From contig CP170459.1 of assembly GCA_047947115.1 (NCBI GenBank), forward strand, positions 3,584,001-3,648,000: a stretch of 64,000 nucleotides of DNA. The letters are read 5' to 3'. The stretch's first letter is position 1. The number at the start of each line of letters is the position of its first letter. Position numbers and translations under genes: made by a program. This stretch comes from Verrucomicrobiota bacterium. Lineage in GTDB: Bacteria; Verrucomicrobiota; Verrucomicrobiia; Limisphaerales; AAA164-E04. Of this stretch, positions 1-64,000 are shown one piece after another. The notes under the pieces are model-generated. The model saw nothing but the letters and a program-made list of their open reading frames with translations. It was not told the DNA's origin and made no database searches.

Positions 1-880
1 GATAAGTGGGAAAATTCTTTTGCCCCAGATGTTTGGAAACAGCTCTTCCAGTGCCGAAAGGAACTCGGTCCGATGGTCGCGGTGAGGGGAATACAGTTGT
101 GTCCGTTAATTCCGTGAAATGTCCCAATGGGATGATTTTGTGCAGAAAGTAAAAATCTTCTCCGGCTTTGCGTCGGTTCATACCGCCCTGAGCCATATAG
201 ACCGGGGCTCTCACTCCCATCGATGATCCAATGGTATGGAAGGCATGAGGGAAACCTGCATGCCGCAGTGCCTGCACATAATACCTTAGATGCAATTCGT
301 AGAGTCCGGCCGTTTCATAAATGTCCGGTGCAAGGTTGCCGGAGAGGGGATGTTCAAAGTGAAGGCTGCATCCTGGCGTTTTGGGATGTGTTTGAAAATG
401 AGATTCGAGCGCGGTCAGATAGTTGCTTTCGCAGATGCTGTCTGCATCCAGACCGACGATAAACCCGTCGTTCAGAAAACCTGATTGATCCAATCGGTGC
501 AGCGCCTCATCCATTCCGATCTTTCGAGCCAAACCCACACCGGCGTTTTTTGGGGGGAGATTCATGGCATCGATGACATGCATGTTCAGTTTGGATGTGC
601 TGTGCTGTTTCGTGAATGCAGTGATTTCCTCATATGCATGCGTTTGTTCCGTGCGTATGTTTTCGGCAGCCGAAGCACTGGCATTCACCACCACAAGCAC
701 TTCAAACGAACCATTTGGGGGATCGCATTGCATGAGGGAAATCAGCGTGTCCTTCCAATCCGGTTCCAGGTAGCAGGGTATGACGATGACACCCACCAAC
801 GCTTCGGCTGGCGGAGTGACGATGACGGGTGCATTACCCTGAAAGCGGGTGATGTATCGGTCCAACCTTTTCTCAGTCAT
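1..880 (-). CDS. Glycosyltransferase family 2 protein (runs off the left edge)
   Basis: Not in ORF track; hand-translated from ATG at 880: MTEKRLDRY...VIVIPCYLE...AGVGLARKIGMDEA...VGLDADS...KAGEDFYFL. GT-A fold motifs IPxY, DxD and ED; open frame to the edge. Confidence 0.85.
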   Translation of the reverse strand, partial: MTEKRLDRYITRFQGNAPVIVTPPAEALVGVIVIPCYLEPDWKDTLISLMQCDPPNGSFEVLVVVNASASAAENIRTEQTHAYEEITAFTKQHSTSKLNMHVIDAMNLPPKNAGVGLARKIGMDEALHRLDQSGFLNDGFIVGLDADSICESNYLTALESHFQTHPKTPGCSLHFEHPLSGNLAPDIYETAGLYELHLRYYVQALRHAGFPHAFHTIGSSMGVRAPVYMAQGGMNRRKAGEDFYFLHKIIPLGHFTELTDTTVFPSPRPSDRVPFGTGRAVSKHLGQKNFPTY

Positions 881-1022
881 GGATCTTTTGATGGATAACC
901 ATCGGTTTTTGAATGTCGAATCTCAGATGGGTTCATGCTATCCAGATACCATCTACCTTCAAAATGATAATCCTTTATTTTTTCCAATTGTTGTTTGGTG
1001 TGTCCTGTGGATAATGCCCCTC

Positions 1023-1721
1023 ATGAAACCACGTTTGTTTGCATGGCTTGCTCATTGGGGAAATGGTTGGAGTTTTGCCGCTCTCTTGTTGTTTTTGTTT
1101 GGATTGAATGCCGGAATGGCGGCAAACGGACAGGATTTTTCAAAATGGGAAGAAGCTATTTCAAAATTTGAAGCGGCCGATAAGGAGCAGGAACCTGCCA
1201 GTAAAGGAGTACTTTTTCTGGGCAGCTCGAGTATCCGGATGTGGAAGAAGGTGGCGGAGGATTTTCCAAAGCACCAGGTGATCAACCGGGGTTTCGGAGG
1301 GTCGACCTTGCCGGATTGTATTCATTTCTTTGATCGACTCGTGTTGCCTTACAAGCCTTCGACCATTGTCTTTTACGAAGGAGACAACGACATTGGCCGC
1401 GGAGATACAGCTCGGACGGTCTATGAACATTTCAAAACCTTTGCCGCGATGGTGAAGGAGCAGTTGCCGGGGACCAGGTTGATCTTCATTGCCATCAAAC
1501 CGAGCATCAAGCGCTGGGATCAGGCTCCGGAAATGAAAAAGGCCAACCGCATGATTCAACATTACGTTTGGTTGAACAATGATCTCGGTTTTGCCGATAT
1601 CTGGGATCCCATGCTGGGTGAAGATGGCAAGCCGCGCCCGGAATTGTTTCTGAAAGACGGACTGCACATGACCCCGAAAGGGTATGAAATCTGGACCCGG
1701 ATTGTTGCGGCGGAACTTTGA
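1023..1721 (+). CDS. SGNH/GDSL hydrolase, secreted
   Basis: FLGSSSIRMW, INRGFGGS, YEGDND and DGLH blocks; hydrophobic signal peptide. Start at 1014 or 1023 rather than 849. Confidence 0.9.
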   Translation: MKPRLFAWLAHWGNGWSFAALLLFLFGLNAGMAANGQDFSKWEEAISKFEAADKEQEPASKGVLFLGSSSIRMWKKVAEDFPKHQVINRGFGGSTLPDCIHFFDRLVLPYKPSTIVFYEGDNDIGRGDTARTVYEHFKTFAAMVKEQLPGTRLIFIAIKPSIKRWDQAPEMKKANRMIQHYVWLNNDLGFADIWDPMLGEDGKPRPELFLKDGLHMTPKGYEIWTRIVAAEL

Positions 1722-1770
1722 GGTTCTACCGTGGTTCCGATGCATGAGGAGGCTCTGCCTGAAATTTGGT

Positions 1771-4314
1771 TCAGGGGCCGACGGTGGCCACCGTCATCCG
1801 ATCGCTGACAAAGTAAGTCTGTGCCGCTCGCTGGATGTCCTCCAGCGTGACCGCTTGGATGGCCTTGTCTTCGCTCAGGTGGTTTTCGTAGCCCAGACCA
1901 TATAGCTCATCCAAAGCCGTGTTCATGGCGAGGTTCCCCAGATCTTGCCGGGCGATTTGTTTCTGACCAAGCAGCTTGGCCTTGGATCGGTCGAGTTCTT
2001 TGCGAGTGATGCCTTCAATTTTGATCTTGTCAAATTGTGCCAGGAACTCTGCTTTGACCTGTTCTACATGTTCGGGGGAGGTGCCTGCATAAAAACCGAA
2101 ATATCCGGGCACCAATCCGGGCATGTGCTGCGCTCCAACGTAATAGGCCAGCCCCAGTTCATCCCTGATGCGCATGAACAGTCTGGACCCCAGGTCACTG
2201 CATGTTTCTTGAATCAAATCCAGAGCGTAGCGATCTTTGTCAAAGAAGGTGGTTCCTTTGAAGCCAAACACCACCACGGCTTGCTTCTTGTCGCACTTTT
2301 CAGAGACCTCCTGTTGCTGGATGGCGGCTTCGGGTGTTTCGGACGGCAAACGTACCGGCTCGGACTTGGGGGCGTTCTCCCACCATTTCATGAGAGAATC
2401 CTTCATTTGATTCACATCAATGTCTCCGAAAACGGCGGTCACCTGATTGCCGGGAACGACCAGTTTGCTGAAATGGGCCTGGACTTTGTCGAGTTGCAGT
2501 GATTGGACCGACCCTTCCTCTCCGGATGTGCTCAGGCCGTACTGAGCTTCTCCGAACAATCCACGACGCATGATTCGAAAACACCGACTAAGGAGGTGAT
2601 CTTTTTGAGATCGGATCCCGGCCAGTTGAACCTGTCGTTCACGTTCCATTTCCTGCTCGGGAAAGGTACTGTGTCGTAGGATGTCCTGAAGCGTTTCCAT
2701 TCCAAAAACGGCATCCTGGTTCAATACTTCAATATTCAACCCGAAACTGTTATTTCCTGCGTAAGATTCGATGCTGCCACCGACGGATTCGACGGACTCC
2801 ATGAGCTGGACCGCCGTGTGGTGGGCGGTGCCTTTAAGAAGACCTTGTCCCATCCATTGGGTGATGCCACTGTTTTGTGGGGTTTCCTCCAGCACTCCGC
2901 CATAGAAAACCGATCGAACCTCCACAAAAGGCAGGCGTTTGTCGTCCATGAAAAGGACGCGCATGCCGTTACCGGGTTCCCATTTTTCAATCTCAGATTT
3001 TCGGGCGGTTGTGGTGCGAGCTGATTTCCTGGGAGTGCATCCTTCGGGAAGCAGAGCAAATAGAGAGCGGTTATCCGAAACCAGATATCGTTTGGCCGCA
3101 TCAATGACCTGGGCGGGTGTCAGGGATTGGACTTCCTTCAGGTATCGGTCTGAAAAATTCAAATCACGGGCCGCCATCCAGGCGCTTCCGAGGTCCTGTG
3201 CCTGGCCCTGCATCGTTTTGCGAGAGGACAAGGTGGCGGAGGTGAATTGCTTGATGGTTTTGGAGAGTTCCGATTCTGAAATGCCTTTTTCAAGCGTGCG
3301 GTCGATTTCCGCCTGCAACGCCTCCATGACCGGGGTGAACTGATCTCCATCAAAAACGGCGCTGGCGCCAAATAACCCCGGCTTTCCCGGATTATAGGTC
3401 CAGGCATCGATGGCGTGCACGATGCCGAGTTCTTCGCGCAAACGTCGGTAAAGACGGGAACTTCGTCCTCCACCCATCAGAATGGAAAAGGCTTCCAGGG
3501 CGGGGAGATCCTGATGACGCACGTCCGGTATGTGCCAGGACACATGGGCGTGTCCCAGTTCAATGGGGGACTCTTCGATGCGTTGTCTGGGGGAAAGCTG
3601 ACGTGGTTCCGGAAGGATATAGGGAGGTTCCAGCGGACGAAAGCGAGCGTCCTGATACGCTTCACACATTTGCGCCATGATCTCTTCGGTGTTCATGTCG
3701 CCCACCACCACGAAAAACTGGTTCGAAGGGGTGTACATGGTCTGATAGTATTCAAACACGTCCTCCCTTCGAATACGATCAAAGACATCCGGATACCCGA
3801 TGACCGTGTAACGATAGGGAGAATGGAGGTAGGCCGTTTCGAACAAACCGCGTCCGGAGCGTCTTGATGGATCGTCGTGGTTCATGTCCATCTCTCTGCG
3901 GATGACATCCAGTTCACTGACCAATTCATCCTCCGGCAGGGTGGCGTTTTGCATGATGTCCGTGAGGATGTCCACAGCCACTCCGGCACCGGAGGACGGG
4001 GCATTGATGTAATAAACGGTTCGGTCGAACGAGGTGTAGGCGTTCATGTAACCGCCTGCTTCCTGCACTTCCTGGTCGATGCGGCCTTTGCCTCTTGTCT
4101 TGGTGCCCTTGAAAAGCATGTGTTCCAGCACATGCGACAAACCAGCCCCCAACCATTTTCCCTCGTGAATGCTTCCTGCTTCGCACCAGGCCTGGACGGA
4201 AACGACGGAACTACTCCTGTCTTCGAGCAGGATGACGGTCAGTCCGTTGGGGAGTGTGCAGAGTTGGGCGCCGGATGGCTGGATGGAGCGTGAGTAGGCT
4301 GCTGAGCTGGACAT
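1771..4314 (-). CDS. M16 (pitrilysin/insulinase) zinc peptidase, two-module
   Basis: HVLEH (inverted HxxEH), NAYTSFDRT, RLYRRLREELG; second module lacks the zinc motif. Confidence 0.93.
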   Translation of the reverse strand: MSSSAAYSRSIQPSGAQLCTLPNGLTVILLEDRSSSVVSVQAWCEAGSIHEGKWLGAGLSHVLEHMLFKGTKTRGKGRIDQEVQEAGGYMNAYTSFDRTVYYINAPSSGAGVAVDILTDIMQNATLPEDELVSELDVIRREMDMNHDDPSRRSGRGLFETAYLHSPYRYTVIGYPDVFDRIRREDVFEYYQTMYTPSNQFFVVVGDMNTEEIMAQMCEAYQDARFRPLEPPYILPEPRQLSPRQRIEESPIELGHAHVSWHIPDVRHQDLPALEAFSILMGGGRSSRLYRRLREELGIVHAIDAWTYNPGKPGLFGASAVFDGDQFTPVMEALQAEIDRTLEKGISESELSKTIKQFTSATLSSRKTMQGQAQDLGSAWMAARDLNFSDRYLKEVQSLTPAQVIDAAKRYLVSDNRSLFALLPEGCTPRKSARTTTARKSEIEKWEPGNGMRVLFMDDKRLPFVEVRSVFYGGVLEETPQNSGITQWMGQGLLKGTAHHTAVQLMESVESVGGSIESYAGNNSFGLNIEVLNQDAVFGMETLQDILRHSTFPEQEMERERQVQLAGIRSQKDHLLSRCFRIMRRGLFGEAQYGLSTSGEEGSVQSLQLDKVQAHFSKLVVPGNQVTAVFGDIDVNQMKDSLMKWWENAPKSEPVRLPSETPEAAIQQQEVSEKCDKKQAVVVFGFKGTTFFDKDRYALDLIQETCSDLGSRLFMRIRDELGLAYYVGAQHMPGLVPGYFGFYAGTSPEHVEQVKAEFLAQFDKIKIEGITRKELDRSKAKLLGQKQIARQDLGNLAMNTALDELYGLGYENHLSEDKAIQAVTLEDIQRAAQTYFVSDRMTVATVGP

Positions 4315-4394
4315 GTCAAGTGATTCATTGGATCATCCACTCTATCGGGACATGGGGGCATGTTCGGGCAGAGGCGGATGATTGTAAGCAGGGG

Positions 4395-4844
4395 TCAGGC
4401 CCTGTCCTTTTGTGTTTGGTTTGATCTTGGTTTTTCCGGGGAAAAGGGAAGCCGCATGCGGGGAAGGAAAGGTTTGCGAAAAGCTTCCTCAAAGTCATAA
4501 ATGGATTTGAAATCTTCGCGGGTATCGTCCGCAGTCTTTGAAAGCAGTTTGCTGTCAACCATGTTGAACACAATCTCCCCGAAATCTTCGCACCTGGTAA
4601 CGCCCCAATCGTTGAGGACGGTCAAGGCCATGGGGCCGAACTGTTCAATGGCGAGATCACGAATGCCCTCCAGCAATTCTTTGCCGCTGACGTGTTGGGG
4701 TTGCTTGCGCCCCGAGCTTGGTTTTCTGAGCTGGGCCTGGGTATGGTCCAGCGCGTCCCTGAGGAAATAATAGGCGTCTGCCGCAAACCGTGGATCGGTC
4801 TGCGAAATCTGCTCAATAGTCTGGTCAAAGTCTAGTGTCTGCAT
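4395..4844 (-). CDS. Minf_1886-family Verrucomicrobia/Planctomycetes-restricted protein
   Basis: DPRF..DAYYFLRDAL, HVSGKELLEGIRDLA, QFGPMA..VL..WGV..CEDFGEIVFNMV motifs. Confidence 0.88.
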   Translation of the reverse strand: MQTLDFDQTIEQISQTDPRFAADAYYFLRDALDHTQAQLRKPSSGRKQPQHVSGKELLEGIRDLAIEQFGPMALTVLNDWGVTRCEDFGEIVFNMVDSKLLSKTADDTREDFKSIYDFEEAFRKPFLPRMRLPFSPEKPRSNQTQKDRA

Positions 4845-4852
4845 CGTTCACC

Positions 4853-4984
4853 TCAAGGCGCCGACTGGATTTGCCCTGCCTGCTGGGGGCGGGAGGCACG
4901 ATGGTGTTTGACACCATACCCGACCATCAACAGAACCAGGATCCAAAATACCGCCCATTGTTCCTTCTGGGTAAGAAAAGGCAC
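4853..4984 (-). CDS. 43-aa single-pass membrane microprotein
   Basis: Hand translation from GTG at 4984: MPFLTQKEQWAVFWILVLLMVGYGVKHHRASRPQQAGQIQSAP. One TM helix followed by basic residues; AAGGAG just upstream; stop overlaps the GAGG RBS of the next gene. Confidence 0.7.
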   Translation of the reverse strand: MPFLTQKEQWAVFWILVLLMVGYGVKHHRASRPQQAGQIQSAP

Positions 4985-5128
4985 CTCCTTTCGTTACCCT
5001 TAAAACGGTGATCTGACAACAACTTCATGAAAGTTTTTCTGGTCTTGGCCGCCTCCTTGCGGTCTGGTGGGGGTAGGTCATGTTGTTTGAGTATGTTTGT
5101 TCAGTTTAATTGGAACAGTCAACGGAGG

Positions 5129-5581
5129 GTGAAACCTGGAGGACTGTGGAAGTGGTTGCTCTTGTTTGTGGGGTTCCCATTGCTTGAACTGTGGCTGATC
5201 TTGAAGCTAGGGGCGGTCATGGGATGGGGGGTGACCTTGTGGTTGATCCTGATGACGGGCGTGATTGGCGGCACCCTGGCGCATCGGCAGGGATTTGCCA
5301 CCATTCAGAAAATCCAAATCGAGTTAAGCCAGGGAAGGATGCCTGCCGGGGCTCTTTTCGAGGGTTTGTTGATTTTGGTTGCGGGGCTGGTCTTGATCAC
5401 ACCCGGTATCCTGACCGATTCGATCGGCTTCTGTCTGCTCATTCCCCCCGTACGCGCGCTGATTTGCCGTCGATTGATCAAATCGGTAGGAAGCAAATTT
5501 CAAGGTGCTCCCGGATCCGCGCCCTCCACTGGCGCGCGTCCGGCACAAAACCTTGATGGGGATGATGTGATCGATGTTTGA
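5129..5581 (+). CDS. fxsA: FxsA family membrane protein
   Basis: PLLELWLI, GLVLITPGILTDSIGFCLLIPP and C-terminal DVIDV; GTG start after GGAGG. Confidence 0.88.
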   Translation: MKPGGLWKWLLLFVGFPLLELWLILKLGAVMGWGVTLWLILMTGVIGGTLAHRQGFATIQKIQIELSQGRMPAGALFEGLLILVAGLVLITPGILTDSIGFCLLIPPVRALICRRLIKSVGSKFQGAPGSAPSTGARPAQNLDGDDVIDV

Positions 5582-5652
5582 GAGGTGATGGAACACCATT
5601 GCCAGCTTGGTCCTGCCTTGTTAAGGTGTTCGGCATGTTCAAAACCGAATAT

Positions 5653-5838
5653 ATGAATTTGCAGCCCACCGAAATCGCCATCCTGACCAGTGCGTCCGCG
5701 ATTTTTGCCGCCAAGGTTTCGTCCGGGCGCGTGGATGCCGATAATGAGGATCAGGCCGTGGAGGAATGCGTCGACCAAGCCATCAAGTTGGCCAAACGCG
5801 TTGAAAGCCTTGTGAAGACTCAAGGTGAAATGGGGTGA
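5653..5838 (+). CDS. Small hypothetical protein
   Basis: MNLQPTEIAILTSASAIFAAKVSSG...AIKLAKRVESLVKTQGEMG; helical, fills the gap between fxsA and a convergent gene. Confidence 0.7.
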   Translation: MNLQPTEIAILTSASAIFAAKVSSGRVDADNEDQAVEECVDQAIKLAKRVESLVKTQGEMG

Positions 5839-5866
5839 TTTCAAATTCGAAGGGAACCACCCGGTT

Positions 5867-7483
<1,617 letters not shown>

Positions 7484-7796
7484 AAGCGGTTTTGACCCGA
7501 TTGCAGTCTGCGGATGTTCAAGTTGAGAAGGTCATCCAAACTTTCCCTCCCTCGAAGATATTCTTGAGCAAAAGAATGGGAACGTGGGTAGACAGAGCTT
7601 TGTCGAGTAACTGTGTTGTTTCCATTGCAGCGTGAAAAGGGATCCAAAGCTCTGAGGTTTGAAATGGCTGCAAGACGGCGCTTTCCCCTCCGAAAATGGA
7701 TTTATATTTATTGATCTCCGTCCAGAGGTGGGCAGAGAAATGCTTGCCGATTCGTATAAATCCGCGATGATGTCGCGAGTTCATGGATTTTCAAAC

Positions 7797-10466
7797 ATGT
7801 TGCCAGTTATGAATACCATCAGGAATCAATTCTGCCCTTTCGTCTTCAGAATCACCCTTTGTTTTTTCTTTACCTGCTTTGCGGGTTTTTCTGCCGAAAT
7901 CCCAGCGGGGCCAAATCCCCAAATTCCGGATGATCCCGAAGCCATTGCTCCGGGGCCGTATCCTAATGACAGCGTGACAGCGGTTAGTTACATCATTGAC
8001 GCCTCACAGGTAACTCAACACAACAGCGCCGAGAGAGATGATATCATCTTTTCCATGGAAGGGCAGGGGCCCATCCCTTGGACATTGACCAGCTATGGCC
8101 GCGCCCAGGTGGCTCCCCGTATTGGAGCCCCAAGTGAGGAAGCCAGTAACAGTAATCTCGGTGTGATTCCCTTCGATATCATTGTGCAAGGGAGGCGATA
8201 TGAGTGGAATAATGATCTTTCTTTCTGGGCCCCGTCGGGAGCAGCTTGGAGACCGCATCCTTCCAAAGGGGTCATGTTGGGAACGATTCGTAAGAATGGC
8301 GAGGAATGGGATGATCAGGCATCTCATTTTTACGGAGTTTTGAGTGTGCCTGCAAGTGGTTCGGATGGAGAGGGCTACAGTATGGTGGACGGGGCTTTCG
8401 GGCCCGGGGATATGGATGTTGTCACGGACAAGGTTGGGATAGAATCCTTTGCGGCCATTGATTTCAGTCTGGCATGGTTCCCGTTTGATCAAGGGTGGAC
8501 AGGTGGTTTTATCTCCTCGCCCAGCCCCGATTTTCAGGAAGGAGAATGGCTGGCTCCGGGATATCATAGCAGTGATTTGCCGGATGACGCCGCAAGCTTG
8601 ATTCAGTGGACTCGTGCCTTTGCCACGTGGGCGGTCCCCGGAGCCCTCAAGTTGCCTGGAGTGAACTCCAAAACCGATGGCATGCTTTTCATGACCTCGG
8701 TCGCTCCTTCATCTGCCAGTGGAATGATCCTTTCGCCAGCCGCAAAGGACGATGGCTCTGGCTGGGATGTCTGGGGGCGATTCAACACCGAATCCGATCC
8801 TCTTTTCCAAGAGGAATCCAATCTTGATTTTTCCTTCCTCTTCGTGCCCTACAATACTGATCGATTGATCGGTGCCCATATACGTGGTACGGACGGCGCT
8901 GTCATCAACGGACGAGGCAACTTCATCATGAAACGTTTAGGGACCGGTCAATATGAACTGTCCATTCCAAACAAAACGGGCAAAAACGGTATGGTGATTC
9001 TTCAAGCCACCGGAAGGCATCGACAGAATGGTCGTGATACAGAGGCTGCGTCACGTGATTTTCTGTCCTATGAAGAGACCGAACCAGGCAAATTTGTCAT
9101 CGAATCGCGTTATTATCAGAACGACTCGAGTTTTCCTCTGGAAGACACTGAATTCTATTTTGCCTGGGTAGATTTTATCGCACCTTTGGCTCCTGCCGGC
9201 TCGACTCCATTACCCGATCCGCCAGTGATCAGTCAGCAGCCTGCCAATGTGGAAGCACAGCAGGGGGAATCCGCCACGTTCACAGTGAAGGCATCCGGAG
9301 AGGGGCCTTTCGAATACCAATGGCAATTGAATGAAACGGACATTCCCGATGCCAATACCGACACTTTCACCATCGCATCTGCTTCTACAACCGATAGCGG
9401 TACCTATCGAGTTTTGGTGAGCAATTTGGGTGGATTGACTACCAGCTCGACAGCTACCCTGACGGTGCACACGCCGCCCGTCATTACCCAGCAACCTTCC
9501 AACCGTTCCATCAAGGCGGGAGAGACCTTTTCCCTGAGCGTAGGAGTGCAGGGGACCGGCAATCTTCAATATCAATGGCAATTCAATCAGCAGAACCTTT
9601 CGGATCAGACGCGGCAAACGTTGACGATTTCTTCCGTTCAACTTTCCCATGCAGGGCAATACCGGGTGATTGTCACCTCTCCGGGAGGGCAGGTTTTCAG
9701 TGAGTCGGCAGTGGTGACAGTGGATGCCTCTGTCGCGGCTCAAGCCCCTCAGATCACCCGGCAACCACAAAGCCAGACCGTTGCGGTTGGCGCTGAAGTG
9801 CGCTTGTCGGTTCAGGCAACCGGGAGTGACCCTCTGAGTTACCGATGGCAGATCAGTAACTTCAACATACCTGGTGCATCCGGACCGGAGTTTGTCATTT
9901 CAGACGCTCAACCGGGTGATTCCGGTGAGTATAAAGTGGTGGTATCCAATGAAGCCGGTAGCGTGATCAGTCAGATTGCATTGGTGACTGTCACCCAGGC
10001 TCCAGTGATTACCCGCCAGCCTCAATCCGTGATCGCGCAGTCCGGTCAGGACATTGCTTTCACAGTGGAAGCCACTGGATTGGCTCCGTTGACATTTCAG
10101 TGGCGTTTCAGCGGGTTCAATATACCTGGAGCGCGAAGCGCACAATTTGCAATCAGCAATATACAACCTGCCGATTCAGGCAGTTACAGTGTGATCGTTT
10201 CCGATGCAAGCGGAGCTCAAACGATCAGTCAGGAAGCCATCCTGACAGTTTCTGAAGACCCGGTCGTGCAGCTTTCCATCGCATCTGCTTCACTTTCAGG
10301 CGGTGGTATCTTGATTGAGTGGGAAGGCGGAGAGGGTATCGTGCTTCAAGCAAAAGCAGCGTTGAGTGATAGTGTCTGGCGTGATGTCCCTGGTACCGAA
10401 GGGCAGAATCAGACCTTGCAGGCTTTGATTGGACAATCCGCTTTTTATCGTCTCATTCAACGGTGA
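7797..10466 (+). CDS. Secreted/surface protein with unknown N-terminal domain, four Ig-like repeats and a verrucomicrobial C-terminal FYRL domain
   Basis: Signal peptide; four P(V/Q)I(S/T)xQP...(Y/F)xW...G(x)YxV repeats; ends LQAKAAL...W...AFYRL. Confidence 0.88.
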   Translation: MLPVMNTIRNQFCPFVFRITLCFFFTCFAGFSAEIPAGPNPQIPDDPEAIAPGPYPNDSVTAVSYIIDASQVTQHNSAERDDIIFSMEGQGPIPWTLTSYGRAQVAPRIGAPSEEASNSNLGVIPFDIIVQGRRYEWNNDLSFWAPSGAAWRPHPSKGVMLGTIRKNGEEWDDQASHFYGVLSVPASGSDGEGYSMVDGAFGPGDMDVVTDKVGIESFAAIDFSLAWFPFDQGWTGGFISSPSPDFQEGEWLAPGYHSSDLPDDAASLIQWTRAFATWAVPGALKLPGVNSKTDGMLFMTSVAPSSASGMILSPAAKDDGSGWDVWGRFNTESDPLFQEESNLDFSFLFVPYNTDRLIGAHIRGTDGAVINGRGNFIMKRLGTGQYELSIPNKTGKNGMVILQATGRHRQNGRDTEAASRDFLSYEETEPGKFVIESRYYQNDSSFPLEDTEFYFAWVDFIAPLAPAGSTPLPDPPVISQQPANVEAQQGESATFTVKASGEGPFEYQWQLNETDIPDANTDTFTIASASTTDSGTYRVLVSNLGGLTTSSTATLTVHTPPVITQQPSNRSIKAGETFSLSVGVQGTGNLQYQWQFNQQNLSDQTRQTLTISSVQLSHAGQYRVIVTSPGGQVFSESAVVTVDASVAAQAPQITRQPQSQTVAVGAEVRLSVQATGSDPLSYRWQISNFNIPGASGPEFVISDAQPGDSGEYKVVVSNEAGSVISQIALVTVTQAPVITRQPQSVIAQSGQDIAFTVEATGLAPLTFQWRFSGFNIPGARSAQFAISNIQPADSGSYSVIVSDASGAQTISQEAILTVSEDPVVQLSIASASLSGGGILIEWEGGEGIVLQAKAALSDSVWRDVPGTEGQNQTLQALIGQSAFYRLIQR
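9215..10255 (+). repeat. Four tandem Ig-like (I-set-type) coding repeats
   Basis: Units begin PPVISQQP, PPVITQQP, APQITRQP, APVITRQP; about 85-92 aa each. Confidence 0.85.
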
Positions 10467-10652
10467 ATCATTCCAGAGTGATGAGTGATGAGGGTGCTTC
10501 GGGTAAGTCGGAACCTTCTGTATTAGGGAAATGTTTCTATTGTGATTTGAGTATAAGATATTCTAATAATTTGAAAAATCATTTATTACATATTTGACGA
10601 AATATTATCAATTTGCTGGACTCTCCCTGATACAACCTGAACAAAATCCATT

Positions 10653-11504
10653 ATGAATAACCGTTTCATTTCAAAGTTTAAATCAAGCAAGGGGTTTACC
10701 TTGATTGAGTTGTTGGTCGTGATTGCGATCATCGCGATTCTGGCTGGCATGTTGCTGCCAGCACTGAGCAAGGCTAAAGACAAAGCTCAGAACACGCTTG
10801 ATTTCAACAATGTCAAGCAGATCATGTTGGCAACCCAGATGTACACGGGTGACAACGAAGAGTATATGCCGCATCCAAGTTGGGGTGGTAACGGTGGTGG
10901 TCCTGACAACTGGGCTTACGACACATCCATCATGCCGACCTACGCCAGCACCGCAACTGCGGCCACGCTGGAAGCGCAACTGGTCGGGCAGCGTGAGGCT
11001 TTCCTGAACGGTCAATTGGCCGATTATCTTGGTGGTGCTGAAAAAATCATGATCTGCCCCAAGGATGCTGTTGAATCCCGTGGCTCCAAAAAGGCCAAAT
11101 ATCTGGCCCGCCCGATCAAAGTGACCAGTTACACATGGAACGGATCGATCAGCGGATTGACTGCTCAATTGCCAAATGGAAGAACTTACAAGGTTACCGA
11201 TTTCCGCCCCACAAACATTCTTCAATGGGAAACGGACGAAAATGATCCTTTCTACTTCAATGACGCAGGTAACCAGCCTCATGAAGGTATCTCCCAGCGT
11301 CACGCTGGTGGTCGTTCCGACGATACAACCACCAACGTTGGCGGACGTTCAGCAGTTGGTAACATCATGGGAGCTGCCGAGAACCTGACCTTCCTCAAGT
11401 TTTATCAAATGGTAGGCCCTCGCAGCGGATCAAACATCCCCTTGGCCATCGAACCTCCCAATGATCTCTACTGTGTTCCGGGCAAGCCACAAGGTGGATT
11501 TTAA
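10653..11504 (+). CDS. Prepilin-type N-terminal cleavage/methylation protein (DUF1559-like), variant C-terminal motif
   Basis: [47 protein letters not shown]. Confidence 0.92.
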
Positions 11505-11545
11505 TCTTGGCATACACTCAAGGTTTTCAGTTTGATTCGAAGATA

Positions 11546-11971
11546 ATGTTTTACTCGCTTAAAAACCTGCTCGCGCTGCCTTTGGTGGTTTCAGCTCTTT
11601 GGTTGACCGGCTGTGGCGGTGATGACGAAGCCTCCGCTCCTGTGGCATCCGATGTGGATGTTTCCGTTGGGGAAGCTGAGACCCAAGAGAAGAAAACTTC
11701 CGTCAGGCGCACCTCCAGTGGAGGGGGCGGTACCGCCAGCAATCCTGCTGTCCAATCTGCCCTCAACAAAGTTGAAGACGCGTTGGATGCCGGTAACTAC
11801 ACACTGGCTGTTGACCTCGTGCTCAAGACCAAGATGGATCCGGCTGACCAGAATGTTGCCTATCGCATGGTGACGGATGAAATCACCGAAGCCATGGCTC
11901 GAGGCGATCAGAATGCTGTTAAAGCATACAACACCATGAACCAAGTCCGATTGATGCGGCGGGGACGGTAA
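11546..11971 (+). CDS. Lipoprotein, hypothetical
   Basis: Lipobox LTGC after a hydrophobic stretch; low-complexity linker and helical C-terminus. Confidence 0.8.
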   Translation: MFYSLKNLLALPLVVSALWLTGCGGDDEASAPVASDVDVSVGEAETQEKKTSVRRTSSGGGGTASNPAVQSALNKVEDALDAGNYTLAVDLVLKTKMDPADQNVAYRMVTDEITEAMARGDQNAVKAYNTMNQVRLMRRGR

Positions 11972-11989
11972 TTAACATTTTTTTTCACG

Positions 11990-12021
11990 GAGGGCAGTCG
12001 ATACCGACTGCCCTCTTTTTT
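11990..12021 (+). terminator. Rho-independent terminator
   Basis: GAGGGCAGTCG-ATAC-CGACTGCCCTC perfect 11-bp stem followed by T6, 18 nt after the lipoprotein stop. Confidence 0.9.
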
Positions 12022-12074
12022 ATGTGACGGGCAGGGTTCGTTCGTTATACATTCATCAACATCCAATCCAATCC

Positions 12075-14048
12075 GTGAAAATTGATCAACAGCCTGATAA
12101 AAGCAGACAGAAAGGTCCCTGGATCATTTTGGTGACATTGCTTGCAGGAATACTTGTCTTTCAGTTCGACCGGAATACAGAAGATGTGCCCGATCAGGAG
12201 TCGGAGCTTCTTGACTGGAAACCCACAGAGATCGTTCAGGAACCCGGACCGCCCGCGCAGGCTGCCCTGAACCAGGCGGAAATGTTTCACAGTACGTTGC
12301 CGGTGAATCAGGGGCCTGATGGATATGTTGGAGGTGCTTCCTGCAGGGATTGCCATGAAACGGAGTTCGACAGTTGGCACGACACCTATCATCGTTCCAT
12401 GACCCAGGTGGTCAGTCCTGAAACGGTTGTAGCTGACTTTGATCAGGTGCGATTGGAACACAACGAAGAGGTTTTCAATCTCTTCAAACGCAACGACGAA
12501 TATTGGGTAAGGATAACGAGTCGACAACCGGTGGTGGTCGGAGATGGTCAGGGTTTGTATGAGCAGGGCGTTGAATTGAGGCTGAGCCTGGTGACCGGTT
12601 CTCATCACATGCAGGTGTTTTGGTTGCCTGCGTTTCATGGGAACATGCAGATTGGTTTTCCTTTTACCTGGCTGATCAAAGACCAGAAATGGGTTCCTCG
12701 TGAATCGGCCTTTATACGTGATCCCCACGCCGTATCACAACCGGAGATTTGGAACTTGTCCTGCATCCGTTGTCATGTCACTGCCGGAAATCCGGGGCAG
12801 GATCTGGAACATGACTTATTGATGTCCAGTTCGGCCGATCTCGGTATTTCATGCGAGGCCTGCCACGGTCCGGGAGAAGCCCATATTGCCTGGCACAAGG
12901 AATGGGAACGTTCCAAAACGCATGCAAGCGCCGCTCCAAAAGGGGAGGATCCGATCATTCATCCTGAACATCTGGATCACGAACGATCGACTCAACTTTG
13001 TGGGCAATGTCATGGCATGAAATGGTGGGATGAAAGGGAAAACTGGCGACAAACCGGATTCGACTATCGTCCCGGTGACGATCTCACTGAGACAACACCG
13101 ATCATTCAGCCCTCCAAGATGGCTGAACAGCCCTGGCTTCAGGAAATTGTGAATAAAAACCCCAGCATTCTGCGTGATTTTTTCTGGTCCGACGGGATGA
13201 TCCGTGTTTCCGGCCGTGAATACAACGGACTGCTTGAATCTGCGTGTCATGTGAACGGAAAAATGTCCTGTATTTCATGCCATTCGATGCATGACAGTGC
13301 TCCGAATGACATGCTTGCGAAGGGAATGGACGGTAATGAGGCCTGTATCCAATGCCATTCCGGGTTTGAAGAAAACCTCACAGCACACACATTTCATGCG
13401 GCCGATTCGGAAGGGAGCAAGTGTTATAACTGTCACATGCCGCACACGACCTATTCGCTTTTGACGGCGATTCGCAGTCATGAAATAGACAGTCCCAATG
13501 CCGCGGTCAGTCACCAAACAGGAAGACCGAGCGCTTGTAATCTGTGCCACACGGATCGCACTCTGAGTTGGACAGCGAAACATTTGCAAACAAGGTATGG
13601 CCACGAGGCTCCTGATTTGGGGGGGGCGGATCAGCAGGTGTCCTCCGTATTGCTGAATCTTCTAAAGGGAGATGCCGGGCAGAGAGCACTGGCAGCATGG
13701 CATCTCGGGTGGGATGCATCGGTTCAGATTGCCGGGAGCGAGTGGCAACCCCGATTTCTTGCCGAACTGCTGGATGACCCATATTCGGCGGTGAGATATG
13801 TGGCACATCAAGCTTTGCAACGATTTGCTGGTTACGAGCATTTTGACTATGATTTTGTGGCCAGGGCCGAATTCTTGGAACAGGCACAGGTCAAAGCCAT
13901 TCAAATTTGGGATCAGCAACAGCAGATCCGTCGCGAGCAGCACGTGGGGCCCGCATTACTGTTGGATTCTCAAGGCGCGGTGATGCAACAAACCTATGAC
14001 GAGCTGATTTCGGCCAGAGATGACGCTCCTATTCGTCTGCGAGAATAG
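12075..14048 (+). CDS. Multiheme c-type cytochrome (8 CxxCH) with N-terminal anchor and helical C-terminal region
   Basis: CRDCH, CIRCH, CEACH, CGQCH, CISCH, CIQCH, CYNCH, CNLCH; LLDDPYSAVR HEAT-like motif. Confidence 0.9.
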   Translation: MKIDQQPDKSRQKGPWIILVTLLAGILVFQFDRNTEDVPDQESELLDWKPTEIVQEPGPPAQAALNQAEMFHSTLPVNQGPDGYVGGASCRDCHETEFDSWHDTYHRSMTQVVSPETVVADFDQVRLEHNEEVFNLFKRNDEYWVRITSRQPVVVGDGQGLYEQGVELRLSLVTGSHHMQVFWLPAFHGNMQIGFPFTWLIKDQKWVPRESAFIRDPHAVSQPEIWNLSCIRCHVTAGNPGQDLEHDLLMSSSADLGISCEACHGPGEAHIAWHKEWERSKTHASAAPKGEDPIIHPEHLDHERSTQLCGQCHGMKWWDERENWRQTGFDYRPGDDLTETTPIIQPSKMAEQPWLQEIVNKNPSILRDFFWSDGMIRVSGREYNGLLESACHVNGKMSCISCHSMHDSAPNDMLAKGMDGNEACIQCHSGFEENLTAHTFHAADSEGSKCYNCHMPHTTYSLLTAIRSHEIDSPNAAVSHQTGRPSACNLCHTDRTLSWTAKHLQTRYGHEAPDLGGADQQVSSVLLNLLKGDAGQRALAAWHLGWDASVQIAGSEWQPRFLAELLDDPYSAVRYVAHQALQRFAGYEHFDYDFVARAEFLEQAQVKAIQIWDQQQQIRREQHVGPALLLDSQGAVMQQTYDELISARDDAPIRLRE

Positions 14049-14152
14049 AGAGGGAGGTTTCTCCAAATGCCTAAACTCATGGCTTTGTTTGGCCGATAAC
14101 CGGGTATGATGTGGGCCGGGGATGTATGTGGTCGGCATACAACAGCAGAACC

Positions 14153-15547
14153 ATGAGTGTCATCAAAACTGAATATTTCGATTCGACATTTGACCTGGAG
14201 AAAAGTTCAATTGATTCAGTGAAACAGCTTCTCCTACAGGGAGAGCTGCTAATGGCGGAGCAAATGGCCCGCCACTTGATCCGATTAGATTCGGACAATG
14301 CACAAGCGCTTGAATTGCTGGGACTGTGCATGCTTCAACAGGGTAACGCATCTTCTGCGACGCCCTTTTTGGAGGAAGCGCTGGAACTACAACCTTTCAA
14401 TCCGGATCTGGCCTACAACCTCGCCGGAGCGTATTACTCCACACAGGAGTGGGAGAAGGCCTGTGCCTCGTATCGCTACGTCATCAAATTCTCGCCCAAC
14501 TCCGGGGACGCCCTCAAAGGCCTGGGTGCTTCGCTTTATCGAATGGGTCGATTGGTTGAAGCGGAAGAAGTTTACTGGAAGGCCCTTTCGATCGATCCAA
14601 AACAGATTTTCATCTACCTCGAATTGGCCGACTTGCACGATGAACTCGGGCATCCCACCAGGTCGATTGAAATTCTGCAAAAGGGACTTCGGCATGCTCC
14701 TGCCGACCAGGATCTCCATCGAGCGTTGGGAGATCGATTCGTGAAGAAGGGAGATCGGCGCAATGCGGGGACTGCTTTTTATAATCTGGGAGTCTGTCTC
14801 CAGCGTCAAAAGCTCCTGTCGCAGGCTGTCGTCGAGTTCAAGAAAAGCCTGGAACTGAATCCATGTCATGCCAAGGCCCGTTATTCTTTGGCCATGTTAA
14901 CTGGCGAAAACCTTTCCTCACCTCCTCCCGAGTATGTGGTGGATCTGTTCAATGAATACGCTGGGCGCTTTGATAAACACCTCGATCAACTTTACTATAA
15001 AGTTCCTCAAAACCTCTTTGATTTGATCATGCGCTTGCATTCGAAACAGCCTCATTTCAAACGCGTGTTGGATCTGGGGTGTGGAACAGGAAAATGTGGT
15101 GTGCTTTTCAAATACTTCTCAGCGTCCATGACCGGGGTCGATATTGCTCCCAGAATGTTGGAGTTGGCCAGATTGAAGAATGTTTATGACGACCTTGTGG
15201 AAGCGGATGGGACAGCGTTTCTTGCCGAATCGAGGCAACGTTACGATCTGGTGATTGCCGCGGATGTTTTTATTTATGTGGGCAGATTGGACGAGCTGTT
15301 TCAAGTCCTCGGTCAGCGTATGGCTCAGGATGGATTGCTGGCTTTCTCAACCGAATCATGGGACGAATCGGGTTTTAGATTACGTTCTACAGGACGCTAT
15401 GCCCATTCGGACTGTTACATCGATGACCTGGCTAAATCCTGTGGATTTGTGCAGAAAAGTCACAGCAAAACCACTATCCGCATGCAAAGCCGCGAACCGA
15501 TACCAGGGTCGCTCTTCGTCTATTCCTTTGTGGGGAAACCGCATTAA
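14153..15547 (+). CDS. TPR-repeat class I SAM methyltransferase (COG4976-like)
   Basis: Several TPRs, then LFNEYAGRFDKHL, LDLGCGTG, AADVFIYVG, GRYAHS. Confidence 0.9.
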   Translation: MSVIKTEYFDSTFDLEKSSIDSVKQLLLQGELLMAEQMARHLIRLDSDNAQALELLGLCMLQQGNASSATPFLEEALELQPFNPDLAYNLAGAYYSTQEWEKACASYRYVIKFSPNSGDALKGLGASLYRMGRLVEAEEVYWKALSIDPKQIFIYLELADLHDELGHPTRSIEILQKGLRHAPADQDLHRALGDRFVKKGDRRNAGTAFYNLGVCLQRQKLLSQAVVEFKKSLELNPCHAKARYSLAMLTGENLSSPPPEYVVDLFNEYAGRFDKHLDQLYYKVPQNLFDLIMRLHSKQPHFKRVLDLGCGTGKCGVLFKYFSASMTGVDIAPRMLELARLKNVYDDLVEADGTAFLAESRQRYDLVIAADVFIYVGRLDELFQVLGQRMAQDGLLAFSTESWDESGFRLRSTGRYAHSDCYIDDLAKSCGFVQKSHSKTTIRMQSREPIPGSLFVYSFVGKPH

Positions 15548-15785
15548 GGTAACAGGTGGTGTCCATTCCAACATGCACCCACCAGAACCGTCGGATCATT
15601 GAAAATGACTTCTGGACTCGCTGGCACGCTGCCGATTTCCGAAAGGATTCGACTTTCTGCGCCCTTTTTTGCCCGATCGAACTTCCTCTGAATTTTCATT
15701 TCCTATTTCGTCATTGAAGGTTAGTGTCTCCCGGACCGGGTTTGGGAAGGATCCCCATCCCCTTAAAACACATCATTCATCGAAC

Positions 15786-17012
15786 ATGGAATCAGCAGCC
15801 AACGTGATTGAATCAATGGATTGGAATCAACCTGACGACAAGGGCCATTTCGGCCCTTATGGTGGAAGGTATGTTCCGGAAACACTCATGCACCCGTTGA
15901 TGGAACTGGAGCAGGAGTATTTCAGGGCGCAGACGGATCAGCAGTTTCAGGAAGAATTGAACTATTATCTGAAAGAATTCGTCGGGCGTCCTACGCCATT
16001 ATACTTTGCGGAGCGATTGACGAAGGCCCTTGGTGGCGCGAAGATTTACCTCAAACGCGAAGATTTGCTTCACACCGGCGCCCACAAGATCAACAATTCC
16101 ATGGGACAGATCCTGTTGGCCAAGCGCATGGGCAAAACGCGGATCATTGCTGAAACAGGCGCCGGGCAGCATGGTGTTGCAACCGCCACCGTCGCCGCCA
16201 TGTTCGGCATGGAATGTGTGATTTACATGGGCGAAGTGGACTGTGACCGTCAGGCTTTGAATGTTTTTCGCATGAGGATGCTTGGCGCCGAGGTGCGCCC
16301 CGTCAAGGCAGGACAACGCACCCTCAAGGAAGCCGTGAATGAAGCCATGCGCGATTGGGTTACGAATGTTCGCAACACCCATTACATTCTGGGTACCGCC
16401 TACGGTGCTCATCCTTACCCGGTGATGGTTCGGAATTTTCAGCGCATCATCGGAGACGAAGCTCGCGAACAGATTCTTCAAAAGGAATCCCGGCTGCCCG
16501 ATCTGTTGGTGGCATGCGTCGGTGGTGGAAGCAATTCGATAGGACTGTTCTATCCGTTTCTTCAAGACAAGGATGTCAAAATGCTGGGCGTTGAGGCAGG
16601 TGGGGAGGGAATACTTCCCGAGAAACATGCAGCGCGTTTCCAAGGTGGGTCTTTGGGTGTCTTACAGGGAACCCGTTCCTACATTCTTCAGGACGAACAC
16701 GGCCAGATCCAGCTCACCCATAGTGTGTCGGCCGGTCTTGATTACGCAGCGGTGGGCCCCGAACACGCCTGGTTGAAGGATCATGATCGGGTGGAGTATG
16801 GTTATGCTACGGATGAAAAGGCTTTGGAAGCTTTCATGAAGTTGGCTCGGTTGGAAGGCATCATTCCGGCCTTGGAGTCCAGTCATGCCCTGGCTGCCGT
16901 GATTGAACGTGCTCCGCAAATGTCCGCCGACAAAATGATCATTGCCAATCTGTCCGGGCGGGGAGACAAAGACGTGCAGCAAGTGGCTGATCGGCTGAAC
17001 ATGAATGCCTAA
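15786..17012 (+). CDS. trpB: Tryptophan synthase beta chain
   Basis: [56 protein letters not shown]. Confidence 0.97.
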
Positions 17013-17054
17013 GATCCTGTTCGAGCTTTCGCGGTGAATTAAAACTTTCATAAT

Positions 17055-18455
17055 ATGTCGAACTTTTCTGAATTTGCAGCCAACCAAGCCAGACACATGA
17101 TGCAGTGCTGGTCCAGTCAGGAAGGTTACGATCCGATTGCCGTTGACCGGACCGAAGGATGCTGGATTCATACCAGTGACGGACGTCGCATCTTTGATCT
17201 GCGAAGCGCTCATGAGTGCATCAATCTGGGGTTTAACCATCCCAAGGTCATTGCTGCTCTCAAACGCCAATTGGAGCAGGTGATTTATGTTACCGATGAT
17301 TTTGCGACCGAACCGACCGGTGCACTGGCCCGCCGGTTGGCCGAGTTGACGCCCGGTTCCTCCAACAAGCGAGTCTATTTCGCCCAAAGCGGTGCCGCTG
17401 CGGTGGAGGCGGCCATCAAGGGCGCGCGATTGTTCCAATACAACCGCATGTTTCATGAAGGAGGCATCCGACATGCTGATGCGCCTGGGCAATATCCGTA
17501 TCCTTATAAAATCATTTCGCGTTACAAATCCTGGCATGGATCCACCGCTTCAGCATCATCCGTCAGCGGTGATCCACGGCGATGGTTTCAGGAACCATTG
17601 ACCGTTCCCGGTGTCGTGTTTGCGCCGGAAGCGAACGCTTTTCGTCCTCCCTTTGGTACCCCTGAGAATTACGTCGAGGAGAACCTGAATTATCTGGAAT
17701 ACATCATCGAAAATGAAGGTGGGTCCAACAAGGTTGCCGCCGTCATTTTGGAGCCGGTTGTCGGCAGTAACGGCATCATTCCCGCGCCTCCGGGGTATTT
17801 GCGAGGCGTGCGCGACATCTGTGATCGCTGGGGATTATTGATGATTGTGGACGAAACCATGACCGGGATGGGGCGCACAGGCAAACTGCTGGCCATCGAG
17901 CATAGCGATGTGGAACCGGATATCATCATCATGGGCAAAGCGCTGGGCGCTTATTGTCCACTGACGGCTACTGTCTTTTCTGAAAAGGTGTCCGCATCCT
18001 TTGATAAACATATTTTCGGGCACGGACAAAGCTATTCCGGTCATGCTCTGGGCTGTGCCGGCGCTTTGGCTGCTTTGGATGTGCTTCTTGAGGACGGTGT
18101 CCTGAATGATGTTGAGAGAAAGGGACAATACCTCGAATCAAAACTGCGCGAACTGGCTGAAAAACATTCGTGCGTCGGAAATGTTCGTGGAATTGGTTTG
18201 TTTTTTACCATGGAGCTGGTGGCGGATCGACAGACTAAAGAACCGCTCCGAAAAACAACCGAAAAATATTCCAGGACCATCGTTAAAGACGTTTCCGAAT
18301 TTTTGTTCAAAGAGAAAAATATCTATGTGCCATCCGATAAATTCGGGATTTGGGTGGTTCCTCCTCTGATTGTTACCGAACAGGAGATCGATTGGTTCTG
18401 TGCCGGGATCGACGAGGCTTTGGACATGGTTGATCAACGGTTGTGTTCGCGCTGA
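17055..18455 (+). CDS. Class III PLP aminotransferase
   Basis: SGAAAVEAAIK, SWHG, DETMTGMGRTG, DIIIMGKAL, HGQSYSGH. Confidence 0.92.
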   Translation: MSNFSEFAANQARHMMQCWSSQEGYDPIAVDRTEGCWIHTSDGRRIFDLRSAHECINLGFNHPKVIAALKRQLEQVIYVTDDFATEPTGALARRLAELTPGSSNKRVYFAQSGAAAVEAAIKGARLFQYNRMFHEGGIRHADAPGQYPYPYKIISRYKSWHGSTASASSVSGDPRRWFQEPLTVPGVVFAPEANAFRPPFGTPENYVEENLNYLEYIIENEGGSNKVAAVILEPVVGSNGIIPAPPGYLRGVRDICDRWGLLMIVDETMTGMGRTGKLLAIEHSDVEPDIIIMGKALGAYCPLTATVFSEKVSASFDKHIFGHGQSYSGHALGCAGALAALDVLLEDGVLNDVERKGQYLESKLRELAEKHSCVGNVRGIGLFFTMELVADRQTKEPLRKTTEKYSRTIVKDVSEFLFKEKNIYVPSDKFGIWVVPPLIVTEQEIDWFCAGIDEALDMVDQRLCSR

Positions 18456-18514
18456 TATAATCGACCAGGAACAGTGAAGGCCGCGGATAGTTGGGGTGCC
18501 TTTCGAACTCTGTC

Positions 18515-19657
18515 TTACTTCAACGGATTCTCATACCACGCCACATTCCGTGTTCCGCGGCCGGCGTTCAGGAGGTCCAGGTCTCCGTCCCCGTCCATGT
18601 CGATGGATCTTAAATCATAGCTTTGCTGCCCCGAATCAAGAGTGTGGGTTTTAAAGACTCCTTTACCGGTGTTTTCATACCATCGAACCCATTCGCTTCC
18701 ATAGCCACAACTGGCAACATCCAGATCACCGTCCTGATCGTGATCCGCCACGGTCAGGCTATGCGGGGATTGGATTTCGCCATCAATTGTGTGCATCTGC
18801 CAACCGGGATTCTCGAACCACAGGACACCGGCTCCGTGCCCCCTCGATGCCACCCAATCGACTTTGCCGTCACCGTTGACGTCTCCGGGAAGCACGCTGG
18901 TCGCGCCAGTTTGATTTTCAGCCAGTATGGTTTTTTTCCAGGGGCCCTTGACACCATTCACGCCCGGATGGGTCCAATAGGCGAACCAGTTTCCGTCAGC
19001 GAATGGTGCTCCTTTTGCTCCAACCGCTATCTCCTTCCACCCGTCTCCATCGATATCTCCTGCTCCCATGTAGTGGCTTCCACCTCTTGCATCACCTTGC
19101 GCAAAGATATGCCGATCCCACTGCTTGGCTGTCAGTGGTTCTTTTGGGATGCTGAACCATGCCATGGAATCGTAGAGGCCTCGGGCGGGTTCGAAGTTGT
19201 TGATGATCAAATCTTCCTTTCCATCGTTGTCGATGTCGGACGTCAGCAGGCAATGGATGCCGGTAATGTCATGATCGATCATGCGAGGGGTCCAGGCCCC
19301 CTTCAGAGCTTCATCTTTTCCCGGATTTTCCAGCCAGAAGGGATTGCCTGTTGACAATGAGCCCGCCCAATCCTGATCGCCATCTCCGTCCACATCCAGA
19401 ACCGCGCTATGGATACATCCGCCGGTTCCCCCCATGAAACGATACAGAATAATTTCCTGTTTCCAGTCCGGAGCTATGAAAAGGCTGATCTTTCCGTTGA
19501 AACTGGCAATGACATCCAGCGATTTGTCATTGTTGACATCCAGGGCCACCGCCGTATTGCAGTGACCTTGTTCCATGACGACATGTTTCTTCCAGGTTTG
19601 AGCTTGAGTGGAAGAAAGCAAGGCAGTTGATATCACCGCACAAAGGAACTGTTTCAT
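18515..19657 (-). CDS. FG-GAP/VCBS repeat secreted protein
   Basis: Seven DxDxDG-like repeats with W(Y/F/L)EN motifs; start MKQFLC overlaps the upstream stop (ATGA). Confidence 0.88.
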   Translation of the reverse strand: MKQFLCAVISTALLSSTQAQTWKKHVVMEQGHCNTAVALDVNNDKSLDVIASFNGKISLFIAPDWKQEIILYRFMGGTGGCIHSAVLDVDGDGDQDWAGSLSTGNPFWLENPGKDEALKGAWTPRMIDHDITGIHCLLTSDIDNDGKEDLIINNFEPARGLYDSMAWFSIPKEPLTAKQWDRHIFAQGDARGGSHYMGAGDIDGDGWKEIAVGAKGAPFADGNWFAYWTHPGVNGVKGPWKKTILAENQTGATSVLPGDVNGDGKVDWVASRGHGAGVLWFENPGWQMHTIDGEIQSPHSLTVADHDQDGDLDVASCGYGSEWVRWYENTGKGVFKTHTLDSGQQSYDLRSIDMDGDGDLDLLNAGRGTRNVAWYENPLK

Positions 19658-21534
19658 TGTTCGTCTTTCATTTGAAAAGCTTCTTCCAGAGTTTGACTGC
19701 CACCCACCACCGGAATAGTGATGGAGGTGGCCTCCAGGTCGATTGTTAATTGAGTGCCGGGATCTGGCCAAAGGGTGTAGTCATGGTCGCTGGAGAAAAT
19801 CATCAAACCAATCTGTTGGCCTTTGGGTATGATTTGGTCGTCCGGTTGCAGGTCGAAGCTTAGTTCGTAAAACTCTCCTGGAACCAAAGGTTCGCTATGG
19901 CGCAGGGAATGCCGGTTCTGTGGATCCGCCCAACCGCGTGTGATGATGTTGTCGGTGATCTTGGCATTCTTGTTATCGTTCCAGGGAAGGGAGACCATCC
20001 AGACCGACAGGTTCGCTGCCGGTTTGCTGCTTGAAAGGCGGATATGCATCTTTGAAGTGCCGGATAAATGGATGTCATGGGTCAGCGTGGGGGTGGCATA
20101 AATCAGTCTGTGTTCGGTCCATTCCGCCTGAGCCAGGGCGTCTCCCTTGAACGAGAAATTGTCAACCAGGGTTTCGGTGCCCGGTTCGTTTGCTGGTTGT
20201 AGGGACAGGCTGCCGGTTTCCGGTGCTCCGGGACTTAAATGCAAGCTGACGGGATACGCAGCGGGGTTGGGGTAGTCATAGTAGGAAGTTGGTTTGTCGC
20301 GCTCCGCATCTTCTCGAACGATCCAGGCCCTTGGTTCGTTTTCCACATGGTTCTGAATGCCGTGAAGATAGCGTGTGAACCAGCGGTTCATTTGTTTCAA
20401 TGGAGGTTCACCTCCATGCCCCCCTTGATGAAAGTAGGATTGGACCGGAACTCCTTTCTCCTTCAATGCCTGGTAAATACGGACACTGTGTTCGGGCATG
20501 ACATTCCAGTCATTGAAAGCATGGGCCATGAGGGTCGCAGCCGTCATTGGACCAAGATCGTTCAGGTAATCCCTTCCGGCCCAGAAATCGTTGTAATCCC
20601 CTGTGATCCGGTCAAATCCCTGTGCCATTTCCTTGTCACGCACCTCACAGTCGCAGTACTCGTTTTTCTCCTGATTGCCGCTGTGGATGAAATCGTAGAG
20701 AATGTCGATATCTTCACCGATGAATCCGCCCGGGTGCCTGATCAGTCCATTGGAACGATAGTAGTGATAATAGGACGTGTTCGGCGCGATGGGGATGATG
20801 GCTTTCAATCCCCTGACCCCGGTGGTGGCCGCCGCCAGCGGAAGTGTGCCGTTGTAGGAGGTTCCGGTCATGCCTACCTTTCCTGTTGACCAGTAAGCTT
20901 CGACGGTCGTGTCTCCGTCCGGGGTGGTGTAACCTTTGGCGTCACCGGTCAGCCATTGGACGACTGCTTTGGGGGCGAGAGATTCATTGTCGCCACCTAC
21001 CGTAGGACAACCTTGGGAAAGTCCGGTGCCAGGGGAGGAGGAATGGACGACGATGTAGCCGCGCGGAACCCAGGTTTTGGTGTGGCTTTTTGAAATGATC
21101 GGCCGCTCTCCGCTACGGGTAATGTCCGGGGCGACTTTTCTCTCAGGAGGAGGTGTTCCCACTTCGTGTCTGGGATCCCAGAAATACTCCCTGCCAGCCC
21201 CCGCCGTTCCTGCAAAGTAAGGGCTGGTGACGTAAATGACGGGTAGTTTCAGTCCTTCGGTATCCGTCTGCCTGGGGCGGGTCACATCGACATGCATGCG
21301 ATCCAGTTTTCCGTCACCATCGGAATCAAATTCCGTCTCCACCCAGAGATCGTGCCGAATCCACATGTCCGGATCATTGAAACGATCAACTACCTGCGCC
21401 TCGCCGTCCTTGAAGACCGGGACAGCAGGTTCGGGACGTCCGGATTCAGCAGCCAGATGCAGTGATACTGAAAGGACAATCAGTGCGGAAGTGATCGGAA
21501 ATCTTGTGGAGATGAGTCTAGTCAATTTGTTCAT
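19654..21534 (-). CDS. Xaa-Pro dipeptidyl-peptidase (S15/CocE-NonD family), secreted
   Basis: GTSYNG nucleophile, DSDGDGKLDR, GLSQGCPTVG, HQGGH, PepX C-terminal domain. Confidence 0.9.
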   Translation of the reverse strand: MNKLTRLISTRFPITSALIVLSVSLHLAAESGRPEPAVPVFKDGEAQVVDRFNDPDMWIRHDLWVETEFDSDGDGKLDRMHVDVTRPRQTDTEGLKLPVIYVTSPYFAGTAGAGREYFWDPRHEVGTPPPERKVAPDITRSGERPIISKSHTKTWVPRGYIVVHSSSPGTGLSQGCPTVGGDNESLAPKAVVQWLTGDAKGYTTPDGDTTVEAYWSTGKVGMTGTSYNGTLPLAAATTGVRGLKAIIPIAPNTSYYHYYRSNGLIRHPGGFIGEDIDILYDFIHSGNQEKNEYCDCEVRDKEMAQGFDRITGDYNDFWAGRDYLNDLGPMTAATLMAHAFNDWNVMPEHSVRIYQALKEKGVPVQSYFHQGGHGGEPPLKQMNRWFTRYLHGIQNHVENEPRAWIVREDAERDKPTSYYDYPNPAAYPVSLHLSPGAPETGSLSLQPANEPGTETLVDNFSFKGDALAQAEWTEHRLIYATPTLTHDIHLSGTSKMHIRLSSSKPAANLSVWMVSLPWNDNKNAKITDNIITRGWADPQNRHSLRHSEPLVPGEFYELSFDLQPDDQIIPKGQQIGLMIFSSDHDYTLWPDPGTQLTIDLEATSITIPVVGGSQTLEEAFQMKDEQ

Positions 21535-21646
21535 GGAAATATGAGCCCTACGGTAAGAACATCCGCATCGTACGTCAAGTTGAGCCACACCCAGTGTGTC
21601 TTTTGTGTTTGGGGATTTCGAAGGGGACGATATGAGCTTCAAAAAC

Positions 21647-24600
21647 TTATTCCCCCCGCAAATACGACAGTAAATCCGCCACTTGCTGCAAGCTCAGTGC
21701 ATCGATGATTCCTTCCGGCATGAAAGAGAAGGGGAGGTTGCGGAGAAAACCACCTTCATTGCGCTGAAAGCTGCGCTCTATGCCGTTGGGTAGTTTCAGG
21801 GTGAGTTGATCCATGTTTTCGAAACTGAGGAGTCCCACGTAGGCTTCTTCGGTTTCCGTGGTCCATTCCACTCCTTCGAATCCCGAGGCAATTTCACGAT
21901 TGGGATCGACGATGTGAAGGAGGATGCTTTCCTTGGCTTGATTGCGTATGCCGAACAGATCGGGTCCCAGCGCGTAACCTTCCTGATCAAGCCGATGGCA
22001 CGAACTGCACATGGTGGTGAACAGGACTTTGCCAATGGCGGGATTGCCTTCCAATTTCGCCGCTGGCTTGTATCGCTGATAGGAAGCAGCCGCATCCGGA
22101 GAAGCTTGTTTTCCCAGTATGTCTTCCAGACGTTGTTGTTGTGCATCGGTAAGCTGACGCTTCCACTGGTTGCGTAAATTGACGTTAAGCATGCCGGGCG
22201 GAATCACGGAGTCTTCCAGCGCTTGTATCACCAGGTCGGCATGGACACGATCAGAACAAGCGGATTGAATGAAACGATTGCGTGCATCGTGGGGAAGTCG
22301 GTTCCAGATGGTCGGATCCAGCGCGGCCTCGATGATTTCCTTTCCTTGATTCGATGTGGCGGCATTCAACACCAGATCCAGCAAAGCATTATCATGAAGA
22401 TCGACCGCCTGATGGAGATTCCAAACCCATCGATCCATACCGGCCAATACTCGAAAACGCTGTAGGACTGAAATTTCTTCATGGTTCAAATGCTCCATCG
22501 GATATTCTTCCAAGCGCTGTCGTACCGATGGCCAAGCGGCCGCTTGTTCTGGGGATCCCCACCCAAGCCAGGGCAGGTCCGGGTTTGCTGCGGGTAGTTT
22601 GCCGGAACCATCCATGCCAAGCAGGAGCGCTGCGAAAAGTATGGCACTGTTTGCCGGCTGGTCATATTGTTCGAAAAATTTTCGACTATTGAGATCATTT
22701 GCGCTAGATCGCAATCCGAATCCGGAGGCTGGTTTTCGCCGTATCAAGTCGGATATGAGTTCGTTCGAATGGGAACCATCCAGAACGGCCATCCTGGAAA
22801 GATCTTCCACCGATGTCAAAGCTCCAACTTTGTTGAAGACCGCGAAAGAAGCTTTTAGATGATCAGTTATGTAATCATCGGTATGGGGGAAACGGTATAT
22901 TTCTTTCAAGATATCTCGGTTATAACCGGAAGAAGCATTGAAGCAAGCGGCTCGGATCCATTCGGAATCACAGTGCTGAACCAGGAGCCTTCCCAGAAAA
23001 ACCGAACGCAGGGGATGATCCCAGAAGCGTGAAGCCATGCCGAGCTGGAACAAATACCCTAAATTGTCAGATAAGTGTGGATTGGGTTCCCGAGGAATGT
23101 AGGGGAAATGCGAATTGTAAAAAATGATTTCAAAATTCGTAAGCTTTGGAAATCCTGAGTCCGGTTCTGTTTCAATAAAACCAAATTTTCGTGAGGAGGC
23201 TTCCAGGGCAGCATCATATTCCGATTGAGTGAGTTGGATGTTGATCGAGGTGTTTGTCAAATCGTTTGGCGTAGTCCAGCACTTGTCGCTCTCATCAATC
23301 AGATGTGCGTTTTCACGGAAAAGGAGCCACATGTAGCCATCTTCATGCAAGGCGAGGGTATGGTTGTCTTCAATTTCAAGTAGAACGGCTTTACCAATTT
23401 TCTCATCGTTCAGTCCTTTCACGATTTCCCTGAATTTGGTTTCCTTGGCCCATTGGTTTTTGGCTTTAAGGGCTGATTTTATTTCTGATACAGCTGGGTA
23501 AAAATCGTTTGTTTTAAAGTCGATGATTTGACGCTCAAATGTTTCCTTTGCCCGTATCCGATAAATCCGCCCCATACTCTTACCAGATTCAAAATCCGTT
23601 CGCTTTCTTACTTCCTGAGGAAGGTAGTCCGGGTGCTCGATGGTTTTGCGTCGCATGTCGCAGACGTATAATGCCCCGTCGGGCCCCGTTGTGAGAAAGA
23701 CAGGTCGAAACCAGTGGTCCGTGGACGCCACGAATTCTGTCCGGGTGTTTTCGCGGCGGGCTGCAAAGCTTGGGCCTTTCGGAATCAATTCATCAAAATG
23801 AATCAGGTTGCCGGTTGGGTCACAGGAAAACACGTGGCCAAAGTAACGCTCGGGAAGTCCGTTGCTTTCATAGATCGTCACGGCGCAGGCTGCAGTAAAG
23901 GTTCCTGCATGCGAATCCGCGGTGGTGAGGTGTTGTGTCAACGGGTAAATGCGCGCGCCGGCGTTATAGCCTTTAAGCAGATCATCCAGTCTTTCTTCAG
24001 GGAGGTTCTCCGCCGTTTTGTTGAAATGGAAATGCGGGTTGGCTCCCCAGGTGGTGTCTTCGGTCATGACTTGCTGGACCTGAATGCGGTTCATGCAGAT
24101 GAAACGGTTGCCGAAACGATCGAAATCCAGTCCGAACTGTGATTTGCCTGTGGTGGGTTTCAGGCGCCAATCGTAGGGATGGAAACGCAAGTCATGTCGG
24201 CGCATGTCCACGGTGTACTCCTCTTTTTGCCAGGGCGCTTTGACGCGTCCTCCGCTCAGTCCGCCTGCCAGATAGATCCAACCGTCCGGCCCGAGCGTTG
24301 GATCGTTGACGCGCAGTTGGGTTGATCTGGAAGTGTCGAATCCGGTCAACAGGACCTGCCTGAGGTCGCAGATCCCGTCTCCATCGGTGTCTTTCATGAA
24401 GAGGACATCGGGCGCATCGGTGACGATCACACCATTTTCCCAGGGCAGGACGCCGTTTGGATAGTTGAGGTGGGAGGCAAACGTGGATCGGTTTTCGTAG
24501 TAGCCGTCCCCATCCAGATCCTGCAACAACGCGATAGTGCCTGCTTTGCCGCCTTCGATGGTTTGTGGGTAGCCACGGTTTTCCGCTACCCACATGCGTT

Positions 24601-24808
24601 GATGTTCGTCGAAAGCCATGGCCACTGGATCGATCACCAGTGGTTCTGCAGCGACGCATTCAATGGCAACATCGGAGTTCGTTCGGAATTCGGACAGGTC
24701 AATGAAGTTTTGTGCATAAAGTGCAACACTATAAAAAAGTTGCAGTCCGCAAGCCAAAGTTTTCGCAACTGATTGAAACCGAATCTTCATAAAATGCATG
24801 CGCCTCAA
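21647..24808 (-). CDS. PVC-type membrane-bound dehydrogenase / heme-binding CxxCH protein
   Basis: AAEPLVIDPVAMAFD, WFRPV...GPDGALYVCDM; C-terminal CSSCH...GPDL...SFMPEG. Confidence 0.9.
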   Translation of the reverse strand: MRRMHFMKIRFQSVAKTLACGLQLFYSVALYAQNFIDLSEFRTNSDVAIECVAAEPLVIDPVAMAFDEHQRMWVAENRGYPQTIEGGKAGTIALLQDLDGDGYYENRSTFASHLNYPNGVLPWENGVIVTDAPDVLFMKDTDGDGICDLRQVLLTGFDTSRSTQLRVNDPTLGPDGWIYLAGGLSGGRVKAPWQKEEYTVDMRRHDLRFHPYDWRLKPTTGKSQFGLDFDRFGNRFICMNRIQVQQVMTEDTTWGANPHFHFNKTAENLPEERLDDLLKGYNAGARIYPLTQHLTTADSHAGTFTAACAVTIYESNGLPERYFGHVFSCDPTGNLIHFDELIPKGPSFAARRENTRTEFVASTDHWFRPVFLTTGPDGALYVCDMRRKTIEHPDYLPQEVRKRTDFESGKSMGRIYRIRAKETFERQIIDFKTNDFYPAVSEIKSALKAKNQWAKETKFREIVKGLNDEKIGKAVLLEIEDNHTLALHEDGYMWLLFRENAHLIDESDKCWTTPNDLTNTSINIQLTQSEYDAALEASSRKFGFIETEPDSGFPKLTNFEIIFYNSHFPYIPREPNPHLSDNLGYLFQLGMASRFWDHPLRSVFLGRLLVQHCDSEWIRAACFNASSGYNRDILKEIYRFPHTDDYITDHLKASFAVFNKVGALTSVEDLSRMAVLDGSHSNELISDLIRRKPASGFGLRSSANDLNSRKFFEQYDQPANSAILFAALLLGMDGSGKLPAANPDLPWLGWGSPEQAAAWPSVRQRLEEYPMEHLNHEEISVLQRFRVLAGMDRWVWNLHQAVDLHDNALLDLVLNAATSNQGKEIIEAALDPTIWNRLPHDARNRFIQSACSDRVHADLVIQALEDSVIPPGMLNVNLRNQWKRQLTDAQQQRLEDILGKQASPDAAASYQRYKPAAKLEGNPAIGKVLFTTMCSSCHRLDQEGYALGPDLFGIRNQAKESILLHIVDPNREIASGFEGVEWTTETEEAYVGLLSFENMDQLTLKLPNGIERSFQRNEGGFLRNLPFSFMPEGIIDALSLQQVADLLSYLRGE

Positions 24809-24821
24809 AGTGATTCCCGGC

Positions 24822-26309
24822 TCATCGTGCTTCCTGATCCAACTCGCTCAACATTTCCTGAAGGTTTCTTACGATCTTCAGCGATGCATCCTCTTCAAGA
24901 TAACTGCTGCGAGCCCGCCATGTTTCGTATCCGCCCCAGGCATGTTGTTGGGGTGTGGGTAGGTAGCCGTTGTAACCGTTGGCAAGTTCCACCACCATTT
25001 GTTGCGGAAAGGGGGATGAGTGCTTCAATTGCAAACCAATCTCGACAAAGGTTTCCGCAGGCAGGGATACGATTCCAAAACTGCCGAGTCGAATGGCTTG
25101 CAACTTGACAGCGACTTTGTCAGGGAAATCACGCAGCAAAAGGGATTCGCGTGCGTAGATTTCCGCTTGCGACCATTGGCTCATGTCCTTTTCTTGTGCC
25201 TCCTTCAGGATTCGGTGGATGCGATCCCATTCGTGATCGGCCGCCTTTCGCACCCTTAATTGTATTTCCCGCTCTCGTATGGAAATGGGCAAAGAGTCCT
25301 TCCATTCCATCTTGCGAAATCCTTCATTCACCGAATGGGCTACGTCCTTGGCGACAAATCTGATTTGTTCGTACAGATCCTTGCGCGGCGGGGCCGTTGT
25401 CAGTCCGTAGTTCAAATTGTTGATATCTCCGCTCGCCCCATTGGAGAGTATGCCGACAAAAGGTTGATCTCCGTATGTCTCCTTCAACATGCCGGCAAGT
25501 TCATTGGCAAAGGCGCCAAAGTAATCTCCAGATAATCCTCGAACGCCTCCCACGTAGTGCAGACTGTAGTTTGCGTAGATACATAAGGGGGAACCATTCT
25601 TTCGTAAAGCAGCCAGGATATTGATTTCCGGGTCACGCGGTCCGGCCGGGCGTTCAATGTCCGGGTTTCCATAACCAGGATTCATACGCACGGTGTCGGC
25701 TTCGGAGCCAAAGGGGTTTTCGTAGGATGTGCCACCTTTCAGATGCCAGCGGCGGTTGAACACATGGCGATCGTTTTCAATGGAGAACCATCCGATCCGG
25801 GCGGGCTCGAGTTGATGAAAGGCCTGAATGATGCCCTGGGCTGTCTTTTCCACGAGTTCGGGGATGTATTCCGATTCCGGATCATTGAGGAAGAGTCCGG
25901 TCAATGGTGGTGCCGAATGCGTGTGGGTGGCTGAAAGCAGCATGTGAGAGGTTGGGATGCCTGTTGCTGTGGACGCCTTGGTCTTGATCGCGTCAAATAC
26001 TTCCCTAGGTATCACACAGTTGTCGATCGTTCCGATGACAAAGGTTGTTGCATCGTTTTCGATGATCATCAGACGTGCCTTGAGGGGATCATGGATGTCG
26101 GTTGCCTGATTCGGGCGCATCGATCCGGCCATGCGTATGGGTAAATACGAGGGGGTGACATCCATCGCAACGGCCGAGGCTTTCAAGGAGGCTTCCATTG
26201 TTTGAGTTGCCGACAAGATACCCAAAAGAGAGAGCATCCAGAATAATGAACATGGCAAAAGGCTGGCCCTGTCGGGAGCCGGATGCGTTTTTAGGTCTTG
26301 TGCATTCAT
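24822..26309 (-). CDS. Neutral/alkaline ceramidase-like hydrolase (PVC type)
   Basis: IHDPLKAR, SATHTHSAP, NYSLHY, GASGDIN, LPAETF, ELANGYNGYLPT, GGYE. Confidence 0.85.
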   Translation of the reverse strand: MNAQDLKTHPAPDRASLLPCSLFWMLSLLGILSATQTMEASLKASAVAMDVTPSYLPIRMAGSMRPNQATDIHDPLKARLMIIENDATTFVIGTIDNCVIPREVFDAIKTKASTATGIPTSHMLLSATHTHSAPPLTGLFLNDPESEYIPELVEKTAQGIIQAFHQLEPARIGWFSIENDRHVFNRRWHLKGGTSYENPFGSEADTVRMNPGYGNPDIERPAGPRDPEINILAALRKNGSPLCIYANYSLHYVGGVRGLSGDYFGAFANELAGMLKETYGDQPFVGILSNGASGDINNLNYGLTTAPPRKDLYEQIRFVAKDVAHSVNEGFRKMEWKDSLPISIREREIQLRVRKAADHEWDRIHRILKEAQEKDMSQWSQAEIYARESLLLRDFPDKVAVKLQAIRLGSFGIVSLPAETFVEIGLQLKHSSPFPQQMVVELANGYNGYLPTPQQHAWGGYETWRARSSYLEEDASLKIVRNLQEMLSELDQEAR

Positions 26310-26312
26310 AAT

Positions 26313-28004
26313 CTAAGATTCGATTTTCTTGTCATCCTGTTCTTTTTGTGGATCGGGTTTTGGCCGGGGTGGAACGGTCAACCATAAATGGTCGATCTTT
26401 CGATAAACCTGGTCCATGTAACCATTGGGCACTCCGTTATTGACGGATGTGGTGACGGTGATTTTACCTGCTGGATACCGGTTATTGGATTGATCAACAT
26501 CGACGCCTACGATCTGCAGCTCACCCTGGAAAGGTTGGCTGGAAGGTGAGGCGTGCAGGAACAACTTGATGCTTTTCTTGGTTTTGTCCGCAAAGACGGG
26601 AGAACAGGACACTCCGGGCGGCAGTAATCTAGCTTGAACCTTGATGTCCGCATCATGATTGAAATCACGCTGGATGGTTACTTTGATTTCCGTTGATTCC
26701 CCTGGTTTCAAGGTGAATTCCGAGGCGTCAACACTGAGTTCACAACTCGGTGATTTTGTTTCTCGAATCAAACGGTAAAAATGATCCTTGCCCCCGTCAT
26801 GTGTCAGTGAGGTGACTTGCAGATAACAGGTTTCTGCTGCCGGGGCTTTCCAGTCGATGCGTGGATCGCCCAAGGTGGCGCTATCGTCATCGGATTTGAG
26901 TTCCTTTTGATCCTTGTCAAAAAGTTTCAGAGTCAGATCACAGGGGTAACCCAGGCGGGCGGATTGGATCTCGAATCGATACCAACGATCCTTTTCGGCT
27001 TTGAAAGCAAACCAGTCCACATCTCCCGGATGCTGCAGGATCCCACTTCCATGTGACACCAGAAAGGTGGCCGTTTCCGCCGATTGATTGGGTTCCTGTT
27101 CCAGAGAGACTCCGGTTGCCTTGATGAGGCTTTGTTGCAGATCTGTGGTTAATTCCAGGCTGGAGAGCCAAGCGTTGTCACCCTGGATTTTGTTCAAATT
27201 CCAGCCATGCAAGTGAAGTGATTGGTTGGGATCATTACCCGGTAGATCCATTGTGCGCACATAGGCCTGATGCGTCAACAACAGGCGGTAGATGTATCCA
27301 CTGCCACCGCCCAGGCGTTCACTTGAGGTGGCGGGGTAGGGGAATCCCATGATTTGAATCCAATAGTTGCCGGTTTTGGGAGCTTGAAAAGCAATTCTTG
27401 GGTCCAGGTAATAACTGTCATGATTCCAAGCCAGCACCCGATTGACATCGTCCAGGACACGTATCAAAGGATCGGTGGTGGAACCCAGCACGTAGGCGTC
27501 CATGCGGGCCACCAGAGTTTCTCCCTCGTTCAGGTGCACTTTGAACGTATCGACATCCTGGCCGCGCTCCATCTGGCCGTGAATAAGGCAGGGGAGCCGG
27601 GGGATTTGGGTAGATTCCCCAATATGGTCATTGGGTTCCGTCTCAAGATAACCGGTTGTTTGGCTGACAATGAAATAACGTGGAATCGAAGCACCATCTT
27701 CATTGAAGAAACGAACCAGCCTGGGACCCTGTTTGGCATCCGAAGCCACTTCCACGTTCCATTCCCCTTTCTTTTCAGTGGGCGAAAATACAACACCATC
27801 ACCGGAAACCCAGCATTGTGGTGGCCAAGGTTCAGCTTTACCGATCGCCTTGACCGTGACCGTCTGGCCGATGCCTGCACCAACAGGAAACAAATGATCC
27901 AAAACGGGTGCCTCAGCTTGTGGTGAGTTTGTCAGGAAGACGTTCAAAGCCAGGGCAAAGGCCAGGTAGCTCCGCAAACAGTCAAATTGGCTATTGAAAA
28001 ACAT
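26313..28004 (-). CDS. Pre-peptidase C-terminal (PPC) domain-containing secreted protein
   Basis: ETEPND/EQEPNQ, DVDTF/DVDWF and DPRI repeats typical of PVC PPC proteins. Confidence 0.82.
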   Translation of the reverse strand: MFFNSQFDCLRSYLAFALALNVFLTNSPQAEAPVLDHLFPVGAGIGQTVTVKAIGKAEPWPPQCWVSGDGVVFSPTEKKGEWNVEVASDAKQGPRLVRFFNEDGASIPRYFIVSQTTGYLETEPNDHIGESTQIPRLPCLIHGQMERGQDVDTFKVHLNEGETLVARMDAYVLGSTTDPLIRVLDDVNRVLAWNHDSYYLDPRIAFQAPKTGNYWIQIMGFPYPATSSERLGGGSGYIYRLLLTHQAYVRTMDLPGNDPNQSLHLHGWNLNKIQGDNAWLSSLELTTDLQQSLIKATGVSLEQEPNQSAETATFLVSHGSGILQHPGDVDWFAFKAEKDRWYRFEIQSARLGYPCDLTLKLFDKDQKELKSDDDSATLGDPRIDWKAPAAETCYLQVTSLTHDGGKDHFYRLIRETKSPSCELSVDASEFTLKPGESTEIKVTIQRDFNHDADIKVQARLLPPGVSCSPVFADKTKKSIKLFLHASPSSQPFQGELQIVGVDVDQSNNRYPAGKITVTTSVNNGVPNGYMDQVYRKIDHLWLTVPPRPKPDPQKEQDDKKIES

Positions 28005-28229
28005 AGATCGGGTATGGACGCATCATAGACCCAGCCCGATACATGCATCAAGTCGTGAGTTGGCTGGTTTTTTGAAGGATGCGAGCTTGGGACGATGTTT
28101 CATTTGAGGCCCCCGTGCTTTGTTCCTTCTTCGCTTGCCTTTGCGTCATGAAATAGGAACAATAGCCGTTCTCGGGTGGTCCCAGGGATCATCCGTTGAA
28201 CCGTGAACCTGAAATTGAATATATAATCT

Positions 28230-29222
28230 ATGAACACAACTCCCATTCGTGTTGCGGTGACTGGTGCCGCTGGTCAGATTGGTTACTCACTCCTTTTCCG
28301 GATTGCTTCCGGTGCGATGTTTGGCCCCAAACAACCCGTTATACTCCACTTGCTTGAAATTGAACCGGCACTTCCTGCTTTGCAAGGTGTTTGTATGGAA
28401 CTGGAAGACTGTGCATTCCCCCTCTTGAAGGGCATTGTTCCCACATCGGATCTCAATCAAGGTTTCAGTGGTGTCAATTGGGCACTCCTGGTGGGCAGTG
28501 TGCCTCGCAAGCAGGGCATGGAACGCCAGGATCTCCTGGGCATCAACGGTAAGATTTTCATTGGTCAGGGACAGGCCATTCAGAACAACGCTGCTTCGGA
28601 TGTCAGGACGGTTGTGGTTGGGAATCCTTGTAACACCAACTGCCTGATTGCCATGAACAATGCCCCCGATGTGCCTCGTGACCGTTGGTTTGCCATGACA
28701 CGCCTGGATGAAAACCGTGGCAAATCCCAGTTGGCCAAAAAAGCAGGCGTGGATGTGACGGATGTTTCCAACCTGGCTGTCTGGGGAAATCACTCTGCGA
28801 CCCAGTATCCTGATTTTACCAACGCACGGATTCAGGGCAAACCCGTGATCGATGTCATTTCGGACCACGCCTGGTTGGAGGGTGAATTTCTCTCCACCGT
28901 TCAGCAGCGTGGCGCGGCGATCATCAAGGCGCGCGGGGCATCCAGTGCCGCCAGCGCGGCCAACGCCGTGGTGGATACCGTGGCATCCATCATCAATCCG
29001 ACATTGAACGGGGATTGGCACAGCGTATGCCTTTGTTCAGATGGTAGTTATGGGGTTGAGAAAGGTCTGATCAGTTCCTTTCCTGTGCGCAGCCGCGACC
29101 AAAAAATCGATGTGGTCACCGGCCTGGAAATCAATGCCTTCAGCCAGTCCAAAATTGATGCCACCGTCAATGAACTGAAGGAAGAGAAGGCGATGGTGGC
29201 CGATCTTCTGCCCGGAGCTTGA
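28230..29222 (+). CDS. mdh: Malate dehydrogenase (type 2)
   Basis: [48 protein letters not shown]. Confidence 0.97.
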
Positions 29223-29224
29223 GC

Positions 29225-29929
29225 ATGTCCGAATTTGACGCCCCTGTTTCCGAACTGGCGAAGCATCTGGATTACACATTGCTGAAACCGGATGCCACCC
29301 TTGAGGAAATCCGAGCCCGCTGTCAGGAGGCAGCGGAGCTTGGGGTTTATGGTGTCACCGTACACAGCTCGAGGGTTGTAGCGGCCTCCATGGTTTTGGA
29401 AGAAACTCCGGTGAAGGTGACGTGCGTGATCGGTTTCCCGTTTGGAGCCATGGATTCGGATGTCAAACGCTACGAAACCGAAGCCGCCGCCGACATGGGA
29501 GCACAGGAGTTTGCGCTGGTGATCAATCCCGCCATGCTCAAAGATGGCCGGCCAAAAGTGTTTTTCCGGGAATTGCGTGATGTGGTGGAAGCGGCTGAAG
29601 TGTGTCCGGTGAAGGCCGTGTTTTGTCAGGGGTTGTTCAGCGAACAGGAGGCACAGGATGCGGTCGAAATGGTCAGGGAAGCCGGGGTGCGAACGATCGA
29701 GCTGTTGGGCGGCGTACGGCCCGAGCCACTGGTTCCTGAAGAATTCCTCAAACTGAAGAAACATTGCCCAGAGGGTATGCAGTTCAAGGTGACCGGTCCG
29801 TTTGTGCGCCAGAGCGAGGTGTTGGGATTCCTCAAAGCAGGTGTCAACTGGGTAGGCACGCCGGAAGCTCGCTTGGTTCTGGAAAACGACGAATTGGACG
29901 AACCGGAGCATACTCCTTTTCGGTCCTGA
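29225..29929 (+). CDS. DeoC-like aldolase-fold protein lacking catalytic residues
   Basis: LDYTLLKP, VIGFPFG and ET..A...GA.E match DeoC; FVKTSTG is replaced by TIELLGG. Confidence 0.8.
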   Translation: MSEFDAPVSELAKHLDYTLLKPDATLEEIRARCQEAAELGVYGVTVHSSRVVAASMVLEETPVKVTCVIGFPFGAMDSDVKRYETEAAADMGAQEFALVINPAMLKDGRPKVFFRELRDVVEAAEVCPVKAVFCQGLFSEQEAQDAVEMVREAGVRTIELLGGVRPEPLVPEEFLKLKKHCPEGMQFKVTGPFVRQSEVLGFLKAGVNWVGTPEARLVLENDELDEPEHTPFRS

Positions 29930-30006
29930 CAAAAAAATAGACAGGCCCTCTTTGGGTGTTAGGGTTCTCCTTTCCGAACAAGACAGTTAGAGAAAAGAAC
30001 CGGCAT

Positions 30007-32238
30007 ATGAAAGAAACAGGTTACAAAGACTATTTGTGGAAGGATTTAACGGCGGGGTTGGTGGTGTTTTTGGTGGCTCTACCCCTGTGCCTCGGGATTG
30101 CGCTGGCTTCCAATGCGCCATTGATCAGCGGACTGGTGGCCGGGATTGTGGGCGGCTTGCTTGTTTCCTGGTTGAGCGGATCGCACACCAGTGTCAGCGG
30201 CCCCGCCGCGGGCCTGACGGCGATCGTGTTTGCCCAGATCACCAAACTTGGATCTTACGAAACGTTTTTGTGTGCCGTGGTGTTGGCCGGGGTCTTTCAA
30301 GTCTTTCTCGGTTGGATCAAGGCTGGTTCACTTGCAGCTTTCTTTCCGTCCAGTGTCATCAAGGGTTTGTTGGCTGCGATCGGGATTATTCTCATATTGA
30401 AACAAATACCGCATCTCTTTGGGCATGATCCCGATTGGATGGGGGATATGTCTTTTATCCAGGACGACGGCAAAAACACTTTTTCCGAAATTCTCGCAAC
30501 GACTTTCGATATTCACCCGGGGGCGACGGCAGTTGGGTTGTTGTCACTGATCCTGCTGGTGGTATGGGACAAAACCCCGCTCAAAAAAATTCCCGTTCCT
30601 GCGCCCTTGGCGGTTGTTGTGTTTGGCACTCTCCTGTCGAAGTTGATATCGCCGATGGGAGGGCTGATGAGCATCGGCGCCAGTCATCTGGTTCAGGTGC
30701 CGGTTTCAGATTCTCTGGGAGCGGTGATGGATTCTCTTGCTTTTCCGAATTACAAGGCATTGTTGAGCGCCAATGTGTTGGTCGCGGCTTTGACCATTGC
30801 TGTTGTTGCCACTTTGGAAACCTTGCTCAATCTTGAGGCTGTCGACAAGTTGGATTCCAAGCAACGTGTTTCACCTCCGAATCGTGAATTGATGGCGCAA
30901 GGGGCTGGCAACATGGTTTCGGGTTTGCTAGGAGGCCTGCCCATCACATCGGTGATCATTCGCAGTTCCGTCAATATCGCCTCAGGGGGACAGACACGCC
31001 TGTCCTGCTTTTTCCATGGTGTCTTCCTGTGCCTGACGGTGTTGTTTGTTCCGTCCGTTTTGAATCAAATTCCACTTTCCTGCCTCGCGGCCATTTTGAT
31101 GGTGACCGGATTCAAATTGGCAAACCCACAATTGTTCCGGCGAATGTGGAAAGAAGGGGTTCTCCAGTTTACCCCGTTTCTGATCACCATCATCGCCATC
31201 GTGCTGACAGACTTATTGATCGGTATTGTTGTAGGGATGGTGATTTCGATTTGTTTCATTTTGAACAGCAATTTGAAGCGTCCTTTGAGGAAGATTCATG
31301 AAAAACACGTGGGCGGAGAGGTTCTGCGTATTCAGCTTTCGAACCAGGTGAGTTTTCTTAATCGAGCTTCACTTCTAAGGACCTTGAACGAAATTCCGAA
31401 CGGCAGTCAGGTGGTGATTGATGCGCGGGACTCGGATTATGTGGACCCGGACATTTTAGATCTGCTGTCGGATTTTGAACAGCAAACCGCTCCCGCGCAT
31501 GATTTGAAACTGAGTTTGATCGGGTTCAAGGACCGGTACAAGCTGGAAGACAAGGAGCATCACATTGATGTTTCGACGCGTGATATTCAGGAGAAAGCCA
31601 CACCTCAGCAGATCTTGAATCTTTTGAGAGAAGGCAATAAACGCTTTGCGCGCGGAGAGAAGTTGTCACGCGATCTCATCAAACAGAGAGACGCCACTTC
31701 CCAAGGACAGTTTCCGCTGGCAACGGTGCTAGCATGCATGGATTCTCGAGTGCCGACCGAACTGGTGTTCGATCTGGGGATTGGAGATCTGTTCAGTGTT
31801 CGTGTCGCTGGAAACATTGCCTTCAACAAATCGATCGGCAGTTTGGAATTCGGTTGCGCTGTTGCCGGAGCCAAAGTGCTTGTCGTTCTCGGTCACACCA
31901 AATGTGGGGCCGTGAAAGCCACCATTGATTTGGTTGACCAGGGTAAAACCGCGTTGCAGGCCACTGGGTGCGAGAACCTGGATTCCGTCACAGATGTGAT
32001 TACCTGTTCCGTGAATGCCGAAACCGAGACATCCAAGGATCGATGCTCGCAAAACGAAGCGTTTGTTGATCGTGTTGCAAGACTCAATGTGCTGCAGACC
32101 ATGGAGCAGATTACCCAGAACAGTCCGACGCTGAAAAAACTCGTTGATCAAGGCGAGATACTTCTCGTTGGGGGTATTTATGACGTGAGCACCGGGCTTG
32201 TGGAGTTTCTGGGTGAACATGCCCACGGTGAAAGTTAA
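30007..32238 (+). CDS. SulP anion transporter-STAS-beta carbonic anhydrase fusion
   Basis: DLTAGLVVFLVALPLCLGIALAS, VSGPAAG, NRELMAQG; CA ligands CMDSR and HTKC, RVAGN. Confidence 0.95.
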   Translation: MKETGYKDYLWKDLTAGLVVFLVALPLCLGIALASNAPLISGLVAGIVGGLLVSWLSGSHTSVSGPAAGLTAIVFAQITKLGSYETFLCAVVLAGVFQVFLGWIKAGSLAAFFPSSVIKGLLAAIGIILILKQIPHLFGHDPDWMGDMSFIQDDGKNTFSEILATTFDIHPGATAVGLLSLILLVVWDKTPLKKIPVPAPLAVVVFGTLLSKLISPMGGLMSIGASHLVQVPVSDSLGAVMDSLAFPNYKALLSANVLVAALTIAVVATLETLLNLEAVDKLDSKQRVSPPNRELMAQGAGNMVSGLLGGLPITSVIIRSSVNIASGGQTRLSCFFHGVFLCLTVLFVPSVLNQIPLSCLAAILMVTGFKLANPQLFRRMWKEGVLQFTPFLITIIAIVLTDLLIGIVVGMVISICFILNSNLKRPLRKIHEKHVGGEVLRIQLSNQVSFLNRASLLRTLNEIPNGSQVVIDARDSDYVDPDILDLLSDFEQQTAPAHDLKLSLIGFKDRYKLEDKEHHIDVSTRDIQEKATPQQILNLLREGNKRFARGEKLSRDLIKQRDATSQGQFPLATVLACMDSRVPTELVFDLGIGDLFSVRVAGNIAFNKSIGSLEFGCAVAGAKVLVVLGHTKCGAVKATIDLVDQGKTALQATGCENLDSVTDVITCSVNAETETSKDRCSQNEAFVDRVARLNVLQTMEQITQNSPTLKKLVDQGEILLVGGIYDVSTGLVEFLGEHAHGES

Positions 32239-32365
32239 ACTGTCCGGATTCCTATTGGTTTGTCGTATATGTGAGTCTGGAGATGGGCCATTGCGTTTGC
32301 GTAATCGGGTCTCGCCTGGGGCCTATAAAAAGGTTAGTATCCTCGTAGATAAATCCGCGAGCATC

Positions 32366-34216
32366 ATGAAATACCTTCTACTTGCCCTAATTCGTTGCAG
32401 TGCCTTGCTGAGCTTGGCCGCTTTTTTGAATCCTCTGGCAAGTGCGGCCGGTGGGGCCGTTCACCCTGATCTGGATGCTTACTTTGAGGCCGAGGTCAAG
32501 GGGATCGAGAAGCGTACGCATCATGTGATGCACCCGGAAAGTGCCGCAAAGTGGGAGGATCAAAAACCAGAGCTGAAGCGTCAGTTGGCCGAAATGCTCG
32601 GTCTTGATCCGATGCCTTCCCGCACACCGCTTGAACCGGTGGTGACTGGACGTATTGAGAGAGAGGATTATGTGGTGGAGAATCTTCATTTTCAATCGAT
32701 GCCAGGATTGTATGTCACAGGAAATCTCTACCTTCCCAAACAGATCGACGAAGCGGTCCCAGCTATCTTATATGTGTGCGGACACGCCCCTGTTAAGGAA
32801 AATGGGGTGAGTTATGGTAATAAGACCGCATATCAACACCACGGTATCTGGTTTGCCCGACATGGTTTTGTTTGTTTGACCATCGACACCATCCAATTGG
32901 GAGAGATCGAGGGAATTCATCACGGTACATATCGTGAGAACCGATGGTGGTGGAATTCCCGAGGTTACACCTCAGCCGGTGTGGAGACTTGGAACGGGAT
33001 TCGTGCGCTGGATTATCTTCAATCCAGACCCGAAGTGGACGGAGAACGACTGGGGATGACCGGACGTTCGGGTGGTGGTGTGTATTCTTGGTGGGTCGGA
33101 GCGCTTGATGACCGTGTCAAGGCGATTGTTCCGGTAGCGGGGATAACCGACTTGAGAAATTATGTGATCGATGGCGCTGTGGAAGGGCATTGTGATTGCA
33201 TGTTTATGGTGAATCGTTATCGATGGGACTATCCATTGATTGCCTCGCTCATTGCTCCTCGGGCTCTGTTGATTGCCAATTCTGACAAAGATTCCATTTT
33301 TCCGCTGGATGGGGTGGTTCGGACACACCGTCAGGTGCGGGATGTCTACGGATTGTTGGGGGCGGAAGATCGATTGGGGTTATTAATCACAGAAGGTCCT
33401 CACCGGGATACCCAGGATTTGCAGGTGCCTTCGTTTCGCTGGTTTCAGCGTTGGCTCAAGGAGAGCGATGAACTGATCGGGAGGGCAGCCATCAAGGAAA
33501 TTGCCCCGATTGAATTAAAAGTGTTCGAAAAAATTCCGCCTGATGAAATCATCACGACGGTTGACGAGGTCTTTGTTCCTATGGCGAAAGCCCGGGAGCT
33601 GCCCAAATCGATTTCAGAATGGGATCGTTTCATTGAACAATTGCGGGCCGCGCTCAGATTTGAGGTTTTTATGGGGTGGCCGCAGGAGGAGCCAACCGGC
33701 GAGTTTGTGCCCGGCTTTACTTTTTGGAAAACGTCCGGTAACCCGTCGGGACGACTGCTGTTTCAGGTGGATGACGCTGGCAAAGGGTTTTATCAGGCAA
33801 GCGGCCATCAGCGGAACCAGATTCGGCGGCGATACATGCTAATCGGCCAGACCTTGGATTCCATGCGTGTTTTTGAAATGAAGCGTTTTATGGAGCAACT
33901 GTCCGGCAACGATGACATCACGCTGGCAGCAGATGGAGACATGGCGGTGAACCTGCTTTATGCCGCGCTCATGATGGATGTGCCCCGATCGTTAAATCAC
34001 GGCTTTCGTCTCCAATTGTCAGGACTTTCAGAGACATTGAAGGAAGCTCCAGATTTTCTGAACATCATGAAAGTGACGCGTCTGGATGAATGTCTTGCCG
34101 CGGTATCCCGTCGTTTTGATGTGGTGGTGGAGGATTGTCCCGGTGCGGTGACGGACTATGCATCACGCCTGAACGTTCGTTTGGGATCGAATGCCTGTCG
34201 GTTGACGATCAAGTGA
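32366..34216 (+). CDS. Alpha/beta hydrolase (acetylxylan esterase-like), secreted
   Basis: FQSMPGLYVTGNLYLP, GRSGGG nucleophile, GHCDC, DSIFP, GPH. Confidence 0.85.
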   Translation: MKYLLLALIRCSALLSLAAFLNPLASAAGGAVHPDLDAYFEAEVKGIEKRTHHVMHPESAAKWEDQKPELKRQLAEMLGLDPMPSRTPLEPVVTGRIEREDYVVENLHFQSMPGLYVTGNLYLPKQIDEAVPAILYVCGHAPVKENGVSYGNKTAYQHHGIWFARHGFVCLTIDTIQLGEIEGIHHGTYRENRWWWNSRGYTSAGVETWNGIRALDYLQSRPEVDGERLGMTGRSGGGVYSWWVGALDDRVKAIVPVAGITDLRNYVIDGAVEGHCDCMFMVNRYRWDYPLIASLIAPRALLIANSDKDSIFPLDGVVRTHRQVRDVYGLLGAEDRLGLLITEGPHRDTQDLQVPSFRWFQRWLKESDELIGRAAIKEIAPIELKVFEKIPPDEIITTVDEVFVPMAKARELPKSISEWDRFIEQLRAALRFEVFMGWPQEEPTGEFVPGFTFWKTSGNPSGRLLFQVDDAGKGFYQASGHQRNQIRRRYMLIGQTLDSMRVFEMKRFMEQLSGNDDITLAADGDMAVNLLYAALMMDVPRSLNHGFRLQLSGLSETLKEAPDFLNIMKVTRLDECLAAVSRRFDVVVEDCPGAVTDYASRLNVRLGSNACRLTIK

Positions 34217-34304
34217 GGATCATGATGGTTTTCCCTGAGGAAGCGGTGGCCTTGTCTTATGATTGGCATGACATGAGGGCTTGAATCACCCTGCATTTTT
34301 CTTC

Positions 34305-37133
34305 ATGCTTCCAGGCATGATTCCAACCCATCAATCTCAGTGTCTGCGCTGGTGCTTTTTGCCTGCGTGTTTGCCGGGATGGATCTTTCCGGTTGTTCTT
34401 TTGTGCTGGAGCAGGCCATCGGCATTTGCCGCTTCTCACTCGTTCGAGTATGAAATGGGTGGTTTGGTGCGGCGTTACTGCGTTGAATGTCATTCCAGCG
34501 AAAAGCAGAAGGGAGACATTGATTTGGAAGTGATGCTGACTCCCGGGCAATTTGCCCGATTCTTCAGGGAATGGGAAATCGTGGTGGAGCAGTTGAATGC
34601 GGGAGACATGCCGCCGTCAAAAGCCGATCAGCCCTCGGCAAACGAGCGAACCGGAATGATAGAAGCTGTTCGCCGGGAAATCAAGCGCCTGTCCACGCAA
34701 CAATCGGGTGATCCGGGTGAGGTTCTGCTTCGCCGGTTGACGCAGGCGGAGTATTTGAATTCCGTGCAGGACTTGACCGGGATTCGGTTTGATCTGCGGC
34801 GCCTGCTTCCCGATGACGCGGTGGGTGGAGAGGGTTTTGCCAATACCGGCGAGGTTCAGTTTACCCAAAACTCCACCATTGAACGTTACCTTGAGGTGGC
34901 TCATAAGGTGGCTTCTCACGCCTTGATCGGTGCTGGAGATCTTTTCTTTTTTCGTGATCCGGGAGACACCGGACAAGAGTTGTCGGCGATTGAGCGAATT
35001 CAGGCGATTTATCGTCAACATGGTTTCAGGGCGGGGGCAGGTGAAGGTGCTGAGCCGTTCGGTTTGGATATCTTCTCGAATGCTATTCTGGCACTTTGGG
35101 TGGAACAATACCGTCGAGAATTGGGGTTGACGGATTGGTCGCTTGACGATTCCGCCGCTTTCGCGGGTGTGCCGGTTACATTCGTCAGGCATCTTTCCCT
35201 AGCCATGGTTCAGCCTGATGCTCAAGAAGCTTTGAGTGATATTCAAGACGCGTGGAAGGCGTTGCCTGCGCCGTCCGGAATGGATCTTGAAGAGGAAAGA
35301 GATCGGCTCATGCCATTCGTGGACGCCTTGTTTGGCAGGGTCAAGGCCTGGCAGAAGCAATTTGCCAAAAAGGCAGGGCATGTTGAGGAATCGGCTTTGC
35401 TGGATTCCAATGCCTCAGCCAATGGGGAGGATGCCGCCGCCAACGAGTTTGCACACTATTTTCCGAGTGTTTCCCAGCGTGAACCAGCCCCTTCGGACAG
35501 GGATCCCATTCCAGCGCCCTATGACAACAGCTACAACAATGCAGAACGAAATGCGTTTCATTACCAGATAAAATATCATCGTGACGACCGTTTCCTGGTT
35601 GAACACATTCTTGATCCATCGACAGCCCGGGATCTGGATATTGCCTGGACCGATTTGTATGACTCCTTCGGCTATCATCAGGAGCATTTGAATCTTCTGA
35701 TCCGGCATTTTGTTTCGGAATCTGCGGAGGTTCCGGACATCGCCGTATTGAACCCTGATCGCATCGCCCGGATGCCTGAATCGTTGCGGCAATGGGTGTC
35801 GCCTCTCAAACAGCATTACGACGCAGTAAAGGAAGCGATGTCAAAACGTCATGGCTTCCATTTGGAGCAGTGCCTTCAGTTTGCTTCCAGAGCTTGGCGC
35901 CGCGGGTTGGATCATGACGAAAAGGAATCACTGCGTTCATTTTATTCGAGAATGCGAAACGAGCTGGAATTATCGCACGAAGACGCCATACGGTCATTGA
36001 TTGGACGGGTGTTGATCTCTCCCTCCTTTCTTTATCGAATTGAATCGCCCAGCCGGGAATTGGCCCCCGTGTCATCGTCTGAAATGGCCACACGATTGAG
36101 TTATTTTTTATGGGCTTCCCCTCCCGACGCCCCTTTGCTGGAAGACGCAGCTGCGGGACGCTTGCAGGATGACGGGACGCTTAGTCGCCATCTCAGACGC
36201 ATGCTGAAGGACGCGAGGGTGGCTCGATTTGCCGAGGAATTCTTCGGGCAATGGTTTGGTTATTACCGGTTCCCCGAATTCAATGGCGTGGATGAAAAAC
36301 ATTTCACCTACTGGAATGCCTCGCTGCGCCGATCTCTTTACAGGGAAGCCAATTTGTTTTTCACCCATCTTTTGCTGAATGATGCAGTGATAGACCAGGT
36401 GGTGTTGTCCGATGATGGATTTTTGAACCGGGAATTGGCCGAGCATTACCGGATTCCATGGAGTGAAACGGCCGAAGATGACTCATTTATTCGAGTTAAT
36501 CATCTGGTGGAACATCAGCGTGGAGGATTGCTGGGGCTCGGTGTGGTGCATGCCATCACCTCTGCTCCGCTTCGAACCAGCATCGTCAAACGTGGGGATT
36601 GGATTCTGCGACGCGTTCTGGGGACACCCGTACCGCCACCGCCGGCCAATGCAGGCTCGATCGCGACCGAGACGGAATCAGCCAGGATGAAATCCATGCG
36701 AGAACTGCTGCAGTCCCATCAAAAGGAGGCTGCATGTGTCAGTTGTCATGCCCGGATGGATCCTTTGGGTTTTGCCATGGAGATTTATGACGTGACCGGA
36801 AAAGTGCGCAAAGTATATGAGAATGGTCTGCCCGTGGAGGATTTTGGCGAACTGCGCGACGGATCCATGGTGAAAGGGTTTGGAGGTATTCGTCATTACC
36901 TGAAACAGCATATCGATTTGTTTCATCGCACCTTCTGCACCAAACTCATTGGCTATGCCCTTGGTCGCAAGGAACAACTTTCAGACCGTAAACTCATTGA
37001 TGCGATGATGGAATCACTTGAGCGGGGAGAACCGATATCAAGGCAATTGGAATGGATCGTGTTGAGCCCGCAATTCAGGCAGAAACGTGGCATCGAACCC
37101 GAAATGAAACATCAGCAAGCCGCAAATCCTTAA
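34305..37133 (+). CDS. DUF1592/DUF1588-family planctomycete cytochrome c (PSD) protein
   Basis: YCVECH, RRLTQAEY, AWRR, SPSFLYR, ATRLSYFLW, CVSCHARMDPLGF. Confidence 0.92.
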   Translation: MLPGMIPTHQSQCLRWCFLPACLPGWIFPVVLLCWSRPSAFAASHSFEYEMGGLVRRYCVECHSSEKQKGDIDLEVMLTPGQFARFFREWEIVVEQLNAGDMPPSKADQPSANERTGMIEAVRREIKRLSTQQSGDPGEVLLRRLTQAEYLNSVQDLTGIRFDLRRLLPDDAVGGEGFANTGEVQFTQNSTIERYLEVAHKVASHALIGAGDLFFFRDPGDTGQELSAIERIQAIYRQHGFRAGAGEGAEPFGLDIFSNAILALWVEQYRRELGLTDWSLDDSAAFAGVPVTFVRHLSLAMVQPDAQEALSDIQDAWKALPAPSGMDLEEERDRLMPFVDALFGRVKAWQKQFAKKAGHVEESALLDSNASANGEDAAANEFAHYFPSVSQREPAPSDRDPIPAPYDNSYNNAERNAFHYQIKYHRDDRFLVEHILDPSTARDLDIAWTDLYDSFGYHQEHLNLLIRHFVSESAEVPDIAVLNPDRIARMPESLRQWVSPLKQHYDAVKEAMSKRHGFHLEQCLQFASRAWRRGLDHDEKESLRSFYSRMRNELELSHEDAIRSLIGRVLISPSFLYRIESPSRELAPVSSSEMATRLSYFLWASPPDAPLLEDAAAGRLQDDGTLSRHLRRMLKDARVARFAEEFFGQWFGYYRFPEFNGVDEKHFTYWNASLRRSLYREANLFFTHLLLNDAVIDQVVLSDDGFLNRELAEHYRIPWSETAEDDSFIRVNHLVEHQRGGLLGLGVVHAITSAPLRTSIVKRGDWILRRVLGTPVPPPPANAGSIATETESARMKSMRELLQSHQKEAACVSCHARMDPLGFAMEIYDVTGKVRKVYENGLPVEDFGELRDGSMVKGFGGIRHYLKQHIDLFHRTFCTKLIGYALGRKEQLSDRKLIDAMMESLERGEPISRQLEWIVLSPQFRQKRGIEPEMKHQQAANP

Positions 37134-37154
37134 CAATAAACCATTGTAAAAAAG

Positions 37155-38504
37155 ATGAATCACATGAGCACATCGCGGAGAAGATTCTTGAGAGGCTTGG
37201 GGTGCAGCCTGGCTCTGCCCTGGATGGAGTCGCTGCGTCTTTATTCGGAGGAAACCGGCAAAAGACTTACCCGTGGCGTTTCAATGAAGCCGCCGAACAG
37301 GTTTGCCTGCATTTATTTCAGCAACGGTGTCGAGCCTGCGCATTGGTGGGCCAAACAGAGTGATTCATTGATGGAGATCGGGCCGGGATTGGCGCCACTT
37401 CAGGATTATCGGGATGACATTGTGTTTCTGAAGGGACTGTACAATCAGCAGGCTGTCGATCATCCGAGCCCGCATTTGGGGCGTATTCCCAATCTCTTGT
37501 CCGGTGCCTGGGTGAGCAACGAGCAGAGCGTCATTCGGGTGGGGGAAACCATGGATCAGGTGATGGCCAAGGCGCTGGGTAATCGCACGGCATTGCCAAG
37601 CCTGGCGTTGGGGATCGAACCCACCGAACTGCGTTTGGAAGACGGGTTGTCCATGCTCTACGGTTCCTGCATTTCCTGGGCAAGTGACACCAAACCAGCC
37701 ATGAAAGAAATCTACCCGGCCCGGGTCTTCGACATGCTGGTTGGGGACGGTTCCGGCAGGCGTCTGGATCGGAGCATCTTGGACGCTACCATGGAAGATG
37801 CCAAAGCGATCCGAACGCGGTTGAACGCGGAGGATCGCTCCAAACTGGATGAATATCTCGAATCCATTCGAAGTATTGAACGCCGCATCGAAATGGCAGG
37901 AAAAGAGGAGACAGTGGAAGGATGGCGCCCGACCTTGGATCAGCCGGATATGCCTCGTCCGAAGGATGGGTTACCAAGAGAAATACCGCGTCACATGCAG
38001 CTCATGCTGGACCTGGTGGTGATGGCTTTCCAGATGGATAAGACGCGCATTGCCACCTGTATGCTGAACAATGATTTGTCCCAGATGAATTTTGGTTTTC
38101 TGAAAGACGTGAAAGGCAGTCTTCATTTGGATCTGACGCATAATGGAAAGGATCCGGCGCTGGAAGCCATGTATCTCAAGACGAATCAATTCCATGTGGA
38201 ACAGTTTGTTTATATGCTGGACCGTATGAAGTCGATACAGGAAGGAGGCGGCACATTGTTGGATCATTCAATGTTGTTGTTTTGTTCCAATTTGTTTGAT
38301 GGAGACCGACATCAGGCAGACGAGATGCCCATGATTCTGGCGGGTAAGGGTGGGGGAACTCTTCAAACAGGTCGGGTGCTGGATTATATGCAGCAGCCTG
38401 AAGAAGAACGCCGTGCCTGTAATCTTTATCTGTCATTGATGGAAAGAATGGGGTTACAGACCAATCGTTTTGGAGATGCCGATCGCTCGTTGAAATGGTT
38501 ATAG
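37155..38504 (+). CDS. DUF1552 family protein (Tat signal)
   Basis: [36 protein letters not shown]; canonical partner of DUF1592. Confidence 0.92.
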
Positions 38505-38814
38505 GAGTGTCTTTTGCAGGATTTTTGGTTGCCTCGTTGAGGGTTTGATCGTCCCGCCCCGATTCTGATCGAATCCGAAGTCTCAACAGCCCAGGACGGG
38601 ACCACCTCCAAGGCATGCAATGCCCGATGTCCATCCTGTAAATTCTATTCATTCCCTGAAAAGGACACCTTCCGAGGTTGGACGCCAGGTTCCAGGAAAT
38701 GCAGTTAGGAGTGAGTGTGTGTACCACATCCTGGCGCATCCGGTTATTTTCCATAGAAAGGAGTTCTGGTTTTTATTTGCGGATTTTGTTGTTTCGTGGA
38801 ATAAAAATGGTCAG

Positions 38815-40101
38815 ATGCTACCTGAACTAACCATGCGAGTGGTGCGTACGACGGATCCCAAGGCCTTGATGAAGTTTGCATGGCTGTTTGGGATCAAGGG
38901 CATGTTGTCGGTTGAAAGATTCAAACGCAGGGCGAAAAAGGGTATTTATTTCCCTCCTTTCCTATATTTGAGTATCATCAACAGCTGTAATCTGCGCTGT
39001 CAGGGATGTTGGGTTGATGTCGAGTCACCTCGGGAAAGCATTGATATCAAGCGCCTCAATCGCTTGATTAACGACGCCAAGACGCATGGGAACAGTTTCT
39101 TCGGGCTGCTTGGAGGAGAACCCTTCATGCATCCGCAATTGTTGGATGTTTTGGCTCATCAGCAGGATGCCTATTTTCAGATTTTTACCAATGGCCAGTT
39201 GATTACCGACAAAGTTGCGGCCCGATTGCGTGAGTTGGGGAATGCGACGCCTCTCATCAGTATCGAGGGACGCGAAGTGGTCAGTGATCAGCGGCGTGGC
39301 AAGAAAGATGTTTTTAACCGTACCCTAAAGGGATTGGACACTGCCATTCGCCATAAATTGTTAACAGGTGTCGCGACCAGCGTATGCAAATCGAATATAC
39401 GCGATTTGCTGACCGAATCCTGGTTGGATGAGTTGATTGATCGGGGTGTGCATTACGTTTGGTTTCATTCCTATCGCCCGGTAGGGCCCATGATGCATGA
39501 AGATTTGGGACTCACCAGGGAGGAACTGGTTGAGACGCGGCAATTTATTACCGAAATGCGCACCAAGAAGCCAATTGCCATAGTGGACGCTTATTACGAT
39601 CATAATGGCAATGCCCTGTGCCCCATGGCAACCGGGATCAGTCACCATGTGAATCCCAAAGGCGGGATCGAACCCTGTCCAATCATCCAGTTTGCCAGCG
39701 AGTCGATAGATGATGAACGCGGTATTTACAACACTTTGACTCAGTCCAAATTCCTGAAGGACTTCAGGGAAGCCACTGCGCGAGAGACACGTGGGTGCGT
39801 CATGCTGGAACGCCCGGATTTGGTGGAGGAGTTGATTGAGCGCCATGACGCGAAGGACGTGACGATCCGTCAAACAGCCTTGAAGGAGCTACAGGCGATG
39901 AAACCACGGCACAGTCAATGGTTGCCTGGAGATGAAATACCGGAGAAACATTGGATGTATCGCTGGGCGAAACGATTTTTCTACACCGATTTCGGTGTGT
40001 ATCAAAACATCCGAAATATGAAACCGTTGCATGAGCAGAACGGTCATAGCAATGAAAGCCAACAGGATTCCTCGACGCGAGCCGTTGTGGAAAAGGACTA
40101 G
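38815..40101 (+). CDS. Radical SAM protein with SPASM/twitch-like C-terminus
   Basis: CNLRCQGC, GGEPF, FTNG, ISIEG, CP...G.IEPCP. Confidence 0.92.
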   Translation: MLPELTMRVVRTTDPKALMKFAWLFGIKGMLSVERFKRRAKKGIYFPPFLYLSIINSCNLRCQGCWVDVESPRESIDIKRLNRLINDAKTHGNSFFGLLGGEPFMHPQLLDVLAHQQDAYFQIFTNGQLITDKVAARLRELGNATPLISIEGREVVSDQRRGKKDVFNRTLKGLDTAIRHKLLTGVATSVCKSNIRDLLTESWLDELIDRGVHYVWFHSYRPVGPMMHEDLGLTREELVETRQFITEMRTKKPIAIVDAYYDHNGNALCPMATGISHHVNPKGGIEPCPIIQFASESIDDERGIYNTLTQSKFLKDFREATARETRGCVMLERPDLVEELIERHDAKDVTIRQTALKELQAMKPRHSQWLPGDEIPEKHWMYRWAKRFFYTDFGVYQNIRNMKPLHEQNGHSNESQQDSSTRAVVEKD

Positions 40102-40117
40102 ATGACAGGACGATTGA

Positions 40118-41851
40118 ATGGATTCAGGAAATAATATACTCGGGACGGCGCCTTTGAAATTGCCTAAATTGACGCCTCCTCAACGGTTTAGAGCTCCCAA
40201 GAAAAATCTTCCGCAAACACCGGAGGAGCGTGCCGGGATTCTTCAGGCCGTGCGGAATTACGTGGCTGAACACAATCCTGTTCCCCCTATGCCCATGGAT
40301 GACATCAAGGTGCATGCAGACAAGCTGGTGGAAATGTTGGGGTGCGATCCGGTTTATCGTGATTATATCGGGGTGCTGATCAACAACGAAATGTGGCGCG
40401 ATTCGCTCGCTGCTATCCCTTATGAGCGTCGGTTGTTGTTGTTACCCAAATGTCTGCGTATTGAGAGCAAATGTCCTGCCCCATTCGATGAGTTCGGTTT
40501 GTTGTGCAAACAATGTGGGCTTTGTTCCATTCAGGACCTGCAAAACGAGGCGGAAAGACTTGGATATGCCGTGCTGGTGGCGGAAGGATCGGCCATCGTG
40601 ATGTCCCTGATCCAGACCGGTAAAATCGAAGCGATTGTAGGTGTGAGTTGCCTGAGTGTTTTGGAACGCGCTTTTCCTTACATGGAAGCGGCGGCGGTTC
40701 CGGGCGTGGCCATTCCGTTGCTTCAGGATGATTGCATCGATACCACGGTAGATCTTGATTGGATCTGGGATTACATCCATCTGACCAGTGAGGACCGTAG
40801 TTTGCGCCTGGATTTGGGGGGATTGCGAGAGGAAGTTGATTTTTGTTTTACCCCGGCTTCGCTTGAATTGATTATGGGGTCAGGAAGTGGTGAAACCGAG
40901 AAATTAGCCAGGGAATGGCTCATGCGTGCCGGCAAACGGTGGCGTCCGTTTTTGACGGCATCGGTCGTCAAAGCCCTTTCCGATAACAAGGAAGAGGGTC
41001 TTTCTTCCGATCTGCAGAAAATTTGTGTGGCAGTGGAATGTTTCCACAAGGCTTCGTTGATTCATGATGATATTGAGGACAACGACGATGAACGATACGG
41101 GGAACAAACTCTGCATGCTTCACACGGCATTCCGCTTGCCCTCAATGTAGGGGATTTATTGATTGGTGAAGGTTACAGATTGATTGCCGAAACGAACTTA
41201 AGTCCTGAGCAGAAATCCGCGATGCTGCGTATTGCTTCCGAGGGCCATCGCCAGCTCTGCCGCGGGCAGGGAGCCGAATTAAGCTGGATGCGTCAACCGC
41301 GTCCTCTCAAGTCCGTGGAGGTGTTGGACATTTTCCGCAGCAAAACGGCACCTGCATTCGAGGTGGCTCTTCAAATGGGAGCTGTCTTTGCGGGTGTTGA
41401 GATCCATGCTGGAGTCAGTGAAACCATACACGCGTACAGTGAAGCGCTGGGCATCGCTTATCAGATCCGTGATGATTTATCGGATCACGGTGAAGAAGGG
41501 GAAACAAACGATCTGGAGCAGCTTCGGCCCAATCTGCCTCTGGCACTCGCGCATGAGAAAGCGAAGGGTGAGGCCAAGGAACAACTCGAAACTGCTTGGA
41601 AACGCGAGTTGAACGGCAAGGTTTCTCACAAGGATATCGAAGAACTTTGCAAGCAGTTGAATGTCTTGGATCGTTCGGAACGGTTGCTGGAAGCCTACAA
41701 GGAACAGGCGATTCGTTCGATTGCCGAGCTTGATAATCCAAGTCTCAAAGGTCTGCTTCGTCGCTTGATTGGTAAAATCTTCAATGACACCGAAATCAAG
41801 GGATGGTGCAGTGAAGTGCTAGAAGATCAATTGCATGCCGAAACCCGGTAG
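40118..41851 (+). CDS. DUF116-polyprenyl diphosphate synthase fusion
   Basis: N-terminal RRLLLLPKCLR..KCPA...CKQCGLC and GVSC; C-terminal GKRWRP, HDDIED (FARM), GQ, KTA, QIRDDLSD (SARM). Confidence 0.9.
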   Translation: MDSGNNILGTAPLKLPKLTPPQRFRAPKKNLPQTPEERAGILQAVRNYVAEHNPVPPMPMDDIKVHADKLVEMLGCDPVYRDYIGVLINNEMWRDSLAAIPYERRLLLLPKCLRIESKCPAPFDEFGLLCKQCGLCSIQDLQNEAERLGYAVLVAEGSAIVMSLIQTGKIEAIVGVSCLSVLERAFPYMEAAAVPGVAIPLLQDDCIDTTVDLDWIWDYIHLTSEDRSLRLDLGGLREEVDFCFTPASLELIMGSGSGETEKLAREWLMRAGKRWRPFLTASVVKALSDNKEEGLSSDLQKICVAVECFHKASLIHDDIEDNDDERYGEQTLHASHGIPLALNVGDLLIGEGYRLIAETNLSPEQKSAMLRIASEGHRQLCRGQGAELSWMRQPRPLKSVEVLDIFRSKTAPAFEVALQMGAVFAGVEIHAGVSETIHAYSEALGIAYQIRDDLSDHGEEGETNDLEQLRPNLPLALAHEKAKGEAKEQLETAWKRELNGKVSHKDIEELCKQLNVLDRSERLLEAYKEQAIRSIAELDNPSLKGLLRRLIGKIFNDTEIKGWCSEVLEDQLHAETR

Positions 41852-41953
41852 GATGACCTGTGGCATGACGTGTCACTTTGACTCGTTTGTCATCAAATGG
41901 TTACCTGGGGCTTGAAATTATTTGCCTCATGCTAGGTCTTTGATCTGGTCCTG

Positions 41954-42166
41954 TCAGGGCGGGAGAAGACGATCCTTGCTGATGGATAGCCTATCTGCCG
42001 GGATCCGTCTTTTACGCCGGAAGCTGTATTCGAAAAGGAAAAGAAATACTTCCCTCGCATCAAACTCGCTCAACCCGAACTGCCCGATGGTGTGCGATGG
42101 GAGAAAGACTTGGTTTATCATGTGTTCACCAATCCCCAGGATGACGTACGAACTCTTCCGGTTCAT
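41954..42166 (-). CDS. Possible small hypothetical protein
   Basis: 70-aa ATG ORF within a 600-bp gap; no recognisable motif. Confidence 0.25.
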   Translation of the reverse strand: MNRKSSYVILGIGEHMINQVFLPSHTIGQFGLSEFDAREVFLFLFEYSFRRKRRIPADRLSISKDRLLPP

Positions 42167-42269
42167 GAAAAATAAATCTTACATTTGGTCGATGATGGTT
42201 GGGAGTTCGTTTGGTTCGTTGAGGGGATGGAACGCTCCGGGTGTTGACCTCTGAGAATCTTCTGTTTTC

Positions 42270-42287
42270 ATGACGTTTTGATGACAC
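42270..42287 (-). promoter_or_regulatory. Pho-box-like direct repeat (OmpR/PhoB type)
   Basis: Minus strand reads GTGTCAT-CAAA-ACGTCAT versus consensus CTGTCAT-N4-CTGTCAY. Confidence 0.3.
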
Positions 42288-42458
42288 TTAACGTTCTTAT
42301 AGCCTCAGTCGTCAGTTGATATGTCATTTCTTCCCTTACCTTCTGCATATCTTTCACTTATCGCTCAATTTGCTTCCAAAGTTACCGATACAATCCCGTG
42401 TTGTGAATGCCGTGTTTGGATCGACACCGCCGACCTGCGAGAGGGAAAACGTTTAAAA

Positions 42459-43832
42459 ATGGATCAAACAATGAACACGCGATCATGGATTGTTTTCACA
42501 TTCGGAAGTTACTTAACTGCTCTTTTATGTTTCGTTTCCACACAGTTGCAGTGTGGCGATGTCCCCGGTGATACCCTTTTGTCACGAGATTATCTCACCG
42601 GAGATTGGGCGGGAAGCCGCAATGAACTGTCCATACGGGGCATTGATTTTGGATTTGGTTATACCAGTGAAGTGATGAGCAATCGATCCGGCGGATTGGA
42701 TATTGGCACGGCCTACAATGGTTTGGGTGAGCTGGGAGTGGATTTGGATTTGGAAAAACTGACTTCCTGGTGGAAGGGCGGAAGTTTTCGGGTCAATAGT
42801 ATCTGGCTGCATGGCAGAAGTCCGTCGGATCATTACGTAGGCGATGTGATGGCTTTGTCCAATATTGATGGGCATGACAGCATACGTCTCTACGAAGTCT
42901 GGTGGATGCAGCAGTTTTTCGAACAGCGTTTGACCTTGCAGGTCGGGAACATGCTGGTTGATGAAGATTTTACCGTGAATGACATGGGGGGACTGTTTCT
43001 CAACAGCGCTTTTGGCTGGCCCCAGTTTATCACCGCCAACTCCGGGACAGTCGTTCCTGCCTTTTTTGCAGCCGCTCCGGGCATTCGCATCGGTATTGAG
43101 CCCAATTCAAGATGGATAGCCCAGGCAGGGATATATGACGCCGATTCCTTTGACAGCCCTACCGGGGATCCTGAAATCAATGAGCGGGGAACCCACATTG
43201 AGATCAGTGGAGACCAGGGATATTACGTCGCTTATGAGGTGGGGTATCGACACAATCAATCGGAATCTGATACAGGATTGCCCGGAACCTATAAATTGGG
43301 AGGTTGGTACCACTCCGGAGATTTTGATGATTTATATCGGGACTTGAATGGTAATGCAGCAATTGTGACAGGTGTGGCGCCCCGGGTGCATGAAGGAAAC
43401 TATGGTTTATATGCTTCCGCTGAACAGCTGGTATGGCGTGAATCCGCCAACGATCCCGGTCAAGGGTTGGGGCTGTTTGGGCGCTTTGGATTTGGGCCGC
43501 GGAATCGCAGTGAATATGACTGGGTTGTGGATGGCGGTTTCAATTACACCGGTCTGATTCCATCAAGAGAAGAGGATGTGTTTGGTATTGGTGTTATATG
43601 GGCGAATGTCAGTAGTGACATGCGCCGTCAACAACGTGCCGACCGGGACATAAACGGCTCGCCCGTTCCCTCCATTTCCGATCATGAAATTGCTGTTGAA
43701 GTGACTTACTACGCAGATATTACTCCATGGTGGAGCATTCAGCCGGACATTCAATACATCATCCACCCGGGTGGTTCGTCCGAATTGCCGAATGCGTTTA
43801 TGATTGGTTTGAGGTGCAGCTTGACTTTTTGA
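42459..43832 (+). CDS. oprB: Carbohydrate-selective porin, OprB family
   Basis: YLTGDWAGSR, RLYEVW, FLNSAFGWP, PGTYKLG, IQPDIQYIIHPGG, terminal Phe. Confidence 0.9.
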   Translation: MDQTMNTRSWIVFTFGSYLTALLCFVSTQLQCGDVPGDTLLSRDYLTGDWAGSRNELSIRGIDFGFGYTSEVMSNRSGGLDIGTAYNGLGELGVDLDLEKLTSWWKGGSFRVNSIWLHGRSPSDHYVGDVMALSNIDGHDSIRLYEVWWMQQFFEQRLTLQVGNMLVDEDFTVNDMGGLFLNSAFGWPQFITANSGTVVPAFFAAAPGIRIGIEPNSRWIAQAGIYDADSFDSPTGDPEINERGTHIEISGDQGYYVAYEVGYRHNQSESDTGLPGTYKLGGWYHSGDFDDLYRDLNGNAAIVTGVAPRVHEGNYGLYASAEQLVWRESANDPGQGLGLFGRFGFGPRNRSEYDWVVDGGFNYTGLIPSREEDVFGIGVIWANVSSDMRRQQRADRDINGSPVPSISDHEIAVEVTYYADITPWWSIQPDIQYIIHPGGSSELPNAFMIGLRCSLTF

Positions 43833-43844
43833 AGTGTCAGTGGG

Positions 43845-44546
43845 TCAAATGCGGCGGATCAGCATGGCCGTATTCCAGGCCAGGAATTCTCTCAGGAGGG
43901 GCAAGTCCATCAGGAATCTGAATTCATTGTAATAGCGGGGGACGCAGGCCGACACGTTCAAACCCTTGAGTTCGTCGATCCATTTCAGCGTCTTACCAAT
44001 GTAGGTTGGATAAAGGGTTTTGTAAGGGTGATGGATCCTGGGTTTGCCGATCAGTTTGTCGTATAGAGCCGGCCCCCGCAATGGTCCCAGATAATGAAAG
44101 GGCGAGAAATCATGGCCTCCCCATGGGGATAACCAATTGGTCCAACTGAGGTATAGATAAGCTCCCGGGTTCAACAGGTCGCGCATATTCCTGAGGAATC
44201 GCTGCGGATCCGACAAGTGTTCGAACACATTGGAACAAACGATCAGGTCGTGGCTTCCCAGTTTTTCATAATCATCATGGTCCAGATCTATTTGGATAAA
44301 AGGTGATCTGGCTCGTTCCGGGATCAGGTTGTTTTCAATATCGGCATAGGTCAGATTGCATGCCTTTTTCTCCAGTTCCCCGCCAAACACACCGTGGCCA
44401 CACCCCAGATCGAGAGCCTGAATCTCCGCATGCATAGGGACGTTTTGTTGAAGCATCCATTCAACCGCATCGATGGCCTGCATTTCGTAGAAACGAGTGT
44501 CGTCTCCGTGTTTCAGGTGGTGGGCTATCAATTGATGAATGATCAT
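43845..44546 (-). CDS. Class I SAM-dependent methyltransferase
   Basis: LDLGCGHG, SNVFEHL, LNPGAYLYL, WLSPWGGHD. Confidence 0.88.
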   Translation of the reverse strand: MIIHQLIAHHLKHGDDTRFYEMQAIDAVEWMLQQNVPMHAEIQALDLGCGHGVFGGELEKKACNLTYADIENNLIPERARSPFIQIDLDHDDYEKLGSHDLIVCSNVFEHLSDPQRFLRNMRDLLNPGAYLYLSWTNWLSPWGGHDFSPFHYLGPLRGPALYDKLIGKPRIHHPYKTLYPTYIGKTLKWIDELKGLNVSACVPRYYNEFRFLMDLPLLREFLAWNTAMLIRRI

Positions 44547-44581
44547 AGGTGCGATTTTATCCCGGCCTTGGAGGTGTTTCC

Positions 44582-46045
44582 TCAGGCAAGTAATTCAGGA
44601 ATGATGTTACCCGCGATATCGGTCAGACGATAGTGTCGTCCCTGAAACTTGAAGGTCAGTTTGAGGTGATCAATTCCCAGCAGATGCAACATGTTGGCGT
44701 GTAGATCATTGACGCTGACCGGGTTCTCGGCAATGTTGTAGCTGAAATCGTCAGTGGTGCCATATTGGGTGCCCGGTCGAATGCCTCCGCCGGCCATCCA
44801 GATGGAAAAGCATCGCGGGTGGTGGTCTCGGCCGTAATTTTTTTCCGTAAGTGTGCCCTGACAGTAAACGGTTCGCCCAAACTCGCCTCCCCACACAACC
44901 AGGGTTTCGTCCAGTAAGCCGCGTTGTTTGAGATCGGTCAGGAGTGCTGCCGAAGCCTGGTCGGTTTGTTTGCAGCGTTCTTTGAGACTGCTGGGCAGGG
45001 CGGAGTGATGATCCCATCCACGGTGCAACAACTGAATAAATCGCACATCCCGCTCCGCAAGGCGTCGAGCCATCAGGCAGTTGTGAGCGAAAGTGCCGGG
45101 TTGACGCGCTTCTTCTCCGTAGAGCTGGAAGGTGGATTCGGATTCTCCGGACAGATCCGTCAAATCCGGTATGGATTGCTGCATTCGAAACGCCATTTCG
45201 TATTGAGCGATTCGTGTCAGGATTTCCGGATGCTGTGACTTACCAAAGGACTCAAGGTTCAAGGCGGCAATGTCATCCAGTACCCGACGGCGAGCTTCTT
45301 TGGGGAACCCTTTGGGATCGGACAGGTAAAGTACCGGATCACCTTTGGAACGGAATTTCACACCCTGGTGAACCGAAGGCAGGAAACCGCTGCCCCACAA
45401 ACGGTCGTAGAGCGGTTGGCCGCCTCGATGTGAAACCATCACCACAAAGTTGGGAAGGTTCTGGTTGGCTGAACCCAGTCCGTAGGAAAGCCAAGAGCCC
45501 ATGCTGGGGCGTCCGGATAGTTGAAATCCCGTCTGGAAAAAGGTGATGGCTGGATCGTGATTGATCGCTTCGGTGTGCATGGTGCGGATGACGCAGAGTT
45601 CATCTGCCACACCCTGCAAGTGCGGCAGGGCGCTGCTCATCCATTGTCCTGATTGACCATGTTGATTGAATTCAAAGCCGGACGGAGCCACCGGGAAAGT
45701 ATCCTGACCGGCCGTCATGCCGGTGAGGCGCTGCCCCCTCCGCACCGAGTCCGGAAGATCCATGCCCGTTCGTTTGTGAAGGCCGGGTTTGTAATCAAAC
45801 AAATCCAACTGGGAAGGGCCCCCCGATTGAAAAAGGTAGATGACCCTTTTTGCTTTGGCTGTGTGATGGGTCGTGCCAAGGATGCCCTTGAAAGGCTCTT
45901 GAACGACCGGAGCAGCCTTGGCTTCCAGATCCATCAACGCCATGGTTCCCAGTCCGGTGGACAATTGTCCCAGGAACGTCCTTCGGCTTTTGATGGTAGA
46001 ATCATTCATGTGATTTCGGGCTGCAGAATCTGATTTGAAGGACAT
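44582..46045 (-). CDS. DUF1501 family protein (Tat signal)
   Basis: SRRTFL, KAKRVIYLFQSGGPSQLDLFDYKP, GWDHH, WGGEFGRT, GRDHH. Confidence 0.93.
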   Translation of the reverse strand: MSFKSDSAARNHMNDSTIKSRRTFLGQLSTGLGTMALMDLEAKAAPVVQEPFKGILGTTHHTAKAKRVIYLFQSGGPSQLDLFDYKPGLHKRTGMDLPDSVRRGQRLTGMTAGQDTFPVAPSGFEFNQHGQSGQWMSSALPHLQGVADELCVIRTMHTEAINHDPAITFFQTGFQLSGRPSMGSWLSYGLGSANQNLPNFVVMVSHRGGQPLYDRLWGSGFLPSVHQGVKFRSKGDPVLYLSDPKGFPKEARRRVLDDIAALNLESFGKSQHPEILTRIAQYEMAFRMQQSIPDLTDLSGESESTFQLYGEEARQPGTFAHNCLMARRLAERDVRFIQLLHRGWDHHSALPSSLKERCKQTDQASAALLTDLKQRGLLDETLVVWGGEFGRTVYCQGTLTEKNYGRDHHPRCFSIWMAGGGIRPGTQYGTTDDFSYNIAENPVSVNDLHANMLHLLGIDHLKLTFKFQGRHYRLTDIAGNIIPELLA

Positions 46046-46124
46046 TTAATCATGGTGTTCCGGGTTTGACAATGCATTCATCACTTGATGGGGTGATGCA
46101 AACATGCTACTTCAAGCCCATACC

Positions 46125-48152
46125 ATGATGAATCCAAATACCTCCAAGCATCAATGTCGGCGGGTTGCCGGTGGGCTCATTGCCATTGTACAATGTTGTT
46201 TAATCACTCTCCTGATATCGACTTCGAACGTGGATGGTCAGGGTTTGATGGAAAAGGGCATCGAGATCCCCTCCCAAACCAAGCGCGCACTCACCGAAGC
46301 CCTTGAGCCTCTTGAAGCTGCTGTTGAGTATATTCACCAGAGCGAGGATCCCTTTGTGCGGGCCTATGCGCCGGATGTGTTGATTTATTTGAAAGCGGTC
46401 AAGGGCGCACTGGATGCCAATGAATTTCATCGTGCTGCTCAGTTTGAGGTGGCGGAACAATTGATCGTTCGGGGGCTAGAAAGGGCGGCGCTCCTGATGA
46501 ACGGCAAGGCACCATGGGCTCGGCAAACCGGGTTGGTCGTGCGGGGATACCGGTCGAGACTCGACGATTCCATCCAGCCTTATGGATTGGTCGTGCCAGA
46601 GTCCTGGCAGGCGGAGGCGGGGCAAAGTCATCGTTTGGACGTTTGGTTGCACGGTCGGGACAACAGCTTGACGGAACTGAAGTTCATCGATCAGCGCGAG
46701 CGATCACCGGGGCAATTTACTCCCGACCATACCTTTGTGCTTCATCCTTACGGGCGCTTTTGCAATGCCTTTAAGTTTGCCGGCGAAGTCGACGTTTTTG
46801 AAGCGATGGCACACGTTAAGGAACAGTATCCCATAAATGAAGACCGAGTGTCGGTTCGGGGATTCTCGATGGGGGGTGCCGGGTGCTGGCACTTGGCGGT
46901 TCATTATGCCGATCGATGGGCCGCAGCCGCCCCGGGCGCAGGATTTGCCGAGTCGGCGGATTATCTGGGATTGTGGAAAAAGGAAACCAAACCCACATGG
47001 TATGAAAGCAAACTATGGAGACTGTACGATGCGGATGAATATGCTCTGAACCTGTTTCATTTACCCACGGTTGCCTACAGTGGCGGAGCAGACAAGCAGA
47101 TTCAGGCCGCCCGCATGATGGAGCTTGCTCTGGAACGTGAGGGAATGCAACTGGCGCACATCATTGGTCCCGACACCGGTCATCGCTATCATCCCGAAGC
47201 CAAAAAAGAAGTGGAGAGAAGGGTGGATCAACTGGCTTCCATTGGACGCCAGCGCATTCCTCATAAAGTGAAAATGACCACTTACACATTGAAATACCCG
47301 GGGATGCACTGGGTACAATTGACCGGACTGGAGCGCCATTGGGAAAAAGCCGTTGTGCATGCGGAAATTCAAGGCGATGCAGTAGTCGAAGTGAAGACAA
47401 AGAACGTGACCGGTTTGAAGCTGACCATGCAAGCCGGAGAATGCCCCCTTGATCCGGGTGCAACGCCAGTGGTGAAGATTGACGGACAATCATTGAACGT
47501 CGATAAGGTGGAGACCGATTTGTCCTGGAATGTTTCCCTGGCAAAACAGGATGGCCATTGGAAGAGAGTGGATGCCGGAAATCGTGGAGTGTTGTTGAGA
47601 AAGAAACCCGGATTGCAGGGGCCCATCGACGATGCTTTCATGGATCGATTTGTGATTGTGAAACCCAGCGGTAGGGTGAGCCGAAGTTTGTCGGATCGCT
47701 GGATCCGGCGCGAACAGGTTCGATTGGAACAGGAGTGGCGTGAGCAGTTCCGCGGCGAAGCGCGAGTTGTTTCCGATTTGGAATTCAAAGCTGATCAATG
47801 GAAAGATGCCAACTGGATACTTTTCGGGTCCCCCGAAACAAATGCCCTGATCAAGCAGATGGCACCTTTCCTTCCCATTCAATGGCGCGCGGGCAACATT
47901 CGTGTGGGAGAGCATGTGTTTGATGATACCCGGCATGTTCCGGTGCTGATCTTTCCGAATCCCATGAACCCCGAGAAGTATGTTGTCTTGAACAGCGGCT
48001 TCACTTTCCGCGGCTACGGCAGCAACGCGACTCAAGTTCCACGATTGCCGGATTACGCCATCATCGACACGCGCGTACGCGCCACGAGTGAAACTCCCGG
48101 GGGAATTGTCGTGACAGGATTTTTTGACGAACACTGGCAGTTGAACTTCTAA
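46125..48152 (+). CDS. Secreted alpha/beta hydrolase (prolyl oligopeptidase-like)
   Basis: LDVWLHGR, GFSMGG, D..Q, TGH; signal peptide. Confidence 0.85.
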   Translation: MMNPNTSKHQCRRVAGGLIAIVQCCLITLLISTSNVDGQGLMEKGIEIPSQTKRALTEALEPLEAAVEYIHQSEDPFVRAYAPDVLIYLKAVKGALDANEFHRAAQFEVAEQLIVRGLERAALLMNGKAPWARQTGLVVRGYRSRLDDSIQPYGLVVPESWQAEAGQSHRLDVWLHGRDNSLTELKFIDQRERSPGQFTPDHTFVLHPYGRFCNAFKFAGEVDVFEAMAHVKEQYPINEDRVSVRGFSMGGAGCWHLAVHYADRWAAAAPGAGFAESADYLGLWKKETKPTWYESKLWRLYDADEYALNLFHLPTVAYSGGADKQIQAARMMELALEREGMQLAHIIGPDTGHRYHPEAKKEVERRVDQLASIGRQRIPHKVKMTTYTLKYPGMHWVQLTGLERHWEKAVVHAEIQGDAVVEVKTKNVTGLKLTMQAGECPLDPGATPVVKIDGQSLNVDKVETDLSWNVSLAKQDGHWKRVDAGNRGVLLRKKPGLQGPIDDAFMDRFVIVKPSGRVSRSLSDRWIRREQVRLEQEWREQFRGEARVVSDLEFKADQWKDANWILFGSPETNALIKQMAPFLPIQWRAGNIRVGEHVFDDTRHVPVLIFPNPMNPEKYVVLNSGFTFRGYGSNATQVPRLPDYAIIDTRVRATSETPGGIVVTGFFDEHWQLNF

Positions 48153-48163
48153 GGGATTGCTTC

Positions 48164-49039
48164 ATGGGACAGCCAACAAAACGCGTTCAAAAACGCAAAA
48201 CTGTGATGAGGAAAAAGACTGCCAGGGCGACAACGTCAAAGGTGGCCCCTCTTGAAGTAAAGTCTCTTTCCGTTCAAAGAAACGGAAAACGCATATTAAA
48301 CAATGTCCATTGGAAGATCCAACCGGGAGAAAACTGGGTGGTGCTTGGTTCCAACGGCTCGGGAAAAACCACCCTGTTGAGCACTTTGCTTGGCTATTTC
48401 ATGCCGACAAAAGGGGACATCAGTTTGTTGGGGCAACAGTATGGAGACTGTGACTGGCGGGAGTTGCGAATGAAGCTTGGCATCGTGAGTTCCTCCCTCC
48501 GGCAGCTCATGGCGGATGAGGAACCCGCACTGCATTCCGTGATAACAGGCAAATACGCCATGATCGATCTATGGGGGAAACCCAAAGAAAAAGATGTCAA
48601 GGAAGCCATGAAAATCCTCCGTCAGATAGAATGCCAATCTCTTGCCAATCGCCCCTGGGCGGTTTTGTCTCAGGGAGAGCGTCAACGGATTCTCATCGGG
48701 CGTGCCCTGATGGCTCAACCTGAAGTGTTGATTCTCGACGAACCCTGTGCGGGATTGGATCCGGCTGCGCGGGAGCATTTCCTCCAGTTTCTGGAACGAC
48801 TGGGAAAAGCCTCCAACGCGCCCACTTTTATTCTCGTCACCCATCATGTTGAGGAAATCACCCCCATGTACACCCACACTTTCATGCTCAAAAAAGGGAA
48901 AGTCATCGCTTGTGGGCCCATCTCAACAACTCTCAATTCCGCCCATCTCAGCGAAACCTTTTCCGCTTCCGTGAAATTGCGACGACAAGGGGGCAGATAC
49001 GCATTGGAGATAGGTCAGACCCGTGGCAAATGGATGTGA
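48164..49039 (+). CDS. ABC ATP-binding protein (ModF/YlmA-like), no adjacent permease
   Basis: GSNGSGKT, LSQGE, ILDEP, VTHH. Confidence 0.9.
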   Translation: MGQPTKRVQKRKTVMRKKTARATTSKVAPLEVKSLSVQRNGKRILNNVHWKIQPGENWVVLGSNGSGKTTLLSTLLGYFMPTKGDISLLGQQYGDCDWRELRMKLGIVSSSLRQLMADEEPALHSVITGKYAMIDLWGKPKEKDVKEAMKILRQIECQSLANRPWAVLSQGERQRILIGRALMAQPEVLILDEPCAGLDPAAREHFLQFLERLGKASNAPTFILVTHHVEEITPMYTHTFMLKKGKVIACGPISTTLNSAHLSETFSASVKLRRQGGRYALEIGQTRGKWM

Positions 49040-49233
49040 AGTGGTGAAAAGGTCCTGTTTTCATCTGCTCTCGCATCGATCCATCACGGGAGAACGGTCC
49101 TGATGTGACGAGTCTGCGGCTGCAAAAGGCTGGAATCACCGATTAATGGGACAAACGACCCTCTGAACTTGTTTGGCTGCTTGACAAGTGATTGGTGTCA
49201 GGGAGAGACTGCCTCTCTCGTTTTTTTACCATT

Positions 49234-50676
49234 ATGGCGGAACCGAAAGCAAATGAACTCATGGAAAAAATCGTGTCGTTGTGCAAACGACGCGGATTCA
49301 TCTTTCAATCATCTGAAATCTACGGCGGCATCAACGGCTTCTGGGATTACGGTCCATTGGGTGCGGAGTTAAAGCGCAACGTCAAAGATCTCTGGTGGCA
49401 CTCGATGACACGGGACCGTGAGGATGTGGTGGGATTGGACGCCACAATCATCATGCATCCCAAGGTCTGGGATGCCAGCGGTCATACCTCCACCTTCAGC
49501 GATCCGATGGTGGACTGTAAGGATTGCAAGGGGCGTTTCCGTGCCGATCAGGTCGACAATACCCCTTGTCCGAGGAAATCGAGCAAAATGGTGTCCGAGT
49601 GTGGTTCAGAAAAGACCGAGCCCCGCGCTTTCAATTTGATGTTCAAAACCTATGTCGGACCGGTGGAGACCGAGGACAATGTGGCCTATCTGCGTCCCGA
49701 GACCGCCCAGGCGATCTTTGCACAGTTCAAAAACGTCTCCGAAGTTTCCCGTCAGAAGGTGCCCTTTGGAATCTGTCAGATCGGTAAAGCCTTTCGCAAC
49801 GAGATCAATCCGCGCAATTATACCTTTCGTTCGCGGGAATTCGAGCAGATGGAACTGGAGTTCTTCATCAAACCGGATGAAGTGGCTCACGGGCAGGGAG
49901 GAGCTCCGGCCGAAGACGCCCCGACCGAAACACCCGCACCCAACTGGGGATGGAAGCAATGGCATTCCTACTGGGTGGACCAACGCCTGCGCTGGTATGA
50001 AAGCATCGGGTTGCCGGCGGATTCTCTGGAACTTTATTGGCAGACCGAGAAAGAGTTGGCTCATTATGCGCGCGCGACGGTGGATATCATGTATAAATTT
50101 CCATTCGGCGTTCAGGAATTGGAAGGTGTTGCGGCCCGCTCCGATTATGATTTGACCCAGCATCAGGAACATAGCGGCAAGTCGATGGAGTATTTTGACG
50201 AGGAATCCAAAGCTCGTTACATCCCCCACGTGATCGAGCCGAGCGCCGGAGTGGATCGCATGGTGCTGGCCCTGATTTGCAATGCCTATTACGAAGCCAT
50301 GATTCCCAACGCGAAGGGCGTACCGGAAAAACGTGTGGTGATGCGTTTTCATCCCAAGGTGGCTCCCGTCAAGGTCGGGGTCTTTCCTTTGTTGAAGAAC
50401 AAGCCGGAACTGGTTGATAAAGCCAAAGCCGTCTATGATTTGCTCAAGCCCCATTTCAACTGTTTCTATGACGAAGCGGGCGCCATTGGTAAACGTTACG
50501 CCCGTCAGGACGAAATTGGCACACCCTTCTGTGTCACGGTGGATTTCGACACGTTGGGCGAAAATGCGGATCTGTTGGATACCGTGACCCTGCGTGAACG
50601 CGATACGACCAACCAGAGTCGGGTCGCCATCAGTGAATTGTTGGGAACCCTGAAAAAGGGGCTTGGATTGCCTTGA
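49234..50676 (+). CDS. glyQS: Glycine--tRNA ligase (alpha2 type)
   Basis: LCKRRGFIFQSSEIYGG, LRPETAQ, GKAFRNEI, FRSREFEQME, VIEPSAG, RYARQDEIGTP. Confidence 0.97.
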   Translation: MAEPKANELMEKIVSLCKRRGFIFQSSEIYGGINGFWDYGPLGAELKRNVKDLWWHSMTRDREDVVGLDATIIMHPKVWDASGHTSTFSDPMVDCKDCKGRFRADQVDNTPCPRKSSKMVSECGSEKTEPRAFNLMFKTYVGPVETEDNVAYLRPETAQAIFAQFKNVSEVSRQKVPFGICQIGKAFRNEINPRNYTFRSREFEQMELEFFIKPDEVAHGQGGAPAEDAPTETPAPNWGWKQWHSYWVDQRLRWYESIGLPADSLELYWQTEKELAHYARATVDIMYKFPFGVQELEGVAARSDYDLTQHQEHSGKSMEYFDEESKARYIPHVIEPSAGVDRMVLALICNAYYEAMIPNAKGVPEKRVVMRFHPKVAPVKVGVFPLLKNKPELVDKAKAVYDLLKPHFNCFYDEAGAIGKRYARQDEIGTPFCVTVDFDTLGENADLLDTVTLRERDTTNQSRVAISELLGTLKKGLGLP

Positions 50677-50689
50677 ACGACCGGATGCC

Positions 50690-52360
50690 ATGGTTTGTTT
50701 TTTACGGGATCAACTCGGAAAACGGACCTGTTGGGTTGCTCCCTGGGTGCTTTGTCTTCTATTGGAAGGATGTGGCGGCGGAGCGACCCCACACCATCCG
50801 CCTGACGATACCTTAATCGGAGCACTGCAGGTTGTGGCCGAGCAGGGCACTCCCAAGGTGCCTCTTCCGACTTTTTCATGCTGGAATACAGGCCAAAGCG
50901 GTCCCGGTTGGCGCCCCTCAGAGCAATTGAGGTTTTTCAGCGAAGCCCCAGGATGGCTGCCCTGGTTTGAGTTGTATGCGGACCTGATTCCCCGGTCCGT
51001 TGATGATGATTATTATCGGGCTAGTTGGGCACATGCACGAGAGCGTGGATTGCCGGTGCATTTCGTGTCCGATAATCTGGTTGAATCTTTCAGAACCTAT
51101 CGAGGCCCTGGAAACTGGCGTGAAGCCCAGGAGGAATCGGAGCATCCATGGATTGTTAATGAGGATGGTTCTTTCGTCAAATTGGCTTCGCCGCTGGGAA
51201 CCAAATCACATTGGTTTGAGTTGGGGAAAATCATTGGGACAGCGCTCAAACCTTTCGCCGAAACCTACGTTCCCCCTTATGTCCTGCTCTCCGACAACAA
51301 TGAAAACGGTTTCGTTCGAATGCGAACCTTTCACGAAGATTACCGTCTGGCCCCTTTGTTGGCGGAAGCAGAACCTGGCGAGGAAAGGGAAACTCTGAAG
51401 CGTCGTCTTTACCGCGAAGGTCAGGGAGAGCGTTATCAGTTGATGAGAAAAGGGATTGAATCGGCAGTTCCCGAGTGGGAAGGGCGCGTTCATATGATGG
51501 GCTACGGAACGTTTGGACAGAAATTCGGTGTGTCCCGATCCCGGACTTTTCCTAATCGATACAACGTGCCATGGGTGACGCCTGAAGGTCAGGGCAAGGA
51601 AGATCTGACCCATCAAGGTGTCTGGTCCAATACGGGTTACCTGACTTACCGAAAACATCATCAAGTGGCCTCCGGAGCGGTGGAATCCTGCAATCTTCAC
51701 TACGCATGGCATCATTTCGAAAATCAACATCACCCGTTCATTAAGGGACAAATCTTCTGGCAGGTTTCCAATAGTGCCATCAGCATTGACCATTGGATGG
51801 CACATATCCGGTCCTGCATGTGGCTGGCCAAACCGGAGCATGTGATGTATTTTCTGAGTTCCTCTAGTTTTATTTTGGATGGCGAGGATTGGTTTCTGGC
51901 ATTGCGTGCAGCGGTATTTGAGATTCATAAGGACCCGGTGCTGCGACGACATTGGCTTGCCGGCCATTTGGTGGAAAATCCAGAGGGACATCCATATCAG
52001 GAGATGCTCCCCGATACCTATAAAGACCCGGTGAACCATCGATGGTTCCTTCTTGATGCGCCCATCAACCGGCGTTTTGATGAACAGGGACGGGACAGAT
52101 GGCGTTTGGATCTTGCACGGCAGACCATTGTCGATGTCTGGGCTTTTGTCTCCGAACTGAACCTGAAGGACGGACGGATCGAGCGCCTGATTTATGCCTG
52201 TTCCACCTATCGAGCACTTGAAAACACCCAGGTCAAGGTTCCGGGTGTGGGGATGGTGACCTTGCCGGAAGTTTCCAAGCGCGGCGAATTTTATCTGCTT
52301 CACGAGGACGGTTCCCTCCAACGGAATCAAACACCGCTCGACGAGATTGAATGGAACTGA
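50690..52360 (+). CDS. Lipoprotein of unknown function
   Basis: LLEGC lipobox; long open frame rich in Trp/Tyr/His. Confidence 0.75.
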   Translation: MVCFLRDQLGKRTCWVAPWVLCLLLEGCGGGATPHHPPDDTLIGALQVVAEQGTPKVPLPTFSCWNTGQSGPGWRPSEQLRFFSEAPGWLPWFELYADLIPRSVDDDYYRASWAHARERGLPVHFVSDNLVESFRTYRGPGNWREAQEESEHPWIVNEDGSFVKLASPLGTKSHWFELGKIIGTALKPFAETYVPPYVLLSDNNENGFVRMRTFHEDYRLAPLLAEAEPGEERETLKRRLYREGQGERYQLMRKGIESAVPEWEGRVHMMGYGTFGQKFGVSRSRTFPNRYNVPWVTPEGQGKEDLTHQGVWSNTGYLTYRKHHQVASGAVESCNLHYAWHHFENQHHPFIKGQIFWQVSNSAISIDHWMAHIRSCMWLAKPEHVMYFLSSSSFILDGEDWFLALRAAVFEIHKDPVLRRHWLAGHLVENPEGHPYQEMLPDTYKDPVNHRWFLLDAPINRRFDEQGRDRWRLDLARQTIVDVWAFVSELNLKDGRIERLIYACSTYRALENTQVKVPGVGMVTLPEVSKRGEFYLLHEDGSLQRNQTPLDEIEWN

Positions 52361-52365
52361 TAGGT

Positions 52366-53517
52366 ATGACCCACTTGAAAACATCCGGATCCAAATCGTC
52401 CGTTCATCAACTCCTGATGGACCTTATAGAATTGCCCAGTGTGAATCCTGCTTTTTGTCAGGATCCCGCCTTGGCGGGAGAGTGGCGTGTGGCTGACTAT
52501 TTGGAGCATGCCGGGAAAAAGGCTGGGTTGAGTATTCGGTGGCAGACTGTTTCAAAAAAGCGTAAAAACCTGATCCTGGTCTACAAACCGCGATCCCGGA
52601 CAACCCACAGACTTTTGCTGGCTCCCCATATGGACACCGTGGTTGCTTCTGGTGAACAACTCAAGGCAAGGACAAAGCTAAATCGGATCCATGGCCGTGG
52701 TGCATGTGACACCAAAGGCAGCATCGCCGCCATGCTGGATGCGCTGCGCCAGTTAATCATGCAATCCGACCGCCCGAAGCATACCGAAATTCACATTGCC
52801 TGTCTTGTCGACGAGGAACATGGTCAGTTGGGATCTCGTGTCTTTGCCGCCAAAACCAGACCTTACGACCTGGCTATCGTGGGGGAACCCACCTCCAATC
52901 GTGTTGTCACCGCTCACAAAGGGGTCATGTGGTTCCAATTGCACACCCAGGGCAAGGCGGCGCATGGATCTCGCCCATCCCTCGGCGTGAATGCCATCGC
53001 ATCCATGGCGGAAGCGGTGCGTTACCTGGACGGTGAATACAGGGAACATCTCAATTTGACACAGCACTCTCTTCTTGGTGCTGGGACCATCAATGTCGGA
53101 ACCGTTCAAGGAGGGAAACAGCCGAACATTGTGCCGGATGCCTGCTCCATCTGGGCCGACCGACGTACCTTGCCCGGGGAATCGTATCAAGCCATCCAAG
53201 CGCATCTGCTCAAGGCTCTGAAACAAAGGGGAGTCCAAGCCAGAATGGATTATCGCGGCGACTGCGAATGTCCCGCCCTCGAAACGGATTCCAATCTGCC
53301 CTGGGTTCAGGAGCTCATGCAGCAGGTGCGACAAAAGAATTTGGTAGGTGTGGATTACTTTTGTGACGCCGCAGTGATCGCACAAAACGGGACGCCTTGC
53401 GTTGTATTCGGTCCCGGAAGTATTGATCAGGCACATACCCGGGATGAGTGGATTTCGATTCGTTCATTGGAGAGCTGTGTGCGTCATTATTTCCGGTTTT
53501 TTCAATCGCTGCCATGA
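52366..53517 (+). CDS. M20 metallopeptidase/deacylase (ArgE/DapE-like)
   Basis: HMDTV, GRGACDTKG, DEE, GEPT, AHGS, AHT. Confidence 0.92.
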   Translation: MTHLKTSGSKSSVHQLLMDLIELPSVNPAFCQDPALAGEWRVADYLEHAGKKAGLSIRWQTVSKKRKNLILVYKPRSRTTHRLLLAPHMDTVVASGEQLKARTKLNRIHGRGACDTKGSIAAMLDALRQLIMQSDRPKHTEIHIACLVDEEHGQLGSRVFAAKTRPYDLAIVGEPTSNRVVTAHKGVMWFQLHTQGKAAHGSRPSLGVNAIASMAEAVRYLDGEYREHLNLTQHSLLGAGTINVGTVQGGKQPNIVPDACSIWADRRTLPGESYQAIQAHLLKALKQRGVQARMDYRGDCECPALETDSNLPWVQELMQQVRQKNLVGVDYFCDAAVIAQNGTPCVVFGPGSIDQAHTRDEWISIRSLESCVRHYFRFFQSLP

Positions 53518-54542
53518 GCGTTTCACTACCAACTGTCACCATCATCATCGCCGCTCCGCCCGAACAGGAAACACTTGCTTCCTTGGAATCTCTCAAACGC
53601 CTTTCACCATTCAAAATACCCGTGGAAGTTCTGGTTGCACGAGGTTGCATGCCGTCAATTCAACGCAACGTGGCCGCCGGACATGCACGCAGTGAGTGGC
53701 TTTATTTTTTGGATGATGATTCGATGGTGGATGGACAGGCCATGAACAGCCTGGAAAGATGGTGCGACAAGACCGAGGCTGCGGTGGTGGGAGGACCCAA
53801 TATTTGCCCGGACTCCTGTAGTTTCATTCAGTCCGTCTTTGCCGTCCTTTTGGGAAGCGCTTTGACCTTTGGACCCAGTCGTTCACGGTATGTGCCCACA
53901 GGAAACGTCCGGCTCTCCAATGAAAAGGAATTGATCCTTTGTAACTTATTGATTCGAAAAAAATTCTTTGAAATGGCCGGGAGATTTGACGAATCACTTT
54001 ATCCCAATGAGGAGAATGCCCTGATGGAATCCATCGCCCATAAAGGGGGTAAGCTTTGGTATGATCCCGACTTCTTTGTGAGGCGTTACCCGCGGAAAAC
54101 CCTGGGCGCATTCTTTCAAATGTTGTTTCGATACGGACGAGGACGCGCCCAGCAGTTCAGGAAATACCCAAGCGCCGGGTCACTTTTGAATATGGCCCCC
54201 TCCGTGTTTGGGCTGTATCTCATTTACCTGCTGGTCTGGTTTTTGACGGGAAATGGGAAAAGCCTTTCCGATACTGCGAGTCAAATCGCTCTGATTCCAA
54301 TGGGCCTTTATGGGATGGTGCTGATACTTCAGTTGATCCTGAATATTCCCCGTTTCGGGCCCTTGCGAAGTGGTCCGGCCGTGGTTTTAATGCCCTTTTG
54401 CCACCTGTTGTATGGTGCAGGATTTGTGCTGGGTTTGGTGGGCTCGATGGATGTTCCCAATTCAGGGAGGGCGACCGTGGACGACGTCATCTTGGAGCAC
54501 TGGACCATGGAACATGGGCAACTGATGCGACTCACACCATGA
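53514..54542 (+). CDS. Glycosyltransferase family 2 with C-terminal TM helices
   Basis: YFLDDD, VVGGP, FDESLYPNEE, YGRGR; ATGA overlap with the upstream gene. Confidence 0.88.
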   Translation: MSVSLPTVTIIIAAPPEQETLASLESLKRLSPFKIPVEVLVARGCMPSIQRNVAAGHARSEWLYFLDDDSMVDGQAMNSLERWCDKTEAAVVGGPNICPDSCSFIQSVFAVLLGSALTFGPSRSRYVPTGNVRLSNEKELILCNLLIRKKFFEMAGRFDESLYPNEENALMESIAHKGGKLWYDPDFFVRRYPRKTLGAFFQMLFRYGRGRAQQFRKYPSAGSLLNMAPSVFGLYLIYLLVWFLTGNGKSLSDTASQIALIPMGLYGMVLILQLILNIPRFGPLRSGPAVVLMPFCHLLYGAGFVLGLVGSMDVPNSGRATVDDVILEHWTMEHGQLMRLTP

Positions 54543-55855
54543 GTTTCTTTCGGCAAAGTTCATGGATGATGCTGTGTAACACGCTGGCTGGTGTGTTGAT
54601 GTTTGGGGTGCACATTCTGGCGCCTTCGATGTTGGTGCAGGCGGGGGAATATGGATTGTTCATCGCACTTCTTGGTGTTTTGAATGTGATGATGAGTTTT
54701 ACTCCCGGCATACAGACAGTATTCACTTATGAAGCCGTCGCTGCTGGCGACGGGGAAGCAAGACAAAACCTGGTTCGTTATGCCATGGGAGTGATCAAGG
54801 TCACGACATGGTTCTGGGTGATGCTGGTGGTTCTGATCATGCTTTGGCGCAAGCAGGTGATGAGTTTTTACAAGATGGAAGAACCATGGGCCTTGGGGAT
54901 TACCCTGGTGGCCGGGTTGCTTCAACTCTGGCTTCCCGTGGCGATGGGGATGCTTCAAGGTTTTCAACGGTTTTCCTGGCTGGGGTGGGCGTTGCTGACT
55001 AACGGTGGAGGGCGCTTGCTGGCAGCGGTGACGTTTGTTGCCCTCTTGGGAGGAGCCGCTTCTTCCGCCATGCTGGGAGCTTTGACCGGTGTTGCTTTTG
55101 CCTGCTTTGTTTCGTTGATACCTCTGCGTTTTTTGCTCGAGACCCGGGGGGGGCGTCCTTTACAATGGATGCCTTGGATTCGCCGCATGTTGCCTCTTGC
55201 ATTGGCTCCTGTTGTTTTTCAGTTGATGATGAGCGCCGACTTGGTTTTTTTTCGATCGATCCTGAATCTGGAGGAATCGGATTTTTATGGAATCGCGGGA
55301 ACTCTCGGGCGTGGATTGGTCATGCTGCTTGGACCTCTGGCCGGTGTGATGTTTCCCAAATTGATTCAATCCAATCGTGATGGAAAAGCAAACGTTCTGC
55401 TATGGAACACTCTTCTGGGAACATTGGTCATCGGGGGACTGGTGTGTCTTTTCTTTGTTGGGCTGGCGTGGGGGTGGCCCAATGTGGTGAATGCTCTTAA
55501 GGAATCTTCCGGGAATGGAACTGCTGGCGTTTTTTTTGCCCGGGTACTGGCCAAAGAGCAGGGTTTGGGATTTGCCATGGATTTGCTTCCGTGGTTCGCG
55601 GCAGGGATGCTCTGCCTGTGTTTCAGCAATGTGCTTCTATCCAATCTGCTGGCTTATCAGCAATACCGTGTGCTGGCCATACCATTCATCATTGTGTTGG
55701 GGTATGTGATTTGTCTGGCTACTTTGCCTCAAAATGGAAAACATCTTGTTCAGTTGATTTTCCTCTTCAATCTTTTGCTGATGGTGGTTTTAATGGGGCT
55801 CGTTTTCTGGACCGGAACATGGAGGGGAACGTCATCCCAAGCGATGGATAGGTGA
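54539..55855 (+). CDS. Wzx-like oligosaccharide flippase
   Basis: About 12 hydrophobic segments, EYGLF, LQGFQRF, VMFPKL; ATGA overlap. Confidence 0.8.
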   Translation: MSFFRQSSWMMLCNTLAGVLMFGVHILAPSMLVQAGEYGLFIALLGVLNVMMSFTPGIQTVFTYEAVAAGDGEARQNLVRYAMGVIKVTTWFWVMLVVLIMLWRKQVMSFYKMEEPWALGITLVAGLLQLWLPVAMGMLQGFQRFSWLGWALLTNGGGRLLAAVTFVALLGGAASSAMLGALTGVAFACFVSLIPLRFLLETRGGRPLQWMPWIRRMLPLALAPVVFQLMMSADLVFFRSILNLEESDFYGIAGTLGRGLVMLLGPLAGVMFPKLIQSNRDGKANVLLWNTLLGTLVIGGLVCLFFVGLAWGWPNVVNALKESSGNGTAGVFFARVLAKEQGLGFAMDLLPWFAAGMLCLCFSNVLLSNLLAYQQYRVLAIPFIIVLGYVICLATLPQNGKHLVQLIFLFNLLLMVVLMGLVFWTGTWRGTSSQAMDR

Positions 55856-55861
55856 ATACCA

Positions 55862-57379
55862 ATGAATCAAGAACTGCGCGTCATTATTATCGAGGACTCC
55901 GAGTTTGATGCTGTTGTCATGGCAAATGTATTGGAGCAGGGGGGCTATGTTTTGGATTTCGAGCGTATCGAAACGGCTGAGGAATTGAAGAAAGCCCTCT
56001 CTGATCGGTCCTGGGATTTGATCCTATCTGATTACAATTTGCCCGACTTCAACGCTCCCCAGGCATTGAGAATCCTTCAGGAAAGCAAATTGGATCTTCC
56101 TTTCATCATTATTTCAGGTGGCATTGGCGAAGACGTGGCTGTCGCAGCCATGAAATCCGGCGCGCACGACTATCTGATGAAAGGGCAATTGGCCCGCTTG
56201 GTGGTTGCTGTCGAACGTGAACTGGGTGATGCCGCCACGCGAAAAGCCCGCAAACAAGCAGAAGAGGAACTCAAGGAAAACGAACTGCGATATCGTCTGC
56301 TGTGGGAGAATTCCAATGACGGCGTTGTTCTCATGAATGATTCGGGTGAGATTTTGTTTGCCAACCCGGCCGTTACTCAAATGTTTGGCTACGATTCCGA
56401 AGTTTTGCTCGGATCTAATCTTGCGAGGTTGATTGACCATTCGGATGACTCACTTGAAACGGAGGAAACGGTCCCCAGTCTGATTCATTCCGAACAGCAG
56501 TTGAAGGAAGTGAAAGGGCGGAGAAAGGATGGAACCACCTTTCCAGTTGAAATCAGCTGCAGTTTCATGGATATGCACGGACACCGGTTACGGGCGGCAT
56601 TTCTGCGTGATATCACCCAGCGCAAAGAAACAGAGCGCGAACTGGAAGTCCACGAAGAACGTCTGGAAGCCGTTCGTGAAATACAGCAATGGATGTTTCC
56701 CAAGGTGCCCCCCTCGGTGGGGGGATACGACATCGCCGGGGTTTCATTTCCGGCGGATGCCGCTGGTGGGGATCACTTCGACTACCTGCCCATGAAGGCG
56801 GGGCGCATCGGCTTTGTGGTTGCGGATGTCACTGGCCATGGTATCGGTCCGGCGTTGTTGATGTCTGAAGCTCGGGCTTATCTCAGACTGTTGGCGCTCA
56901 ACCGGGATTCCACGGGAGAAATCCTGACACGCGCAAATGAGGTCTTGTCGGATGACCTCAATTTCGAGCGCTATATCACCATGGTGCTGGTTTGCCTTGA
57001 GCCTGAAAAACATCAACTCACCTTCAGCAATGCCGGCCATCCGGCTGGACTGGTGATTGATGCTTCTGGCAAGGTGAAAACCAGGCTCAAACGCAATGGC
57101 GTTCCGCTGGGGATCAGAGCCAAAACCACTTACCCCACCTCCGAGAAGGTTGATTTGACTTCAGGTGATCTGATTTTCCTATATACTGATGGATTTGATG
57201 AAGCCATGGCGGAGGATGAATCATTTTTCGGCGTCGAAAGAATGGTTGATCTGATTCATCAAAAAAGATCCCTGCCTTCACGTGACATTCTTCAGGAGTT
57301 GTTTCGATTGGTCGATGAGTTCACAGGACACCAACCTCAGTCTGATGACTTGACCGGAATTCTGATCAAGGTCTTATAG
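55862..57379 (+). CDS. Receiver-PAS-SpoIIE (PP2C) phosphatase, RsbU/RsbP-like
   Basis: IIEDS, LSDYNLP, DYLMK; PAS; GGDHFD, ADVTGHG, NAGH, YTDG, DDLT. Confidence 0.93.
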   Translation: MNQELRVIIIEDSEFDAVVMANVLEQGGYVLDFERIETAEELKKALSDRSWDLILSDYNLPDFNAPQALRILQESKLDLPFIIISGGIGEDVAVAAMKSGAHDYLMKGQLARLVVAVERELGDAATRKARKQAEEELKENELRYRLLWENSNDGVVLMNDSGEILFANPAVTQMFGYDSEVLLGSNLARLIDHSDDSLETEETVPSLIHSEQQLKEVKGRRKDGTTFPVEISCSFMDMHGHRLRAAFLRDITQRKETERELEVHEERLEAVREIQQWMFPKVPPSVGGYDIAGVSFPADAAGGDHFDYLPMKAGRIGFVVADVTGHGIGPALLMSEARAYLRLLALNRDSTGEILTRANEVLSDDLNFERYITMVLVCLEPEKHQLTFSNAGHPAGLVIDASGKVKTRLKRNGVPLGIRAKTTYPTSEKVDLTSGDLIFLYTDGFDEAMAEDESFFGVERMVDLIHQKRSLPSRDILQELFRLVDEFTGHQPQSDDLTGILIKVL

Positions 57380-58087
57380 GTTGTAGATCAAGAGTTATTA
57401 AGGGGTGGGGTGGATGTGTGCTTCTGTATCTCTCGATCGTCTGCGCTTTAAAAAATCAGTGAACAATTGTTCTGGGTTGTTCGGCTCGTTCCTAAAATAA
57501 GTATGGCGTAATTTCGTTGTAAGATTTTGAGTTTTTACTGGTTTTTATTTTTTTTCTTAAGTGTTCCTTCCAGTTAGCCGATGCATTCCAGTGGAGGTAA
57601 TCCTTGGTTTGTGGTCGCATCACGAGGATGCGCCAGGATAGCTGATTGGAATGGGGATCGTTTGTGAGTCCAACTTTTATATCAGGCTGGTGGAGATCTT
57701 CATGCAACCTCAAAACCAGGTTGTTTCCGTGGCTGATGCAAGGATGCGGAGGCCGAGAAAGAGGGTGGAAACAGACATGTCCTCTTTGAAACAGGTATAA
57801 CTACAAACCAGATACATAGTGCCTGAGAGAAAACTCCTCAGTTTTTGAAAATTTCACTGACCGCTGGCGATTCTTGCGGGCGGAAGTCGGAGACACACGC
57901 CTTGAAGTGCGTGTTTTCCTCCGGAACACATCAAACTGTCGTTTTTTTGCCTTTTTTGATCTGAAGATGTACACGCCACTTGTGTGATAGGTCTGCTTGT
58001 TAGTGAAAATCTATACCGAGCTTAAGCCGCTTTGGCTTTTTGCTCCGCAGCTTGCCGTTGTTTCTCTATCAAGGCTCGCCCGATACG

Positions 58088-58541
58088 ATGTAAATTATAA
58101 GCCAGCACCCCAAATCCAGCATATCGTTTGTACCCTGATAGCCCTTTGTCTGGGCATCGGTTCAGTCCGTGATGTGAGCTGGTCCTCACCAACCTGCCAA
58201 TCGAGGCTCATGTCATCCAGGAGCAGATGGAACGATGGGTCACGGTGCCAAGGAGGGATCCATTTCAACATTTCATTGCCCAGGACGGATATCCGGGTGC
58301 AGGGGCTTATCTTACTTTAAGCGCTGTCTGGAGGCAAACCGGGAGCCGGCTGGCCGTCATCAACCAAAAGGTGGTGGCCGAAGGCGATACCATCAAGGAT
58401 TACCGGTTGGAGCGTATTGAAGGGGAAAGGGTTTGGGTGCACGGTCCGGTTGGGCTGGAGCCATTGGATCTCGAACTTATCCTCACCGAAGCCGCCCATC
58501 AGCGCAAGTTAACCGAATGGGCGACTAAACAACTACCCTGA
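58088..58541 (+). pseudogene. MshK/PilP-like pilus assembly protein, frameshifted
   Basis: Signal-like IVCTLIALCLGIGSV in one frame; the body (RRDPF...LAVINQKVVAEGDTIKDYRLERIE) is in the -1 frame, downstream of TGA 58170. Confidence 0.55.
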
Positions 58542-58585
58542 AACCAATCGATAGATATAAAAGGAACCAAAAGGGACAACCAGCC

Positions 58586-60210
58586 ATGAACAATGCAATT
58601 TATCAGACAACCAGCCGTTACCAGACTTCAGTTCGGCGTGCGGCAACCAGATGGGGCATGCTTGTGCTCCTGACGACATGGAACACTCAATCCGCCGAGG
58701 TGAGTCCAGTGGTGGCCGAAATTCAAGAAGCCCCAACATGGGAGCAGGTAGAGGCCGCATCGGTGGAGAAAATCGCAGAGCTGGAAGGGTTCATCACCAC
58801 TTCCGACACGGAAGCATCCCTTGAGTCGCCCCGCAGGGTGGTGGAAGTCGCCGAAAATGTCGTCCCTCCCACTCAGAACTTTCAACTGCCTGAATCCACC
58901 AAGGATGAAAAGTTGTATTCCTTCAATGCCGATGGGTTGGAACTCAAAACTGCTTTGGCTTTGTTTGCGCGTGCCAATGGATTGAACATTGTGCCTGATA
59001 ATACAGTCGCCGGTGCGGTTACTCTGTCAGTGCACGACCTGCCTCTGAACAAGATCATGCAGGCCTTGTTGGAGGCTTATGATTACTCATGGTCGGATGA
59101 AGACGGCTTGATTCGTGTGCGTGCGGCAGAAACCAGGATGTTTCAGGTGGATTATTTGCGTTTGGATCGCAAGGGAAACGGTAAAAGCTCCGCCACTCTC
59201 ACATCGGCCAGTTCCGGTGGGGCAGGAGGGGGCGGTGGCGGAGGAGGTGGCGGGAATGAGCAGGGCGGGTCCTCCATCGATGTCACCCAGGAAAACCCGG
59301 TCGCCTTCTGGACCGAGCTTAAGGAGGAGATCGGCATGCTTCTCACCCCGACTGGAAAGCAGAACCTCGCCATCAATGAAACTGCGGGATTGGTCCAGAT
59401 CACCGACCGACCCTCTGCGTTGAAACGCGTGGAAATCTACCTCGAGCAGATACATCAATCCGTCCTGCGGCAGGTGGATATCCAAGCCAGGCTATATGAT
59501 GTCACTCTGACTGATCAATCTCAATATGGCATAGATTGGAGTCACGGCTTTAGTATGGTTGATGGAGGAGCGGTGGTGGGTGGCAGCCCTACCGTTGTGC
59601 AACCTTCGGGCGGGAGCATGTTGTCGCCGGCATCGTTCAGCACGGTGTTTGCCAATCAAAATACGGACATCGTACTGCAAGCTCTGGAAGAGCAGGGAAG
59701 GGTTCAGGTCATTTCTCAACCTCGCTTGCGCACTTTGAATAATCAGACCGCCCTGATCAAGGTTGGAACGGAAATGCCATTTTTCAATCAAACCACCACG
59801 TTTTGCCGGGAACATTTGCCGCCAACACAACCACGGCCGTGGAGTCGGATCAGATCCAATTGATCACTGTCGGAACCATCCTCTACATCACGCCTCAAAT
59901 CAGTGAGAGTGATTGGATTACCATGGACCTGTCTCCTGTAATCACCAGTTTGGTTGAGACAAGGATTTCGCCCAGTCAATCGACCACTGCTCCCGTTCTG
60001 GATATCAAGCAAGCCTCGACTCTTGTGCGAATGAAAAGCGGCCAGACCATTGTGATTGGTGGTTTGATTCAGGACACTATTGCTTCGGACGAGCGGAAGG
60101 TTCCTTTGCTGGGGGATATTCCCGGGATTGGATTGTTGTTTCGCGGGACGGTCAAGTCGACGGAGAAGAAAGAACTGGTGATCTTTTTGACCCCCAGGAT
60201 CGTGTCCTGA
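58586..60210 (+). pseudogene. MshL/GspD-like secretin, split by a -1 frameshift near 59785-59805
   Basis: STN domain, TRMFQVDYL, Gly linker, ISQPRLRTLNNQTALIKVG in frame A; VGTILYITPQI, VPLLGDIPGIG, ELVIFLTP in frame B. Confidence 0.85.
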
Positions 60211-60255
60211 TGTGTGCCTGAAAGCTGCTTTAGGGAAGACGAATGCTTCAACAAA

Positions 60256-60288
60256 AACGGCCGGGAAAAATCCCGGCCGTTGTGTTTT
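60256..60288. terminator. Bidirectional rho-independent terminator
   Basis: AACGGCCGGGA-AAAA-TCCCGGCCGTT stem between convergent secretin and csp genes, with A-rich and T-rich flanks. Confidence 0.85.
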
Positions 60289-60310
60289 AAGATGATGTTA
60301 TGGAATTAAA

Positions 60311-60508
60311 TTAGCCGACGACTTTGACTTCAGTGGCGCAAGGCCCTTTGCGTCCTTCGCCAGGCACGAATTCGACACGGTCGCCTTCATTGATCATTCC
60401 ATTTTCCAGTGCGGATTTGTGGACAAAAATATCCTGGCCGTTGTCTTGAAGGATAAATCCATATCCCTTCTCGACATTGTACCATTTTACTGTTCCTTGT
60501 TCTGACAT
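60311..60508 (-). CDS. Cold-shock protein
   Basis: GTVKWYNVEKGYGFI, DIFVHKSAL, GRKGPCA. Confidence 0.95.
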   Translation of the reverse strand: MSEQGTVKWYNVEKGYGFILQDNGQDIFVHKSALENGMINEGDRVEFVPGEGRKGPCATEVKVVG

Positions 60509-60551
60509 ACGTGATGATGTTTTCTAAAAGAGTGAAAAATTTTGTTACAGA

Positions 60552-60911
<360 letters not shown>

Positions 60912-61171
60912 GATGTTACTTGAGCAGTGGAAAAATACCTTCCCGTGCATTCGGGGATACCAACTGACTGAAGAATGTTCTCAAACGAAGGAGGGCCTAC
61001 TTTTGAATTGATCCGCTTTCTGTCGGCGACTAAGGTCTTTGACCACTTTGTTGGCGAGACAATGGTTGAACCTGCCCGTTCTGTCAATCTCCAATCCATG
61101 ACCAGACAACTTTTTAGCAATCATTTTCGGAGGGGCTTCAAGCTCATGCAATCCCCTTTGTTTTCAGTAGA

Positions 61172-64000
61172 ATGAACAAACATGCTCATCGGGCTTCAGA
61201 TGATCCCTTAGCCAGTTCCCTATTGGAACAACTTTCAGAATGCACCGCCAGGGATGCTTTCAAATTGGATGCAGTTCTGCACCGGTTGCTGCGGCAGGGA
61301 AACAGGGGGGAATCCGGTCGCAAACAGCTCCAATCCATCGCTCAACGCATCCAGCGCTCAAAAGAGATGGTTCAAAAGCGCAGGAATCTCCTGCCTCCGG
61401 TCCAATATCCTGGACATTTGCCCGTTTCCAATCGGGTGGAGGAGATTGTGCGTGCGATTCAGGAACATCAGGTGTTGGTATTGTCCGGGGAAACGGGATC
61501 CGGCAAGAGTACTCAGATCCCTAAAATGTGTCTGAGTGCCGGTCGCGGCTTAAGGGGAAAAATCGGATGCACCCAACCCCGCCGTGTTGCAGCTCAATCT
61601 CTGTCGAAACGGGTTGCTGAAGAATTAAATGTGCCATTGGGACGAGAAGTAGGGTGCAAGATCCGTTTTCAAGACGAATCATCCCCCCAATCCTACATCA
61701 AATTCATGACCGATGGGATCCTTCTCTCGGAACTTCAAAATGATCCCTCTTTGAGTGATTACGACACCCTGATCATTGATGAGGCGCATGAACGGTCCCT
61801 GAATATTGATTTTATTCTGGGCCATCTGCGTGGGTTGCTGGAATCACGTCCCGATCTCAAGTTGATCATCACTTCGGCCACCATTGACACACGCACTTTT
61901 TCAGAAGCTTTTCAAAATGCCCCGATCATCGAAGTCTCCGGAAAGCTGTATCCGGTGGAAGTGCTTTATCGGCCCATGGACGAAGCAATGGTGGAACAAG
62001 GCAACCTGTCCTATGTGGATGCCGCTGTTGATACGGTATTGGAGATACTGGGGGACAATCACCGGGGCGATGTGCTGGTTTTCATGCCTTCCGAGCGGGA
62101 TATCCGTGAAACCGTGGACGCGCTGGGGAAACACATATCGGGCTCAGTGGAATTGATGCCTCTTTTTGGGCGTCTTGCAAGCGGGGATCAGCAGAAGGTT
62201 TTTCAATCCGCCAGCAAACAGCGTGTCATCGTCGCCACGAATATCGCCGAAACTTCATTGACCCTGCCCGGTATACGCTTTGTGGTGGACACTGGTTTGG
62301 CTAGGGTGAGTCGTTACAGTCCAGGAACCCATACACGACGCCTGCCTATCGAACCGATTGCGCAGAGCAATGCCAATCAGCGCAAGGGGCGTTGCGGGCG
62401 AGTTGCCGAAGGGGTTTGTTATCGCCTTTATTCGGAAGTGGATTTTGAAGCTCGACCTGTGTTCCTTCCGCCTGAGATTCAGCGGTGCAATCTGGCTGAG
62501 GTGATTTTGAAAATGAAGGCCTTTCACCTCGGTGACATGGAGACGTTTCCTTTCATACAACCTCCCAAACCGTCCGCCATCAAGGCGGGCATGCAATTGT
62601 TGAAGGAATTGGGCGCTTTGGACGTCAGGAATGAATTGACTTCGCTGGGAAGCAAGCTGGCACGGCTTCCTTTGGATCCGACTATTGGGCGGATGATATT
62701 GGAAGCGGAAAAGGAAGGAGTGGTTGAGGAAATTGTGATCATTGCCTCGGGCTTGAGCATTCAGGATCCCCGGGAGCGTCCCATGGACGCCGCCGAACAC
62801 GCGGATCGTGCTCATCGGCAGTTCTTGCATCCAAAATCAGATTTCCTCACCTTGTTGAATCTGTGGAATGCCTTTCATGACGAATGGGAACGTCTCAAAA
62901 CACAGAATCAACTTAGAAAGTTCTGTCGTGCCCATTTCCTCAATTACATGAGAATGCGCGAGTGGCGAGATATTTATCGCCAGATACATTCCGTTCTGGG
63001 AGATATCCGGATTCGTATTTCACCTTCATTCGGCGAAGGAAACAAAGCCGAAGATCAACGATGGTATGCTGCCATTCACCGAAGTATCCTGTCCGGTCTG
63101 CTCAGTCAATCTGCTCGACGAAAAGATCGAAACCAATACGCGGGCGTTTCGGGAAGGTCTTTGAGTCTGTTTCCTGGATCCGTCCTTTTCGAACGTCAGG
63201 ATCCCAAGGAAGCCAAGGTTGGAAAGAAGAAAACGAAAAGGAAAGGGGGATCGGAATGGATTGTATCCGCCGAAGTCGTCGAGACTTCCCGGACCTATGC
63301 CCGGACCAATGCGGCCATCCAAGCCGACTGGATTGTTAAATTGGGGGCCCATTTGTGCCTTTATTCTCATTTGAATCCTCGATGGGATCGTTCATCCGGT
63401 CGGGCTGTATGCACTGAAGTTATTCGCATGGGGGGCGTTGAAATCATGGCGCGGCAGGTGGATTTCGCTCAGTCCAATCCTGATGCCGCCAGGGAAATCA
63501 TGATATACGAGGGCTTGATTCGTGAGCGCCATGAGACCCAGCTAACCTTCCTGGCCGAAAACGATCGCGTCCTCCAGTCGGTCGAAGAGAGATTGACCCG
63601 GATTCGACACGGGGCCTTCATGAATCTTGAAGACCTGCTCTTTGAGTTTTACCACCAACGACTGCCTCGGGATGTGTCGAGCATTTCCGGACTGCAACAT
63701 CACTTGAGACGCCACCCTGAAATAGCGGATGGTTTAAGAATGAAGGCGGAAGATCTGTTGAAAGACCGGGTCAGTGGTTCGGATCTTTCGGATTACCCCA
63801 ATGCGCTCCAATGGGGAGATCATGAGATCAAGGTGGAATATGCCTACGCTCCAGGGGAGACTCATGACGGCATTACCTTGATCCTTTCTCCCGAAGCTGC
63901 GGCTTCATTGCAGGATTTCTACTTGCCGTGGTTGATTCCGGGTAACCGCGAATCAGTGATACAATACCTTTTTAAGTCGCTGCCCAAATCCAAACGGCGG
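61172..64000 (+). CDS. hrpA: ATP-dependent RNA helicase HrpA (runs off the right edge)
   Basis: Not in ORF track; hand-translated from ATG 61172: GETGSGKSTQIPK, TQPRR, MTDG, DEAHERSLN, TSAT, TNIAETSLT, QRKGRCGR. Confidence 0.93.
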   Translation, partial: MNKHAHRASDDPLASSLLEQLSECTARDAFKLDAVLHRLLRQGNRGESGRKQLQSIAQRIQRSKEMVQKRRNLLPPVQYPGHLPVSNRVEEIVRAIQEHQVLVLSGETGSGKSTQIPKMCLSAGRGLRGKIGCTQPRRVAAQSLSKRVAEELNVPLGREVGCKIRFQDESSPQSYIKFMTDGILLSELQNDPSLSDYDTLIIDEAHERSLNIDFILGHLRGLLESRPDLKLIITSATIDTRTFSEAFQNAPIIEVSGKLYPVEVLYRPMDEAMVEQGNLSYVDAAVDTVLEILGDNHRGDVLVFMPSERDIRETVDALGKHISGSVELMPLFGRLASGDQQKVFQSASKQRVIVATNIAETSLTLPGIRFVVDTGLARVSRYSPGTHTRRLPIEPIAQSNANQRKGRCGRVAEGVCYRLYSEVDFEARPVFLPPEIQRCNLAEVILKMKAFHLGDMETFPFIQPPKPSAIKAGMQLLKELGALDVRNELTSLGSKLARLPLDPTIGRMILEAEKEGVVEEIVIIASGLSIQDPRERPMDAAEHADRAHRQFLHPKSDFLTLLNLWNAFHDEWERLKTQNQLRKFCRAHFLNYMRMREWRDIYRQIHSVLGDIRIRISPSFGEGNKAEDQRWYAAIHRSILSGLLSQSARRKDRNQYAGVSGRSLSLFPGSVLFERQDPKEAKVGKKKTKRKGGSEWIVSAEVVETSRTYARTNAAIQADWIVKLGAHLCLYSHLNPRWDRSSGRAVCTEVIRMGGVEIMARQVDFAQSNPDAAREIMIYEGLIRERHETQLTFLAENDRVLQSVEERLTRIRHGAFMNLEDLLFEFYHQRLPRDVSSISGLQHHLRRHPEIADGLRMKAEDLLKDRVSGSDLSDYPNALQWGDHEIKVEYAYAPGETHDGITLILSPEAAASLQDFYLPWLIPGNRESVIQYLFKSLPKSKRR

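Follow-up and report, generated by a model that had tools for sequence, protein, structure and literature searches.

In the window, by which we mean the whole stretch of 64,000 nt that was analysed, a radical SAM (rSAM) gene is followed after 16 nt by a gene that encodes a DUF116 domain joined to a trans-isoprenyl diphosphate synthase (Table 1). The two genes have the same orientation and are flanked by gaps of 310 nt upstream and 469 nt downstream. The original prediction had described this two-gene arrangement with its long flanking gaps; the ORF coordinates agree with those given there, and all the motifs that it quoted (DDIED, DDLSD, the Cys pattern and the rSAM motif chain) are found in the translations. 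The rSAM ORF could open as early as position 38620, yet the homologue alignments begin at 38815. Promoter and terminator scans gave nothing better than chance. Both genes are spanned, as a weak signal, by contigs of RNA libraries from two studies (stretches of these contigs without coverage were left out of account), DNA of the system described below is present in RNA libraries from 14 studies, and a plasmid search returned distant rSAMs only.

Table 1. Features of the rSAM gene and the DUF116-synthase gene, in positions of the window
Feature	Position	Strand	Remarks
Radical SAM enzyme, 428 aa	38815..40101	+	Own subfamily inside the Mss-motif family, as judged by proxies
CNxxCxGC cluster motif C58, C62, C65	38986..39009	+	Mss block I; invariant in 21/21 aligned
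C269, C288, C328, predicted auxiliary Fe-S site	39619..39798	+	Invariant in 21/21 aligned
DUF116::trans-isoprenyl diphosphate synthase fusion, 577 aa	40118..41851	+	Pfam, AF2 model, Foldseek
DUF116 domain, flavodoxin/Rossmann-like, predicted Fe-S or metal site	40325..40774	+	Pfam, invariant Cys
Polyprenyl synthase domain	40901..41614	+	PF00348; nearest solved structure 1wy0
First Asp-rich motif DDIED, then R326-Y327	41066..41098	+	RY where canonical enzymes have R-R
Second Asp-rich motif DDLSD, complete	41471..41485	+	GK loop after it missing, a gap relative to canonical enzymes

The upstream protein belongs to the radical SAM superfamily, with a CxxxCxxC motif, a GGE motif and a score of 51.2 bits against Pfam Radical_SAM (PF04055; cut-off 29.5). 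Its likeness to Mss had been suggested from its motif chain, and we compared it with the Mss blocks defined in the supplement of PMC13159169 and with proxies that carry Mss motifs. By alignment the rSAM has blocks I–III (CNxxCxGC; the GGE region; the N/S and Gly-Arg region). Blocks IV and V, defined as W then P, Q and R, and as D-F, Y/H/N with Gly, and VEPC, are partly present: block IV reads WFHSYRPVG without the expected Gln, and block V has DAYY instead of D-F, keeps H.N..G and has IEPC, which is VEPC in some subfamily members. Block VI (three conserved prolines and a cysteine) is not matched by the rSAM or by any of the 27 members of its clade; the region reads RGCVMLERP, with the Cys and one Pro kept, against PF...PCPIIDNP in proxy L095. 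The three cysteines C269, C288 and C328 have matching cysteines in Mss-motif proteins and are predicted to hold an auxiliary Fe-S cluster.

Identity to the proxies is 26–35%, with phmmer E values of about 1e-46 at best, and the published assignment to Mss asks for at least 30% identity and E <=1e-50 to WP_129545148.1 or Tmari_0825 (PMC13159169). In a FastTree phylogeny, which was rooted on only two distant outgroups and has poorly supported deep nodes, the rSAM falls in a clade of 27 (support 1.0) that sits on a long stem among Mss-motif proteins (28–34% identity), and its nearest relatives outside the subfamily carry Mss motifs. Because block VI is missing and identity to a proxy with Mss motifs is 28%, the rSAM is, as judged by proxies only, a distinct subfamily and not plain Mss. 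The suggested kinship is supported, against proxies, by the motif blocks and by the tree. As for other families, none of the 25 NCBIfam profiles shown, covering HpnH, PqqE, NirJ/Ahb, MoaA and RiPP SPASM maturases, reaches its cut-off (best 64.8 bits; HpnH 37.5 against 225; PqqE 35.1 against 381). No B12-binding Pfam match was found in the rSAM (HpnJ would need a cobalamin-binding domain), and the 6 PDB sequence matches include no Tes structure.

The downstream protein is a true fusion, as originally proposed, with DUF116 (PF01976; residues 70–219; 125 bits, cut-off 25) and polyprenyl_synt (PF00348; residues 262–499; 142 bits, cut-off 27) both far over their cut-offs in a single ORF. Its AF2 model has a mean pLDDT of 82, and all Foldseek matches listed are IDS-fold proteins. 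Membership of the N-terminal domain in DUF116 is borne out by the profile, by a flavodoxin-like fold and by at least six conserved cysteines; seven (C112, 119, 130, 133, 136, 178 and 206) are invariant in 24 diverse homologues, and because of these cysteines alone we predict that it binds an Fe-S cluster or another metal. No solved relative of the domain was found by sequence, by Foldseek or by a wide structural search, which gave generic Rossmann/flavodoxin-type matches (Z <=7.3). A DUF116/polyprenyl synthetase fusion (Psta_0175) was noted in 2015, with a proposed role in electron transfer (PMC5898192).

The C-terminal domain has the fold, both DDxxD motifs and the GKRxRP, GQ and KT motifs of trans-isoprenyl diphosphate synthases, and it keeps K273, R276, H310 and T410. 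Conserved features of these enzymes also include RRG after the first Asp motif, whose second Arg would have a role in IPP binding, and a GK loop after the second; in the alignment both are absent from the fusion. The first Asp motif is followed by RY in 110 of 110 distinct family copies and by RR in all 3 housekeeping copies and the 6 distinct PDB alignments shown. Arg90 of the Rv2173 IPP site has no confident mapping onto Y327. The original description of a synthase with both Asp motifs is correct as to the motifs, but the invariant R-Y and the missing loop make the enzyme less canonical than these would imply. With these two changes the synthase may perhaps work without any IPP elongation. 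Before the first Asp motif lies an invariant Lys at −6; Ala at −5 and Phe at −8 form a chain-length floor, for which the rule in PMC6423904, itself loose, predicts a product of about C25. Ord1/XiaM all-alpha-helical prenyltransferases, defined in PMC12510300 by a pseudo-SARM without the last Asp, were considered and rejected as a class for the fusion, in which D452, D453 and D456 of the second motif are kept in 80 of 80 copies.

The rSAM gene lies immediately upstream of the fusion gene in 30 of the 68 genome loci that offer space for it and, among 23 metagenome loci fetched, in all 19 of the cluster type whose contig extends beyond the rSAM; hence the adjacency is not due to chance. The two genes are the remnant of a core of five: a Cys-rich ferredoxin, the rSAM, the DUF116-synthase, a small toroid prenyltransferase-like protein and an SHC-like cyclase. 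In many relatives these form a single operon, contiguous in genomes G140, G145, G089, G137, G151, G198, G219 and G178 and in 9 of the 23 metagenome loci; in the present genome all partners are present but scattered, and the window holds no cyclase and no further gene of the system besides the pair. The original view of the pair as an uncharacterised isoprenoid pathway can be retained, except that the pair is not self-contained.

The gene set behaves as a unit. In the phylum sample the rSAM (E<1e-90), the full fusion (E<1e-80), the SHC-like cyclase and the ferredoxin occur in the same 14 of 161 genomes, so the expected co-occurrence of rSAM and fusion is found; the small toroid was detected in 10 of the 14 at 1e-10. 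In the order sample, where the system is frequent, with 35 of 61 genomes carrying it, the three tested genes are all present in 32 of 61, all absent in 24 and discordant in 5. Since the genomes are kin and not independent, such counts overstate the association. Co-occurrence with the cyclase is all-or-none even where the genes are scattered, and Mss-motif proteins are also found in genomes that lack the cluster.

Both facts argue against reading the rSAM as an ordinary Mss that makes diabolic-acid-type lipids from fatty acids, beside an ordinary extra prenyl synthase to which it is linked by position only. The Mss blocks that are met (I–III, with IV–V in part) and the motif-bearing nearest relatives speak for it, and the long stem of the rSAM clade and the missing block VI against it. 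So do the 12 planctomycetes in which no membrane-spanning diacids were found (Table S21, PMC13159169), among them Gemmata obscuriglobus, which has an SHC-like cyclase (PMC12324236); provided that those strains carry this rSAM, it probably does not couple ordinary fatty acids. We regard this reading as very improbable.

The original prediction had noted that no terpene cyclase adjoins the pair, and indeed the SHC-like cyclase lies elsewhere in this genome (C1:520546-522456; 637 aa; DxDD motif kept as DADD). Since it is present, ring formation is more likely its task than that of the rSAM, so that, of the suggestion that the pair couples, cyclises or modifies a prenyl chain, the cyclisation is best reassigned. 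The cyclase scores below all NCBIfam cyclase cut-offs (TIGR01507, 112 bits against 431) and agrees with the published SHC-like description: a PVC host, 550–700 aa, DxDD and, in relatives, a nearby polyprenyl synthase. That neighbour was noted, and a non-squalene precursor predicted, in the 2020 supplement of PMC7306690. A hopanoid cluster was rejected for the system because the partner cyclase fails TIGR01507 and 8 of 13 cluster genomes have no match to PF00494 (squalene/phytoene synthase). All 13 have a separate housekeeping synthase, and the present genome also carries two PF00494 genes and a canonical SHC distinct from the partner cyclase.

These results make it very likely that the pair belongs to the cyclase pathway, and we favour, with somewhat less assurance, the view that the conserved five-gene system produces, with neither oxygen nor squalene, a cyclic isoprenoid lipid other than a hopanoid. 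Gene content, order, co-occurrence and motifs are the observed basis of this view, and the steps are deduced from them. The synthase domain would build or pass on a head-to-tail prenyl diphosphate of medium length (near C25 according to the rule above), which the SHC-like enzyme would cyclise by DxDD protonation; the Mss-related rSAM would take hydrogen from an unactivated lipid carbon and form a new C–C bond, most likely between two hydrophobic units, while the DUF116 Fe-S site and the ferredoxin would move electrons and the small toroid protein would handle the head group. This exact sequence of five steps is tentative, and we doubt that all of it will prove right.

A different use of the altered acceptor side would be a third route to a squalene-like hydrocarbon, in which the synthase couples two prenyl diphosphates, either head-to-head or in an irregular manner, the reductive or radical step usual for Sqs or HpnE comes from the Fe-S proteins and the rSAM, and the SHC-like enzyme cyclises the olefin. 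The invariant RY and lost GK loop, the frequent absence of PF00494, the heavy Fe-S content of the system and the triterpenoid-type gamma domain of the published SHC-like clade (PMC12324236) are in its favour. It seems unlikely to us, given that the domain agrees in fold and motifs with head-to-tail synthases and retains K273, R276, H310, T410 and the two Asp motifs, and that the published clade is sister to cyclases of head-to-tail C20–C40 chains (PMC12324236).

Accessory genes accompany the core in places. GcvH-like and CobW-like genes were considered as core members and rejected, since only 3 of the 14 cluster genomes were found to have the former and 4 the latter; the GcvH-like gene stays next to the rSAM in several broken operons and its lysine motif is kept in 22 of 27 copies. 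The small Cys protein was compared with the N-terminal domain of HdrA, and no likeness could be confirmed. Several operons continue into PQQ-type propellers and NapG/NapH-like Fe-S proteins. Such neighbours would suit a meroterpenoid or cofactor pathway, in which the synthase fold prenylates a non-IPP acceptor, possibly with the GcvH-like protein as its carrier, and the product works in a redox system and not in the membrane bulk. IDS-fold prenyltransferases with indole as acceptor exist (Ord1/XiaM; PMC12510300), and the small toroid is about as close to Rab GGTase beta as to drimenyl/meroterpenoid cyclases. The retained D456, against the pseudo-SARM of Ord1-type enzymes, and the accessory standing of the GcvH-like and CobW-like genes make this pathway slightly more improbable still than the squalene-like route.

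Returning to a cyclic isoprenoid lipid made by the five genes, its product could be a tricyclic C25–C30 head-to-tail skeleton of the type that underlies cheilanthane (tricyclic terpane) fossils, joined C–C by the Mss-related rSAM into a larger, possibly membrane-spanning lipid, a structure that we offer as a long shot, less probable than either of the two pathways just described. Were it right, bacteria would have, independently of O2, a third class of membrane-ordering terpenoid; an Mss-family enzyme would for the first time be seen to act on isoprenoids; and the pathway by which a widespread cyclic polyprenoid of bacteria is made, so far missing, would be found. Cheilanthanes are among the biomarkers without a characterised pathway, according to 10.64898/2026.01.29.702649; tricyclohexaprenol appeared in the literature searched only in geochemical items and a reference title.

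The DUF116-synthase fusion has been in print since 2015, and the neighbourhood of cyclase and synthase since 2020. We did not find the Mss kinship of the rSAM or the RY signature in print, nor, in the literature searched (most subscription journals lay outside its coverage), a published characterisation of this cluster; the 2020 supplement text of PMC7306690 mentions neither the rSAM nor DUF116, and the 2025 main text of PMC12324236 does not mention "radical SAM". A thallusin preprint was set aside as concerning the unrelated ebo operon. What the SHC-like cyclase clade uses as substrate is named as an open question in work on triterpenoid evolution (PMC7306690, PMC12324236); the all-or-none gene set gives a minimal five-gene list, so that the question becomes directly testable. 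New chemistry is suggested on two further counts: a radical enzyme related to Mss is linked here with isoprenoids, and a prenyl synthase has an altered acceptor side together with an added domain predicted to bind Fe-S.

Among known systems, Mss of Thermoanaerobacter ethanolicus and Thermotoga maritima (PMC13159169) shares with the rSAM CNxxCxGC, GGE, the N/S/G-R block, W..Y.P.G, H.N..G..EPC and the three auxiliary cysteines. The rSAM differs in having IEPC instead of VEPC, no three-proline block VI, a shorter N-terminus, its own aromatic C-terminal motif and an association with isoprenoid genes, and against one Mss-motif proxy its roughly 28% identity (E 1e-34) is below the published cut. DUF116 (arCOG02078/COG1852; PMC5898192) shares the Cys-rich flavodoxin-like domain, but in archaea its members have membrane helices at the N-terminus and redox genes as neighbours, whereas here it is joined to a divergent synthase encoded in a terpenoid operon. 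The closest solved synthase, Pyrococcus horikoshii GGPP synthase (1wy0), has in common the fold, GKRxRP, both Asp motifs, GQ and KT; the fusion departs from trans-isoprenyl diphosphate synthases in RY for RR, the invariant Lys at −6, Ala at −5 with Phe at −8, the lack of a post-SARM GK loop and the N-terminal DUF116. The partner cyclase fits by description the SHC-like class II cyclase clade of unknown function from PVC, FCB, Spirochaetota and Acidobacteriota (PMC7306690; PMC12324236). Hopanoid (hpn) clusters with SHC and HpnH likewise combine a prenyl enzyme with a class II cyclase and a tailoring enzyme of the radical SAM type; unlike them, the present system does not need squalene synthase, and its rSAM scores far below the HpnH cut-off.

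The radical SAM (rSAM) gene and the gene encoding the DUF116-polyprenyl synthase fusion are co-oriented and 16 nt apart, as the original prediction described, with gaps of 310 and 469 nt outside them. Titles of their close relatives are mainly from Verrucomicrobiota, and among the matches listed neither protein reaches an NCBIfam cut-off. Their neighbors encode DUF1552/DUF1592 proteins, an OprB porin and a methyltransferase; recurrence of the window's flanking genes was not seen in related loci, and the pair is a leftover of a larger gene system whose other members are dispersed in the source genome (see table). One canonical SHC gene, two PF00494 genes and two housekeeping synthase genes are separate there. 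We also note elsewhere in the window a sulfate-permease-like protein to which, judged from its sequence, a beta-carbonic anhydrase domain is apparently fused.

Locations of the gene pair, its partners and associated features (C1, source-genome contig; L numbers, loci compared)
Feature	Location	Strand	Pfam domains
rSAM ORF, 428 aa	window 38815-40101	+	Radical_SAM
Fusion ORF, 577 aa	window 40118-41851	+	DUF116 (residues 70-219), polyprenyl_synt (262-499)
Small toroid	C1:4607455-4608333		
CobW-Cys-ferredoxin	C1 5481410-5483846		
GcvH-like	C1 4665129		
SHC-like cyclase	C1 520546-522456		
Cyclase with upstream genes	G000:C1:518761-522456 (L094)		
Operons with PQQ_2 and NapG/NapH-like flanks	L171:10557-15998; L172:583-6222; L174:12054-17810; L175:13735-18446		
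Second radical SAM-like gene	L171:3578-4507; L174:5457-6380		
GcvH-like gene by rSAM	L182:5686-7678; L229:4984-6647; L217; L225		
Small Cys protein	L092:6553-6999		
Small Cys protein-ferredoxin fusion	e.g. L171:4615-5295		
Plasmid Mss-block protein	L095:2785-4086 (NZ_CP077819.1)		
Sulfate-permease-like protein	window 29956-32238		

In 20 RNA runs (14 studies) 50% or more of the words sampled from the stretch were present, and in two of the four runs examined a single contig crosses both genes (38944-42046; 38949-41874). Because the runs were picked by means of the stretch itself and contigs cannot prove one transcript, these give a weak hint that the pair is expressed.

That the two genes would co-occur elsewhere is borne out. 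In a phylum sample of 161 genomes, source genome included, the rSAM was matched at 1e-20 in 18 (14 strong, E<1e-90, and four weak, 29-38% identity) and the fusion at 1e-25 in 18 (14 full fusions and four short synthase-only proteins); the same 14 genomes carry both, and the SHC-like cyclase and the ferredoxin were matched in exactly these 14 of the 161. Of the 14, 10 also have the small toroid protein at 1e-10, and the CobW-like and GcvH-like proteins, present in only four (plus one genome outside) and three (plus one weak match outside), are thus accessory. Among 61 draft genomes of the order, at least 90% complete and non-independent by kinship, the fusion, the rSAM and the cyclase were found in 35, 33 and 36, respectively, with 32 having all three, 24 none and five discordant. 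No squalene/phytoene synthase was matched in eight of 13 cluster genomes, and a further prenyl synthase is present in all 13. That these proteins also occur in Planctomycetota is indicated by atlas clusters.

At the best 80 genome loci for the fusion we also find the rSAM (33), the small alpha-alpha toroid protein (36), the ferredoxin (31), a small Cys protein (27), a CobW-like GTPase (22), a GcvH-like protein (20) and the SHC-like cyclase (6), and the rSAM is immediately upstream at 30 of the 68 loci with room. Ferredoxin, rSAM, fusion, small toroid and cyclase follow one another unbroken in G140, G145, G137 and G151, with one insertion in G089, and again unbroken in G198, G219 and G178; of 23 metagenome loci, many of which may stem from related samples, 22 keep this order up to the contig end and nine extend through the cyclase.

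Several accessory features vary among these loci. In several genomes with broken operons the GcvH-like gene lies beside the rSAM or in its block; its lysine motif GWxEGFKA is retained in 22 of 27 copies, and a substrate or cofactor may be tethered to the protein. The small Cys protein (motifs CxC, DLC and ACxxR) had no match in Pfam, NCBIfam or PDB; distant relatives have it fused to the ferredoxin. In several distant relatives genes for PQQ_2 beta-propellers and, resembling NapG/NapH, for a TAT-signal 4Fe-4S protein and a Fer4_5 membrane protein flank the operon, suggesting a linked periplasmic redox module, and in two genomes the operon is preceded by a second, unrelated radical SAM-like gene (~310 aa). 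The source-genome cyclase lies downstream of a DCC1-like thiol-disulfide oxidoreductase and of ORFs that by eye look sigma-factor-like and anti-sigma-like, an arrangement that hints at stress control.

The confident fusion model (AF2, pLDDT 82) matches IDS-fold proteins throughout, among the matches listed, and its family conserves both Asp motifs, GKRxRP, H310, GQ and KT. All 110 copies have R326-Y327 where housekeeping and solved enzymes have RR, the second Arg of which we take to bind IPP; K311 is likewise invariant, and the whole family has lost the loop that follows the second Asp motif. An Ala at position -5 together with a Phe at -8 would, by the chain-length rule quoted in part of PMC6423904, loosely suggest a product above C20, about C25. 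Prenyl transfer to other acceptors is possible for IDS-fold enzymes such as Ord1, according to excerpts of PMC12510300, but enzymes of that type lack the full second Asp motif that the fusion keeps. In the DUF116 domain seven cysteines are invariant and the fold is flavodoxin-like, although no solved structure was found to match it specifically; this agrees with the account in passages of PMC5898192, where the fusion was already noted and electron transfer proposed. Four genomes of one family (L129-L132; G053, G068, G074, G152) encode a short synthase domain on its own with the fusion's ECFHKASL..RY signature; it ends shortly past the second Asp motif with no in-frame DUF116, neither cluster rSAM nor cyclase was matched in those genomes, and it may be a relic or an enzyme put to another use.

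For Mss, the membrane-spanning lipid synthase, the consulted portions of PMC13159169 describe six motif blocks and set the homology cut at 30% identity and 1e-50. The predicted resemblance of the rSAM to this family holds in part, Mss being compared through proxies and block descriptions: it matches blocks I-III, partly IV-V and not VI, and its identity to the stand-in, a plasmid-encoded protein that has VEPC and fits the block VI pattern, is 28% (E about 1e-34). All 21 homologues compared keep three additional cysteines, which line up with cysteines of Mss-motif proteins. Our tree comprised 54 of 150 representatives from a 1.84-billion library (those spanning query residues 56-300), 19 locus proteins (one truncated match left out) and two source-genome outgroups. 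Cluster-type rSAMs form a single clade (n=27, support 1.0) with a long stem. Outside it, the majority of relatives have motifs of block I, VEPC or block VI; deep nodes are poorly supported. The rSAM therefore probably acts on a lipid as Mss does, abstracting hydrogen and forming a C-C bond, but should not be classed as Mss. The rival that it is plain Mss draws on blocks I-III and the tree neighbors; the twelve planctomycetes listed in Table S21 of PMC13159169, without diacids and without an Mss homologue, count against it, provided those strains carry the cluster rSAM. The stand-in (L095), a Mss-block radical SAM protein, adjoins an IS66 gene on a Klebsiella plasmid, and a match of comparable score was found on an Escherichia albertii plasmid.

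The gene content and motifs point to a pathway in which the fusion would make a medium-chain prenyl diphosphate, the SHC-like enzyme would start cyclization by protonation, the rSAM would form a radical C-C bond with electrons supplied via DUF116 and the ferredoxin, and the small toroid, whose matches to Rab GGTase beta and to drimenyl-type cyclases are of similar strength, might handle the head group, giving a non-hopanoid cyclic isoprenoid lipid. A rival route would yield a squalene-like olefin, and another rival would make this a pathway to a meroterpenoid or cofactor.

The partner cyclase keeps DADD and scores far under the SHC, OSC and tetrahymanol cut-offs, the type described in parts of PMC7306690 and PMC12324236 as an SHC-like clade of unknown substrate, with a polyprenyl synthase nearby and sister to cyclases acting on head-to-tail C20-C40 chains. 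The literature searched showed neither a characterization of the cluster nor an rSAM-Mss link, though figures S10 (PMC7306690) and S12 (PMC13159169) and the PMC12324236 supplements may bear on the matter. Cheilanthanes have no characterized pathway according to excerpts of 10.64898/2026.01.29.702649, and their connection to this cluster is speculative. The fusion and the cyclase-synthase neighborhood are already in print; the gene system is real, conserved and uncharacterized, a variant among class II terpenoid clusters.
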